DNA of 56,792 nt from a virus (Duplodnaviria; Caudoviricetes): positions 1 through 56,792 of IMG/VR virus record IMGVR_UViG_3300049043_000103; one strand, 5' to 3'. The notes under the pieces are model-generated. The model saw only the letters and a list, made by a program, of their open reading frames with translations. It was not told where the DNA came from and ran no database searches. This document shows positions 1-56,792 of this stretch, one piece after another. The translations under genes and the position numbers were made by a program. Positions within the stretch are counted from its first letter, which is position 1, and every line of letters begins with the position of its first letter.

Positions 1-39
1 TAACAATATGTAACTGAATGTACACCCAAAAACCCTAAC

Positions 40-545
40 ATAAGAAGAACACAGAAGAATGAGAAAAAAGAATAAAGAAAAGAAGAATAAAGAAGAATAA
101 AGAAGAAAAGAAGAAGAATAGAGGAATAAAGAAGAATAAAAGAAGAAAGAAGAAAGAAGAAGAAAGAAGAAAGAAAGAAAAAGAAGGAAGAAGAAAGAAA
201 GAGGAAGAAGAAGAATAAAGAAGAATAAAGAAGAATAAAGAAGAAAGAAAGAAAGAAAACAAATGAAGAAGAAAGAAGAAGAAGAAGAAGAAGAATAAAA
301 GAACAGAAAAGAAAGAAAGGAAGAAGAATAAGAAGAATAAAGAAGAATAAAGAAGAATAAAGAAGAATAAAGAAGAATAAAGAAGAATAAAGAAGAATGA
401 AGAAGAAATAAAGAAGAATAAAGAAGAATAAAGAAGAGAATAAAGAAGAATAAAGAAGAATAAGAAGAATAAGAAGAATAAAGAAGAAGAATAAAAGAAA
501 AAGAAGAATAAAGAAGAATAAAGAGAGAAATAAAGAAGAATAGCG
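40..545. repeat. Low-complexity purine-rich tandem tract (AAGAAGAATA-like), probably degraded read end
   Basis: Imperfect AAGAAGAATA repeats that abruptly replace the capsid gene; the antisense ORF is F/L/S-only nonsense. Confidence 0.8.
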
Positions 546-573
546 AACTGAACGAAGTAGATTCCCAAAAAAC

Positions 574-1186
574 TTACGTATTGCTTTGACGAATCTTCGG
601 GTTAGAGCTGGTCAGCGAGCCACCTTCTGGACCCCAGTAACCACGAAGGCCACCATGACGCGAGCCGTTTACTCGGCTGCTCTCGGCGTTTCGGTTGAAG
701 GTTATCGAGTTGCCAGAGACGGTATAGTTATCCGTCTGCGAGAACAGGTTGTTCCAGTAGACTCGCTCCAGAATGCCGGAGGCAAACTCAGGCATCACGA
801 GGAATCCGCCGTCTTCGCCAACCTGAACGCCCATTCCTTGAATGGCCTTCTCGTAGACGTTATTTACCTTCGCAGCCATTCACCAGTACCACCAGATTGA
901 TAACCGTCCTTCAGGAAGTCACCGAAGCTCTTGAAAACTCCGTGCTTGTAGCCCTTGGGCAGCTTCAGACTCTTGCACTTCTGTGCGGATTCGCGTTCAG
1001 CGCGGGCCTTTTCGAGGTTCGAACGCTACATACTCGTTTGATTCCTCGAAGTACGAAACCGAACCACCTTCAGCGTCTTCCGGTGAAGCGCGGAGCGGGC
1101 TGGTTCAATCCCTTAAAAACTTCCTTCAAAGAGCCGAACTCTTTGCGGATTTCGTCGATGCTGTTTTTCAGATCGATTTCACTCAT
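574..1186 (-). CDS. Major capsid protein (HK97 fold), N-terminal half, frameshifted and truncated
   Basis: MSEIDLKNSIDEIRKEFG...FKSFGDF...YEKAIQGMGVQVGEDGGFLVMPEFASGILERVY...RGYWGPEG; follows the prohead protease. Confidence 0.9.
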
Positions 1187-1209
1187 GTCCTTGTTTCCTT
1201 GTGAAAAAT

Positions 1210-2437
1210 TCACTTACGAGCCGGAACCGCGCTTTTGAGCGTTCCGAGTAATTCCTTCATCTCACCGAACATTTCGGAGAGCTGTTTTGCGACTTCTGGA
1301 GATTCCTTTGGCTTCTGCGTCCGCTGTTCTTTCGCCTTGGAGAACAAGCGATCCAGAGTCCGAGCAGATTCTTTCAGATTGTCGCGCTGGAACTTCGTCA
1401 GATTCCGGCTCGAAGAAACGCTCTTCAGCCGATCCGCAACGCCCATCAACTCAAACTTCTGGGTAGCGCCCAGAGCGAGAAACGATTTCAAGCATCGCCT
1501 CCTCGTCCGTGTTCCCTGCCCGCACGATGCACACACCTCCCCGAGTTTCGCCTTGTAGTTCTCGGAGTAAGCGCCTTCCATCGCCAGCTTGATTTGTCCG
1601 AGGGATTCCATGATTGAACTCATGGCTTCCTTGACGGCTGGATTCTCCAGCGGCCCCATCCCTTGTTCCATGTTTCCGTATAGCTCAGAGACGGCCTTAT
1701 AGGCGGCTTCCATCAGCTGAGCGCCGTAGCCCTTGGCTGGCATCTCCTCCTCTTCCTTTGGGCCGTCTTCGGTGGTCATGCCCTCTGAGGAGTCTTCCAT
1801 CTCGTCTTCCATCTCGTCTTCGTATTCCATAGCCTTAAACCCCGGCACTTGAATTTTTCGTTTCGGTAAATACAGCTCCAAGCTCTTAGCGATGCTCGGA
1901 ACAATTTGGCGACCTGCAAGCTTCCCCTTGGCAACCGTCGCCGCGATGGCTTCAGGGTTGCACCCAATGCCTACCCAGCTCCATTCGAGAAGCATCCACT
2001 CATCGAAGTAGGTATCTGATTTTCTGACGACCGGCTGAGTTACCGGAGCTGAACCGGACTGAGGTCGCTCGAACCGTCCCTCAGCAACCAGCTCGAAAAT
2101 CTGCTCAGCCTCTAGGAACTTGTCCGTAAACCAGCAAGTAGCCACGACGTTCGATTGAGTCTTCTGGACCGCGAGCCGCCCGGTGTTGGGGTCTTCGCTC
2201 GTGCCGACTGGCTTGGTTAAGACCTTGCCGTGTTCCCAGAAGACCACCGGATTCGTCTGGTATTCGTCCAGCGAGCAGCCCAGCGGATTGAGGCTATCCC
2301 GAACCCGATCCGGGGCCGGAGTCGAGATGACCGCCGAGGCCATCCTCCGAGTGGTATCTACGTCCGTAATCCGACCGGCCCCAGCCAGAGCAGGGGAACC
2401 GGCGAATTCTGTAGATTTGCCCGAGACGTTTTCTCAT
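1210..2437 (-). CDS. HK97-type prohead protease with scaffold-like C-terminal extension
   Basis: AVISTPAPDRVRD...YQTNPVVFWEH...LLEWSWVGIGCNPEA; ATG at 2437 reached across one indel. Confidence 0.88.
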
Positions 2438-2559
2438 GGTGGCAGGATATCCTATTTGCGAAAAAGCCCGCAAATACCGTTTCTAACATTGATACCGCCG
2501 TCGTAAGTCACGTAACTGCGGGACTTAGGGAAATCCTGAATTTCTCGCCTGAATTAACC

Positions 2560-2599
2560 CGATATCCTATTGCAGGACGCGAATTACTTGGAATACAAT
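2560..2599 (+). promoter_or_regulatory. Sigma70-like promoter of the plus-strand small-ORF island
   Basis: TTGCAG(2570)-N18-TACAAT(2594), preceded by GATATCCTAT; similar to promoters at 38.2-39.0 kb. Confidence 0.6.
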
Positions 2600-2633
2600 G
2601 GGACGAGTTGAGACAACTAACGGAGAATCAAAG

Positions 2634-2864
2634 ATGAAAATCAAGAAAGTTAGAGCCAAGGAATTTCACAGCGGCAACCGGCTAAACGGAAACGGTGCTG
2701 ACCTGACAGCGACTTACGGAGTGTTTGATGATGCAAAACAAATAGGGTTTTTGTTACGGATTGCTGGAACATGGCAAGCCTACGACCTTGAAATCGGAAA
2801 GCCAATGCTGGCTCGTCGTTACGAATCACTAAATAAAATCAAAGAAGCTCTGTCAAACGTCTAA
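2634..2864 (+). CDS. Small hypothetical protein
   Basis: GGAG RBS, MKIKKVRAKEF..., downstream of the promoter. Confidence 0.7.
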   Translation: MKIKKVRAKEFHSGNRLNGNGADLTATYGVFDDAKQIGFLLRIAGTWQAYDLEIGKPMLARRYESLNKIKEALSNV

Positions 2865-2870
2865 AGCTAA

Positions 2871-2924
2871 GCCGAAACCCCCGCGGGGTTCCTGGCTGGA
2901 TGGTATCTGGTTCACTGACGAGGC
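2871..2924 (+). ncRNA. Type II hammerhead ribozyme
   Basis: GCC-GAAA-CCCC..GGGG-TT-(stem I with TGGTA loop)-CTGACGA-GGC; GCC/GGC close stem II. Confidence 0.7.
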
Positions 2925-2943
2925 AACCAACTAGGAGGCTGCA

Positions 2944-3153
2944 ATGAGCCAGATTCACTACAGCCCATCACCGCTATCGTGCTACATGCAAGCCGCTAAC
3001 AATACCCACAGCCTCTTGCGTGAGATTCGGAGAGGAACTCAGCAAGCAAACTTCAACCGATGCCCCGCCGCGAGTTATCCACTGGGGCCACGTAGGCGAC
3101 CTGAACGAAATCAATCACAAGCTGGCCGAAGTGCTACGCTTCATCCGGAATGA
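2944..3153 (+). CDS. Small hypothetical protein (probably frameshifted)
   Basis: AGGAGG RBS directly after the ribozyme. Confidence 0.55.
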   Translation: MSQIHYSPSPLSCYMQAANNTHSLLREIRRGTQQANFNRCPAASYPLGPRRRPERNQSQAGRSATLHPE

Positions 3154-3162
3154 GGGTTAGCC

Positions 3163-3430
3163 ATGCCGCGCGTACGTGTTCGCCCATATCAAGCCGGACC
3201 AACTCTACGGGGAGACCTTCGAGCAAGTCCTACCCTGTGACGAGGCGGCTGAGCGGTTTGTATTCAGCTCGCTCCGGCAACTCGGATTCACCGGGGAGCC
3301 GACCATCGCACCTGACTGGGTGCCGGTAGCGGTCGGACTAGATAACCTGCCCATCTACAATAAGCTGGTATGGGCCGATAAAGATTCACTGAACCTAATC
3401 GGGGAACTGCTTTTATACGAGGAGAACTGA
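3163..3430 (+). CDS. Hypothetical protein
   Basis: Operon-like spacing; ATG 3163 joins ORF 3176-3430 across one indel. Confidence 0.6.
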
Positions 3431-3431
3431 C

Positions 3432-3743
3432 ATGAACTACCCAAAAGGCCTCTACGAGAAATCCCGCGTCATCAAGACCGCTGAACAAATGGAGAAGGAG
3501 GCGACTGAGCAAATCAATCACCTGATTAACTTCCGCCTCAAGTTCACCCTCTCGAAGGAATCCGGGACTTGGCTCAGCGGAATTGCCGAGATTGAGAACT
3601 ACGGAACCCCGCACGCTCGCACGCCTAACGAGATGATTAGCGAGGTAATGAGCCTCACTCAGATGATGGCTCAGCTTGAGCAAGCCAAGTCGGTCCCTCT
3701 GGGCAATCGACGCCGGAGAATCGCGGGTTCAGAAGCGAGATGA
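3432..3743 (+). CDS. Hypothetical protein
   Basis: GAGGAG RBS, 103-aa ORF. Confidence 0.65.
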   Translation: MNYPKGLYEKSRVIKTAEQMEKEATEQINHLINFRLKFTLSKESGTWLSGIAEIENYGTPHARTPNEMISEVMSLTQMMAQLEQAKSVPLGNRRRRIAGSEAR

Positions 3744-4249
3744 CTCTTACCCGTTCTAGCGATAGGATATTTTGGCTTTTTTAGTGGGCGTCCAGCTGGC
3801 TGTGACGCTTACGACGATTGCTTTTGTCCTGTGTCTGATCGTTGAGATGTGCCTTCACTTTGATCTGGTTATCGGGGAGTCCTGACGCCTAAAGTAACTG
3901 ACCTGCTCGAATGCGGCGAACTCCGCCTTTGCGCGGAGCTACGACTGGTACTACGCCGAGCTGATCTTTCGAGATTCCAGCCGGTGAGATTCAGATGATC
4001 CAGTCTAGAGAAACAACCATTGAGGAGACGCTCGAAGAACTCAGGAGCGAACTGAGGCGGCTGGCAAGCGTCTAAGTCTTCGCCGTGGTCGCAGTTCCTC
4101 GCAGTACCCGATAACCCACAACCCCGCTTCTCCGGACTGATACTCCGCCCGCCACACTTGCCGCACTTGGCGGGTGGCTTGCGCCTGCTCCCAAGGCCGA
4201 TGAGTTTTCGCGCGTTCGCTCGCAGCCTTACGCCGCTCTGGAGTCCAAC

Positions 4250-5909
4250 TCAAAGCCCGGTCCCGATTACTTGGTAGGTAAGATAACAGCGGCAATTTGA
4301 ACTGATTACGCCGTTTCCAATATAGTATATCGTCTCTAAAGTTTGGAAGTCATAAACACGGATGGAACCATGAGAAGAAGAGATAGGGTTAATGTCAATC
4401 TTGACGACTTGCTTAGTCGATATCATCGAGGCGAAAGCGTTCTGAGTATGAGTAAGTGCTTGGCATTAGCCGAATGACGCTGACAAAGCGACTGGCTAGA
4501 TTGGGCCTCAAGGTCCGCAACGGAACCGAGGCTAATCTTATTCGTATGGCGAAATTGTCCAAGGAGGAACGCCTCGCGATCACGGATGCTGCTCACGCCG
4601 CCGTCAGAGGAAAGCCCCATAGCTTCGCCCAGAGATGCAATATGGCGGCTGGTAGAGAGCGAACCTGTCGCATTGCTTCCGAGTATGAATCGATGATGAT
4701 CGGCTGGCTTACTGAAGCCGGTATCGAGGTTATACCTCAAAAGGCTGTTGGGCCTTACAATGTTGATATCGCCCTGCCCGAAAGCTGCATCGCCGTGGAG
4801 ATATTCGGGGGACACTGGCACGCTACAGGAACCCACGCCGCTCGATACCGCAAGAGAACGGAAGACCTCCTTGGCTGTGGGTGGCTTCCATTTATTATCT
4901 GGGCTGGTTGCTGCGGATTCCACCGCGTTTGCGCTGAGCAAGTGATCGCCTTGCATGAGGTTAATCGCTCGAACAAATCCCCAAGGACTCAAGAGCATGT
5001 GATTAGGGGTGACGGCAAAACTACTCCCGTCGCAAAGGTGAACCCTAACAATGGAACCCTTGTACTCAACGTCAAGAGCGGAAACAAGCGACGATCCACT
5101 AATGGGCGTTTCTGCTAGGACGCAATTCGGATGAGCCGGGGGACCACCCTCGGATTTATCCTCCCAGAATCGTTGATTCTTCCCGTCGAGCGGCCCGCAG
5201 ATTTCGCAAACCTTCTCATCTCGCTGAGTGTGCCAGACCCTCAGCAGTTTGAGATCCGCCATCGGTTCTACGCGGTGGCTTTCTCCGCCCGGTTGATTCA
5301 GGCGCTTGTCCGGTTCCCTTCCTGCCCGCCGAAGGTTCCGCCGTCCCTCTGGTTCTTCGCCTTCGGCTACTTCATCGTCCCCGAGTATCTCCCGGCGCCG
5401 CTGGATATCTCCCGCTCCAGCTCTCGCGTCGTGGCGTTCTCACCCGCCGAGATGGCTCGCGTAGTCTCGGTAACGCTCACCGATTCCGGGAACTTCTCGC
5501 CCCAGAGTAGATACAGGTAAGCCCCCAACGCTAATTCTCCCGAGCGGACCTGTCTTACGCGGTCGCCGACTTGAGTTTGTAACTTGGTTAGAATCGACTC
5601 GGCTACCATCGTGGCTTGGTTATCAATCCGCCGGTTAATCTCCGAAGCTATCCCGATGGCGTTCAAGTCCCAGCCCAACTCGTCGCCAGTCCTGATTGCC
5701 GCTTCAAAGGCGATATCCTTGAGTATCGGGCTGATCTCCGTCTTGATTAACTGCTTGGCTTGAGCGTAGAACCACTGGGGCAAATCATCCATCATCGGCC
5801 TATCACCGAGCCGGGAAAGTGCTGCTTGCTCAAGGTCAATCAGCAGTGCCGCACGATCACCGCTTGGAGCTTGGCTTCGTTGTCTAATCGCTTGGGGTTC
5901 GTCTGGCAT
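4250..5909 (-). CDS. MuF/SPP1 gp7-like head morphogenesis protein containing an intein
   Basis: SVTETTRA...RVWHTQRDEKVCEICGPLDG...PPAHPN|intein|CRCYLTY; sits after the portal; frameshifted. Confidence 0.88.
4297..4326 (+). promoter_or_regulatory. Putative promoter for the antisense endonuclease, inside the last intein codons
   Basis: TTGAAC(4297-4302)-N18-TATAGT(4321-4326), about 44 nt before ATG 4370. Confidence 0.5.
4370..5118 (+). CDS. HTH + DUF559/Vsr-like PD-(D/E)xK endonuclease encoded antisense within the intein
   Basis: N-terminal HTH (YHRGESVLSMSKVLGISRMTLTKRL), then SEYE...IPQKAVGPYNVDIALPESCIAVEIFGGHWH...RTEDLLGCGWLPFIIW. Confidence 0.82.
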
Positions 5910-8900
5910 TACTTGCCCTTTTCCGCTTGATTGTACCGCTCGATTTCTTCCTTGTCGCGGACTTTTTCCTAGACGCTTTGGGTTTAGGTGCGGCCTTGGT
6001 AACGTCCTTTGATTCTTCCCGAGAACTCGCCAGAGTTCCGGTTCTGACTTTGCCTGATTACCTTCTTTGACTAGCCAAGAATCGTGAGCTCCCCACCGTC
6101 CGGCGCGATATCCACAAACACTACCGAATCATATCCGCGCTCAAACGCCTTGGCCTGAATACCCTTGTTCCTCTGAGGAAGTTATAGAGAGCCTTCCCGT
6201 CATACTGCGATTCAACTTCATACCGCGCCTTCTCGTCAAGAGATTCCCAAGACTCATCAAGCAAACCGGCTTGGTGCATTGAATCCCACAACTCGCCAAC
6301 ATCGCCAACATCGGAGCCATACTCTCGCAGGTTTAGCGGATTTACCGAGCGAACCCATAGCGAATCAACCTTGCCTTCCGCGTCTGGAATCTCAAACCCG
6401 TTAGCGTCCGCTATTTCCTTTATTCGCTCCGGCCCTAAATCGGTATAGCTTTCCGCTCCATCCTTTGCCATTACGTCCGAAACAATTTCCTCAAGTTCGG
6501 GATTATCACTGATTGCTCGCTCTACTGCTTTTAGTTCCGCGTAACGGGTTGCCATTGCTGGATTGTCGGTAACAAATATCCCGTCCACTTCCGAGCGGTA
6601 ATCCTCCTGCGCCGTGGTACATTACCAACGGCTCGCCGTTCTCGTCTACCACCTTGGAGCCCTTGAACCACTCAGCGAAATTCTTGGCTGTCTTTTCGTC
6701 CTTGAATTTCTCCTTAGCCCAGCTCAAGACCTTATCCCCTCCGCTCTCCGCTCCCCCTCCATCCTCCTTGCCACAGGTGTTGCCGGGCTGGAAGCCGCCT
6801 CCGCCCTCAGCGTTGGCGCCAGTCTGAGCCGGATTTGGATACTTCCTCTGATGCCGCGAGCATCTCTTCTTTAGTAGGCCACGGAAGCCGATACAATGGC
6901 TCAAACTCATCGACTTTGCCGGGAAAAGGCTGTGTCATAATAACCACTCCCTTTGCTTTCGCCTTAATTGTTCTACCCAGTCAGGAAAACTGCTTGGCTT
7001 ATATCTTGTATCTGTAGTTACAGCAAACAACTCACAAAATGTCTCCTTTGGCGTTTTTTGTTGCGTAGGTTGTTAGCCCTTTACCAACGTCCTTGACCGA
7101 ATAAACTAAACCGCTCCATTCCCTTTGCTGCTCAACGGTCAGCCTACCATAAAGTTTATGGGCGTATTCGTGCCTAATGACTGCCGAGTAACCACCCATC
7201 CCGCCAGCAGTAGCCTTTCCGGGCTTTAATTCGTCGGTTCCTTCACCTTTCCAAAACGGCGAATCAAAAACGTGAATCCCTCCACGGTATTCAGCGGCTG
7301 GGCTCCGCCCCTTCTCTTGGCGTCTGTAAATAATAGGAGATTCTCCATGAGCTTTTACAAACTCTTGAAATTCTGCGTTAGCGTCATTCTGTTTTACGGC
7401 TTCGCGTATAACGTCTTCCCAGTTCCGGATTTAACTCGGAAAACGCTGCTTTATCGCCTTCGTTTAACTTGCGACTGCGAAACACCTTCATCCAGTTTTT
7501 CTTTAACTCTTCTTCGCTTGGAACCTCTCCGCCAAGCCTGTCCTGTTGTTTCATTTTCTCGGCCCATACAATCACTTCCTTAGCAATTGCGTCAGCGGCC
7601 TCCTTGGCGTTCGTAATTACACAACCTGACGAACCCGACTCACCTCCCGCCCCGTCCCCACGGGCGAAGCTATTTCCCGGTTGAAAACCTCCGCCACCTT
7701 CCGCATTTGCGCCACATCCCAAGCCACTCTTGTAGATGTTCGTATTCGACGGGTCAAACGTGCCTTGATTGTCTACGGACTTGATTTGAGTTGGATTCCA
7801 CGCAACGTAAATAGTTCCACCAGCCTCGCCGCGACCACCGTATCCATCAGCAACTACGCCATCAAATCCAGTTGCCTTGGTGACAGCATCAAAAACAATC
7901 GATTTACTACCTGACGCATTTGCAAGCTCCGCAATCTGATCAACCGCTTTCTCGTTACCTGATCCGATTATGGAAACTACTTCTCGGATTGCCGCTTTCC
8001 TGTTCGTTGAATATGTGTCAACGTAGTTGGAGAGAAATCCATCCTTGTAGTCTGATATTTCATCCGGGTATTTTGCAATCTCAGCATCAACCATCTCGCT
8101 AACAATACTTGTCAACTGTTCTTCAGTGAAATTCTTTTGATTTACTGAAAGCGGCTTTTCCATTCTTACATAAAGCTCGGCAAGCGATCCGGAGTCTTGC
8201 GGCTTATATCCGCTCGCTGTCTCTTTGTCTGTAGTCAGGTAAAACCCATAACCTTCAGGCGCTTGCGTTTTCCCCAATCTTGCTTGGGTCAAAAGCAAAG
8301 TTACTAGACATATCCGCCTTTGAGCCGTGATAAACAACCACTGGATTTCCGTCCTGATCTACTGCCTTTGACTCTCCAAACCAATCAGCGAACGCCTTAG
8401 CCTTAGCCTCATCCCCGAACTTATCCTGAGCCCAAGCTAGAATCCCGCCCTTTTTTTGGCCTTCAGTTTCTTTCCTTTGCTGGCCTTCTGCTCTCCGCCC
8501 TCTCCCGAGCCGTCTCCCCTCGCAGCGTCTTCCCAGCTTGGAATCCACCACCACCCTGCCGCATTCGCCCCGCAGCCGCTACCGCTCTTTCCCTCGCCTG
8601 CGATGATCCCCGCTGCCCAGTTGATACCGGAGTCTCCACCCCAGCCAAGCCACGCCACGTAGCCAGCATCGCGCCACGGCTCAGCGCGGAACTTGGGATC
8701 TACCTTAGAGTTCTTCCGATGACGCGCAAACGCTGCCATCCGGCCCACCGTCTCACGGCTCACCTTCTTGCCGCTGGCGAGCTGTCTGGCCCGAGCCCAG
8801 CCCGTAGCCGTCATCCCCGTTACCGCATCCCCATGCTCACGCTTCCAGCGGAGAACCTTTCGAGCGTTGGATTGTGCCGAGACTGGAGGCCGGTATCCGT

Positions 8901-11785
8901 CCGAGCCAGCGCTCTTGGTAATGTTCGGGTCTTTCGGATCGAACTTCCCTGAGTTGCCAGTAGCGGACTTGATTTGAGTGGGCTTAAACGTCACGTAAAC
9001 ATCGTGAGTTCGCTGCTCTTGTCCGGCTGGGGTGTCGATTATATTTCTAATAATCAACCCATCGTGACCACCCTCCCGAGCGGCCTTGATTGCTTTGAAA
9101 TTAACAGAAATCCACCATTCCCCCTTTGCGTCGAACTCTAAAGGGTTATTCATACTGAGGTATACGTGCATTGGCTCGCGCTCACCGCCTGAATACCCGC
9201 GCCCCATCTCTCTATCAGCAGTAAACCACGAAGCACCAACCTCCTCCCGGAACTGCGCCGAGTGACGCGAGCGACCAGCGAACTCGTTAAATCGCGCAGC
9301 GGTACCGTGGTACACTACCAGCGGGTTCCCCTCCTCATCCACTACCTTCGAGTCACCGAACCACTCCGCGAAGTTCCGCGCCGTCTCCTCATCCTTGAAC
9401 TTCTCTTTCGCCCACGCGAGTACCTTCTCGCTTACCTTTGGGGCGTCTCCGCCCTGAGACTCCCCCGCGCTACCGTCTCGCTTTCCACAAGTGTTCCCGG
9501 GTTGGAATCCCCCGCCCCCTTGAGCATTGGCGCCGCAAGAGTCAGCGGCTTTAGAATAAGTCTTTTTCTCTTATCCAATCAACATCCCCCGAATAACACG
9601 CGCATCTAAGTAGTTCCACAGCTCGGGAAACGTATTTCTTAGAATCGGCTGTCCAAAGTGGACTGCTGACATTCCAGCCGCAAATACTTCTTTCCGGTCA
9701 TTTCCCTTTTTTGAGAAATAGTCCTGACTATGGCCGTAAACGTCTTTCTTTCCTCCTCACGCGGCATTGATTACCATATCTAGGTTCTGTATCGCAATCC
9801 TGCCACTAGCCCCCTTCTTGGCTTTTTTCTTCAACTCAGCAATAAACGAATCGTCAAGCGCTCGGCTCGCTTTTTAGTTGCCTCAAATACACTTACAAAC
9901 TCTTGAGAATCAGTTACGTTATTTCCGTCTGACGGAGACTTTGCATTATCAAATGCGAATCGGTCAATGTGGTGAGTGTATTCGTGAACAAAGTAATTCT
10001 CTAAGGTTGTCGGGTCGTTGTCTGGGTCGAGAAAAATCGTAAACATTTGGTAACTAACGCCCGGCCCGGCTCTATTCGGGTCTATCTTCACGCGAGGCGG
10101 CTCTATCTTTCCCTTGAACGATTCAGGCAGAGAATCCATTCAGTTTCGATACAATGGCTTCGTTTTCTACTGAGCCTCCACCCTCTCCGCGTCCACAATC
10201 ATTACCGGGCTGAAACCCTCCACCTCCGGGAGCATTCGCCGCAGTCCGAACCGCTCTTGAATAGCGACGATATCCTATCCTCAAACGCCGCTAAAGCCTT
10301 CGCTACGGCTTCCTCTGCGATTTGCTCAGGTGTCTTGACTGGTTGGGCGGGCTGACTCGGATCGAGCGCCTGCGGGCCTGTCTGGGGCTTCTGTACGTCT
10401 AATCCCGGAACCCCTTGCGGGAGCCCCGGTAATCCTCCCGGCCCCTCCTGCTTTGGCGCCTGACCGGCTACCGCTTTGCCCTTCTCCCCACCCCACGGCT
10501 TACGCCCTCGGAGCTTGCGGATCTCGTCTACCTCAATCGCACCCGCTGCGATGTCGGTGTTGATTTGCTGTTCGGTCAGCTTCGCATCGTCGATAGCCTT
10601 TGCCGTGTAGAATACCGTCAGCCCCTCACCGAACTGAGTAGCGAGCTGCTCGGTGTCTTCCTCCGCCATTAAATCCAGAATCGGCTGGACCGTCCCTTGG
10701 ATGAACTGCTTGAGCGGCCGCATAGAGCCCGTCATCCCCGCTAGGCGCTTCGATACCCGCTGCGATAGGCGTTACACCATGCAGCGCCATAATCGCGTCC
10801 CGGAACTGAGCAAACGCCCCCTCATAGGCCATCTCGGCAGGGGTCCGCGTGACCGGCTCTACCTTGACGTTCTGGCCGTTCACGAACATCGCCTTTCCGT
10901 GCTTGGCTGGCCCGGCGTACTTCTCGTTGAACTTCGCGCTCATGGCCGCTGGAGTGTCGATTCGTCCTCTACCCCATCGATCCCAATCGATCACCGAGGG
11001 GTCTGAACCGTTCCGCAAGTGAGCGTGGCGGGATACGTCAATCTTCTCGCTCGTGTCAGTCCAGAGCGCAGCCGGCACTCACCGGACTCTGCCCCTCATC
11101 CTTGAATACCGGATGAATGAACCGGATAACCTGAATATCTCTCGCGTCGATCACCTTGCCGATAGCCTGAGCCAATCCCGTGTCAAGGAACCAGCCGCTC
11201 TCAATCTGCCAACGGGCTACCTCTGGGTTAATGTACCAGCCGCCCTTGGGAAGTCCCCGCTCGGGCTGTCGAGGTTCGGCAATCGCCGTCGGGATCACGT
11301 ACCGCTCTACCGTCCGGCCCATCTGATTAGGCACGTTCCAGAATCAGAGCGCTCCCTGTTAGGCAAAGCTGGATTGCTACCTCCTCCCGGAAGCTCGCCC
11401 CGATTGGCTCGCACTAGGCCGCTTCAGGAGTTTCATTAACGGATGCCACTTCAGCAGCGGAACCGTATCGTCATCCTCCGCGTTGTAGGCCTTCGAGTAT
11501 TCTCTAACCTGCTCTTGATAGGCTTCCACGTCACAAGACCGGATCGCCTTCCCGATAGCCGAGATAGCCACGTAGTGCCAGCCAGCGTACTTCTCCGCTT
11601 CGGCCTTGTGATCGCTCGCCCAGTTTCCCGGCTTGCCCTGACTCATCAGCTCAGTCAGCCCGCCATAGGAACCGCCCACACTGGCGAACCGCTTCTCATC
11701 GCGCTCCTCAGTGACCCGTCAGCGGCCTCTGATTGCGATTGTCCATCTCCGCCATGATGCGAGCGATTTCTTCAGCCCTTGGCAT
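5909..11785 (-). CDS. Portal protein with a very long polyvalent C-terminal extension (3 ART-PolyVal-like, 2 HEXXH metallopeptidase-like and 1 uncharacterised domain); continuity inferred across indels
   Basis: Portal motifs (GWHYVAISAI, HPLMKLLKRP, IRFIHP, FRDAIMALHGV, VDEIRKLRG); then SKVVDE.G.PLV.YHG x3, HEYTH and HEYAH; ends in TAATG overlap with MuF. Confidence 0.75.
6767..10258 (-). repeat. Five dispersed peptide repeats K-[SA]-x3-CGANAxGGGGFQ[PA]G[NK]x[CF]
   Basis: Copies near 10195-10258, 9481-9553, 8520-8590, 7660-7732 and 6767-6838. Confidence 0.85.
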
Positions 11786-11797
11786 AAACCCAATATC

Positions 11798-13143
11798 CTA
11801 TGCTACACAGAAACTCGATACCGGCTTGGTTAGCGCGTTAAACGCTCCGCTAAATGCGTCCACCTGATCATCATGCTTCCCATTTGGAAACATCGTCAGT
11901 TCGTCAAGGAACGCACGGTTCCACTCACCCTTCAGCAACTTCACCCCGTCCAATCCCCGACTGACTCGCCACCGCATCAGCCCTCACGACCTTGTCACCC
12001 GAGAACCGCTCCCCCTTGAACCGATAGCCCGTCAGCCGCCGGGTCATCGCGTCAATCTGCGCCACCCCAGACGCCCCCGGCTCCTGCTCCGCACGGACAA
12101 GCGTCTCTCGCCCGTCGCTCGCAGCTGTGGCAAGGATGATCGAATCGCGCTTGTGCGGCTCCCACTGCCCACGCACAACGTCCAGAAGTATAAAATCCCC
12201 CTCGCTATCCAGTCCAATCAAAGCCGCCTACCGTGTAATCACCCCCGCCCTGAGTCGCTGCTAAATCCCAGTACCGACACTGTTTGACTATCTTGGGCTG
12301 CGTCTCGATAACCCTGAACCACTCGCATTGAACATTCCGCCTTCAAGCGGGCTAGGTCTTTGCTGGTACAGGCTGGCCCACCAGGTAAGGGCCAATGGTG
12401 TTCTTAATCCGCTCCAAGGCGTTCTCGTCGTACCTCGCGGGCCAGAGCGCCTCTCCCGGTTTTCTCCCTAGTACGTCATGCTCCTCAGCTATCGCCGGGC
12501 AGTTAATCACTTCCCATTTCTCGCCTCCGCTGTCCATCTCCTGAATCAGCCGCCCAATCAGGTCGTCCTCGTGCCAGCGGGTATGTAGGACAATAGCGAT
12601 CCCGCCCGGCTCGATTCGGCTGTACAGCTGTCGAGAGCCACCAATCCCAGAGCTTGGAGCGGATCGTATCGGAGTAAGCCTCCTCCGCGTTCTTAATCGG
12701 GTCGTCCACTACCAACACATCACGCCGGAGCCCAGTAAGCGGCCCACCCGCTCCCGCCGTCTGCATCCCACCCATTGCCGCAAGAATCCCCCAGCGGTTC
12801 GCCGCGAGACGCCGGGTCTACTTGCACACCCGAATCAGATGCCCCCACTCCTCAAGGATGCCACGCGCACTTCGTCCCCAGCCTGCCGCAAAATCAGCCT
12901 CGTAACTCGCGAGCATTACCCCTTTCCCCGGATACATCCCCACAAACCACGCTGGGAAATACTGCGAGATAAACAGGGATTTACCATGCCTCGGCGGGAT
13001 CGTCACAATCAGCCGCTTAGATCCCGTCCTGATATCGCGTCCGTTATCTTTCGGTCGATATACGCCAAGTGCTTTTGAGGCTTCCACTTGCCACCGCTCG
13101 CATAGGACGCGAACAGCATTGGACTAGCTATCTGAGGAACCAC
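11798..13143 (-). CDS. terL: Terminase large subunit
   Basis: RLIVTIPPRHGKS (Walker A), VLVVDDPIKN (Walker B), EQEPGASG, FPNGKHDDQVDA; frameshifted. Confidence 0.93.
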
Positions 13144-13491
13144 TCTCTAACGCCTTCTGTCTCAGATACTCAAGATATTCCGGCTCGCTCTGAATCACTT
13201 CCCGCGCCGCACTCGTACCAGTATGAGCGTGGAGGTGAATCTCCGGACCCTTCTCAGCATCCAGCTCCATCGCTTCGCGCTTGGCGTTCAAGCTATCCGC
13301 TTGGATTGCCACCTTCGAGGCGCTGCAGTACATCGCGGCTATCGGATGAGCTGTCAAGGATGTTCTCAACCCGCTCCATTACCTTTCTGCGAATGTCTTC
13401 GCTCAACCGGCCAGCCGTTGTTGATTGCTCGCCTCACAAGCCGCATGTCCTGCGACTCAGTACCACGCCGACTGAATAGAACCAGTCTCAT
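13124..13491 (-). CDS. Probable terminase small subunit
   Basis: Immediately upstream of terL; helical, ending in an EIHLHAH tail. Confidence 0.5.
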
Positions 13492-13571
13492 GCTTCTTTT
13501 CTTCCCCGTTCACTTACCACCCGTACCCTTACCGCATTTTCCGCCACAGGTACATTTACCTTTCTTGCACA

Positions 13572-13995
13572 TTAAACCAGCTCCTCTTCCTCTATCCGCT
13601 CCAGCCCCATTGCCGCAATCACGCCGAGGCAGTCATCGCCCACGATGCCGAGAATGATGTCCCGCTGTGCTGTTGGCGGTTCGGGCTGCTGTTCTGTTGG
13701 CCCTGCCCAGATGTTTACGGCCATTTGTGCTTGTGTGGCTAACTCGAAGCTCCAGTTGTCTGGTGCGAAGTCCCGCTTCGTTAGCTGGCTCCCTGCATAG
13801 GCGAAAAAGAGGTCCGTCACCACGGTCGAGATGACGCTGTAGCGGTTGCCGTTTGCATCTTCGTGCGTGAGGTTGGCGAACGAGTGGAAGTCTCCAGCCA
13901 TTTCGCCAACACTCACGGCCAGATGTCCGCCAGCCTCGCATAGCGACCTCAGGGCAGGCCACGGTTATTCGATACTTGTAGGCGGTTTCGCTCAT
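13572..13995 (-). CDS. Hypothetical virion-associated protein
   Basis: MSETAYKYRITVACPE joins ORF 13572-13916 across an indel. Confidence 0.55.
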
Positions 13996-13998
13996 AGG

Positions 13999-16208
13999 TT
14001 AAAAGCTGATGCCAGCCCTCCGAGCAAGCAGGTTCCGCTCAAAGTCACGTATCACGCTGTCGCTGGTCGTCGCTCCGCGAATAATGGTGGCGAACTCGTA
14101 GCCGTTGTAGGGGAGCGATGCGTTTCCGCGACGGCCAAAGTACAAAGCAGCGTTGCCGTAGTTTCCGCTGCCTTGGTCGCCGGTGTCGGAATCGGCCTGA
14201 ACGCCATTGACTCGCAGCGTTGTCGTGTCGCCTGAAATGTTGCCTTAACCAGTAAGGACTGAAGTAAGCGGTGCCGTCTGGCTACTGGCAACTGCATCGG
14301 TCAGTGTTGTTCCCTTGGACCTCAAAGGCGTAAGTGGCCGACGCGGCATTCGGAGCCGTTAAATGAAACGCTCCGTTGTTGCTTGCTGCGGTTGCGGTCA
14401 GTTCGACAATCGTTCCTCTCGCCGCATCACTCAGCTTCCGCACCGCACTCATCACGGTCATCTTGTCGGTCGAACTCATGTCAATGCTGGAAGTGACAAA
14501 ACTGTCGTCGCTTCCGTCGTTGAAATCCCCCAGCCAGTCCCGCTTGCCTGTTTCGGTCACGTCGGCGTTGACGGTAGAACTCGCTGGTAGGCTGAACGTG
14601 ATGAACCAACCTCAAGCTGTATTTGCTTGAAGGTAATATCTGTTGCCGCCCCAGATGAGTTAATCCCAGAGCCGAATCGTACTGTGATATTCCCAGCAGT
14701 TGCAGCAACCGCAACAACGATTTCAATTTTCGTGTTGAGTTTCGCAGTTGGGGCTTGAAATGTTGTCAACGCCACGCCGTCTTGAAATTTTGTCGAACCG
14801 TTGAACCGGCAGGTACTCGAGGGTCAAAAATCTGGTGGATTGAACCCGTAGCGTGAATGTCACAAATACAAGAAACGCAATAGGTCGTGTTAGCAGCGGC
14901 GGAAACTGCTTGGTTGCAATTTGTTTGCACGCCAGCAGCAGCAGTTAGCCGCAAACCACCACTTTGGACCGTCAGCGTCCCACCCCCACCCAGAGCGAGT
15001 CCAGTTTGTCGGGGGTGTTCCCGGAGAACCCGATACTGCACCCAAAGTAGCATCGCTATACGTGAGCAGATTCCTCCTCCCGCCCTCTGGGATTCTTGCC
15101 AACACTGGCCGACTTCCGCTGGTGCTTTGGTAACGATGCGTGCCGGGAACAAGCCTTGCCGTCACTGCGTCAACCGTCCCTGCAAACGACGAGTCACCCG
15201 CAAACGTCAGCGTCTGGGTGCTGCTTCCGGCCAGCAGGAAAAACGTATATGTACCGCTGGCTGATACGGCAAACGATGTTCCGCTGGTTCCAAGGCTGAT
15301 GGTCAGTGTGCCTGCCGTGCGTGTGACCGTCGCCGTGCAGCGATACCACAGGCCAGCCGTGCTGCTGATAGTCTGCGTGAGATTGTTGGCCGCCCCGCCT
15401 GTCTTAGTTGCAACGCCGCTGCCGATGGTCCAGTTTGCGCCTTTGGTCCAGTTCGCATCAGCATCAAACGTGCCGTTGGTCACTAGGTCGCTACCCAGTG
15501 CGTCAAGCCCGCCGCGTGACGTATCAAGCTGGAGTCCAATCGGGTCGCCGGGTGCTGTGACAGGGGTCTGGCCGTTCACGTCTTGGTATAGCGAATGATT
15601 CGGAAACGCTGCGAGAAAGTCCGATGAGAAATCGGTGATGCGCTGGTATTCGGTGGGGGTTGAGCCTTGCTCAACTTGAACTCTTGAAACAGTGACGTTG
15701 TATCCAGTTGCATCGCTACCGCCAACCACAACGGCACTTCTCGCATCAATCCCAAGCTGGACCGCTTGATTGGCAAAGGGCCTGTATCCTGTGAAAGTCA
15801 ATCGGACTGTTACGCCTGCTGTCAGGTTAGCTAGTTGCGAGACGTTTACTGTACCTGCCAGCCTAAAAGGAACATTTGAAATGGTCTGGTCGCACGTAAC
15901 GTCAAACGAAACCACATGGTCTGTTGTTGTGCTTGAACCGGTTAAATCCTGAGCTAGGTAAGCATAGCCTTCCGAGGTTGATACAGAAAAAACACCTCCA
16001 GTTGAACTTCCGTTTGCGGTGTTCGTTCCATACCAAGCCGCATTAGACAGAGATTCGCTATGGCGAACAATGTTCCGCCGCCAACTCCGCTTGGTCTCAC
16101 TCCCGCCGTACTGGTCAGCAGCGTCAAACACAACGCCGGGTTCGTTGGCGGAGAAAGACGGCGGGGATTGGGGTCGGAACTCGCACCCATCAGCAACAGC
16201 ATTGACAT
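13999..16208 (-). CDS. Fibre/decoration-like structural protein with carbohydrate-binding and LamG-like modules
   Basis: SLYQDVNGQTPVTAPGDPIG, LVTNGTFD, repeated RRN(I/L) and Q(V/L)E.GS...YQR modules; Thr/Gly/Ser-rich. Confidence 0.65.
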
Positions 16209-16211
16209 TGA

Positions 16212-16562
16212 CTAACTCACTGGGCGGAGGTGGAGAACAATCGTGCGATCAGCACCCTCAGAAGAGCCAGAGAACCAGCCGGATAAATGGGAATGTACTG
16301 AACACCCGTGGATCAACAGGCACGAAAGAACTGGCTGATACCGTCACGCTGTAATTAGACGCGCCGCCAACCTCCTTAACCGTCACATACGTTCCACCAG
16401 ATGATCGCGATCCGGTGAATGTCATTGTGGTTCCAGTCATCGCCGCTGGAAACTCGATACCCATTAACTGAGTCGATTCCGTTCCGACAATGTTTGTCGA
16501 TATCGCCCCGCTCGTGGTTCCTGATGAGGCAATCGTGGCCTCCCTGTATTCGACGCGCGCAT
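16212..16562 (-). CDS. Hypothetical structural protein
   Basis: GIEFPAAMTGTTMTFTGS...; frameshifted. Confidence 0.5.
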
Positions 16563-16778
16563 GAATTGCCCCTCAATAGAGTTAATATCCTATCGGGGCG
16601 TATTGTGCGAATTTACGGGCTTTTCTGTCAAATTAAACGGACTCGCTTTTGTCTTTGCGTCCAGATAGCCGCAAACGGGATAATAAAGACTCCACCCCGG
16701 AGCCCCACCGAATGCTCGACTACGATGACGATGATGACGAAGACTACTGGATCAATATCCTATGGGCCTACGCCCGCA

Positions 16779-17841
16779 CTACTCGCAGTAGATCGGGAAC
16801 ACGCCACCGATCCGGCAGCGGCTCGCGTCATACACCGCGCCCGCCTGCTGTGGTGGCTCAAAGCCGAACCCATGCTCAGCGGCGTACTCGTCCCAGCCTT
16901 TGATTGACCCGTTACAAAGGCATCTCGGAGTCGGCAAACCGTACTGATGCCAGTGACCCATTAGATTAAACGCCGCACTCTGAGTCTGATCCTGCCGGTG
17001 AATCCACTTCGTCAGCGGTATCGTCAACCCGCCAATCCCTCCCTGATACTTCACTTGATGCCCGTGGAAGGTCCGAATATCAAACCCCGGCGCCATCGGG
17101 AACCATCTCTACGCCACCTCGGGCTATCGTGAACTCAAACCGCTTATCCGCAAACTGCCTCGCTAGTTCCGCGTAGATGATGCTCTCAAAACTTTTCTCA
17201 GCCCCATTCTTAAACTGCATCTTCTTTGTCGTGCGCCCGTGGTTCCCAACGATGCAAACCACCCGAATCTGTTGGAGATACTTCTCCGCCCGAATCGCCT
17301 CAAGCCCCGTTGCCAAAAGCTCCCTAGCAAATACACACGCCTCCGCCGGACCAAGCAAGTTTGTCTCGCAGAGTTCCTGATGAATATCCCCGGTAATGAA
17401 ATCACCACCGAGAACCAGCAGACAACTCCTAACATGACTGCTCAGGCGAACGTGCCGCAGCATCTTGACCGTACTCTCCGCACAGCGCTTAGCCCGAGCC
17501 TCGGCTATCTTGAGATTGAACTCGTTTTTTCCCAGTGTCTTGCGCTTGTCTACCAGTTCCTCAACGTGCCAATCAAACCAGATAAAGATCGGGACCGCTT
17601 CATTCGCCTTGCTCTTGGGAACAATTACCCGCTCGGCTTTCTTGCGGGTGTCCTCCATCAGGCAGATCAGGTCTATCGTCTCTTCGAGCGTTTGAATCTG
17701 CCGGTCCTTCGCCTCATTGCTCTTGCGCAGATCCGCTATCAGACTCTTAGCCGCCCTGAGCTGACCCTCCATCCGGGAATCAGTCCCAAGTTTTCGAGCT
17801 TCCTCAATTTTACTGCTGGCGAGATCAGACAAGTTTGCCAT
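16779..17841 (-). CDS. Calcineurin-like metallophosphoesterase
   Basis: DWH, GDFITG, GNHGR, HGH and GHWH motifs in order. Confidence 0.88.
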
Positions 17842-18069
17842 TCTGAAGCGCTCTCAAGGTGTCGCGGACAGCAGGGACTTTACGCTCAATCTTGAACTTC
17901 TCAATAACCGCTTTGGCAAACGGAGCCAGTTAACCGTTTCCCCACCTTTTCAGTTCCGAGAGAATCTCTTGCTGCTGAGACTTCGGCAACATTTCAAACC
18001 AGCACTTGTCCCCAGTACGTCTAACCTTCGACTTGGCTAAGTCAGTCAGTCTCATACAACCCCCACAAT

Positions 18070-18589
18070 CATCTCGGTACGCGATAGATGCTCGGTACTG
18101 TTGAGAACGTGCTGATAGTTCCTGCCAGCCGCTACGTTCCAAGGCTGAGGGAATAGAATCGCACTCCCTCCACGAGCCCAGAACTTGGCTACATTGTCCC
18201 TCCGAGTCATCAATCAGAATCCGATGCTTGCCCGCCATCAAATGCTTCTTGCGACCGACCATCACATTCTCAGGCCGAATCCCAAAGTAACTTTCCAGCC
18301 AGTCCAGTTTCGCCCCAATGCAAACCTCCGTATTCAGGTGCATCGGCGCCGTGCAAACCGTTACCTCGCCCAGTTCGCGCAGGCCAGCGAGCAACTCACC
18401 AGCCCACTTGTACGGCCTGAGACCAAGCCAAAACTCCCGCGTGGCAAGCGGAGCCCAGAACTCCTCCGGCTCCAGCCGCCACTGAACCCAGAAGTCCCAC
18501 GAGTAAATCTCCGGGCTCTTGCCGTGTACCTCAGACGCCCCGCCTACGAAGTCCGCTAGAACCCCGTCGCAGTCCAAAAGAATCTCCAC
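18070..18589 (-). CDS. 5'(3')-deoxyribonucleotidase (NT5C, HAD family)
   Basis: LLDCDGVLADF, CTAP, AKLDWL, ILIDD. Confidence 0.88.
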
Positions 18590-18603
18590 TCTCGCCTCCG
18601 TGG

Positions 18604-18990
18604 TCAGAAACTACTTTTGAGCGAGGCTACCTCAGCCTCAAGCTCTTCAATCCGTTTAGCCAACTTCACGTTCTCGCGCTTCAGATTGGCTATCTCCGCA
18701 GCCGCCAAAGCCCGGTGATTCTCACAGTCGATATATTCCTGATTCAGTTTCTTGATGGCGCAGGTGAGCTGCTCGCGGGTATCAGAACACTCCTTCTCCA
18801 GCGAATCGACCCGCGCTAACGCCCCCTTCAGCTGCTCGCTCATTGTCTGGTACAGCTTGCTCCACTCGCTATTAACCGACGCCCCGCCCTTGAGAACTGC
18901 CTCGTAGTCATCCTTGGTATCTGGCCGAATCGTCACTCCAGAGAACAACTTGCCAAACAAACCACTGAACCAGATCCAAAACTCATTCAT
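18604..18990 (-). CDS. Coiled-coil protein with hydrophobic N-terminus
   Basis: MNEFWIWFSGLFG followed by heptad repeats. Confidence 0.65.
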   Translation of the reverse strand: MNEFWIWFSGLFGKLFSGVTIRPDTKDDYEAVLKGGASVNSEWSKLYQTMSEQLKGALARVDSLEKECSDTREQLTCAIKKLNQEYIDCENHRALAAAEIANLKRENVKLAKRIEELEAEVASLKSSF

Positions 18991-19192
18991 CGGGGGATCG
19001 CTTTCTCAGCGCTCCTAGCAGCGCCGTTCCAAGTACCAAGGGCCACAGCAGCAGTACAACCATCCCCCCAAATGCCACCGCTAAATTCTCACGCTCTTTC
19101 AGTTTCGCCTCTTCCGGGATTCTGAGCAAATAGAACGTAAGCCGCCGTCATCACAATCAATCCGCTCAAGATATACCAGCCAAACAGCCACA

Positions 19193-19885
19193 TTAAATCA
19201 CCTTTGGGATCGGGATTTGATGGATCAGCTTTGCCAGCTTGACATACACAAACCCGATAATCAGCGATCCACCCACCAGCAGAACAGCACAACCTCCAAC
19301 CACATACACGGCGAACCAGAAGAACCGCTCGCCAAGACTCCCCCGAATCTCGACAAGCTCCGCCTGCGCCTTGGCTAACTTCTCCTTCGCCTCAGTCAGT
19401 TCCGCACGAGCCCGGATCACCTCAGCCCTCACCTCCGCCAGCCCGGAAAGCAAACCGCCCCGCGCCTCCGCTGCCTCGGCTCTCGACTCGCGAATCTCAC
19501 TGAGTAGCCCCGTCACCGCAGGTAACAACCCGCCGAGCGGCTTAATCCCTTCGAGAATCGCATCCCTGCCCCCTAGAATCGCAGATAAAATCCCTTCCCG
19601 CTCTCGGGCTGACTTCTCGCCCAGTTCAATCACCGAGTCTCTCAGCGGTGTTAAGTCGAACCTATCCAAGATTCCGCGTAGCTCCTCGCGCTCACGCCGG
19701 GACTGAGCCAGTTCTTTCCTGATCACCTCCAGCGCGGGTAATAGACTTCCCGCTTCGTCGATCCTTTGCTCGATGGCCTTTAGCCGCTCGATGATCCGCA
19801 AGTCCTCAGCCTGTACCGCCTGAGTCTGATTCAGCGGCGTAAAATCCTGCTGAAGCGCCAAGCACAACAACCAAACCCACATCAC
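19193..19885 (-). CDS. Signal peptide, coiled coil and C-terminal TM protein
   Basis: MMWVWLLCLAL...; FFWFAVYVVGGCAVLLVGGSLIIGFVYV. Confidence 0.7.
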   Translation of the reverse strand: MMWVWLLCLALQQDFTPLNQTQAVQAEDLRIIERLKAIEQRIDEAGSLLPALEVIRKELAQSRREREELRGILDRFDLTPLRDSVIELGEKSAREREGILSAILGGRDAILEGIKPLGGLLPAVTGLLSEIRESRAEAAEARGGLLSGLAEVRAEVIRARAELTEAKEKLAKAQAELVEIRGSLGERFFWFAVYVVGGCAVLLVGGSLIIGFVYVKLAKLIHQIPIPKVI

Positions 19886-20098
19886 ACCACCTCCGTCTCA
19901 TACTCAGCCCCGCAGTTCCAGCATTTAACCTCAAACGGGAACGGCGCAAAGCATCGTCTCCTGTTCAAGTCCACTCTCGCGCTTCACCTCTTCGAGTGCC
20001 TGCGCATCACCCTCTGGGATGAAACCGCGCTCGAAGTTCTCCTCTCCGCACTCGTCACAGTCCCACATCCACGCGATATTCAGCTGAATCGTCTTCAC
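19882..20098 (-). CDS. Small Zn-ribbon protein
   Basis: WDCDECG ... KCWNCG. Confidence 0.55.
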
Positions 20099-20319
20099 TT
20101 GCGCCCCGCCTCAAATGCCTGAGATAGCCAGTCCTTGATCAGAAAAAAATCATCCCGATGGACCGCGCTGAAATCGTCCTCAATCAGACTTTGAAACCGC
20201 TCAAACCAGTCCACAAACTCATCGCGCCTGCGGGATATCAACAAACCCAGACCAATCAGCCGCTACCGTATAGCTTGGCCGGAGGTGATCCGATGGCTGA
20301 ACCCACTCCCGATTCACCA

Positions 20320-20676
20320 TCACTCCCCCCTCAAGAACTTGTCCAGATCGTCGCCTTTGAAGTCGTGCCGGGATTTCCACTTACCATCCTCCCGTGTGTA
20401 TTCGACCAGCAAGGGAATCTGCCCCGATGGATTGATTTTCTTCGCCAGCTCCGGCAACTCGTCTACGTCGAGAATGATCACGTTCTGATTCTTCGCTAGT
20501 GCCGCAGTCTTGAGTTCCGCCTTCATCCTCTGGCAAGGCTCACACCACTGAGCAGAGACCAACACATAATGCCGACCATCCTCCGGACCATCCTTCCACC
20601 ACTGAGCGTAGGGGATGAACGAACCGAGATTGAGCGTGATGAAGACAAAACTAAAGAGACGTTTCTTGTTCACCAT
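20320..20676 (-). CDS. Thioredoxin-like protein with N-terminal hydrophobic segment
   Basis: VSAQWCEPCQRMK, ILDVDE, QIPLLV. Confidence 0.8.
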   Translation of the reverse strand: MVNKKRLFSFVFITLNLGSFIPYAQWWKDGPEDGRHYVLVSAQWCEPCQRMKAELKTAALAKNQNVIILDVDELPELAKKINPSGQIPLLVEYTREDGKWKSRHDFKGDDLDKFLRGE

Positions 20677-21595
20677 TACCACGGCCTGTGATCGAGTTTG
20701 TCCACTTGTTTCGGGTAGCCCTTGAACCCCGAAAGCGCCGTAGCTATCGTTCTGCCTCAGCATCGCGTCGGCTACATCGGCATCAACCCAGAAACTCCCC
20801 ACCGGCTGCTCGTGCCGCGTTCCGCCACGGAGATAATCACCCCACGAGTTCTGACAGAGAAGACCCCGCGCTTTGAGAAGTCATCAACCCCCGTAAACGC
20901 CATACAGTGAGCCCAAGAGCCCTTCGCCTACAGAACCCCTCCGAGTCCCGCTCCATCGTGAACCCGACATTGGAACACACCGCGACCGGATACCCGTTGG
21001 CGATTGAATCCCGCGCCTCCTCATAACTCGTGACCAACGCCGTAGTCTCTACAGGATGCTCGTCAGCGACCTTCTCCAAGTCGAAAGGCAGTCCCTTGAA
21101 TCCCCAGTCCTTAGCCCGCTCACCGGAATACTTCGAGAGATTCACCCCGATGCCGTAATCCTTGCGGATCAGAGTCCCGTTCTCCTTGACCGCTGCCTGA
21201 GCCCAAGAACCAACCGAGCCATCAGAATTGCGGAGCCGCCCCTGACCTTGAATCACCCGGCTCGTGCCGTAAATCCACTCCGTCGCACAGTCCGCAAGGT
21301 ACTGCTCCGCCTCACCCCGAAGGACAATCTCCACCGCCGAAAGTACGTCAACACAGTGACCGAAACCCCAGCTAACGCAATCTCCGATAGCCTGCTCTCT
21401 GGACTCATCGGCCTGCCGAGAACGGTTTGGAGCGCCTTATAAAGTAAAACCACTTTACCTTGTCCAGAATCAGCAAGGGCAGGGGCCGCGCTGCTGAACA
21501 GCCGCGCAAAACTCACCAGCTCATCATGCCGCTTCGCTACCTCGTAACTTCGCTTCCTCGGGCGGAATCCACCCCTCCATCCGGTCGAAACTCAT
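20676..21595 (-). CDS. Papain-like (C1) cysteine peptidase
   Basis: QQ.IGDCVSWG, DGSVGSWA, HCMA, QNSWG, GSFWVD reconstructed across indels. Confidence 0.8.
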
Positions 21596-22266
21596 TACTT
21601 CACCTCCCCAAGTCCCTTGGATATCTGCCGGTAAGCCTCAATCAATTTCTGCCGCTCGCCAATCGGTTCAAGCTCCCGAGCTATCACTGTTGCCCACGAA
21701 CCCCACGCCGCTCGCGCCTCTTCAGTTAGTGCCTGCGCGGTTACTCTCTCTAAGCTGAATTGTCATCTGCTCGGCTGTCATGCTCGGTAACGCCGCAGCC
21801 TGTGAAGCCACAGAAGAATAAGACTTCGCAAGCTCCTGAGCCTCAGATTCACGGCTCACGCTGAACACCTTCAGCGCACTCTCATAGGCTGTTTTCGCTA
21901 GTCCACTCAGCCCGTTATCCGGAATATCAGGCTCGGGAACCGGCTCACCACCAATCACCACCTTGCCCGAGAACTTCTCGACCGCTCCAGCTTTCCAGCC
22001 ATACACCCGCACGAGATACTCTCCCGGCGCCGCTACAGGAATCCGAATTGTCGCCCTGAGTCCGTCTTCAGCTCACGGTAAGAAACGCCCTGATCGAGCG
22101 TTCTCCAAACCTCTACATCAATCTCCAGCCCCTCGGCACTCTCCACCGAAATAACCGCAAGCTGATGCTCGCCAACCTGTCTTGGGATCTCTACCTTCAG
22201 CTGACCACAGCAAACCGCCGGAATCAGCACCAAAAGCAAACCCGTTATCCTATTTCTCGCGTTCAA
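21595..22266 (-). CDS. Exported hypothetical protein
   Basis: Signal-like ITGLLLVLIPAVCCG; beta-rich domain, PVPEPDIP linker, helical domain. Confidence 0.6.
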
Positions 22267-22435
22267 GTTTTCGCCTCCAGTAATCCGTAAAATATGCCGC
22301 CTCCAGCCAACCCGCCAGCCACGCTTGACGCTGCCCGCTCTTGTACGTTCTCGGCTTGCTTGGCTCGTGCCTGTATGGACAATCACTCTGATCCCGACCC
22401 GCCAGATAAGCCAACCGACCCGCCTTCGAAATCAT
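22250..22435 (-). CDS. Rmf/CrpP-like small protein
   Basis: GRLAYLAGRDQSDCPY...RQAWLAGWLEA fits the RMF pattern G..A...G....CPY...W..GW..A. Confidence 0.6.
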   Translation of the reverse strand: MISKAGRLAYLAGRDQSDCPYRHEPSKPRTYKSGQRQAWLAGWLEAAYFTDYWRRKLEREK

Positions 22436-23125
22436 CAGGCCAGTTCTCCACCGGCCCGCTCAGTCTCAGCGCCTTTCTAATCGCCTCCAGCGACCCACAC
22501 CGCACAGGCCACGTTACCCGGCACTCTCCTCCGTGTACGTTCTTCGTCTGCTTACTCCCACTCCACGCCATGCCGCCAGAAATCACACCCACCAGCTCGC
22601 CAGACTCACTCAGCACCGCCCCACCGGAATCACCCGGTATCACGTAAGCATCAACGCCCAGCACACTCTCCGAACTAACGCCCACCACGCCCCGGAAGTG
22701 CCGCAGTTCTCCCCCACCACCAAAACCGCACACCTCCACCACAGAACCATCTTCGGGACTCGTCTCAGCCAGCTGCAAGCCCAAACCAGCAGGAACCTCT
22801 ACGCTCAAAATCCCCACATCCGTTTCCGTGTTCACCCCGGTACACCGTTGCGCTGCGAACCTCTCCACCTGAAAACTCCACCTTAAAACTCAAACCCCTA
22901 TCAAGTACGTGCTCGCCGCTGTGACCACCTTTCCACCAATCACAACACCCGACCCCGAAGCCTGCATCCCCATACCGAGATCCCGCCCGTGACCCTGACC
23001 ATCGACTTGTGAGGCGCCGAATTGTCCGTCCACTCCCACCACTGAGTATCTTTGCCGACCTGAGCTATCGCCTCGACTGAAGAAGTACAATCACACCACA
23101 TACGAGGGCGAAGGAGATACAAGGA
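22383..23125 (-). CDS. Trypsin-like (S1) serine protease
   Basis: SGSGVVIG, VVTAAHV, TDVGIL, PGDSGGAVL, LVGVISGG. Confidence 0.85.
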
Positions 23126-23559
23126 TCACCTACCTTTCTTGGGCTAGACCGGCCTCCGGTCGCCCTAAAGGTATCCAACCCTACTTTTTCGTCAAATCGA
23201 AGCGCGTAGCCGTGCGCCGCTGAGACGCCTCTGTGATCACCGCTGACACTCTTGGGCCAATCTGGGGAAGGATCCCTCAGCTCCTTACCGAAATGCCCGA
23301 TTAACTGCGGCAACGCTACAGATCCCTGCGCGTAGAAAGCGTTCTGCGATATCGTCCGGTATCCCTACCAACTCCAGTGGAGGGCTTCTTCTGGATCGTC
23401 ATAAGCGGCTAGTTCTGCAAAGTACCAATCTTACCATCGCATAGCAGCGGTCTTGGTTTCTTTGGTTTAAGGCTATCCCTAGTTTAACTAGGAACTGGTT
23501 CTCTGATCTGGGGCTCGATGATTTCTGAGTTTCGTTTCATGGTTCCATTCTCCTTAACG

Positions 23560-23954
23560 CTACTTCAATCCGTTTCTTGTACGCTTCGATCAGGCCAGTT
23601 AGCTCCTCTGCCGTGTATGTGCGGTTCTCGTTTCTCTGCCGCCTCAGCGCGTCAATCACCTCACGCCCTGCCTCGATTCCATGAAGATGAAGTATTCCTC
23701 TTTCCGCCCGTTAAGCATGACATTGCAGCCCATGCACTGCGGATAGATTCCCCGTTCATCAAATAGAATCGAGTTGTAGCGCCCGTCGATGAAATGCCCC
23801 GCCTGAATCCCGCGATTCCAAGGGAGCCGGACTCCGCAAGTGATGCACGTTACCAGCCCATCCAGTTCTCGCGATTCGAGCCGGATGGTTTTGCTGGGTA
23901 GCTCCCAAGCCTTTTTCTTGAGCTGCTTCGACCCCTTTGGACTTCTTGACCACC
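23560..23954 (-). CDS. ninG: NinG/Rap-like recombination endonuclease
   Basis: VTCITCG...QAGHFIDGRYNSILFDE...PQCMGCN. Confidence 0.8.
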
Positions 23955-24037
23955 TTCCGAGTGGTTGGTTTCTTCGCGCGAATCCTCCGCGACTCAGCGG
24001 GGTTTGCGCTTCAGTGGCTTGCGGCGCATCGGCATGA

Positions 24038-24289
24038 TTAAGCGCTCTCCCCGGTTGTAAATTCCTCTACTGCCATCGCCATCAGGCCAACTTGCGCGAG
24101 AATACCCATGATTGAGATAGCCGCTCGCGGATCGCCGGAGAAGTGGCTGATAATCCCGCGTAGCTGTTCGCCCTCTGTATCCTCTGGGAAGTGGGTTACG
24201 ATCATTTCTCGGGCTAGTGTCGATTTCTGGTCGTACTCAGCCTGCGCTATTGCTCGCTGCCTATCCCAGAACTTTGATAAATCCGCCAT
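24038..24289 (-). CDS. Hypothetical protein
   Basis: GGAGG RBS, 83 aa. Confidence 0.6.
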   Translation of the reverse strand: MADLSKFWDRQRAIAQAEYDQKSTLAREMIVTHFPEDTEGEQLRGIISHFSGDPRAAISIMGILAQVGLMAMAVEEFTTGESA

Positions 24290-24532
24290 GACTTCAGCCT
24301 CCTATTTGTGATTTACCCGATTGAACTTCAATCTGACGAAACAATTCACTACGCATCCGCCTCCGTGTTAATTGCCGACGACACCATTTCCGTTAATTTC
24401 ACTACACCGCGAAAATGCGGTTCCCAGTAAAAGCCCGCCTATAACACCGGCGGCTTCCAGTTGCTTGTTAAAGGTTTTGTGCCTCTGGCTCGTCGTCTAC
24501 TAATTTCTTGGCCGAATCAATCCATGCCTTGT

Positions 24533-27240
24533 TTACCACCTTCGACCATTCTTCTTTTCTCGCTGCAAAGATGCTCGACCGGCTGCGTATGCAGCCTGCC
24601 AGACCTTCCACGCTTCAAATGTCGCTGTGAAGGCGTAATCGCTCAAACTTCCGTCTTTCCAGTTTACGCGAGCCAGCGACATGCACCTTTTTTCAGCCCA
24701 CCTCCTCAAACTCGGCTTCTCCATTTTTTCGTCGCTCATTTATTTTTCTTCCTGTGCCTTCTCGCCAGTCGGCATACTGATTGAGCCAGTCGGCCAGTTG
24801 GCGGGCTTTGGGTAGCACTTCCGACCAGCATCGATACGTCTTGATTTGTCGCTCGCATTACATCGTTGAATGAGTTGCATTTAATCAGCGTGTGTCTGAT
24901 TTTGATTGGTTCCGGCTTGCTGTGGATGCGTCGGCGGACGGCAGGATAGGCTTTTGCTGTGTATGGAACACTCATGGGAACTTGCATCCACCGCTTCTCA
25001 AATCTATGCCAAGGCTCGTCACCGTCCTTGACTACCTCGTGTAGTCCCAGCAACCGCCATCCCTTGCCCGGTTCTGATCTGCTCGCTCATTCGCCTGCCT
25101 CCGGTTTTCGTTTCGCCGCCTTGCCAATCAACTCCTGCACAAAATTCCGTTGGTTATGCGGCTGGTAGCCTTCCAGTAATCCCTTGTCTGCACCTTGAAC
25201 GAACTCAAGCCGTTGAATCGCCACGCGGAACACCTCGGACATTTGCAGCGTGATAGACTTGCCTCCAACTGCAATGCCGCCACTTCCGCCAGTTGTTGCG
25301 TCTGACACGAACCGCAACGATGAAATCAAATCGCCAACGTCTTTTGTTCGCCGCTTGGCTTGGTCCTGAATCATCTTGATTAAACGCTGCTGGTCTTTTT
25401 CGGCCTCAATCAAGGCCCGCACCCACTCAACGATGCTTGCTCCTTCGCGAGTGACCGTAGGCTTCTGAAATCAGGTCCATTACCTCGAACGCTTCGGCAG
25501 CGTGCTTGCGGACCTCCAGCATTTGGTCGCCATTGCAAGTCAGGCACTTCTCAGGTTGTCTTTTCGATTTGCTCACTCCACCACCTCCACACCAAATGGG
25601 GTTCCGTCGTCAAACGTGATTTCGATATAAGCCTGCTCCCAAGTGAACTTAATGTCCTCGGAAGTAAACGCGGTTCTAGTGACATTCTGGCACCCGTGAT
25701 TCGCAATCAATAATCTTGCACCACCTATCCCGATGCGGCTTGAACTCATCGGCATTAGCAAACGGCCTGTAGGTTCTTTCGGCCGCTCGACTTTGCGAAC
25801 GATGGGGTAAACCGTGTTGTAAAAAACGCCTTCGTCGTATTTGTCGATATGCCCAACTCGACCGTGTATAAACAACTCCCCATCTTTCGGGATTCCAACA
25901 CGAACCAACTCATAACCTTCTGGAATCCCGTCAACTTTCATCGCTTCCACCCTTTCAATCTGATTGACTGCTTTTCTTGGTTCGTCGTTGTTCATTGGTT
26001 TCATTGACGCCTCAAGTACCCCGCGTTTCCATGCGGGCCACGCTTCCACTTCCTTGCTCGCTTCGTCGATAAACTTGCGTAACGCCACAAAATCCATCAC
26101 TCATCCTTACTTTCCGTCTGCCTTGTTAATTGCCAAAACTGCCCTGTGTGCAGATTTTCCATTTCCTCGAATTGCTTGTGACTTCCGAATCCGTACTCGT
26201 TCCATGCCTTAGCCATCGCCATGCACGCCTCATACAGCTCTGGTGCTGCGGCAATCAGGTTTCCATTTGATTCGGCGTTTGTGGTTCGCATGTGCGACAG
26301 TTGAAATCGCAAACTCTCCGCCATCTTCGTAACGTACGACCTCTTTTGTTTCAGGCTTGATATACCCACGGTCCCGGTGTAAACTCCGCCATCGCCTGCC
26401 TCCGTTAAAACCCCGAATTCCCACTTCTTTTCGATGTTCACGAAATCAATTTCGGGAACCTTTTCCCGACGTTTTCCCCGACATTCCAGCGTTATACAGA
26501 CGGGAATCTGCATAATGCTTGTTATGCCTACAAATGTCCTTTACCTTTGCATGCATCGCACGGCATCCAAACCTGCGTACCTCCGCTACCTCTAACTGTA
26601 CTGGACGCAAACCGTTCCAGTTCCCTTGCAGTTCGAGCATCCAGTATTGTTTGTTGCGCGGTAGATGATTGTCGTCAGCAGGGTTCTTGCCATGTTTGTC
26701 TAATCTGTTCCACGCTTGGCATAACAACGGATTCCACCGAAGCCTCATTCATCTCGCTCATTCTCGTTACCTATTTCCTTTCGGCTCGGCTGAATCCGAG
26801 CGTTATCCGGGATGAGCCCACTAAACGTCTTTGCCATGAAGCTCATGTTCGCCGCGTTGACCAAATGCAAGCGGGTATATCGGAATCCACCATCGCCATC
26901 ATCTTCGATTGTGCCCATAACGTTGCCCACCCAATAAACTTCTAGTTTGCCCTCTAACCCGATGTCACTATACCCAGTACCTCCGGACCACTGATTCAGA
27001 AACGAAAGCAACTCACCGACCGCTTTGCACTCTTCTGCACTATGCTGGTATCGCACGTTGGCTATCGCGTCCGTGAATCGTTCCTCCCATCCATCCTGTA
27101 GTCTCTTGACACAATCCAAGCACCAACCAGAATCCGAATGGGTCGCAATTCATCAAATGCGGAATCGTCATAAAATCCCTCGATAACAAACCGTTGCACC
27201 AAGCCGCCGTAGGTGCGTCGTTTACATGGGAACCGTTCAC
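24533..27240 (-). other. Array of small hypothetical accessory ORFs
   Basis: Tightly packed minus-strand ORFs (e.g. 24533-24739, 25087-25422, 25573-26100, 26745-27119) with overlapping stop/start codons. Confidence 0.6.
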
Positions 27241-27278
27241 CGGCGGCTAGGTGAACGGTAGCGTTGTCTTAAAAACTG

Positions 27279-27558
27279 CCGTCTCTCCGGCTGTCACGCA
27301 CACCCTAGTCGGGCCGACGCTGCTAGTACGTTTCACTCGTTCTTCTATCCTCGAACAGGACGCCAGTACGTTAATCGCATCGTCATGCGACCCTCTGACG
27401 ACGGGCGACGATTTTTCAGACGCCAATGAATCGGGCAGGAATTGCACCTGCTTACAGGTTGAGCTATCGGTTATTGGCAGACCTTGATGCATTACAACCG
27501 TGCTATCGCGTGTCACTGTCCACGCCGCCGAACCAAAATACCGTCTCTCCGGCTGTCA
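27279..27558 (-). repeat. 18-bp exact direct repeat TGACAGCCGGAGAGACGG x2
   Basis: Copies at 27279-27296 and 27541-27558. Confidence 0.85.
27428..27534 (-). ncRNA. tRNA-like element with enlarged central arm
   Basis: GGTTCGG acceptor, GCGTGGACAGTGACACGC D-like arm, GCAGG-TGCAATT-CCTGC T arm. Confidence 0.5.
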
Positions 27559-27609
27559 AGCACTTTCGCTTCGTCAGCACGCTTTCCACTTCGGCGGTGC
27601 TTGCTCAAT

Positions 27610-27706
27610 AGCTGGTGCCGGATTCGAACCGGCTATTGGCTTCCGCACCGTCAGGAGAGCCATATCCCTGATGCGGATATTGCGTGTTCCCACCACGCCG
27701 ACCAGC
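27610..27706 (-). ncRNA. tRNA-like element with enlarged central arm
   Basis: GCTGGT/ACCAGC acceptor, GCGTGGTGGGAACACGC D-like arm, GCCGG-TTCGAAT-CCGGC T arm. Confidence 0.6.
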
Positions 27707-27712
27707 AAAAAT

Positions 27713-27780
27713 CGCTCCGGCTGGACTCGCCGCCAGCAGCTTTCCCCTTGTCGGGTTGCGTCTACTTTCCGCCACGGAGC
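27713..27780 (-). ncRNA. Degenerate tRNA-like element
   Basis: GCTCCG/CGGAGC acceptor, TGGCGGAAAGTAGACGC Leu-type D arm, GCTGG..CCAGC T-like arm. Confidence 0.5.
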
Positions 27781-27824
27781 AGCTTCGGATTCACCGACCG
27801 AAGCAATCAAGGCCGCTCCTATCC

Positions 27825-28193
27825 CTAACGGCCCTGCGGTTGTTCAACTACCGAAACATTCGGCCAGCGCGATGCAATCCATGCCGCGAGCGATTGACCG
27901 CCTGACTTGCGCAGCCCACCCCTCGACCTACGCAAACATTCCCGACACAGGCGATCTCGGTAATCGCGCCGAGACAAGCAAACGCCGACTGCGCTGGGCT
28001 TCCCATCCACCAGCGCCGCGGCGTCTGCCTCCGTAGCGGTTCCACTTGATCGGTAAATAACCTCCGCCCCACGGAACCCGCGATCATGCTGAAACACCCG
28101 GCTCCGGTTCAGCTCGACCGCGTACTCCTGCGCACTCTGTGCCAATGAAACCTGACAAAACCCAACCACCAAAAGAAACGCAAAGAAACGCAT
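27825..28193 (-). CDS. Small secreted protein
   Basis: Signal peptide MRFFAFLLVVGFCQVSLA; GGAGG RBS. Confidence 0.6.
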   Translation of the reverse strand: MRFFAFLLVVGFCQVSLAQSAQEYAVELNRSRVFQHDRGFRGAEVIYRSSGTATEADAAALVDGKPSAVGVCLSRRDYRDRLCRECLRRSRGGLRKSGGQSLAAWIASRWPNVSVVEQPQGR

Positions 28194-28214
28194 AAAAACC
28201 TCCGTGAAAAAAAC

Positions 28215-28528
28215 TAAACCCGTTTACCACCGTGACGGTAGCCGCTGCTTGTTCTTGTTCAGCTTGCGGATTACCTCACTATCCAAATCAATTCCTAGGC
28301 CACTCGCCAAATCCAGTACCCGGATCAGCGTATCTGCCAGCTCCTCAGCAAAGTTTGCCCGCGTCATCCTTGCGATAGGCTTCCAGCCGCCTCCGAGACT
28401 TCTGAGGTAATCAGCGCGAGCTTGGCCGGAATCTTGTACTCAGTCCCCGCCCAGTCTCCCGGCTTGGTTACGTCCCACCCGTTATCTTCATTGATAACCA
28501 GAATCTCAGCGCCTAACTTGTTGAGCAT
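28215..28528 (-). CDS. MazG-like NTP pyrophosphohydrolase
   Basis: KLALITSEVSEA...FAEELADTLIRVLDL. Confidence 0.82.
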
Positions 28529-28781
28529 TGCTAGACTCCAAAAACTCCTTCCCTGTGTCTGCAAGTGACTCCATAGCTTCCGCAATACGGACAAGGCCAG
28601 CAGCAACGCTAAGAATTGATTGGATTAGGCTTATTTTCCCATCCTCCCCGCCGTTGATGAGTCCGTCCTGTATCACGTCTGCCAAGTTAAGCTCGTCGGT
28701 CCCTAATCGAAAGCAGTCGCTTAGGTTGTTAGAAAGGTCATACAAAGCATCTTCCACTACTCACTCCTTAATCACAGCACC

Positions 28782-29192
28782 TTAAATAACTCAATCGGAA
28801 TATCCACCACTGGCTCAACGTCCTGCCAATCGCCGCGATCCACGCCGCCTGCCCATCCTGAACGCCCGATATCCTATCGGCCTTCCAGTACCCGATCCCG
28901 TCGTCCCACTCAACCACCACGAGAAACGGCAAACCCGTCTCCCGCGCTAACTCCAGTCCGTGAGTTACTTTCGAGAACTCAGCATCAGCGTCGGGTACTT
29001 GTCCCGCGAGTTGTGGCGCCTCTTGCACTCGCACCAACACGCAACCTCTGAGCATCGCAGTAGAGCCCAGTCAATCCGGTACTGCATCGGCAACTTCGCA
29101 TACGAAACACCCCATCTCTCCGCTGCCGTGCGAATCGTCGCTTCCTCTGCTGCGCAAGTTCTTCCGTTCTCGTAGATGGGTCGCAAATTCAT
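28782..29192 (-). CDS. Putative PD-(D/E)xK nuclease
   Basis: YRIDWAL...CECKRR...YPTLMLS...FLVVVEWDDG. Confidence 0.55.
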
Positions 29193-29212
29193 GCCTCCGT
29201 TGCAGTTCTCAA

Positions 29213-29259
29213 AATATACGCGATTGTGTCTAGACACGCAATAGACTAGCGCTTAGAAT
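29213..29259. promoter_or_regulatory. Divergent promoter pair with palindromic operator
   Basis: Minus TTGCGT-N17-TATATT; plus TAGACA-N17-TAGAAT; palindrome GTGTCTAGACAC at 29226-29237 at the strand switch. Confidence 0.6.
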
Positions 29260-29281
29260 CCCGAACACAGGAGGCGAAAAT

Positions 29282-29887
29282 ATGGAAAATCAACTGACCG
29301 CGCCGGAGCGGACTGACTTACGGAAACTCTGCAAAATCGTTGAGGACGGACTCGGCAAGTTCATCGAGGTCGGCTCGGCTCTGCTGGAGATTAACGAGCG
29401 GAAACTGTACCGGGAAACGCACAAGACCTTCGAGGCGTTCGCTTCGGAGAAGTTCGGGATCAGTAAGTCTCACGCATACCGGATGATTGAAGCCGCTGAG
29501 ATTAGAGCCGACTTGTCTCCAATTTGGGGACAGTCTCCAATCGCTGCCGCTATCAACACTGAGGGGCAACTGAGGGAACTCGGGCGAGTTGGCTCGGAAG
29601 CACTACCGGATATCGTGGAGAAAATCGCGGAGAAGTGCGAAGCCGAAGGGTGCAAGCCAACCGCAAAGGTAATCAAAAGCGTGGTCGATGAAACGCTCGG
29701 GAAAACCAAGCCTGAGCCGAAGCCGGTTAAGCCTGAACCTGAGCAGGATTCCGTAGTCCGCGAGGAAAGGCATCTCCGCCTTGCTCGTCAGCACCTTAAC
29801 GGCCTGCGGCTGGCTCTCTCAAATCTCGGAGCTGGCCGAAAGTTCGATGAATACTGGTCCACGGTGGAAGATTGGCTCGACGGATAG
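29282..29887 (+). CDS. Putative DNA-binding protein
   Basis: VGSALLEINERKLYRETHKTFE..FGISKSHAYRMIEAA, a motif common in phage proteins. Confidence 0.7.
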   Translation: MENQLTAPERTDLRKLCKIVEDGLGKFIEVGSALLEINERKLYRETHKTFEAFASEKFGISKSHAYRMIEAAEIRADLSPIWGQSPIAAAINTEGQLRELGRVGSEALPDIVEKIAEKCEAEGCKPTAKVIKSVVDETLGKTKPEPKPVKPEPEQDSVVREERHLRLARQHLNGLRLALSNLGAGRKFDEYWSTVEDWLDG

Positions 29888-30114
29888 GATATTGAGTTTA
29901 TGCGATGCAAAGGATGCGGCAAAGAGTGGAAAGACGACGCGGAGAGAATGGTTTTTCTCAATCGGTTCGTCCGGTCTAGGCGCAAAGAGCCTGTTTTGAT
30001 TATTCCTGCATCCCCTGCGGGAAGGTTAAAGGCACTCAAGGAAAGAGCGTATCAGGCAACTCGGTTCAGCTCTGGAGATGAGCCTGAATGGACCCCGCGT
30101 AAGGAGCTAATCTG

Positions 30115-31690
30115 ATGGAACTGTGGCCCCACCAAATCCGAGCGATTGAGCAGTCTCGCGCCGCGTACCGGGCCGGGCAGTCCGCTTGGGCTATCGTCGC
30201 GCCGTGCGGAGCTGGAAAGACGGAAATCATGCACAGGCTGGCTATTCCTGCGGCTCAGGCTGGGAAACGAGTTTGTATCTACACTCACCGGATCCTGCTT
30301 ACCAGACAGATTATCGACGGGCTCCAGTCTACGGGAGTTCCCTTTGGGGTAATCGCTTCGGGATTTTCCGAGAAGGCTAACCCAGAAGCCCTGATTCAGA
30401 TTTGCTCGCTCGATACGGTCTACGCACGGATGAACCGCGTATCCTTCGATTTCCCACTAGCCGACCTTGTGATCGTGGACGAAGCCCACCAGCAGACCGG
30501 CGAAAAGGCTCGGGCAGTGTTCGATAGACACAAACAGCAAGCGCGCCTGCGCATCGGATTCACCGCTACTCCCGTCGATATTGGCGGAATGTACGAGAGC
30601 CTCGTAGACGCGGGCCGGTATTCAGAGATGCTCGACTGTCGAGCCCATCTCCCAATGATTTGCTACGGACCTGACCGTCCTGACCTTGAGAAAATTCGGC
30701 CTATGCCCGGAGGGGATTTCTCCTATGCCGATGACCGCAGGATCAACTCCGTTCCAACGATTGTGGGCAGAGTGTACGAGTGGTGGAAGAAACTCAATCC
30801 ACTGGAAAAGCCCGCTATTGCGTTTGCGCCCGGTGTGGCTGAGTCCCGCTGGTTTGTCCGCGAGTTTGCCAAGCGCGGGGTTCCCTGCGCCCATATCGAC
30901 GGCGAGCGCCGCGTATTCGCCCGTTGGAACGATCAAGGGACTGAGATTGAGATTACCGAAGCCGAAACCTCTGATTCCACGAGAAAGGAAGTGATTGACG
31001 GGTTGACTTCCGGCGAGTTTAAGATTCTATGGAATCGGTTTGTCCTGCGCGAAGCTATCAATATCCCATCGGTCTACCACGTTATTCTCGCAACCAGCAT
31101 GGGCGGAGTCTCAACCTACCTCCAGAGCGTAGGCCGAGGGCAACGGTTCCACGGAAGCTGTGATCATAAAATCTTGCAGGACCACGGCGGGAATATCGAC
31201 CGGCACGGACTTCCCGGTGAGGATCGCCAGTGGGAACTTGGATGCTCGGATAACTCGATTCACAAGCAAGAAAAGGAACGCCGCAAGAAAGAGCAGGGCG
31301 ATGAGGCCGAGCCGATTTGCTGCCCACAGTGTACGGCGATGAGAACTCACGGCAGTATCTGCCCGGTTTGCGGCTACCACCATAAGCGGAGCGTTCGTGT
31401 CGTCCGGCAAATCGACGGGCAGCTAGTCAAGAAGACCGGACGGGATACCAAATACAAACCGCCCAAGACTTTCGATAGCGTCTGCGCTCGCAGCTCTACG
31501 CCTCAAGTATTCTCGGGCATAGCGTTTCGCAGGCGTATCATCTGGCCCGTAAAAAGGCGGAAAATCAGGGAGTCAAAGTAGAGTCCAAGCATTACCGATT
31601 CCCTGATAAAGGCTCACCTGACTGGAGACGCAGTATCAGCGAGGTGTACCCGCAGTTCATTCCGAAAGCGAGAATCAAATGAGCAGTTCT
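30115..31690 (+). CDS. SF2 DEAH helicase with C-terminal Zn ribbon (RadD/YejH-like)
   Basis: APCGAGKT, DEAHQ, FTATP, QSVGRG, CPQC..CPVC. Confidence 0.9.
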
Positions 31691-32429
31691 TCCGATTGTG
31701 ACCGGATTTCAGGTTCGTGGACTGGGTTTGTGATAAGTGTGACGCGCAAAACTACTCGGACGATTTCGGCCCCTGCGAGTGCCACTGGTGTGAGCGGGTT
31801 GTATCGGTCTTCCCACGCAGCATTAGCGCCACCAGTAGCCAGAAGCGGATCAAGACAATCGGCAACTGGAATCGTAAACCAAAGGAGGAATAGGTTTTTG
31901 TATTTGACTCTAGTATTGGTCTCGGTCTGAGGATTCTCGCATCCCATCGCTACGCGATTTGAGCGGGCTTCTTATGCCGCTCACTTGACAATTTCTGGCG
32001 CTCTCTAGCGCAGTCGTGAAGCTGTGGGATACAAGTGGGCGGCATAAGCGGCCTTCTCTAATTTATTCGGCGTAGGTTGCTCCACGCTAACGGGCTATTC
32101 GCACCAGTGAGCAAAGCTAAAGTCTGACAGCCCTCTAACTGCTTGCGAGCGGATTGGGCCAGCAGATTCCCAGCGTCTCCCGGTGTGCTGACGACTCCGA
32201 CCGGCGCAAAGCGAGTTGGGCGTGGTGGGTTTCGCGCAAGCCACTTGAGAGCCACGTAAAACCAAGTCTCAAGGATGCAAGCCGATGGTGGCTCCAGCGG
32301 TATAGCATCCGTCGATTTCCTTTTTCTCGTAAAAAAGGGAGTCGATGCGCCTCCGGTTCACCAACGGTATAGGTTGCGCCTGGATAGTTCTTCCTTAGCT
32401 TGTTACCGAATAGAACATTCAGACACCCT

Positions 32430-32771
32430 ATGACCACCCCAGCAACCAAGCGCAACCGGCTGATCAAGCAGATCCTCAAGGCTAACCCGGTAATCCCCGA
32501 GATCGAAGCTGGTCGTCTGGCTGATTCGATTCTGAGCTACGAGCCAAAACCACCGCGCCAACAGTCCCTACGGCATAAGCTGACCTTCGGCCCTCACTCC
32601 GGCTTGTACCTAGACCAGTGCCCAGAGGATTACGTTAGGTGGCTCTCTATGGTCGTTGAGCAGCGCAAGCATGACCGGGTATTTCTTGAGGCTATCCGTG
32701 CCGCTCGGGCTGAGGTGCTGAGCTGGCAGGATATGAGCGCTCTCCCGCAGGATTGCCCGTTTGATTGTTGA
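32430..32771 (+). CDS. DUF3820-like protein
   Basis: LTFGPHSG..LDQCPEDYVRWL. Confidence 0.6.
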   Translation: MTTPATKRNRLIKQILKANPVIPEIEAGRLADSILSYEPKPPRQQSLRHKLTFGPHSGLYLDQCPEDYVRWLSMVVEQRKHDRVFLEAIRAARAEVLSWQDMSALPQDCPFDC

Positions 32772-32837
32772 TAGGATTTTGTATCTAGGCGCAGAGCGTC
32801 TCAGGGCGTTAGGATACCATCCATAGGAGGCGGCGTC

Positions 32838-34258
32838 ATGGGTAGCGAATGGAGTTCAGATTGTGGCAGCGCGAGACTCTATCTCGGGGACTGCTTGGAG
32901 GTTATGCCGACGCTCGTAGCCGAGAGCGTGGATTCTATCGTTTGCGATCCGCCTTATGGCCTGTCTTTTATGGGCAAGAATTGGGACCACGGTATCCCCG
33001 GCGTAGTGTTTTGGGCTGAGGCTTTGCGCGTAGCCAAGCCCGGCGCCCATCTGCTCGCGTTCGGCGGCACGGCGCACCTACCACCGGCTCGCGGTCGCCA
33101 TTGAGGACGCTGGCTGGGAGATCCGCGACTGCGTGATGTGGGTGTACGGAAGCGGGTTCCCAAAATCGCACGACGTTAGTAAGGCCATCGACAGGGAGGC
33201 GGGGGCGGAGCGGGAGAAGGTTCGCGTTGCACCAAGATCGGCCACAAGTGGAACCATGTCGGGAAGCAGCGACACACGCCCATGGATTGAGAAGTCTCGC
33301 GAGCTTGGTTACCACGAAGTCGCCGGAGATATTCCTGTCACCGAAGACGCCAAACGCTGGCAAGGCTGGGGCACGGCCCTCAAGCCCGCGTGGGAGCCCG
33401 TGATCGTCGCTCGCAAGCCGCTTGTCGGTACGGTTGCGGAGAACGTCCTTTGGTACGGGACAGGGGCGATCAATGTTGATGTGTGCAGGGTGGGCATTGA
33501 TCCTGCCATTGACGATCCGCGCCTTGGCGGAAAGGGCACATGGTCATCGGACAAGATGGCTAAGAATGTTTATGAGGGCGGCTACGCTGGTGAGCGTGTT
33601 GGCTCATCCCCCTTGGGCCGCTGGCCCGCGAACCTGATCCACGACGGGAGCGACGAGGTGCTTGGGCTGTTTCCAAATGCTGGGAATAGTTCTTCTGGTG
33701 GAGGTGTAAGAAAAACAGCGTGAGGACGAATGAACGATGACTCATGGATTCCAAAAGAAACAGTAATGCCCGGCTACGGCGACACCGGCAGCGCCGCCCG
33801 GTTTTTTTATTGTGCGAAGGCGAGCAAGGCGGATCGGGATGAAGGGCTGGAATCTTTCTCTGTGCGGTTTGCTTCAGAGTGCTGCGAGGACCGCGAGCCC
33901 GGCAGCTGCTGGGCTGGATAACCCGCGAGCTGGCGCGGGGCGTACCAGTGGGGCAAGGAATCATCATCCAACGGTGAAGCCTAATAGCCTGATGCGATAC
34001 CTTTGCCGTCTGGTTACGCCACCGGGCGGTATCGTCTTAGACCCGTTCATGGGCTCAGGCTCAACCGGCAAGGGGGCGATTCCAGAGGGCTTCCGCTTCA
34101 TCGGTATTGAACGCGAGGCGGAGTACCTTGAAATAGCCAAGGCTCGAATCACGCACCAGATCAACAAGTATCGAGAAGAGCAGGAAAAACGCGGACCAAC
34201 GCAACTGAGACCTGCTCGATTAAATAGGATTTTATATCTACCCACGGAGGCTATTTGA
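32838..34258 (+). CDS. N6-A/N4-C DNA methyltransferase
   Basis: DPPY, GSGFPKS, HPTVKP, VLDPFMGSGSTG; frameshifted. Confidence 0.92.
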
Positions 34259-34720
34259 TGAATGCTTTACAGGATATTCAGCGGCGCCGGGATAACGATC
34301 AGGCGATGGAGGGAATCGCTGAGGCTCGGCAGCGCCTAGAAGACGCCGGGCTCAGGATGCTCGGGATATGGCGATGATCGTCCTAGGCATGTGCCTGACG
34401 CAGGCCCACGAGCGGGTTCTCGCCAAATTTCCCGCTGGCATCGGTCAAATGGAGGTCGATCTCGTCCGTCGAAGGTATCCGGGCTAAAAGCCGCCAGCCA
34501 GCTATCGAGTTCTTCGCGCGCGAGGCATCAAAATACCGCAAGGCGAGAGCGTCTTTGAGAACGTGCTTAAAAGCCTCTCAGAGCGATTAAATGAGAGAAG
34601 GGTAAAAAATGCCGTCCAGCTACTCAAAGTCACGCCACGCGACGACCTAGACGCCTTAAACGAGGCGATAGAGGCAGTCAAGGAAGCAATCGCTGGAAAC
34701 TGAGATAGGATATCGGTGTT

Positions 34721-35797
34721 ATGGATTGGCTTAGCCCGGATGGCAAGGTTGAGATTTTGTGCGGGGATGTTCTGCGCGGCTGCGTGGATTGCCCGATAAC
34801 TCGGTCCATTGCTGCATGACTTCGCCTCCTTATTTTCTCTGCGCGATTACAAAATCGAGGGACAGCTCGGGCTAGAGAGAACTCCAGAGGAGTACGTTTC
34901 AAAGATGGTCGCGGTATTCGCGGAAGTGCGGCGGCGTACTGCGTAAGGATGGAACGCTCTGGCTGAATCTCGGGGATTCTTACCTGAAAGGGAAAGCAGC
35001 TCGGGGGAATCCCGTGGCGGGTTGCGTTCGCGCTTTCAGTCCTCTGGATGGGTACTGAGGCAGGATGTGATTTGGCATAAGCCTGCACCAATGCCAAGCA
35101 GCGTAACGGACAGATGCACGACCGCCCACGAATACCTTTTTCTGTTCGCTAAGTCAGAGCGGTACTTCTACGACTCGGAAGCGGTGAAAGAGAACGTTGG
35201 GCAGATTCGAGTTCGCAAGGCGACAACTAACGAAAAACTGGAAGCTCGAACGCGAGCGGGTTCCGCACTATGCGCCAGTGACACGGAGAACAGAGGCTTT
35301 GGGCGCGACATTGTGACCAACGGTCGCAACCGCCGCTCCGTGTGGACCGTGACGAACCAAGCCCTACAAAGGCCGCCCACTTCGCCACCTTCCCGCCTGA
35401 CTTGGTAGAGCCCTGTATCCTTGCCGGTACGAGTGCTGAGGGATGCTGTTCTAGTTGCGGTGCGGCCGCTAGTTCGCCAGACAGAAAAGACAAGACTCAA
35501 GCGCGAGCGGCCCAATGCCTACACCAAGCGGACCCGCGAGGAAGGAACCGGGAACGCCTGCGCCAATGACGTAGCGGGAGTAGCAGTTAAAACGCTCCGA
35601 TGGCGCCGGCCTGCGAGTGCTTCACCGAGTCGATTCCTTGTACGGTACTCGATCCGTTTGCTGGTTCAGGGACAACGCTACAAGTCGCCCGCCATCATGG
35701 GCGCAAGGGGCTCGGGATTGAACTCAATCCGGAGTACATCGAACTAGCCAAGGTCCGGACGATGCAACCCCTCAAAGCGCCAAAGGGGAAGCGATGA
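34721..35797 (+). CDS. N4-C-type DNA methyltransferase
   Basis: TSPPY, IWHKPAPMP, HFATFP, VLDPFAGSGTT; frameshifted. Confidence 0.9.
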
Positions 35798-36330
35798 ACC
35801 TTAATGATATCCGAGCCCGCTGCTCAGTCACTCCGTCCGATTGTTGGGTTCTGGCAAGGCGCACGGCTTCAGGCTACCCACGAGCAAAGATTAACCGGCG
35901 CTTGGTATCGGTTCACCGGCTGGCCTTTGAGCTGGCTAATCCGGGGACTGAGACCAAGGGAAAGGACGTTTGCCACAAGTGCGACAACCCCCGATGCGTC
36001 AATCCTGAGCATCTCTTCGCCGGTACGCGCCGCGAGAACATGCAGGACTGTAAGGCCAAAGGAAGGCTGAATCACCCAGTTAAGTACGGGGAGCAATTCA
36101 TCGAGCCAGTCCGCGAGATGCTCTCCGGTGGACTTTTGCGCCGGGAGATTACCCGTCGCCTTGGCTGGCAATGGGGAACTCTTTACCGCTTCGAGAAACG
36201 CTACGGTTCTGAGATCATGCTAGAGCTTTATGAGCCGATAGACTTCTGTGGAATCAACGAGGCCATCCGCAACGCCGACTCGATGGAGCGGCTGGACAAA
36301 CTGGCCGCAAATGATCAATCGCGAGATTAA
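35794..36330 (+). CDS. HNH endonuclease (3' part may be a separate ORF fused by an indel)
   Basis: VHRLAFE...VCHKCDNPRCVNPEHLFAGTRRENMQD. Confidence 0.85.
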   Translation: MNLNDIRARCSVTPSDCWVLARRTASGYPRAKINRRLVSVHRLAFELANPGTETKGKDVCHKCDNPRCVNPEHLFAGTRRENMQDCKAKGRLNHPVKYGEQFIEPVREMLSGGLLRREITRRLGWQWGTLYRFEKRYGSEIMLELYEPIDFCGINEAIRNADSMERLDKLAANDQSRD

Positions 36331-36447
36331 GCTGAAATACTCTTGGACGCTTTGTCCGGAGAACGTCGCGTTCATGCGGAAGGAATGGCTGGCGCGAAAA
36401 AACTCAATCGAAAAGCAGCGCGGTAGTATCAACGTGAAAAGACGCCG

Positions 36448-36895
36448 CTATGTGGCTGATCGTTTCGAGGGTCGGGTGAAACAATCCTCTCCGGGTTGCT
36501 GCGTGTCTTCGCCTTTCTCAATGACGTTGTAGGTCGGCTGCTTCATACCAACCTTCTCGGCTAGTTCTTTTTGGCTGAGATTCCTTTCCAGCCGGATTCT
36601 CCTTAGTCTCTCGGAAAACGCCATTCGGAACGCCTTGTAAGTCCGGTAGATTTTGTCCGGGCGTTTGTACCCGAACAACGCGGAAACAGGCACTTTCAGC
36701 CCGGAGCTGATTTTGTACAGCTGGTGCAGAGTTGGGGCGTAAATCCCCCGTTCCATCTTGGAAATGCCGTTTTGGGCAATCCCCAGCAATTTACCGAAAT
36801 CTGTCTGGTTCATGTTCCGACTCATTCTGTGGAGTCTAATGTTAGCCGCTGAAGAGCTGAACCGCTTTGTTTTGCGCAACGTCCCTCTCAATCAT
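36448..36895 (-). CDS. Tandem XRE helix-turn-helix repressor
   Basis: MNQTDFGKLLGIAQNGISKMERG and LSQKELAEKVGMKQPTYNVIEKG. Confidence 0.85.
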
Positions 36896-36943
36896 GTTGA
36901 AAATCCCCCATAAAACGCACGAAATCCTATTAACCAAGCCAAG

Positions 36944-36999
36944 TGGGGATGACAGGATCGAACCTGCACACCTTGCGGTACTAAATCCTAAGTCTAGCG
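36944..36999 (-). other. attP core: 3' portion of tRNA-Leu(UAG)
   Basis: CTAGA-CT-TAG-GA-TTTAG anticodon arm, variable arm, GCAGG-TTCGAT-CCTGT T arm, CATCCCCA; 5' half absent; adjacent to the integrase. Confidence 0.85.
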
Positions 37000-37092
37000 A
37001 TAGGTTTTCAGGGCTAGAGCTTTCCGAGTACGCAAACTAGCATTGGCTCAGGAATGAATCGGATGGAGTCTTTCACCCCTTCAAGACCCACC

Positions 37093-37962
37093 ATGCTTCT
37101 ATCCCAGTTCGTCGAGTCCTACGCCCTCTCACACGACATTCGGCCCAGTACGGTCGAGCAGTACAGAATTACTGCTAGCGTAATGAACCAGTTATTAGGC
37201 GATCCCGTAGAGGTAGCCCAGTTGAGCGATGATTTGGTGAATCGCTTTCTGCGGGATTACTCAGCTCGTGCCAAGCCTCATACGGTCTTCAGCAAGCGGA
37301 GGCAAATCCTTGCCTTGTGGCGAGCTGCGGCTGAGTCTGGTTACTGCGAGCCCCCGAGAAAGATTCGCTCGGTCAGATTGCCTGAGACGAAAGCGCAATG
37401 TGTGGAGCGCGGATGAGGCAGAGAACTTGCCGAGGCTTGTGAGCAAGTTAAGGGACGTTTACCAGTCTCTGAGATTGCTACCGGGCTGGCGTTGGGTTCT
37501 CTGGTACGCGCAGGCTTGGGATACTGGAATGAGGCGCTCGGACCTGTTCAGGCTTGAGCGGGCTCACGCTGAGAGCGATGGTTGGCTGGAGATTGTGCAG
37601 AGAAAGACAGGGAGACTGGTCCTATGCCGATTGAGCGAGCAGACTCGGAAGCTGATTCTCAGGACGTTCGACGGTTGGGCGCCACCGAGATCGCTGATCT
37701 GGCCCGGTGGAGTATCCGTGACGAGACGCCTGAGCGCGATGATTGCAGACGTAGCCGAGGACATTGGCCTGAAGTGCAACGGAACGCCAATGAAGAAACT
37801 CAGACGATCCAGCATTACCGCCGTCGAGCAGGTCGCTGCCGGGGACGGGCTATCTTCAGGCCGGACACTCCACGGCTTCCACCACGATCAAGTTCTATCT
37901 AAATCCCCAGATAGCTCAGATGGCGCGTCCCATGCCGCCGACTCTTCTAGCTCTTGCCGTAG
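37093..37962 (+). CDS. int: Tyrosine integrase
   Basis: WDTGMRRSDL, QRKTG, KKLRRSSIT, GHS...TIKFY; frameshifted. Confidence 0.85.
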
Positions 37963-37998
37963 CCGGTGGGCTCAAGCCCCAGTCTCTCCCGCACCCAA

Positions 37999-38040
37999 TC
38001 CGCCATGTAGGGCTTACCGCTCTGCTTGGCGGTTTTCTTT
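37999..38040 (+). terminator. Intrinsic terminator after the integrase
   Basis: CCGCCA...TGGCGG stem followed by TTTTCTTT. Confidence 0.55.
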
Positions 38041-38587
38041 ATCTGGGACAATTCCCATCAGAAAATCGAACCCGGAGGTACTTTGTACGCGACTGCGGCT
38101 CAGATTTTTCAACTTGCCGGGACTTTTGAAGATTTTTCGACATTTCCTAACTCCTTGGTAAATAGCAACTTACGCTGGAATTTTAGCGTACCGCGAAAAA
38201 GCTCAATAGCTTTTCGGGTTTATTGCCGATATCGTATTGCGTACCGCGAATAACATTCTGTAACTTGAGCCACTAAACGGAGAAACAAAATGAACCTGAA
38301 GCGAATCGGATCGATCGAAAAGAACTGGGACGCCGCAGATAAGCGACGATTTAAGGCAGACGAGAAGGCATATAACCGGATGGAACGCCAGATGGAAAAC
38401 TGCGAGTATCTGATTGGGGAACTGTGCCGCGATGGGAGATATCTACTACATCATCGCCAAGGGTGGAAAGGTTCGTGAGTTCACCAGCCGGGTAGATGCT
38501 TGTGACTTCCTTGATTCGCAATAGGTACGTCAGTTATCGCCGGAACGATATTCCAGCAAGCTCAATCTAACCAGCCGCTATCTCGGG

Positions 38588-38615
38588 CCGGAGCAACCCT
38601 CCGGCCTTTCTTTGG
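38588..38615 (+). terminator. Intrinsic terminator
   Basis: GGCCGGAG-caacc-CTCCGGCC followed by TTTCTT. Confidence 0.6.
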
Positions 38616-38713
38616 AATCTTTTTGGAATAGCTGCAATATCCTGATCGCGTCCTGCGAATAACTACTTGTAACCTGAGCCAATAACCCGAGAAACATAAA
38701 AGGAAAGTCAAAG

Positions 38714-38941
38714 ATGAACGTAAAGCAACAAATCGAGTCGAGCCGCGTTTGCCTTGGTGGCGGCTCTTGCCGTCAGCTCACCCCAGTAATCACCAAGAAG
38801 GGCGTTGCCGCTGGGTGGAGTTACGATTACCCGGTAATGCTCAACTTGAATGGTGTAAACTTCTCGAAGCTCACAACCCTAGACGCAATGCTTGCTGACG
38901 GTGTTATTGAGTTAAAAGAGCAAGTTATCACGCTCATATAG
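38714..38941 (+). CDS. Hypothetical early protein
   Basis: AGGA RBS, own promoter. Confidence 0.65.
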   Translation: MNVKQQIESSRVCLGGGSCRQLTPVITKKGVAAGWSYDYPVMLNLNGVNFSKLTTLDAMLADGVIELKEQVITLI

Positions 38942-39046
38942 CAACTAAGCCGGGAATCGTTACGCCCGATACCCTATTGCAACGCAGTACGCGATATGTT
39001 ACAATGGCGTTTCAGTTGACAACCTTTCTTTTTCTGGAGAACTCAA

Positions 39047-39445
39047 ATGACAGTGACCTTGACGAAGCTAGAATCTGAAATCCTCGCTCACCGCCTTGAG
39101 GTTCCGGAGTGTATCTCGGAATGCATCCACGAGCGTTTCCAAGGCTTTGAGATGTACGACAACCGGATCGACGACGCTTGCCGAGCGATTCTTGCGATGG
39201 TTCGCAAGTGTGTACTGCCAGAGTCAGCGCCGGAAGGCCAGTCGGAACTCTGGTCTCACATCCTCGGAGATGCCGTCGAAGGCTCAACCTACTACGGCTC
39301 GGCCAAAAGCGAAGGTAAGCGCAAGGCTAACGCTGTGCTGACAGCCGGGGACAACCTTGCCAAAAAGGTTACTCAGTGGTGCAAGTCGCACGAACCCGAA
39401 GTTCGGGGAAGGCGAACTACTCTACCCGGACTTCTAGTCAAGTAA
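39047..39445 (+). CDS. Hypothetical early protein
   Basis: GGAG RBS, own promoter. Confidence 0.65.
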   Translation: MTVTLTKLESEILAHRLEVPECISECIHERFQGFEMYDNRIDDACRAILAMVRKCVLPESAPEGQSELWSHILGDAVEGSTYYGSAKSEGKRKANAVLTAGDNLAKKVTQWCKSHEPEVRGRRTTLPGLLVK

Positions 39446-39918
39446 TCCACCGGCTCCCGGTATCCCTTGCTCACGGCAATAGGTTATCGGGTCTGCCCGG
39501 AAGTTCTCTGGAAATTTCTCCCGAGACTTTCCGGGTCGGTCCAAAGGTGTCCGCCATCAGAGTAGTGTACGGATTTCCATCACTGTGTACAGGAGGTAGA
39601 CGAATGAACGAATGGTCTTGTTTTGACGGCCCAAACGATGGTGGTTTGCATTTGGAACCGGCGCCCACCGGAGGCCGGGGAGATGTTCCAAGACTTTCGC
39701 GGTCATCGGTACGTCTTCAGCGAGTATTTCTCGCAGTGGGTCTATGTTGGGGTATTTGGTGAGGCGGAAGGAGTGGTGTTCCGTGGAGAAGCCAGAACCG
39801 CCGATGTGTGAAATCAGTCTCCGTCTCCTGTCTGAGGTAATTTGCCTTTTGGCTGGAGCGGGGCTCGAAGGTCACGCAGTTACTAGGGAGTTAGTTTCAA
39901 TCATCAGGGAGGTAGGAA

Positions 39919-40134
39919 ATGTTGGTTCTTCAAAGGGTAGCAGGGCAGCGGATTTGGATCGGGAGTGAGGTTTGCATCGTGGCGCTGAAGGTGAAGGGCG
40001 GTAAGGTCAAGCTCGGCATCGAAGCCGCAAAGGGAATCAAAGTCTTAAGGGAGGAGGTTTTCGTGAACCGGCTGAACCAAGTGAGGGTGGCTGTGCTGAT
40101 AGCTCTGGTAGCGATCAGCCTGCTGCTTTGTTAA
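39919..40134 (+). CDS. csrA: Carbon storage regulator CsrA/RsmA homologue
   Basis: MLVLQRVAGQRIWIG...VKLGIEAAKGIKVLREEV. Confidence 0.88.
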   Translation: MLVLQRVAGQRIWIGSEVCIVALKVKGGKVKLGIEAAKGIKVLREEVFVNRLNQVRVAVLIALVAISLLLC

Positions 40135-40372
40135 GCAAATAGGTTATTGGGTATTGTGTCCTGCAACTGGAGGCGTATAATGACGATTGAGGAAGCGTGT
40201 AAGGCGATGCTCAGCGGTGAGCGGTATCGAAGATGTTAACGGGCGTGAATTTTGGATCACAGCCGTTGAGATTGGCGGGTCGGTAGAGATCAGGCCACGG
40301 CGATCCTGACAAGCCGCGAGCAGTGTGGATTTATCTGAAAGATTCAGCGAAATACTTTGGAGGCGTGAGCGT

Positions 40373-41121
40373 ATGAATGACATTGTAAAGACAGAGGTAG
40401 CCAACAGCCCGCTGGCGATTATTGACCGGGCGCTGAGTAACGGGGTTCCCCCAGAACAGCTCGGCCAACTGCTTGACCTTCAGGAAGCGCTGGAACCCGC
40501 GAGCGGAGGCGTGAGGCGTACAACCGGGATATGTGTTCGGCTCAGGCCGAGATGCCCACGGTCATCAAGAGCGGCTGACAACCCACACACTCGGAGCAAG
40601 TTTGCGGCTGGAGGATCTGATTCAGGCGATGAAACCCGTCACACCAAGTACGGTTTCAGCCTCTCATTCGGGATTGAACGATTGCCCGCTTCCCAACCAC
40701 GTTCGCATCGTCTGCCACATCATGCACCGCGACGGTCATGTAGAGACGCTCGGGCAGATATTCCGCTCGATGGGGCAGGGGCCAGAGGCGGGAAGTCTCG
40801 ATGAACGCGACCTCAGGCCACGGGTTCAACTCATACCTACGGCCAGCGATATCTCATCAGAATGATCTTCAACTGCGCCATCGCAGACGAAGGACAACGA
40901 TGGAAACTGGCGACCGGCCAATATCGGCTCGGACCAGATTCAGGAGATCAACATTCTGCTGGACAAGTGCCGCGAGGCCGGTGATCCAGTGGACTTCGAT
41001 AAGTTTCTCGCAGTGTTCAAGATCACAAGCCTTGATCGGCTTCCTACGGTTCGTTACGAGGAGTGCTCCGCCTGCTCAACCGCAAGCTGGAATCGACCAA
41101 GAAAACGGAGGTGGTAAATGG
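40373..41121 (+). CDS. ERF-family ssDNA annealing protein
   Basis: QLLDLQE, NPHTRSKFA.LEDL, YGFSLSF; heavily frameshifted. Confidence 0.7.
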
Positions 41122-41547
41122 CTAGTTTGAATCAGGTTACTTTGATTGGGAATCTCACCCGGGACGTTGAACTCAGGCAAATCGGTAGCGGAATGTCCGT
41201 TACCGGATCTCGGGCTTGCAGTCAATCACCGGGTCAAGAAAGGCGAGGAGTGGGTGGACGAGCCATGCTTCGTCGATGTGACGCTCTGGGGCCGCACCGC
41301 TGAGTATGCCAGCGAGAAACTCTCCAAGGGCTCCACGGTCTGCATTCAGGGTCGGCTCAAACTCGACTCATGGGAGCAGGACGGCCAGAAGCGAACCAAG
41401 CTCAAAGTGGTTGCTGATACCTGTCAATCACTCAGCCAAGCCAAGCAGCAAGGCGCCGCTCCGGTTCGGGTCACGCCCGCTCGCCAGCCTGCACGCATCA
41501 ACGATGGCGCTAACGTACCTTTTAAGGAGGAGACTCAAGATGATTGA
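41118..41547 (+). CDS. ssb: Single-stranded DNA-binding protein
   Basis: LNQVTLIGNLTRDVELR...FVDVTLWGRTAE...KGSTVCIQGRLK. Confidence 0.92.
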
Positions 41548-41869
41548 TCCAAGTAATACCAAGGGCTGGAACACCGGGACGCCCGAGAAGTCGGGCTGGT
41601 ACTGGGTGTGCTGTGATCAGACTTCGGTAGCGATGCTGGCCGAATGGTCTGGTAGTGAGTGGACGATACCTTACTCGTATCGTCGCTGGAGCGATCCGGT
41701 GAGCTACTGGGTCCGAGTCATCGAGCCAGAGAACACGCCACGGATTCAGCAGATTTTCGCGGACGCTTCGGCGCGGCTGCGATAGGTTTTTAGGTGTATT
41801 CCCTGACGGGAAAGAAACTGGTTTTCAAGGTGAATCAATCCCCTACGGGAAAATTTCGGAGGTGAACGA

Positions 41870-42496
41870 ATGAAGGTCTTTAATTTTGCTCAGTACAGCC
41901 CTGATTGGTGGGCCGTTCGCCGGGGAATCCCCACAGCGAGCGAGTTCTCAAACATCCTCACACCGGCTACCGGCAAGCTCTCTAAGTCTGCCGATGGCTA
42001 CGTGTACAAACTCATCGGAGAAAAGCTCTCAACGGAGTACCCGCTCACGACGATGAACCCGGCTACGGCTGCGATGGAACGCGGTACAAGCCTTGAGGGG
42101 AACGCTCGAAGCTGGTATCAGGTGATGCACTCTATGGAGGTTCAGGAGGTTGGCTTCTGCCTTTCACAGTGCGAGCGGTTTGGCTGCTCACCCGATGGGC
42201 TGATCGGTGACGATGGCGGGATGGAGATCAAATGCCCGCTGCCGCATACTCAAGTTGAGTGGCTGCTGAGCGGTACGCTGCCGGACGCCTACAAGCCACA
42301 GGTCCACGGCTCGCTAATCGTAACCGGGCGGCAGTGGTGGGACTTCGTGGCTTACTGTCCGGGGCTTCCTGAGCTGGTTATCCGAGTGACTCCCGACGAG
42401 TACACTGAGAAGCTACGTGACGGCGCTGGAAGGATTCCACGCCCGTTTCCGTGAGATTGAGGAACAAGTGGCTAACATTGGAAAAGAGGTACTAGC
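41870..42496 (+). CDS. YqaJ/lambda-exonuclease family protein
   Basis: QYSPDWWAVRRGIPTASEF, MERG, GCSPDGL, EIKCP. Confidence 0.92.
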
Positions 42497-42727
42497 ATGA
42501 GAATAGTGGTTTTTCTTTTCGCTCTGATTTTTATTGGTGGATGCCAAAAGACGAAATCACCAGAGTTCAGTTACTCCGATATTACTTCAGCCATCGAGTC
42601 GATTGATGCGGACATAAAACGAATTCTTGATTTGCACATGAGAGCTGGAGAGGCGATTTCCAAGGAAGGCTGGAAGGCAATTAATTCAAAGGCTTTAGAC
42701 AAAGCGCAGAAAGTGATAAGGAGATGA
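42497..42727 (+). CDS. Lipoprotein
   Basis: MRIVVFLFALIFIGGC lipobox. Confidence 0.6.
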   Translation: MRIVVFLFALIFIGGCQKTKSPEFSYSDITSAIESIDADIKRILDLHMRAGEAISKEGWKAINSKALDKAQKVIRR

Positions 42728-42805
42728 TCAAGGTTTGGCGCGAGACAAATGATCGTCTTCACGAACTAAGAAAAGGAACCGAGACGCTCTCTACAAGAAG
42801 AAATT

Positions 42806-45577
42806 TCATTTGGAGTCAGAGATGCGTAAGTAGTCGTTTGTTCTAAGAACATAGAACCGCGATTGTCTACTCAGTCGCGGTTTTTGCTGCGCGTACCGAA
42901 TCGAACAGAACTGACAGATCCTCTCGCTCTGGTAGGTTGAGTATCTGTAGAGCGTGCAGAAATCACGGTACTCGTGATAGGTACACCTGAAAACAGGAAC
43001 CATTCTCCCGGCCTCACCGCAGTTACAGCTTTTCTGAGCGTGTGGACTCTCTCCACGGTAGCGGCAAGGCATATCAGACGATTTCAAGGTCGGCTCGCTT
43101 TGGCGTACCAGTTATCCAGCCAGTAACTCTCTCGTGGAGTAGCGCCAAGATACCACCCCGCGCCGGTGTAATAGTTATCAAACCCGAACTGCTTATTGTA
43201 TTCAGGATTGAACGCACTAGCCGCACTACGATACTTCACCTGATGACCGCAGAATTTTTGAATCCGAGACTGTAGAACCATCGGATCAGGCAGAGTTCGG
43301 ATCGTATCCGGGGCGTGGGAGTTCTGCGCTCCCCGTTTTCAGCACGTTACCATTGAGCCGGAGCGTAACGGTCGTAATCATCTTTCGATTATCACTCGGC
43401 TTTTTCTCGTGCTTAATCTCTACCTCTGGAGTCTGAACTCCCCACGGGGTTAAGGCATTCTCAACCGCCAGTGAGAGTTGGAGCGTTGACTGAGCGAACG
43501 GGCTGGTCTTTGAGGTACAGCCCAAGATATGAATCAACAGTAAGACTTTACTCGGCCAGTAGAGCGAGAGATTGGGAAAGTAATTTTGGCCTGTGCAAGT
43601 CGGAAGGGAGCATATCGCCCGAATCCGAAACCGCATCACAAGAGAACCGCTTACAACGTCATCAGTCCAGCTGTAGATTTCGCTTGGGATTCCCCAGCCA
43701 TAATGAACGCCGTTCTGAATATAGAACGTCACCTCAGCCACTCCTCCGAGCGAGGCTGGCAAGCATCCATTTGGATAGTAGATCATACCCCATGGTCGCA
43801 GGCTTGGTCCTTGGGCATATTGGCATCAATACGCGGGACCATTTTGAAAGGTAGTACATCCTCGGAGTTGGAAGGACTTTGAACGACCAATCCATTCTCT
43901 GGCCGGTAGGGATATCGACCATCCGAATAACTGGCCCTCTTTTGGAGGAAGATTGTTCAGGTCTGGCGCAGTAATCATTAGTCGTCCCCAGTCCGAGATT
44001 GGAGATATCTCGAATGGTTCTCTGCGCCGGAAGAGGAACAAGCCAAGAACTGTTGTTTTGCTCGTAGTATTTCGCGAGAGTCGCCGGAAGGAACTTCCCG
44101 TTCTGCCAGTGTGAAGCCTGATCGTTTGTATTACTCGCTTCCCACCACGGAACGTAAGGCAATCGCTTCCGCACGGAAAAATCATCAGTCAGCTCGTGGA
44201 GGCAATACTGCTCCGGAAGTGGAGGAGAGGAACCGAGTAGGGTGATTGGTACGTGCCGCAAAACGCGGCAAGGAACCGGCGCCGTACCTTGGCGGAAGAG
44301 ATGTGTCCGGCTCGCAAGAGCAGCATCCACCGGGACCAAACCGACCGAATCCCATAACTGAACCGATCTGCAAAATTCCATTAGTCTGCGATATGTCAAA
44401 GACAAAGTTCTGGCCTGAAGCAACGGTTACGCTGTAACCATAATCCACATATCCTATCAGTGGGTCAGCGGGACTTGTGGGCGTGTCGTTGAACAGGATA
44501 GCGTAGCGGAACGTAAACCCACCTCCCGAGCCAGTCCAAGTCAGATCGTTTGCGATCAGGTAGTAAACGCCATCGGTCTTGCGGCTGCCGTCGTGACGGT
44601 TAAGGCTTGTCCATTGGCCGTATATCCACCTGAGGTAGATAGCTCAGTAATATCGGCTTTGACTTGATTGGTTAAGTGCCGGAGCGGTGTTTGAGAGAAT
44701 CACTCTCAGGCTGTCAGAACCAAGATTGTGAACCTTGTGAGCAAGGTCTTGGCTGAATCGGTAAAACTTAGTAAGCGTTGGCATTTAGATACCTCCTGAT
44801 CCGGTTCCGCCAGTTGCAGTTACTCCACCAACGGAGCCACCAGAAATGAACATTTTCAAAGAATCTTCGATTGAGAAGGAAACGATTTCCCCAACACTTC
44901 CCCCGGTAATCGGAGTAGGTTTTGGCGATGTAGTGGATCCCGTTCCTGAGCAGTTCCTCAGAAACAATTACCCATGCGGTATTGATCCGACCCCGCGATG
45001 CCGTACCTATCTCCAGATGAACACGCAGTAAATGCCGCCCAGTTGTAGACTTTGATATTCTCACCGGAGGCAGATAACTGCCCGGCAGAATCGAATACGA
45101 TCACCTCGCACACTGCACCGCCGAGCAAACTTCCAACCCTGCCGGGAATGCCTCCTGATGGCGCCTTAATGATCTTTAGCCCGCCAGAGGATATCTGGTT
45201 CCTGAATCACAAGCGCGCAGGCTGTCGGTCTGGTTGATTACTCCCAGACAAACGAACATACCCTGCGCTGTTCTTCTCCATCACCCAATCACCGTTTTTC
45301 GGCTTGCACCTGTCTCCAGCAGCAAGAGAGCCGGTGAACTTTGCAACCCGGTGAATCGAGACACAGGCCGAACCAAACCCACCCGAGACGATCTTGAACG
45401 GGCCATTGGTCGCGTACATCGTGGAATCAGAATCGGGCTGGGTCACAAGTTAATGTGGTCCGAGATCCAGAGCCAGTAACTCCGGTTATCTTCAGGCTGG
45501 CGTAGGCCGGAATATCACCCTCGTTATCGTTCCTGAACGGAATCCAGAAGTAGTTATCGTAGATGCTCTTGCTCATA
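42806..45577 (-). other. Distal tail/adsorption gene cluster (several frameshifted ORFs, some Cys-rich)
   Basis: ORFs 44785-45577, 44457-44784 (MPTLTKFYRFSQDLAHKVHNLGSD), 44185-44448, ~43090-44290 and 42806-43087 at the end of the tail operon. Confidence 0.55.
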
Positions 45578-45593
45578 AGGGAGGTAGCCCCAT

Positions 45594-47421
45594 TATCTTT
45601 CGCCTGTCTGCGTTGCGGTTAATCTCCGCATCGCGTAATCCTTGCCGATTTCAATCGCCTGCTGACGAGCGCGGAAACTGAGCGTTGTCGCGTCTCCGGT
45701 ATCCTGATTACGGGTTGCTGTGGTCCGAGCGCCACTCATGCCAACCGACCAGCCTACGCTCTGAATGTGCCGTCAAGTTCGATGGCTTTAATTCCTGCAT
45801 AGGTAGCCGTAGCCGCTTCGTCTGGAGTGTTGAGAGACTTGAGGATCTGCTCGGCGTACTCCCGAAGTTGAGCGAGATAATCAGAGCGGTTCTGAAAACC
45901 ATCCGCATACTCCCACATCGGAACGACATCATTCAGCTCGACGTAGATTTCTTCAGCCGGGCTCTTGGGATCGAACCTGTATGATGTGTTCCAGTCGATT
46001 AAACGTCCCTTGAATCGTTGACTGTCTTGAACCGCGATTCTCAAGCAGAAGTTCAGGAAAGTAATTCTCTTTCGAGCGTTTGAGGTATATCTTGCGCGAG
46101 AAGATTACAAGTCCAGCATCAAAATCAATGGAGAAAGGGACGGGAACGATGTATTTTCTAAGTTCATCATTGACGGTTCTGTTCTCTTCGTTTGTATCCG
46201 GCTCGACGTAAGACAGACGGTCCTTGTCAAGCTGGCTGATGTTCCTGAAATCATTTGTTGAGTTTCCAGATTCATCCAGCCCAGCTTTTGCGTCTACGTC
46301 CGTTTCCTGTTCATGGAAAAATGCGCCGTAAACAAACGGCCTACGCGGAGCAATGGAGTAGGTAATCTCTCCAGTCTGATTGGTATCCGTTCGGACGGTT
46401 TTCTCGCATATAAAATTCTGTATCCCACGGAGGATATCGTAGCGAGTCAGAAGCTGATTTCCATAGCCCTGAACATTCTTTTGACGCTGAAGCAGCCCAC
46501 CGTTTATATCCTCTTGAGGAGGATTCTCACTGGGAATAATTGCAAACCACTGAAACGCTGATGCCTCGACAAACTCGCACTCCTGAGTAGTCAAATCCCG
46601 TCCAGTAGCATTTGGATAGGTCGCTACCTCATCCGATACATCAACCGCACTACCCCACCTACCTAAACTAGGCTTGTAGGTGCTTTTGTCTGCCTCTTCA
46701 AACGCGCGGCTTGTTTTGATCACCGGGTATAACCCCAGATCAACCGTTTTCAAAACAGGTGCAGAAACAACCCGAATCCGTTTAGGACGCTCTTTCGGGT
46801 TTGTGTCTGTGCCGAGCGACTCAGAGATCATCAGTAGGAAGGTTCTGAACCGATCCCCGCGTTGTGAATTGAAATCACAGCCGGGTCGTAACTTGGTACG
46901 ATCCGAATCGCCAGAGGAGCGAGCAGATCATTCAGCGCCGTAGCCGCGTTATAGTTGTCCCAAATAATCTCCGGGTAGTAGTCTACGGGTATTGTAGCCT
47001 TCCGCTCAATTCTGACTGCAAGCGCCTTCTCAATCTCATCGAGAATATCACTTACGTTCACTCTTCCGCTCGTGATACTGGTACTGACGATCAATAGATG
47101 ATCTCGCCGTCTCCCCTACGGATATTGGCAAGCAGCGTAATCCGTTTATAGGCCCACTTCCACCGAAAATCTTTGATATAGAGGGTGGAGATTAACCCTG
47201 AGCGACTGGCAGAGTAGGAGCTGGAATCAATCAGGCACTCTTTGAGTTCAAACGCCTTGACCGGATGCGGATACTTCACCGCGATCTCCACGTTCGCATC
47301 TTTGACTAACTGCGGTACGATCTCTGACTACAAACGTAGAGGGCTGGATTCCGTGGTTCATTGTCCCACGAAACGAGATGACTTTATCAACTCCGGTAAT
47401 GAAAACCTGTGCTTCTGGCAT
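45594..47421 (-). CDS. Tail tip/baseplate hub-like protein
   Basis: Long frameshifted ORF two genes after the tape measure; IKDFRWKW, FSIDFDAGLVIFS. Confidence 0.55.
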
Positions 47422-48723
47422 TAGATGCTAGTTGGTGTCCAAGTCCTGTGCGGAACAACATCAAACACCGTCTCAGATACTGAGCAGCGATAAAAATCGT
47501 AGCCGTTGGTGGCTGTCACCGTTCCAGCCGGATCGTGGAACTCTGAGCCTGCGTGAAGCTCCAGATTCGTAATTGTCCGAGACGCTCATCGACCCACGGC
47601 AATCAAACACCGCTCCACCGCCTACCTTCAGATTAGTGATGGTTCCTGCGGAGAGGTAGTTGAGCGTTCCCTGTTCGGCAGTCGCCGTAGTAACAGCCCC
47701 GGCGTAATGGTTGACCGTTCCCCCTGTCATCGTGAGCGTTGTGATTGCGCGCTGCGGCTGGTGAGAGTTCCACCCGACACCTCAACAGTTGTGAGAGAAA
47801 CCCCCACGTCCGTCTCGACGTTTGAATCTCCATCCTGATTAGAAACGTAGCCGACCTTGAGCGTAGCGATAACCGGATTTGTTCCGCTGTCCGTTCCGAC
47901 ATACACCGAGCCGCGCTGAACCGTCATCGTATTGGAGGCGTGGCTTCCACGGAATTTGAATTGCGCCCTGATTCGAGTCATCACTGATTCCGGTTCTGTA
48001 AACGTAGACATTCACACGGCCAGTTCCGCAGTCCAGTTGAATCCGACCGCTACCAGTGCCGTTTCCTTGCCCGATGTAGACTTCAGTAGTCGAGGCGTCT
48101 CCCGAGTTGCAGAACTTCAGAAACCGATCCCGGTACTCGTAGTAAACTCCTCCAGCAAGCGTGTTGTAGGTGGGAAGCCCAATCGAGCCGGTATAGCTGG
48201 CGTCGATGTAGATAGCCGCTGGCGTGACGCCGTTCAGGTTAAGCCCGTACAGAACTGGGACGTCTGAATTTGTGAACACCACCGTATCGCCATCAACCGG
48301 AAGCGAGCCTCCGACCCAGTTACCGGCGAGATTCGCAAAGTTTGGGCCAGTGCAGACGGTAACGGCTGTTCCAGAAGAACTTGCTGAGCCGTTAATCGTC
48401 TGAGCGTCCGCTGCTCCGCCCCCGGTCTCTGTGGTTGCAATCGTACAAGTAAACGGCGATCCGGCGATGTTTGCGGTAGCTGTGAGAACAGCACTCGCGG
48501 CGCTCCAAGTAATCGCGTAGAACTCCGGCTCATCGACTTCCTGTAGCGTGGTCACGAGGTTACTGACAACCGTTGCGGCTACGGTACTGCCTGCGGTGGT
48601 AGAGATTGTCTTCGATCCGATAGTGACCGTGATCACATCGGACGATTCCCACGTTCCAGCGAAGGTCCAGCTCGTTACCTGATTCGTGGCGGCTACTGCG
48701 CCCTTCCAAACTACTGTTGCCAT
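47420..48723 (-). CDS. Beta-helix-like tail-associated protein
   Basis: Thr/Gly-rich, NWVGGSLPVDGDTVVF, VLYGL. Confidence 0.6.
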
Positions 48724-48726
48724 TTT

Positions 48727-49459
48727 CTAACTCACAAACTCGTAGGACCAACTGATTCTGAAAATTGATTGCTTTCCGGACTGACTGATCGTAGTTGGCA
48801 AGTTGCGCTGAATAGTACGCCTGTCAGCTATCTCATTCCCCGGATCAATCGGCGGAGGAACAGCGGGATAGCCATACATTCCGGTGGCGCTTCCGCTTTG
48901 TGTTATGTAGACTGGCGTACTCTTAGAGACGATTTGCTTGACCACGGGGCCATTCATCGTCTCAAGCACCACGATTCGCGGTCCACCAGTGCCTCGCGAG
49001 GTAATGGCTTCGTTATAACTCAGCGTGATTCCGCCTTGCCTACCACCGCCTCTCCCTCTGCCGCCTACCATATCCACAATTTCAAGAATCGAGATATCGC
49101 ACTCAGCGATAATCTGATAGCTTCGGAATGTCGTGTATTCGGCGCCGTCCCTGCTGGATAATCAAGTTTTGTGATCATCACACCGCTTCGAGAGCGATTG
49201 CTGATCAGCTTACTGCGCTGTCTCTGTGCCGTTGTCGTTCAGTAGAACAAGGTCTTTGCCGTTTGTTCCGTAGGCCGTTTCCAGCGCTTTGATCTTTGCC
49301 GTCAAATCTGCCGCGTCGGTTCCTTGCAGCATTCCGGAAATCTGCCACGTTTCCTTCCAGCCGACCTTGTTATTCTCGGCGTTGAGAACCGATTCCTTCT
49401 GGATCGTTATCTGCGCATTCGCCGGTTTCATGTGAGTAGGTTCCGTAACGTAGATACAT
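48727..49459 (-). CDS. Distal tail-like protein
   Basis: Follows the tape measure; ITQSGSATG..GYP..P. Confidence 0.55.
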
Positions 49460-49461
49460 CG

Positions 49462-51396
49462 CTATGGCCCCGAATACGGGTTAGAAGCACCAGAGTTATT
49501 GTCTCTAGCCGCATTGCTCTGGTCTAAACGTCGAGCTTCAGTCTCCCACTGCTGACGAATCTGTTCATTCAATTGCTGCTTCAGTTTTTCAACATGGTCA
49601 GCTACAAACTTTACAATCTGGCTAGTCCACTCTGCGCCTTGGCATCGACTTCAGCTTGAAGTTTGAGAACTGCTTCAGATTGAACTTTGACGTTAGCTAC
49701 GAGTTCATTGACTTGAGTTTTTTCTGCTTGATTCCTTTGGATAAACTGCTTGTTCTCGTCTCGGTTAATGATTGACTGCTGGCTTCTGGCAATCTGCTCA
49801 TCATATCCAGCAATCCGATTTTGCCGAAGCAAACCGATTTCCCTCTCATTCAGTAATTCACCGGAGTCGGCCTTGCGAATAGCCGAGGCCAGTTTGCGAG
49901 CATCTCCTCCGCTCATTTGTGCAAGACTTCCCTGAAGCGCTTCAGTCATCCGCACCGCAGTTTCCGCTTCCTGCTGCGAGATAGATAGACGTTCCTGCTG
50001 TAACTTCAGAAGTTCCCTTTGAATCTCGCTCTGCTGTCTGAGCTTTTCATTTTTTGCTTCTTCCGAATCACCGCGAACAATTACGTTCTGATCGCCACGC
50101 CGCTCAATCGACGTTTCGCGGATTTGCAGATCCGTAGATGATTGGCGGTCGAAGAAGCATTCCCATTTGGGTTGTGTTCAGGCGTCTGGCGCGTTCAAAC
50201 GAATCATTCCAGCGAACCGTTCTTGTTGGGTCTTGAAAACCAGCAGCAAATAAACTTTGGTTTAGGTCAACTCCGAAACTCGCCTGACTCTGGCGAAGCT
50301 GCATTACTTCTCTGCTTGAATCACGGGCTAGCTGTTGCTGTTTCAGCGCAAACTCAGCTTGCTGGCGGGCAAGTTGCTGACCAGTCGCCGCAGCGCTTGA
50401 TCGAGCGTCTGAAGGTGCTACCGATTAGTGATGGAATGCTCTCAAATCGCTGAGCCGTTCCAAAACCTTGATTTACAAACCCATCGCCCTCACCGATGCC
50501 AAATAAACGGTGGATGCCTTGCATCAAACCAAAGCCACCAAAACGCACCAACTGTTCCCACCGCCGCAGCTGGTAAGATTCCAAGGTCAAGCATGGCGGT
50601 TGTCAGACCGGCAGCGCCCATTGGATAAACTCCAAACTGTCCTCCAAGATACGCGCCAGTCAATCCACCCGCTGCCGCTGCTGATACACCACCAGCAGCA
50701 AGCGCACCGGCTCCCGCAGCCATTGCACCACCGCCTGCACCACCGATCACCGCACGACCAGCCGCTCCGCCTGCTCCAGAAAACGTGAACTGACTGGCTA
50801 CCGAAGCGGCAGCGGCAGCGGCAGTATAGGCTTGCCATGCTTTCGTAACGCCTTGAATGATGGAAATAACGCCCTTTACGGCCTGCGGCAACTGACTCGA
50901 AACGGGCGATGATCTTCAGCATCGAGGAGGCTTGATCCTCGTTAGCGGCAACCATCAAAACAACACTTCGAGCCAGTGAAGTAACGCCGCTGATAACCTT
51001 GTTTACCCCTTCAAGGTATTGACGATCAGCCGCTATAACTCGGCGCTGAGCCTGCTCGGATTCATCCAACTGCTGATTGAAAGACGCTATCTCTCGCTCA
51101 AGACTTGATATCTTTTCGTCTAGGCTTGTCAGACTTGAACCATACTCTCTCGTGCTGGCTGTGGCTGTCCTAGAAGCATCGCTAATGGAAACGATTGAAG
51201 CGCCAACATTCCGCGCACTTGCCGCAGCTGCTTGAGCCGTGTTTGCCGCTGCTTGCTGAGCCTGAGAAAGGCCGGTGGTTGCGGCTGTAGCCGCCTTTGC
51301 ATTTTCGGAGATGCCACGAATTGTTTCAGAGACAGTACGAGCGTTGTCGCTTGAAGCGCTATTGATCTTAAGATTGATTGTCAGGTCACGATTCAC
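49462..51396 (-). CDS. Tape measure protein
   Basis: Ala/Gly-rich helical ORF after the tail chaperones; MNRDLTINLKI start. Confidence 0.75.
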
Positions 51397-51406
51397 ATCA
51401 TTCCCT

Positions 51407-52255
51407 TTATACGCTTCGCAAAATCATCTGTTCGGCCTTGCTGTCCCGGACCATCGTGCATATCTGATGGATGATCGCAAAGTCACGTTGAACGACCGGA
51501 TCGCTGCGCCAGTTCACCAAGGCACAGTCCGGAGGTTGCTTGTGATTTGAGATACATCTCGTACATCCTGATATTCCGATTGTTCAGTTCGTAATCCTTG
51601 CTCTGCTCAGGACTCTTCTTCGGGCAAGTGTGGCAGGGCGGGGGAGCATTCCCTCGCTCAACCCGCTTACCGCCACGAATCAAAATCTTTCCGCCTCTCT
51701 CATCAGTGTCGTATCTCTGCCCCTCAATCGCGTCGAGGTAAACCCATTTCTGACATTCTCTACAAGGTCTGGTCGCAAGCTCGGGATTCGTTATGAGCAG
51801 CGCCAGACCCTGCCTCAGTTTTTTAGGTTAGCCTCCTGCTTCACATCGCCTTCAAGCTTCTCTTCAACCGCGCTGATCGAGGCCAGTTCCGCATCGTAGA
51901 TCCGCTCTTCCGCCTGCTTCTCCGGATTGTCATCCGATCCTTCAGTGCCGTAGAGAACAATTCCGGCCAGCCGGTTGAACAGCGCAAACTTGAGCTTGGC
52001 AATCGTCTTCCCCTCAATCGGAACTGCAACGCCGTCCCGGTCGGATAAGTCCCACTCCTTCAGGTGCTTGGCAAGCTCTGCCGCCACAATCAACTCGGCC
52101 TGTGCCGCATCGCGCATTACCGAGCATTTCTTGACCATCATCGCCCGCTGTTCCAATAGCATTGGACGATAGCGAAACGCACAAGGCGGATGAACGCTCT
52201 TGAACTCCTTGATATATCCATCCTCAAGGGTTCCATCAATAAACGCATTAACCAT
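51407..52255 (-). CDS. Tail assembly chaperone G/GT pair via programmed -1 frameshift
   Basis: ORF 51815-52255 ends CTA-AAA-AAC-TGA (A AAA AAC slippery heptamer); the -1 frame continues LRQGLALLITNPELATRPCRECQKW. Confidence 0.8.
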
Positions 52256-52280
52256 AAAACTCGCCTCCTAATAAAAACTG

Positions 52281-53181
52281 TTACGGTGTCGCGTCGTGAG
52301 TTACCACAAGCTCCGCCGTGTTTGGTGAATCTGTCTTGTACGCCTGAAGCTGGAGATTCAGCAGAATCTCACCGCCACGCGAACCGCTTACCGGACTGAC
52401 TCCGGGACTGCTCTTCAGGTTGGCAAACGAGAACAAGGTACTCGTGCCGCCGTTAGTAACCGTGAGCGAACCAGCGGCTCCAGTTGCTGTTTGGGCGTGA
52501 AGGTTTACCTCATCTGCCGTATAAGGAACGGTGAGATTAAACATCACCATTCGATCCCCGGATGGAATCGTGGTCCGAGTTACGCTGTTCATGTAGCGAT
52601 CCGTGATCAGCCCGTTATCAACCACAATCTCAAACGAGCGGACTTCCGTAGCGCTCGCGTCTGCCGAAAGGCTGAACGTCACATCCGAAAAATGTAAGGC
52701 ACTCCAGTATCAATCGAGAGCGACGGGAACGCCGAGCCGGAGATCACTTCCGTCTCACCCTCGATATCCAGCCGTACCGTAATCGGCTGGCCCTGTGTTC
52801 CAGAGATGGTTGCTCTCGATACCCGGCAACCCGTGTAAACAAACCGCTTAGCTGTCCGGTCCACCAGAATCCCCAAACTCTTCCACCGCTTCAGTCAGCA
52901 CACTGCCCGACCCGAGGATCAAGCGGGAGGAGCGAAGTGATCTCAGTTGGAGTCGGATGCAGGACTAGAGACCCATTAACCTGCGCCTGAGTTATTCGGC
53001 AGCGGGCTGAGTTGCGGCGAACGAGTCCCACGGATTCCGTTATTGAATAGAATCGTCTGGTTGTAGCGAATGTCCTGGAGATAAACTCCAGCGCAGTTGC
53101 AGCAGAGAAGTCGGAAAGCTGCGTGACCGTACCGGACTTGATCGCCAGTTTACTGAGCGTGCTGATTGAGGGAGTACCCAT
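52281..53181 (-). CDS. Major tail tube protein
   Basis: Upstream of the chaperones; VDR..KRFVYTGCRVS, FEIVVDNGL. Confidence 0.7.
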
Positions 53182-53193
53182 ATCCTATTTTCC

Positions 53194-53951
53194 TTACAAG
53201 CCTCTCACCTCGCGGCTGATGCACCGCACGATGAGCTGGGAGTGATAGTAATTGTTCCACGCCGCGTTAGGTGAGGTGATCGGCCCCGGCGTTACCGTCA
53301 CCTTGTAAATCTCATTCACCCCCGTCAGACGCTGATTTCTCAGCGCCCGGTTTATCTGCTCTGCGCCACTTCAGGTATTTCTCCTGATTGGTTACAAGGT
53401 TTTGATTTCCGGATGCCAGAACCGTAATCGTTACCGGATACTGAACATCGTCGCGAGCATTCGTTCCCTCTCCGGGATTCTGGTTCTCGACACCGATTTG
53501 ACTAATCACAATCCCCGGCAAGTCATACGTTCCATCGTCAAACCCGCGATCACTTGGAAGCTGTCTGATAACTACTGAGGAATCATCTAAGCTATCAAGA
53601 TTGCAGAGCAGGATTTTGGAACGAACTGCCTCAAGGCAGCGGTAGTGAACACTGTCCGTTCCGCTTGAAGAAACAAAAATACACAACCGAACTGATTTGT
53701 GCCGGCAACGCTTGGGTTCGCTCCATCAGTGGTTGAAACATACCCAAAGTAATGTCCGTTCGTCAAAGAAGATTTGATGATTCCATCATCTGAACGGCTA
53801 CCTGCGCTGACCCAGCTTCCAGACTGGTTGATTCCTCCAGAAAATGCCATCACGTAGGCGGTATGCAGATTCAGAATCCCGCCTCCAGAGATTCGTGAGC
53901 GTAACCCCGGTTCCGTCCTTCTGATCCCGCGTAGGTGGCTGTGATGGGCAT
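53194..53951 (-). CDS. Tail terminator-like protein
   Basis: Position; GTNARDDVQYPVTI. Confidence 0.5.
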
Positions 53952-54409
53952 TACACCAGCCTCCCGAGGATGTTTTCATCAATCCACTTTCCGAGCGTCT
54001 CAACTACCGCATCCGCCCCTTCATCAGTCCAGTAGAGAAACTCTCTGGGTGGGATTTTGCTCGTCCCGTAGTTGTTATATCCACCGTATTCGAGATTCGT
54101 CCCCCAAGCCAGTTCCCGGCCCGAGTTCTCAATCACGCTGTCACCCGTACCGAAATCCGTGGTCACGCTTTGCATTAGGGCAGTAGTGAGAATCAGTAGG
54201 GGATGAGGGCCGTACTGTTCTCACAGTCGATGGCGCGTGAGGGGCCACGAGGAGCCTCCAGCATCTGCCGACCTGTCAAAGATATCCATGAACATACCCG
54301 CAATATCAGCGCGGGTCAGATCGAGCGCGTTTCACTTAAGTCGCCGTCGAAGTTTTTCTACAAGTTTATTCAGCACTCCCGGCAGCTGCTCGGCTTCTAT
54401 CGTGGTCAT
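53951..54409 (-). CDS. Virion morphogenesis (Mu gpG/neck-like) protein
   Basis: WGTNLEYGGYNNYGTSKIPPREFL. Confidence 0.75.
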
Positions 54410-54721
54410 CTCTGCCTTCCGCAAACAAGCTGGAACCTCTGCCCAAGAAGAAACGTACTGACCAGCCTTACAGTAAAGGCTTCTCCATTGTCTGGAGACG
54501 AGGAATCGGAGATAAGAAACTTGTCGCCGGGCTTTGGAATAACCACGCCTAAGCGACTCTTCCAGACATAGAAAACCGTATCATTAGCGCGCTCAAATAC
54601 GATTGACCATCGGCCAAGTCTTTTGCGGTTGGATTCTTCCTCTCGGCGTCGTACACGGTGAACGCGGGCGCCATGTCGGACCTTGCCGCTCCTGATAACT
54701 GAGCGTTTTTCGTCCCGGCAT
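54406..54721 (-). CDS. Head closure-like protein
   Basis: Position between adaptor and neck; KPGDKF. Confidence 0.45.
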
Positions 54722-54753
54722 AATGAGGAACCGATCCGCCAGTTGGGTAGCGT

Positions 54754-55422
54754 CTAACACCAGTTAAACTCCCAGATAGGCGTTGACGATTGCCTGAACG
54801 GAATGGAGATCGTTTGCGCATCAGCACTACCCTTGAGATTGTAGGAGTAGTATTCGAGCGATTCACTGGCGACCATCTGCCCGCCATTGGCGCTCGATAG
54901 CATGATTACTCTCGCCAGCAGAATCCCCGCCAGTTTGAGATCGTCCGGCGTAGAAGAATATCCCGCCGTGTAGGTAACTCGAATGTTACCAAGTCCGGGA
55001 ACCTCACCACCTACCAGCTCGCTTCCGCTGGTAATCCGAAAGCGCAGGCCAAACCGATCCGATGCGGTACAGGATTCCACTTCGCGAGAAAAGCGCTTGA
55101 GGTAATATCAAGCGCGTAATCCTCTCCAGCGGATAAAAGCGTGGACGACCCGGAACGCACCGGAGGCGAAACCAAAATACGCCGAATCGTCCACGTAAAC
55201 GGATGCCACGGCTGTAACTGGTTCTTCGCCTCAGTACGAGCTGATTAGTGCCTGTACCTTTATAGAACTCAGTCGCTGCCGCGCGCTGTCGAATGCAAAG
55301 CCCGTCTTGCGAGCAATGATTGCGGAAGCCTGATTGAGATAAGTGGTATACAGGCGCATGCGTTGGCCTGTACCACTCAGCCCAAGGTGAGTTTTGAACT
55401 CAGTCACGCTCGCAATCGGCAC
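54754..55422 (-). CDS. Head-tail adaptor (gp6-like)
   Basis: SVTEFKTHLG...NIRVTYTAGYSSTPDDLKLA...SESLEYYSY. Confidence 0.8.
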
Positions 55423-55434
55423 AGGAACATCCCC

Positions 55435-55896
55435 TTAGCTATTGAGAACCTTTTCGGTGTACTCACGCAGTGCCGCCTTGTATCTCTCCGGAATCTCTTT
55501 TGTCTGAGCCTTCAGACTTAGCCACCAGTAGCGTTGATTGATCGGATGAGACGGATTGAGTTTCGGAGCGTGGGAATCCGGATCTCCCTGCATTTCCTGC
55601 GTCACTGGGCAACCAGTGTTTACATCAAACAAAGGCTCCTGTTTCACCTCATCCCACATCCAAACCACAACGGTTGGGATCCCGCTCCTCTTGTCGCGGA
55701 GCCTCAACCTTCCGCCAGCTAAAATCCGCTGAGCCTCTTCGGCAAACGGCTGAGCGAGAGCGAATGCTTGCTTCGCCAATTCACCGAGTTGATAGCCCGG
55801 CTTTTGTGCCACAAGTTGCCGATAGATGTTTGCTGCTTCGCTAACCAAGATTTCCTGATTAGGTACAACGGACTTCGGTTCAAATTCTTTTGCCAT
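55435..55896 (-). CDS. Hypothetical protein
   Basis: GGAGG RBS, 153 aa. Confidence 0.65.
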   Translation of the reverse strand: MAKEFEPKSVVPNQEILVSEAANIYRQLVAQKPGYQLGELAKQAFALAQPFAEEAQRILAGGRLRLRDKRSGIPTVVVWMWDEVKQEPLFDVNTGCPVTQEMQGDPDSHAPKLNPSHPINQRYWWLSLKAQTKEIPERYKAALREYTEKVLNS

Positions 55897-55917
55897 GAAA
55901 TCGCCTCCGGTAAAGTG

Positions 55918-55963
55918 AAAAAAACGGGTGGCAAGGCGTTAATGGATTGCACCCTACCACCCG
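55918..55963 (-). terminator. Intrinsic terminator after the capsid/decoration genes
   Basis: CGGGTGG...CCACCCG followed by a T run. Confidence 0.6.
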
Positions 55964-55984
55964 CTGGGGAGTGAGAATCGAACT

Positions 55985-56514
55985 GGCTCAGCGCGGTGAG
56001 CGGGATGCTTCGGTTGTAGTTACCGCCAGCCAAGATCCAGTGAGAGTTAATCAGCAAAGCGTTAGCAACCTCTGCCCCATCCCACGAAGCCTGTACAAAA
56101 CAGAATCCGCCGTTGGTATCGAGTGCGTCCGCCATCACTTCAACGATTACTACCGCTGCGCTGGTGTCCGAAGCGATATCAGTCCCGCCAACGCTCACAA
56201 AGTCCAAGGACGGATGCCGGGCTTGCGCCCAAGTCAACGTATGTCCAAGTATTCTGCGAGGTCATCGTGCCGACCTTGTACCAAATCCGCTGAATCACGG
56301 TTGCAGCCTTTGAACTGCCGCCCGAGTTTGAAGTGGCTTGGTTGATAGTCAGCTTGAGATCGTCGCCTGCGGTTCCTGCTGGCTTAGTCAAAACCACGTA
56401 TCCGCGTTCGTAATTACGGAGCGAAATCCAGTCACCGTTGATTGTGCTATTGGCGTCCGTATTGATTTGGTCAGGAATGAAGTCCAGTCCCAACCCAAAA
56501 AAAGTTGCGTTCAT
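55985..56514 (-). CDS. Capsid decoration/auxiliary protein
   Basis: Directly after the capsid stop; NGDWISLRNY, IVEVMADALD..GGF.FV. Confidence 0.65.
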
Positions 56515-56531
56515 TAGTTCCCTTTCATGGA

Positions 56532-56792
56532 TTAAGAGCGAACGTCGAGAGTGACAAAGGCCGATTGAGTCGAGCTGCCCTTGTACGGAGTCAGCGGCGT
56601 ATCTTCCCACGGGCGAGCATCGCATCGCATCGTGAACTTGATAGCCATCTGGTTGGTCAGAAAAATGCAACGTGCATCGAGGCTTGTTGACTGATACCGC
56701 CCTTCGAGATGCTGAGTACCTTTGACAGGTCAGCAAGAACGATATCGCCTTGAGTTCCGAGCAATACGTAACTGAACGAAGAGCATCCGCAT
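56532..56792 (-). CDS. Major capsid protein, C-terminal part
   Basis: Frameshifted; ends TPYKGSSTQSAFVTLDVRS*, typical of this HK97 capsid subtype. Confidence 0.8.

Follow-up and report, generated by a model that had tools for sequence, protein, structure and literature searches.

A mobile intein that encodes a splicing protein on one strand and a spreading nuclease on the opposite strand of the same DNA is, as a whole explanation, quite probably what interrupts the MuF gene of this phage. The in silico basis consists of two open reading frames (ORFs) and their register, frame-specific selection, the predicted fold, conserved expression signals, and presence/absence alleles. The window, by which we mean the whole analyzed stretch of 56,792 nucleotides, carries a copy of this element in which one base is missing.

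The intein and its host gene

The MuF gene (minor capsid or head morphogenesis protein) is on the − strand. The ORFs place its N-extein at positions 5125..5909, in two frame pieces (5367..5909 and 5125..5262). The N-extein matches phrog_15127, annotated as "head protein", with an E-value of 1.8e-12. It ends in the conserved ...PPAHPN, which is followed by CVLAETP... in the MuF-frame ORF at 4423..5262 (− strand). The ORF at 4250..4426 (− strand) reads ...VYDFQT...GVISSN and then CRC. In the sequence, the C-extein (4250..4294, − strand) consists of C-R-C, 11 further residues, and the stop codon; in relatives, 8–16 residues follow the intein in 32 of 41 resolved loci. Removal of the intein restores the conserved host motif in the window, HPN joined to CRC, with the frame itself one base short.

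The intein spans 4295..5124 on the − strand. It begins with Cys1 (5124–5122), ends with Asn (4297–4295), and is followed by Cys+1 (4294–4292); these are the end residues of a class-1 intein. Its length of 830 nt corresponds to 277 codons minus one base. A HINT fold was found for this intein. Cys1 and the terminal Asn are invariant among 30 aligned relatives, and blocks B, F, and G are conserved in the family. Block B (T-P-N-H) is at 4999..5010 on the − strand, where the + strand reads (V/M)-I-(R/W)-G in the tail of the nuclease. Block F (V-Y-D-F-Q-T) is at 4340..4357 on the − strand; the + strand carries a Shine–Dalgarno site here, weakened to TGGAAGTC in the window. Block G (Y-Y-I-G-N-G-V-I-S-S-N; 4295..4327, − strand) was assigned from the sequence and the family alignment. 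The penultimate His of this block is absent from the window intein, which has Ser before the final Asn. This His is missing from many active inteins. The ends of the family inteins fall into three types, S-S-N, V-K-N, and x-H-N.

The initial annotation had described MuF as interrupted at HPN/CRC by an intein with these blocks, and all of them are where it placed them. It had also seen no LAGLIDADG or HNH domain in the middle of the intein. Pfam found none on the MuF frame, where Phage_Mu_F (E 3.5e-4) and Intein_splicing (E 3.5e-3) were the sole matches.

In the AlphaFold model of the intein at locus L005, pLDDT is below 50 at residues 134–161 and 178–224, and 76–91 at residues 83–133. Part of the confidence at residues 83–133 may come from covariation in the nuclease encoded opposite, and for this reason the model was not counted as proof of structure there. 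The codon-level test given below supports residues 83–133 of the intein frame independently of the AlphaFold model.

The nuclease gene on the opposite strand

The + strand encodes a helix-turn-helix (HTH) protein with a Vsr-like nuclease domain at 4370..5118. According to the ORFs and intact relatives, the protein has about 250 residues when whole. It is broken at 4457/4458 in the window: the + strand frame opened by ATG 4370 stops at 4475–4477, and the frame 4456..5118 carries the same protein on. An unbroken homologue (P0001) has 249 residues and 81% identity. The TAG codon of the nuclease (5116–5118) is the complement of the intein Leu3 codon, and codon boundaries are therefore common to both strands. 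This + strand ORF and its shared register bear out the proposal that the nuclease is a separate antisense gene rather than an in-frame domain.

The HTH is at 4430..4509 (+ strand) and reads G-E-S-V-L-S-M-S-K, then the break, then L-G-I-S-R-M-T-L-T-K-R-L-A-R-L-G-L. The window alone gives a match to HTH_8 (E 0.029), homologues match HTH_23, HTH_7, and HTH_38, and the A1 profile matches the tandem-HTH protein 2lvs_A with an E-value of 2.2e-7. The Vsr/EDxHD-type nuclease domain follows at 4672..4971 (+ strand). Asp104 (4765–4767), Glu115 (4798–4800), and Trp121-His122 (4816–4821) are invariant. Their spacing is Vsr-like by our own arithmetic, with the names of the Vsr residues as given in PMC2677866. 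The catalytic set of Vsr-like homing endonucleases comprises an Asp, a Glu at the Vsr-62 position, Trp-His, and one more Asp (Vsr Asp97). The best Pfam match of the window nuclease is PF18741 (REase_MTES_1575; E 2e-7), with a score of 31.5 bits that is under the curated cut-off of 38.2; PF18741 was found in 31 of the 45 nuclease homologues.

The nuclease is predicted with confidence to adopt a Vsr-like fold. Vsr is a repair nickase. In the structure search, the nearest entries were Vsr and I-Bth0305I, with all Foldseek E-values for the model above 0.001. Sequence identity to I-Bth0305I (PDB 3r3p) and E. coli Vsr (1cw0, 1vsr) is 16–21%. The earlier assignment to a Vsr-type nuclease agrees with this predicted fold, and the motifs on which it was based are present.

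A one-base break in both frames

Both reading frames are broken by a one-base deficit at 4457..4458, as seen in the ORFs, tblastn, and a metatranscriptome contig. With intact relatives as references, tblastn located the frame switch at 4459–4465 in the − frame and between 4456 and 4458 in the + frame. The metatranscriptome contig (X2; 231 nt, 99% alike) lies on 4304–4533. It shows a single differing letter; at 4457 it has G in place of T, followed by one additional base. The extra base restores both frames, as the initial annotation had expected of a single missing base.

We consider an assembly error distinctly more likely than a dead copy as the source of this break. The contig that makes up the window looks like an indel-prone assembly, because frame breaks occur throughout it as successive overlapping ORFs in differing frames, the largest ORF in its 56.8 kb has 488 aa, and its start is a noisy purine repeat. 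The window copy may nevertheless be dead, since both of its frames are broken. The family would then work as described, and the window copy would be a real pseudogene in which a one-base deletion killed both MuF/intein and nuclease in a decaying or defective phage. We judge this unlikely, while giving it more weight than any other alternative below. In its favor, the MuF N-extein has a second break near 5262–5367, its two pieces being in different frames, and a contig from a relative (X4; less than 90% alike, covering the N-extein only) has one base fewer at 5266. The related locus L133 is likewise broken in both frames. Against it stand the extra base in the otherwise nearly identical X2 contig, the breaks found all along the window contig, and the rest of the nuclease frame, which shows no stop and no decay.

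Layout in related phages

This layout is genuine and is found widely. All 60 related loci, with GC contents of 0.34–0.70, have a − strand ORF that spans the nuclease ORF in register 0, and the sense frame runs uninterrupted across the nuclease gene. The expectation that the antisense ORF stays open in relatives held in all of these loci, including those with GC contents of 0.34–0.41. Codons that would place a stop on the opposite strand (TTA, CTA, and TCA) make up 0.6–8.4% of the extein codons in the same genes of the 60 loci; only this extein frequency is informative, their absence inside the ORF being there by construction. A second scan gave an antisense nuclease match in 80 of 80 loci. In 76 of them the antisense ORF lies entirely within the sense ORF, in three it overruns the sense ORF, and L133 has both frames broken. 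The antisense ORF crosses the N-terminal splicing domain and ends −4 to +21 codons from Cys1.

There are 104 IMG/VR loci, 56 from the first scan and 48 from those 80 that share no DNA with them. Phage records were matched by the nuclease frame (129) and by the intein frame (104), and include phages of Salmonella, Escherichia, Gordonia, and Pseudomonas. Identity across the family is 29–51%. An annotated MuF or head CDS is on the opposite strand in all three inspected nuclease-frame matches. The intein itself is annotated in the record of Escherichia phage Snoke, and the whole antisense ORF is annotated in none of the four phage records inspected. An unannotated nuclease gene is probably hidden in several hundred phage "head morphogenesis" genes. 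Both scans started from the nuclease frame or a patch coded on both strands and would under-sample decayed copies. The query of the second scan was a peptide pattern mirroring the nuclease core; it yields a biased sample of MuF inteins and no basis for a rate of nuclease decay.

Selection on two frames

Between 4456 and about 4930, the sequences differ most often at third codon positions of the nuclease. Amino acid divergence in this stretch is 0.45 in the nuclease frame versus 0.57 in the intein frame, at 60–75% nucleotide identity. The pattern is reversed at 4936–5100, where the intein frame is favored. We also applied a synonymous-shuffle test to 44 sequences, which controls relatedness less well than site-wise dN/dS on a tree. 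At 4456–4760, z is 15–47 in the nuclease frame and −1.5 to 5 in the intein frame. It is about 30 in either frame at 4762–4821 and 20–44 in the intein frame at 4939–5064. The block B codons are above the shuffle null in both frames.

Approximately 100 codons (4456–4760) are constrained in the nuclease frame only, 4939–5064 is constrained mainly in the intein frame, and codons 4762–4893 and those of block B are constrained in both. The third-position pattern, the lower divergence, and the z values of 15–47 establish purifying selection on the nuclease frame, as had been suspected. The initial annotation had further regarded the intein middle as an antisense "shadow" peptide. This description fits the ~100 codons without constraint in the intein frame, but not 4762–4893.

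Three codons at 4789..4797 are fixed for both strands. They encode (I/V)-A-V of the nuclease core on the + strand and H-G-D, intein residues 110–112, on the − strand. Among the 44 sequences, which have less than 70% nucleotide identity, the first codon is ATC in 24 and GTC in 20, the second is GCC in 42, and the third is GTG in 40; the Asp of H-G-D is found in every one. Nearby + strand codons for Gly, Glu, Tyr, and Asp use every synonym in the same set. In block B, the − strand His, Asn, and Thr are present in 44, 43, and 42 of the 44 sequences, and Gly185 of the + strand in 40. The Thr codon is ACC (GGT on the + strand) in 38 of them.

Embedded promoter and ribosome site

A promoter-like site, TTGAAC-N18-TATAGT, is present at 4297..4326 (+ strand) inside the block G codons and matches the consensus at 9 of 12 positions. 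A scan of 3900–5600 in the window found three promoter-like sites, compared with 1.0 ± 1.1 in shuffled sequences. As a prediction, the window promoter is weak by itself and strong when taken with its homologues at related loci. The family promoter reads TTGACA-N17/18-TATAAT, of which the window site is a degenerate homologue. Promoter-like sites were seen in 21 of 34 loci versus 6% of control windows; 19 are in the same place and 10 are perfect (12/12). The predicted internal promoter in the last intein codons is therefore better founded than the single sequence had indicated. Among the loci ending in V-K-N, two of three have TTGACA and the third has TTTACA. Loci ending in HN were missed by the scan because it required a −35 match. 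By eye, TATAAT is found 3 nt past the complement of His-Asn in 6 of 16 HN-ending rows, which are all six with Ile-Ile, and in four of these six a TG stands one base before TATAAT.

The start codon of the nuclease and its Shine–Dalgarno site fall within the block F codons. ATG, GTG, or TTG with a Shine–Dalgarno-like motif is found 60 or 63 nt from the intein end in 23 of the 33 loci with a resolved end. Over 34 loci, the Leu codon of block F is CTC in 24 of 27 cases, and the preceding His codon is CAT in 19 and CAC in 3 of 22. This bias yields TGGAGGTC-N8-ATG or GTG on the + strand. Both the promoter and the Shine–Dalgarno site are weaker in the window than in the family consensus. The X2 contig begins upstream of the predicted transcript start and would fit either MuF mRNA or DNA. 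It says nothing on antisense expression, because of this start and because contigs are strandless. Run X3 gave no contig on the locus.

Promoter, ribosome site, and catalytic motifs that are co-encoded with splicing blocks offer a clean natural case of antisense overlap under two-sided selection. We give somewhat less than even weight to a stronger reading, in which the element would be an old, obligately double-coded unit with its strands co-adapted codon by codon. The H-G-D codons would also encode part of the catalytic strand of the nuclease, and block B would serve as its Gly-rich tail motif too. The S-S-N end and the Leu/His codons of block F would be dictated by the sigma-70 promoter, the Shine–Dalgarno site, and the start codon. 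If so, losing the expression signals of the nuclease would harm splicing, and vice versa, and this would account for the persistent association of intein and nuclease in phages whose hosts differ widely.

Mobility and proposed mechanism

In phage Jersey, the intein-less allele reads ...AHPNCRSS.... In phage vB_StyS-sam, an insert sits exactly between this N and C, and the exteins are 92% identical to those of Jersey. Precise presence/absence alleles of this kind occur among Jersey-like exteins that are 86–95% identical. The MuF gene is matched by 349 Jersey-like records, of which 58 reach a coverage of 80% or more; among the matches listed, most of the others match in two pieces that cover 52–58%. 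The identical insertion site also recurs among very different MuF proteins.

We infer the steps of transcription, timing, cleavage, homing, and splicing as follows. The − strand would give MuF with the class-1 intein between Asn and Cys of H-P-N-C-R-C, as a precursor translated straight through. The HINT parts (residues 1–65, probably ~77–125, and the last ~50) would fold and excise the intein. The approximately 100 residues between them would act as an unconstrained linker, being the antisense of the nuclease gene. The product of the + strand gene is predicted to be an HTH DNA-binding region fused to a Vsr/EDxHD nuclease of the I-Bth0305I kind. Its putative sigma-70 promoter is placed in the block G codons, and its Shine–Dalgarno site and start codon in those of block F. 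With these signals inside intein codons, expression of the nuclease by host RNA polymerase could be uncoupled from the late transcript of the head genes. The nuclease would most likely cut the intein-less MuF of co-infecting relatives, and repair would copy the whole element in (homing).

It is improbable, in our estimate, that the antisense gene, though expressed, has lost its role in homing and is kept for some other task, such as excluding or degrading the genomes of competing phages, or that its strong promoter mainly tunes MuF expression by antisense RNA. Such roles would suit an arrangement that is old and co-adapted, as the two-frame constraint, the 29–51% identity, and the GC range of 0.34–0.70 suggest. 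A perfect consensus promoter facing the late operon would yield antisense RNA, and in a recent preprint (bioRxiv 10.1101/2025.01.02.630785) most VSR-like cases are judged in the main text to be vertically inherited or singletons. However, the precise presence/absence alleles among closely similar Jersey-like exteins and the recurrence of the insertion site in very different MuF proteins argue for homing. Besides Vsr, the nearest structural relative is I-Bth0305I, a proven homing enzyme.

We rejected as very improbable that the + strand ORF is a chance shadow ORF and the intein middle a real, unrecognized domain. Long same-register shadow ORFs do occur opposite other genes in GC-rich loci, and intein residues 83–133 are modeled with the pLDDT values given above. 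However, the antisense frame is open in 60 of 60 loci, even at low GC content; the intein frame is at the shuffle null at 4456–4760, where the nuclease frame is far above it; the Vsr-like fold is confident and PF18741 recurs in the homologues; and promoter, Shine–Dalgarno site, and start codon are conserved. A "fractured gene", in which the intein is split and an independent nuclease gene separates two MuF halves, would fit the nuclease family, which is the same as in the fractured genes described by Dassa et al. 2009 (PMC2677866), and the interruption of the window MuF frame inside the intein, but it was rejected as no less improbable, since the interruption is a single-base shift with no stop-then-restart, the sense ORF has no break across the nuclease gene in 60 of 60 loci and spans the entire nuclease ORF in 76 of 80, and the nuclease gene lies antisense, whereas in the fractured genes described there the 3′ end of the nuclease gene and the beginning of the downstream half overlap.

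Comparison with known systems

The usual textbook picture of an intein is a splicing domain with a homing nuclease fused to it in frame. The mobile intein proposed here belongs to a family that puts the splicing product and the nuclease on opposite strands. Timing and dosage would therefore be separated, the nuclease having a host-type promoter and the intein belonging to the late head operon. The family is a concrete intermediate for the model of intein origin in which the splicing domain comes first and the nuclease invades later. Escherichia phage Snoke and the Jersey-like Salmonella phages are easily handled members with natural intein-less sister alleles, and homing, timing, and splicing are therefore directly testable.

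The fractured genes (PMC2677866) resemble this family in that the nuclease belongs to the same family, they are found mostly in phages, and an endonuclease gene within an intein brings its own control elements. As described there, however, the host gene and intein are split into two ORFs, and the nuclease gene runs in the direction of the host gene and has promoter hairpins of the T4-late type. In the present family, a single ORF holds the intein, and the nuclease gene, on the opposite strand, has a promoter of the sigma-70 type. The same paper places I-Bth0305I in a group I intron, unlike the intein-borne nuclease here. The out-of-frame LAGLIDADG inteins described in 10.64898/2026.09.14.751524 (Synechocystis dnaX) are also alike, in that the nuclease is read from another frame of the intein DNA; this frame is under purifying selection, and selection on the overlapping intein frame is relaxed. 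That case differs in being LAGLIDADG, in its cellular host, and in the use of the +2 frame on the same strand.

The initial annotation knew of no description of this layout. This no longer stands, because the main text of bioRxiv 10.1101/2025.01.02.630785 describes full inteins with an "anti-sense VSR-like HEN". These are actinophage inteins with antisense VSR-like nuclease genes, apparently in minor capsid proteins, whose inteins carry non-canonical endonucleases only according to that text; it traces antisense LAGLIDADG inteins to Gorbalenya 1998 and Gogarten 2002. The window family shares with them a contiguous intein (one base short in the window) with an antisense VSR-like ORF inside. The in-frame middle of the preprint inteins is described as lacking recognizable structure, to be set beside the L005 pLDDT values above, which are under 50 in two stretches but 76–91 at residues 83–133. 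The survey in the preprint, as its main text has it, covers PhagesDB only, whereas the family here also includes Salmonella, Escherichia, and Pseudomonas phages and the 104 IMG/VR loci. Compared with the inteins as described there, the ORF here crosses the N-terminal splicing domain to near Cys1, and two patches are constrained in two frames. The terms "promoter", "ribosom", and "synonymous" have no occurrences in the main text. What the present analysis adds to that main text are the expression signals embedded in the intein, the constraint on two frames, and the breadth of hosts.

Intein and antisense gene in the window

The MuF-type head gene lies on the minus strand as three frame pieces (ORFs at 5367..5909, 4423..5262 and 4250..4426). 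The middle piece gave weak Pfam matches to Phage_Mu_F and Intein_splicing, and the PHROG 'head protein' family matches it over 250 residues (E 1.8e-12). This piece reads ...PPAHPN and then CVLAETP..., where the intein starts; the last piece reads ...VYDFQT...GVISSN and then CRC. The intein runs from 5124 down to 4295 on the minus strand (830 nt, 277 codons less one base), and its sequence places block B (TPNH) at 5010-4999 and block F at 4357-4340. Cys1, the terminal Asn and Cys+1 are all present. The initial annotation, which put an intein with splicing blocks at HPN/CRC of MuF, was thus correct, and Pfam finds neither LAGLIDADG nor HNH in the MuF-intein frame of the window, as it had also stated.

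Two neighboring minus-strand ORFs upstream of MuF (7387-9342) match ART-PolyVal (E 1.3e-13 and 1.3e-20), an ADP-ribosyltransferase domain that occurs in the polyvalent proteins of phages. The MuF ORF is 900-990 aa in several related loci, and the MuF of the window may form the end of a single large polyvalent protein that frame shifts have split into pieces. The contig of a relative (less than 90% alike) has 85 unrelated letters in place of 86 nt of the MuF N-extein (5319-5406), which points to a variable segment directly upstream of the MuF domain.

On the plus strand, the nuclease ORF starts with ATG at 4370 and its first frame stops at 4475-4477; the same protein continues in a second frame, 4456..5118. 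Its closest homologue, P0001, is unbroken (249 aa, 81% identical). The TAG at 5116-5118 lies exactly opposite the third intein codon, so that codon boundaries coincide on both strands, bearing out the proposed ORF inside the intein in codon register.

The minus-strand shift was mapped to 4459-4465 by tblastn with intact relatives, and the plus-strand shift falls within 4456-4458. Both are explained by one missing base, as proposed earlier. A 231-nt contig of a public run (4304-4533, one other letter) carries T>G at 4457 with an additional base, and both frames are thereby restored. The first two MuF pieces are separated by another break, and a more distant contig is without one base at 5266. 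In the single 56,792-nt contig that makes up the virus record, no ORF is longer than 488 aa and many consecutive ORFs overlap out of frame, which suggests many indel errors. Such same-strand overlaps are seen at 6121-6910, 10202-11078 and 55435-56736. We consider an assembly indel at 4457 the more likely explanation, by about two to one in our judgment over a dead copy. No tRNA genes were found in the window. Its first ~540 nt (1-540) consist of A and G only, in a noisy tandem array of degenerate AAGAAGAATAA-like units (GC 0.26, GC skew 0.73); this may be a real terminal repeat noisily read, or an assembly artefact.

Distribution of the double-coded layout

By tblastn, the nuclease frame matched 129 phage records and the intein frame 104, chiefly from Salmonella (Jersey-like), Gordonia, Pseudomonas, Klebsiella and Escherichia phages. 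All three nuclease-frame matches inspected lie opposite an annotated head or MuF CDS. A 273-residue intein is annotated in the MuF-type head gene of Escherichia phage Snoke. Opposite the head morphogenesis gene of Salmonella phage vB_StyS-sam, a 'hypothetical protein', ORF43, is annotated (L002:1640-2041); this annotation represents the antisense nuclease ORF in truncated form. The other three of the four phage records inspected carry no annotation for that ORF.

In 56 IMG/VR loci and four phage stretches (GC 0.34 to 0.70), the nuclease ORF is open and covered by a minus-strand ORF in the same codon register in 60 of 60. Codons that would be opposite-strand stops make up 0.6-8.4% of the extein codons of these genes. 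For 41 of the 60, both intein ends could be located by sequence pattern; in these the intein is 270-330 aa long and the site is always H-x-N/C-(R)-C. The nuclease stop codon falls between 4 codons before and 21 codons after Cys1. A second scan gave 80 loci, 48 sharing no DNA with the first set, and an antisense nuclease match in every one. The sense ORF covers the whole nuclease in 76 and is outrun by the antisense ORF in three; one (L133) is broken in both frames, in the same region as the window. Because the seeds of both scans came from the nuclease frame or from its mirror, decayed copies are under-represented. A further, weaker Vsr-like match (L072:73-939, E 2e-15; same IMG/VR contig as L009) lies antisense within the long MuF/polyvalent ORF that also holds the main intein, and upstream of that intein. 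One gene may here hold two double-coded elements.

The vB_StyS-sam MuF gene is matched by 349 Jersey-like phage records, 58 of them over at least 80% of its length. Among the matches listed, most others align in two pieces covering 52-58% of the gene. Phage Jersey reads ...AHPNCRSS..., and the vB_StyS-sam intein sits precisely between the N and C of this motif, with exteins 92% identical.

Selection on the two frames

We compared codon positions in an alignment of 50 distinct sequences, using pairs at 60-75% nucleotide identity. From 4456 to ~4930, differences are commonest at nuclease codon position 3 (0.50, vs 0.37 at position 1), and the nuclease protein diverges less than the intein protein (0.45 vs 0.57). 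From 4936 to 5100 the pattern is reversed, favoring the intein frame.

In a second test (44 sequences, <70% nucleotide identity), the protein of one frame and the codon usage of each sequence were held fixed, synonymous codons were shuffled, and conservation of the other frame beyond the shuffled expectation was scored. Over 4456-4760 the nuclease frame scores z of 15 to 47, the purifying selection sought on that frame, and the intein frame is at null (-1.5 to 5). The respective values are 28 to 48 and about 30 at 4762-4821, about 36 and 6 to 13 at 4822-4893, and 2.6 to 24 (16 to 24 at 4975-5028) and 20 to 44 at 4939-5064. The codons at 4789-4797 are ATC (24) or GTC (20), GCC (42/44) and GTG (40/44), reading (I/V)-A-V on the plus strand and H-G-D on the minus strand, with Asp in 44/44; around them, the invariant nuclease residues Gly, Glu, Tyr and Asp draw on every synonymous codon. 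From these scores and codon tables, some 100 intein codons are a true shadow that only mirrors the nuclease gene, and the nuclease core and block B region serve both strands. The view of the intein middle as an antisense 'shadow' therefore holds for those ~100 codons and fails at 4762-4821, which is constrained in both frames.

Expression signals within intein codons

In 23 of the 33 loci with a resolved intein end, the nuclease start codon lies 60 or 63 nt from that end and has a Shine-Dalgarno-like motif. On the minus strand the start codon reads as the His codon preceding block F (CAT 19, CAC 3, n=22), and the Shine-Dalgarno site as the Asp-Leu codons of that block, Leu being CTC in 24/27. 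A sigma-70-type site precedes the start in 21 of 34 loci, vs 6% of random windows; 19 share one position, with the -10 element ending 26-29 nt before the start, and ten have a perfect TTGACA-N17/18-TATAAT. Read by eye in the aligned sequences, the codons for (L/V)-Ser(TCA)-Ser(AGY), which precede the terminal Asn, supply the -35 element, and those for block G Leu(TTA)-Tyr the -10 element. Three inteins end in V-K-N rather than S-S-N; two of them have TTGACA and the third TTTACA. In the x-H-N-ending subfamily, Ile-Ile is ATT-ATA in all six rows having it; read by eye, this puts TATAAT 3 nt past the His-Asn complement, and four of the six also have TG one base ahead of TATAAT.

The window has a promoter-like site, TTGAAC-N18-TATAGT, at 4297-4326 (plus strand), in the last intein codons as first annotated. 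This site and TGGAAGTC are weakened homologues of the relatives' signals. The nuclease start, like that of P0001, is shifted upstream by five codons and lies at 4370. Eighteen nt past the nuclease stop codon, within MuF N-extein codons, lies a GC-rich plus-strand hairpin (5136-5153, 7 pairs, T-rich tail) that could terminate the antisense transcript; it is one site vs 1.5 expected in shuffles.

Predicted folds

The nuclease frame was modeled with a mean pLDDT of 84.2 (45-row alignment). Foldseek ranks Vsr and I-Bth0305I as its best matches (probability 1.00, E 2-5e-3), in agreement with the Vsr-like assignment. The invariant Asp104, Glu115 and Trp121-His122 have, by our own arithmetic, the spacing of Asp51, position 62 and Trp68-His69 of Vsr; position 62 is an invariant Glu in the homing family, according to Dassa 2009 (PMC2677866). 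The confidently modeled middle of the intein frame, residues 83-133, is the stretch constrained in both frames. These residues may complete the HINT fold, or the model could echo covariation of the opposite strand.

Relation to known systems

The observation is confirmed and the proposed mechanism is largely supported by the comparative evidence; expression, cleavage, homing and splicing are inferred. The layout had been thought undescribed. Its kind is already known: antisense VSR-like inteins of actinobacteriophages are described in a 2025 preprint (bioRxiv 10.1101/2025.01.02.630785), the sole match to a literature search combining intein, VSR-like and anti-sense. The main text of that preprint has no use of 'promoter', 'ribosom' or 'synonymous'. 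Dassa 2009 places the same nuclease family in split-intein 'fractured genes', and a 2026 preprint (10.64898/2026.09.14.751524) describes a dnaX intein with an out-of-frame LAGLIDADG gene under frame-specific selection. The element in the window is a further case of the antisense VSR-like inteins, to which our comparisons add a promoter, a ribosome site and a start codon written into intein codons, constraint in two frames, and a spread beyond actinophages.
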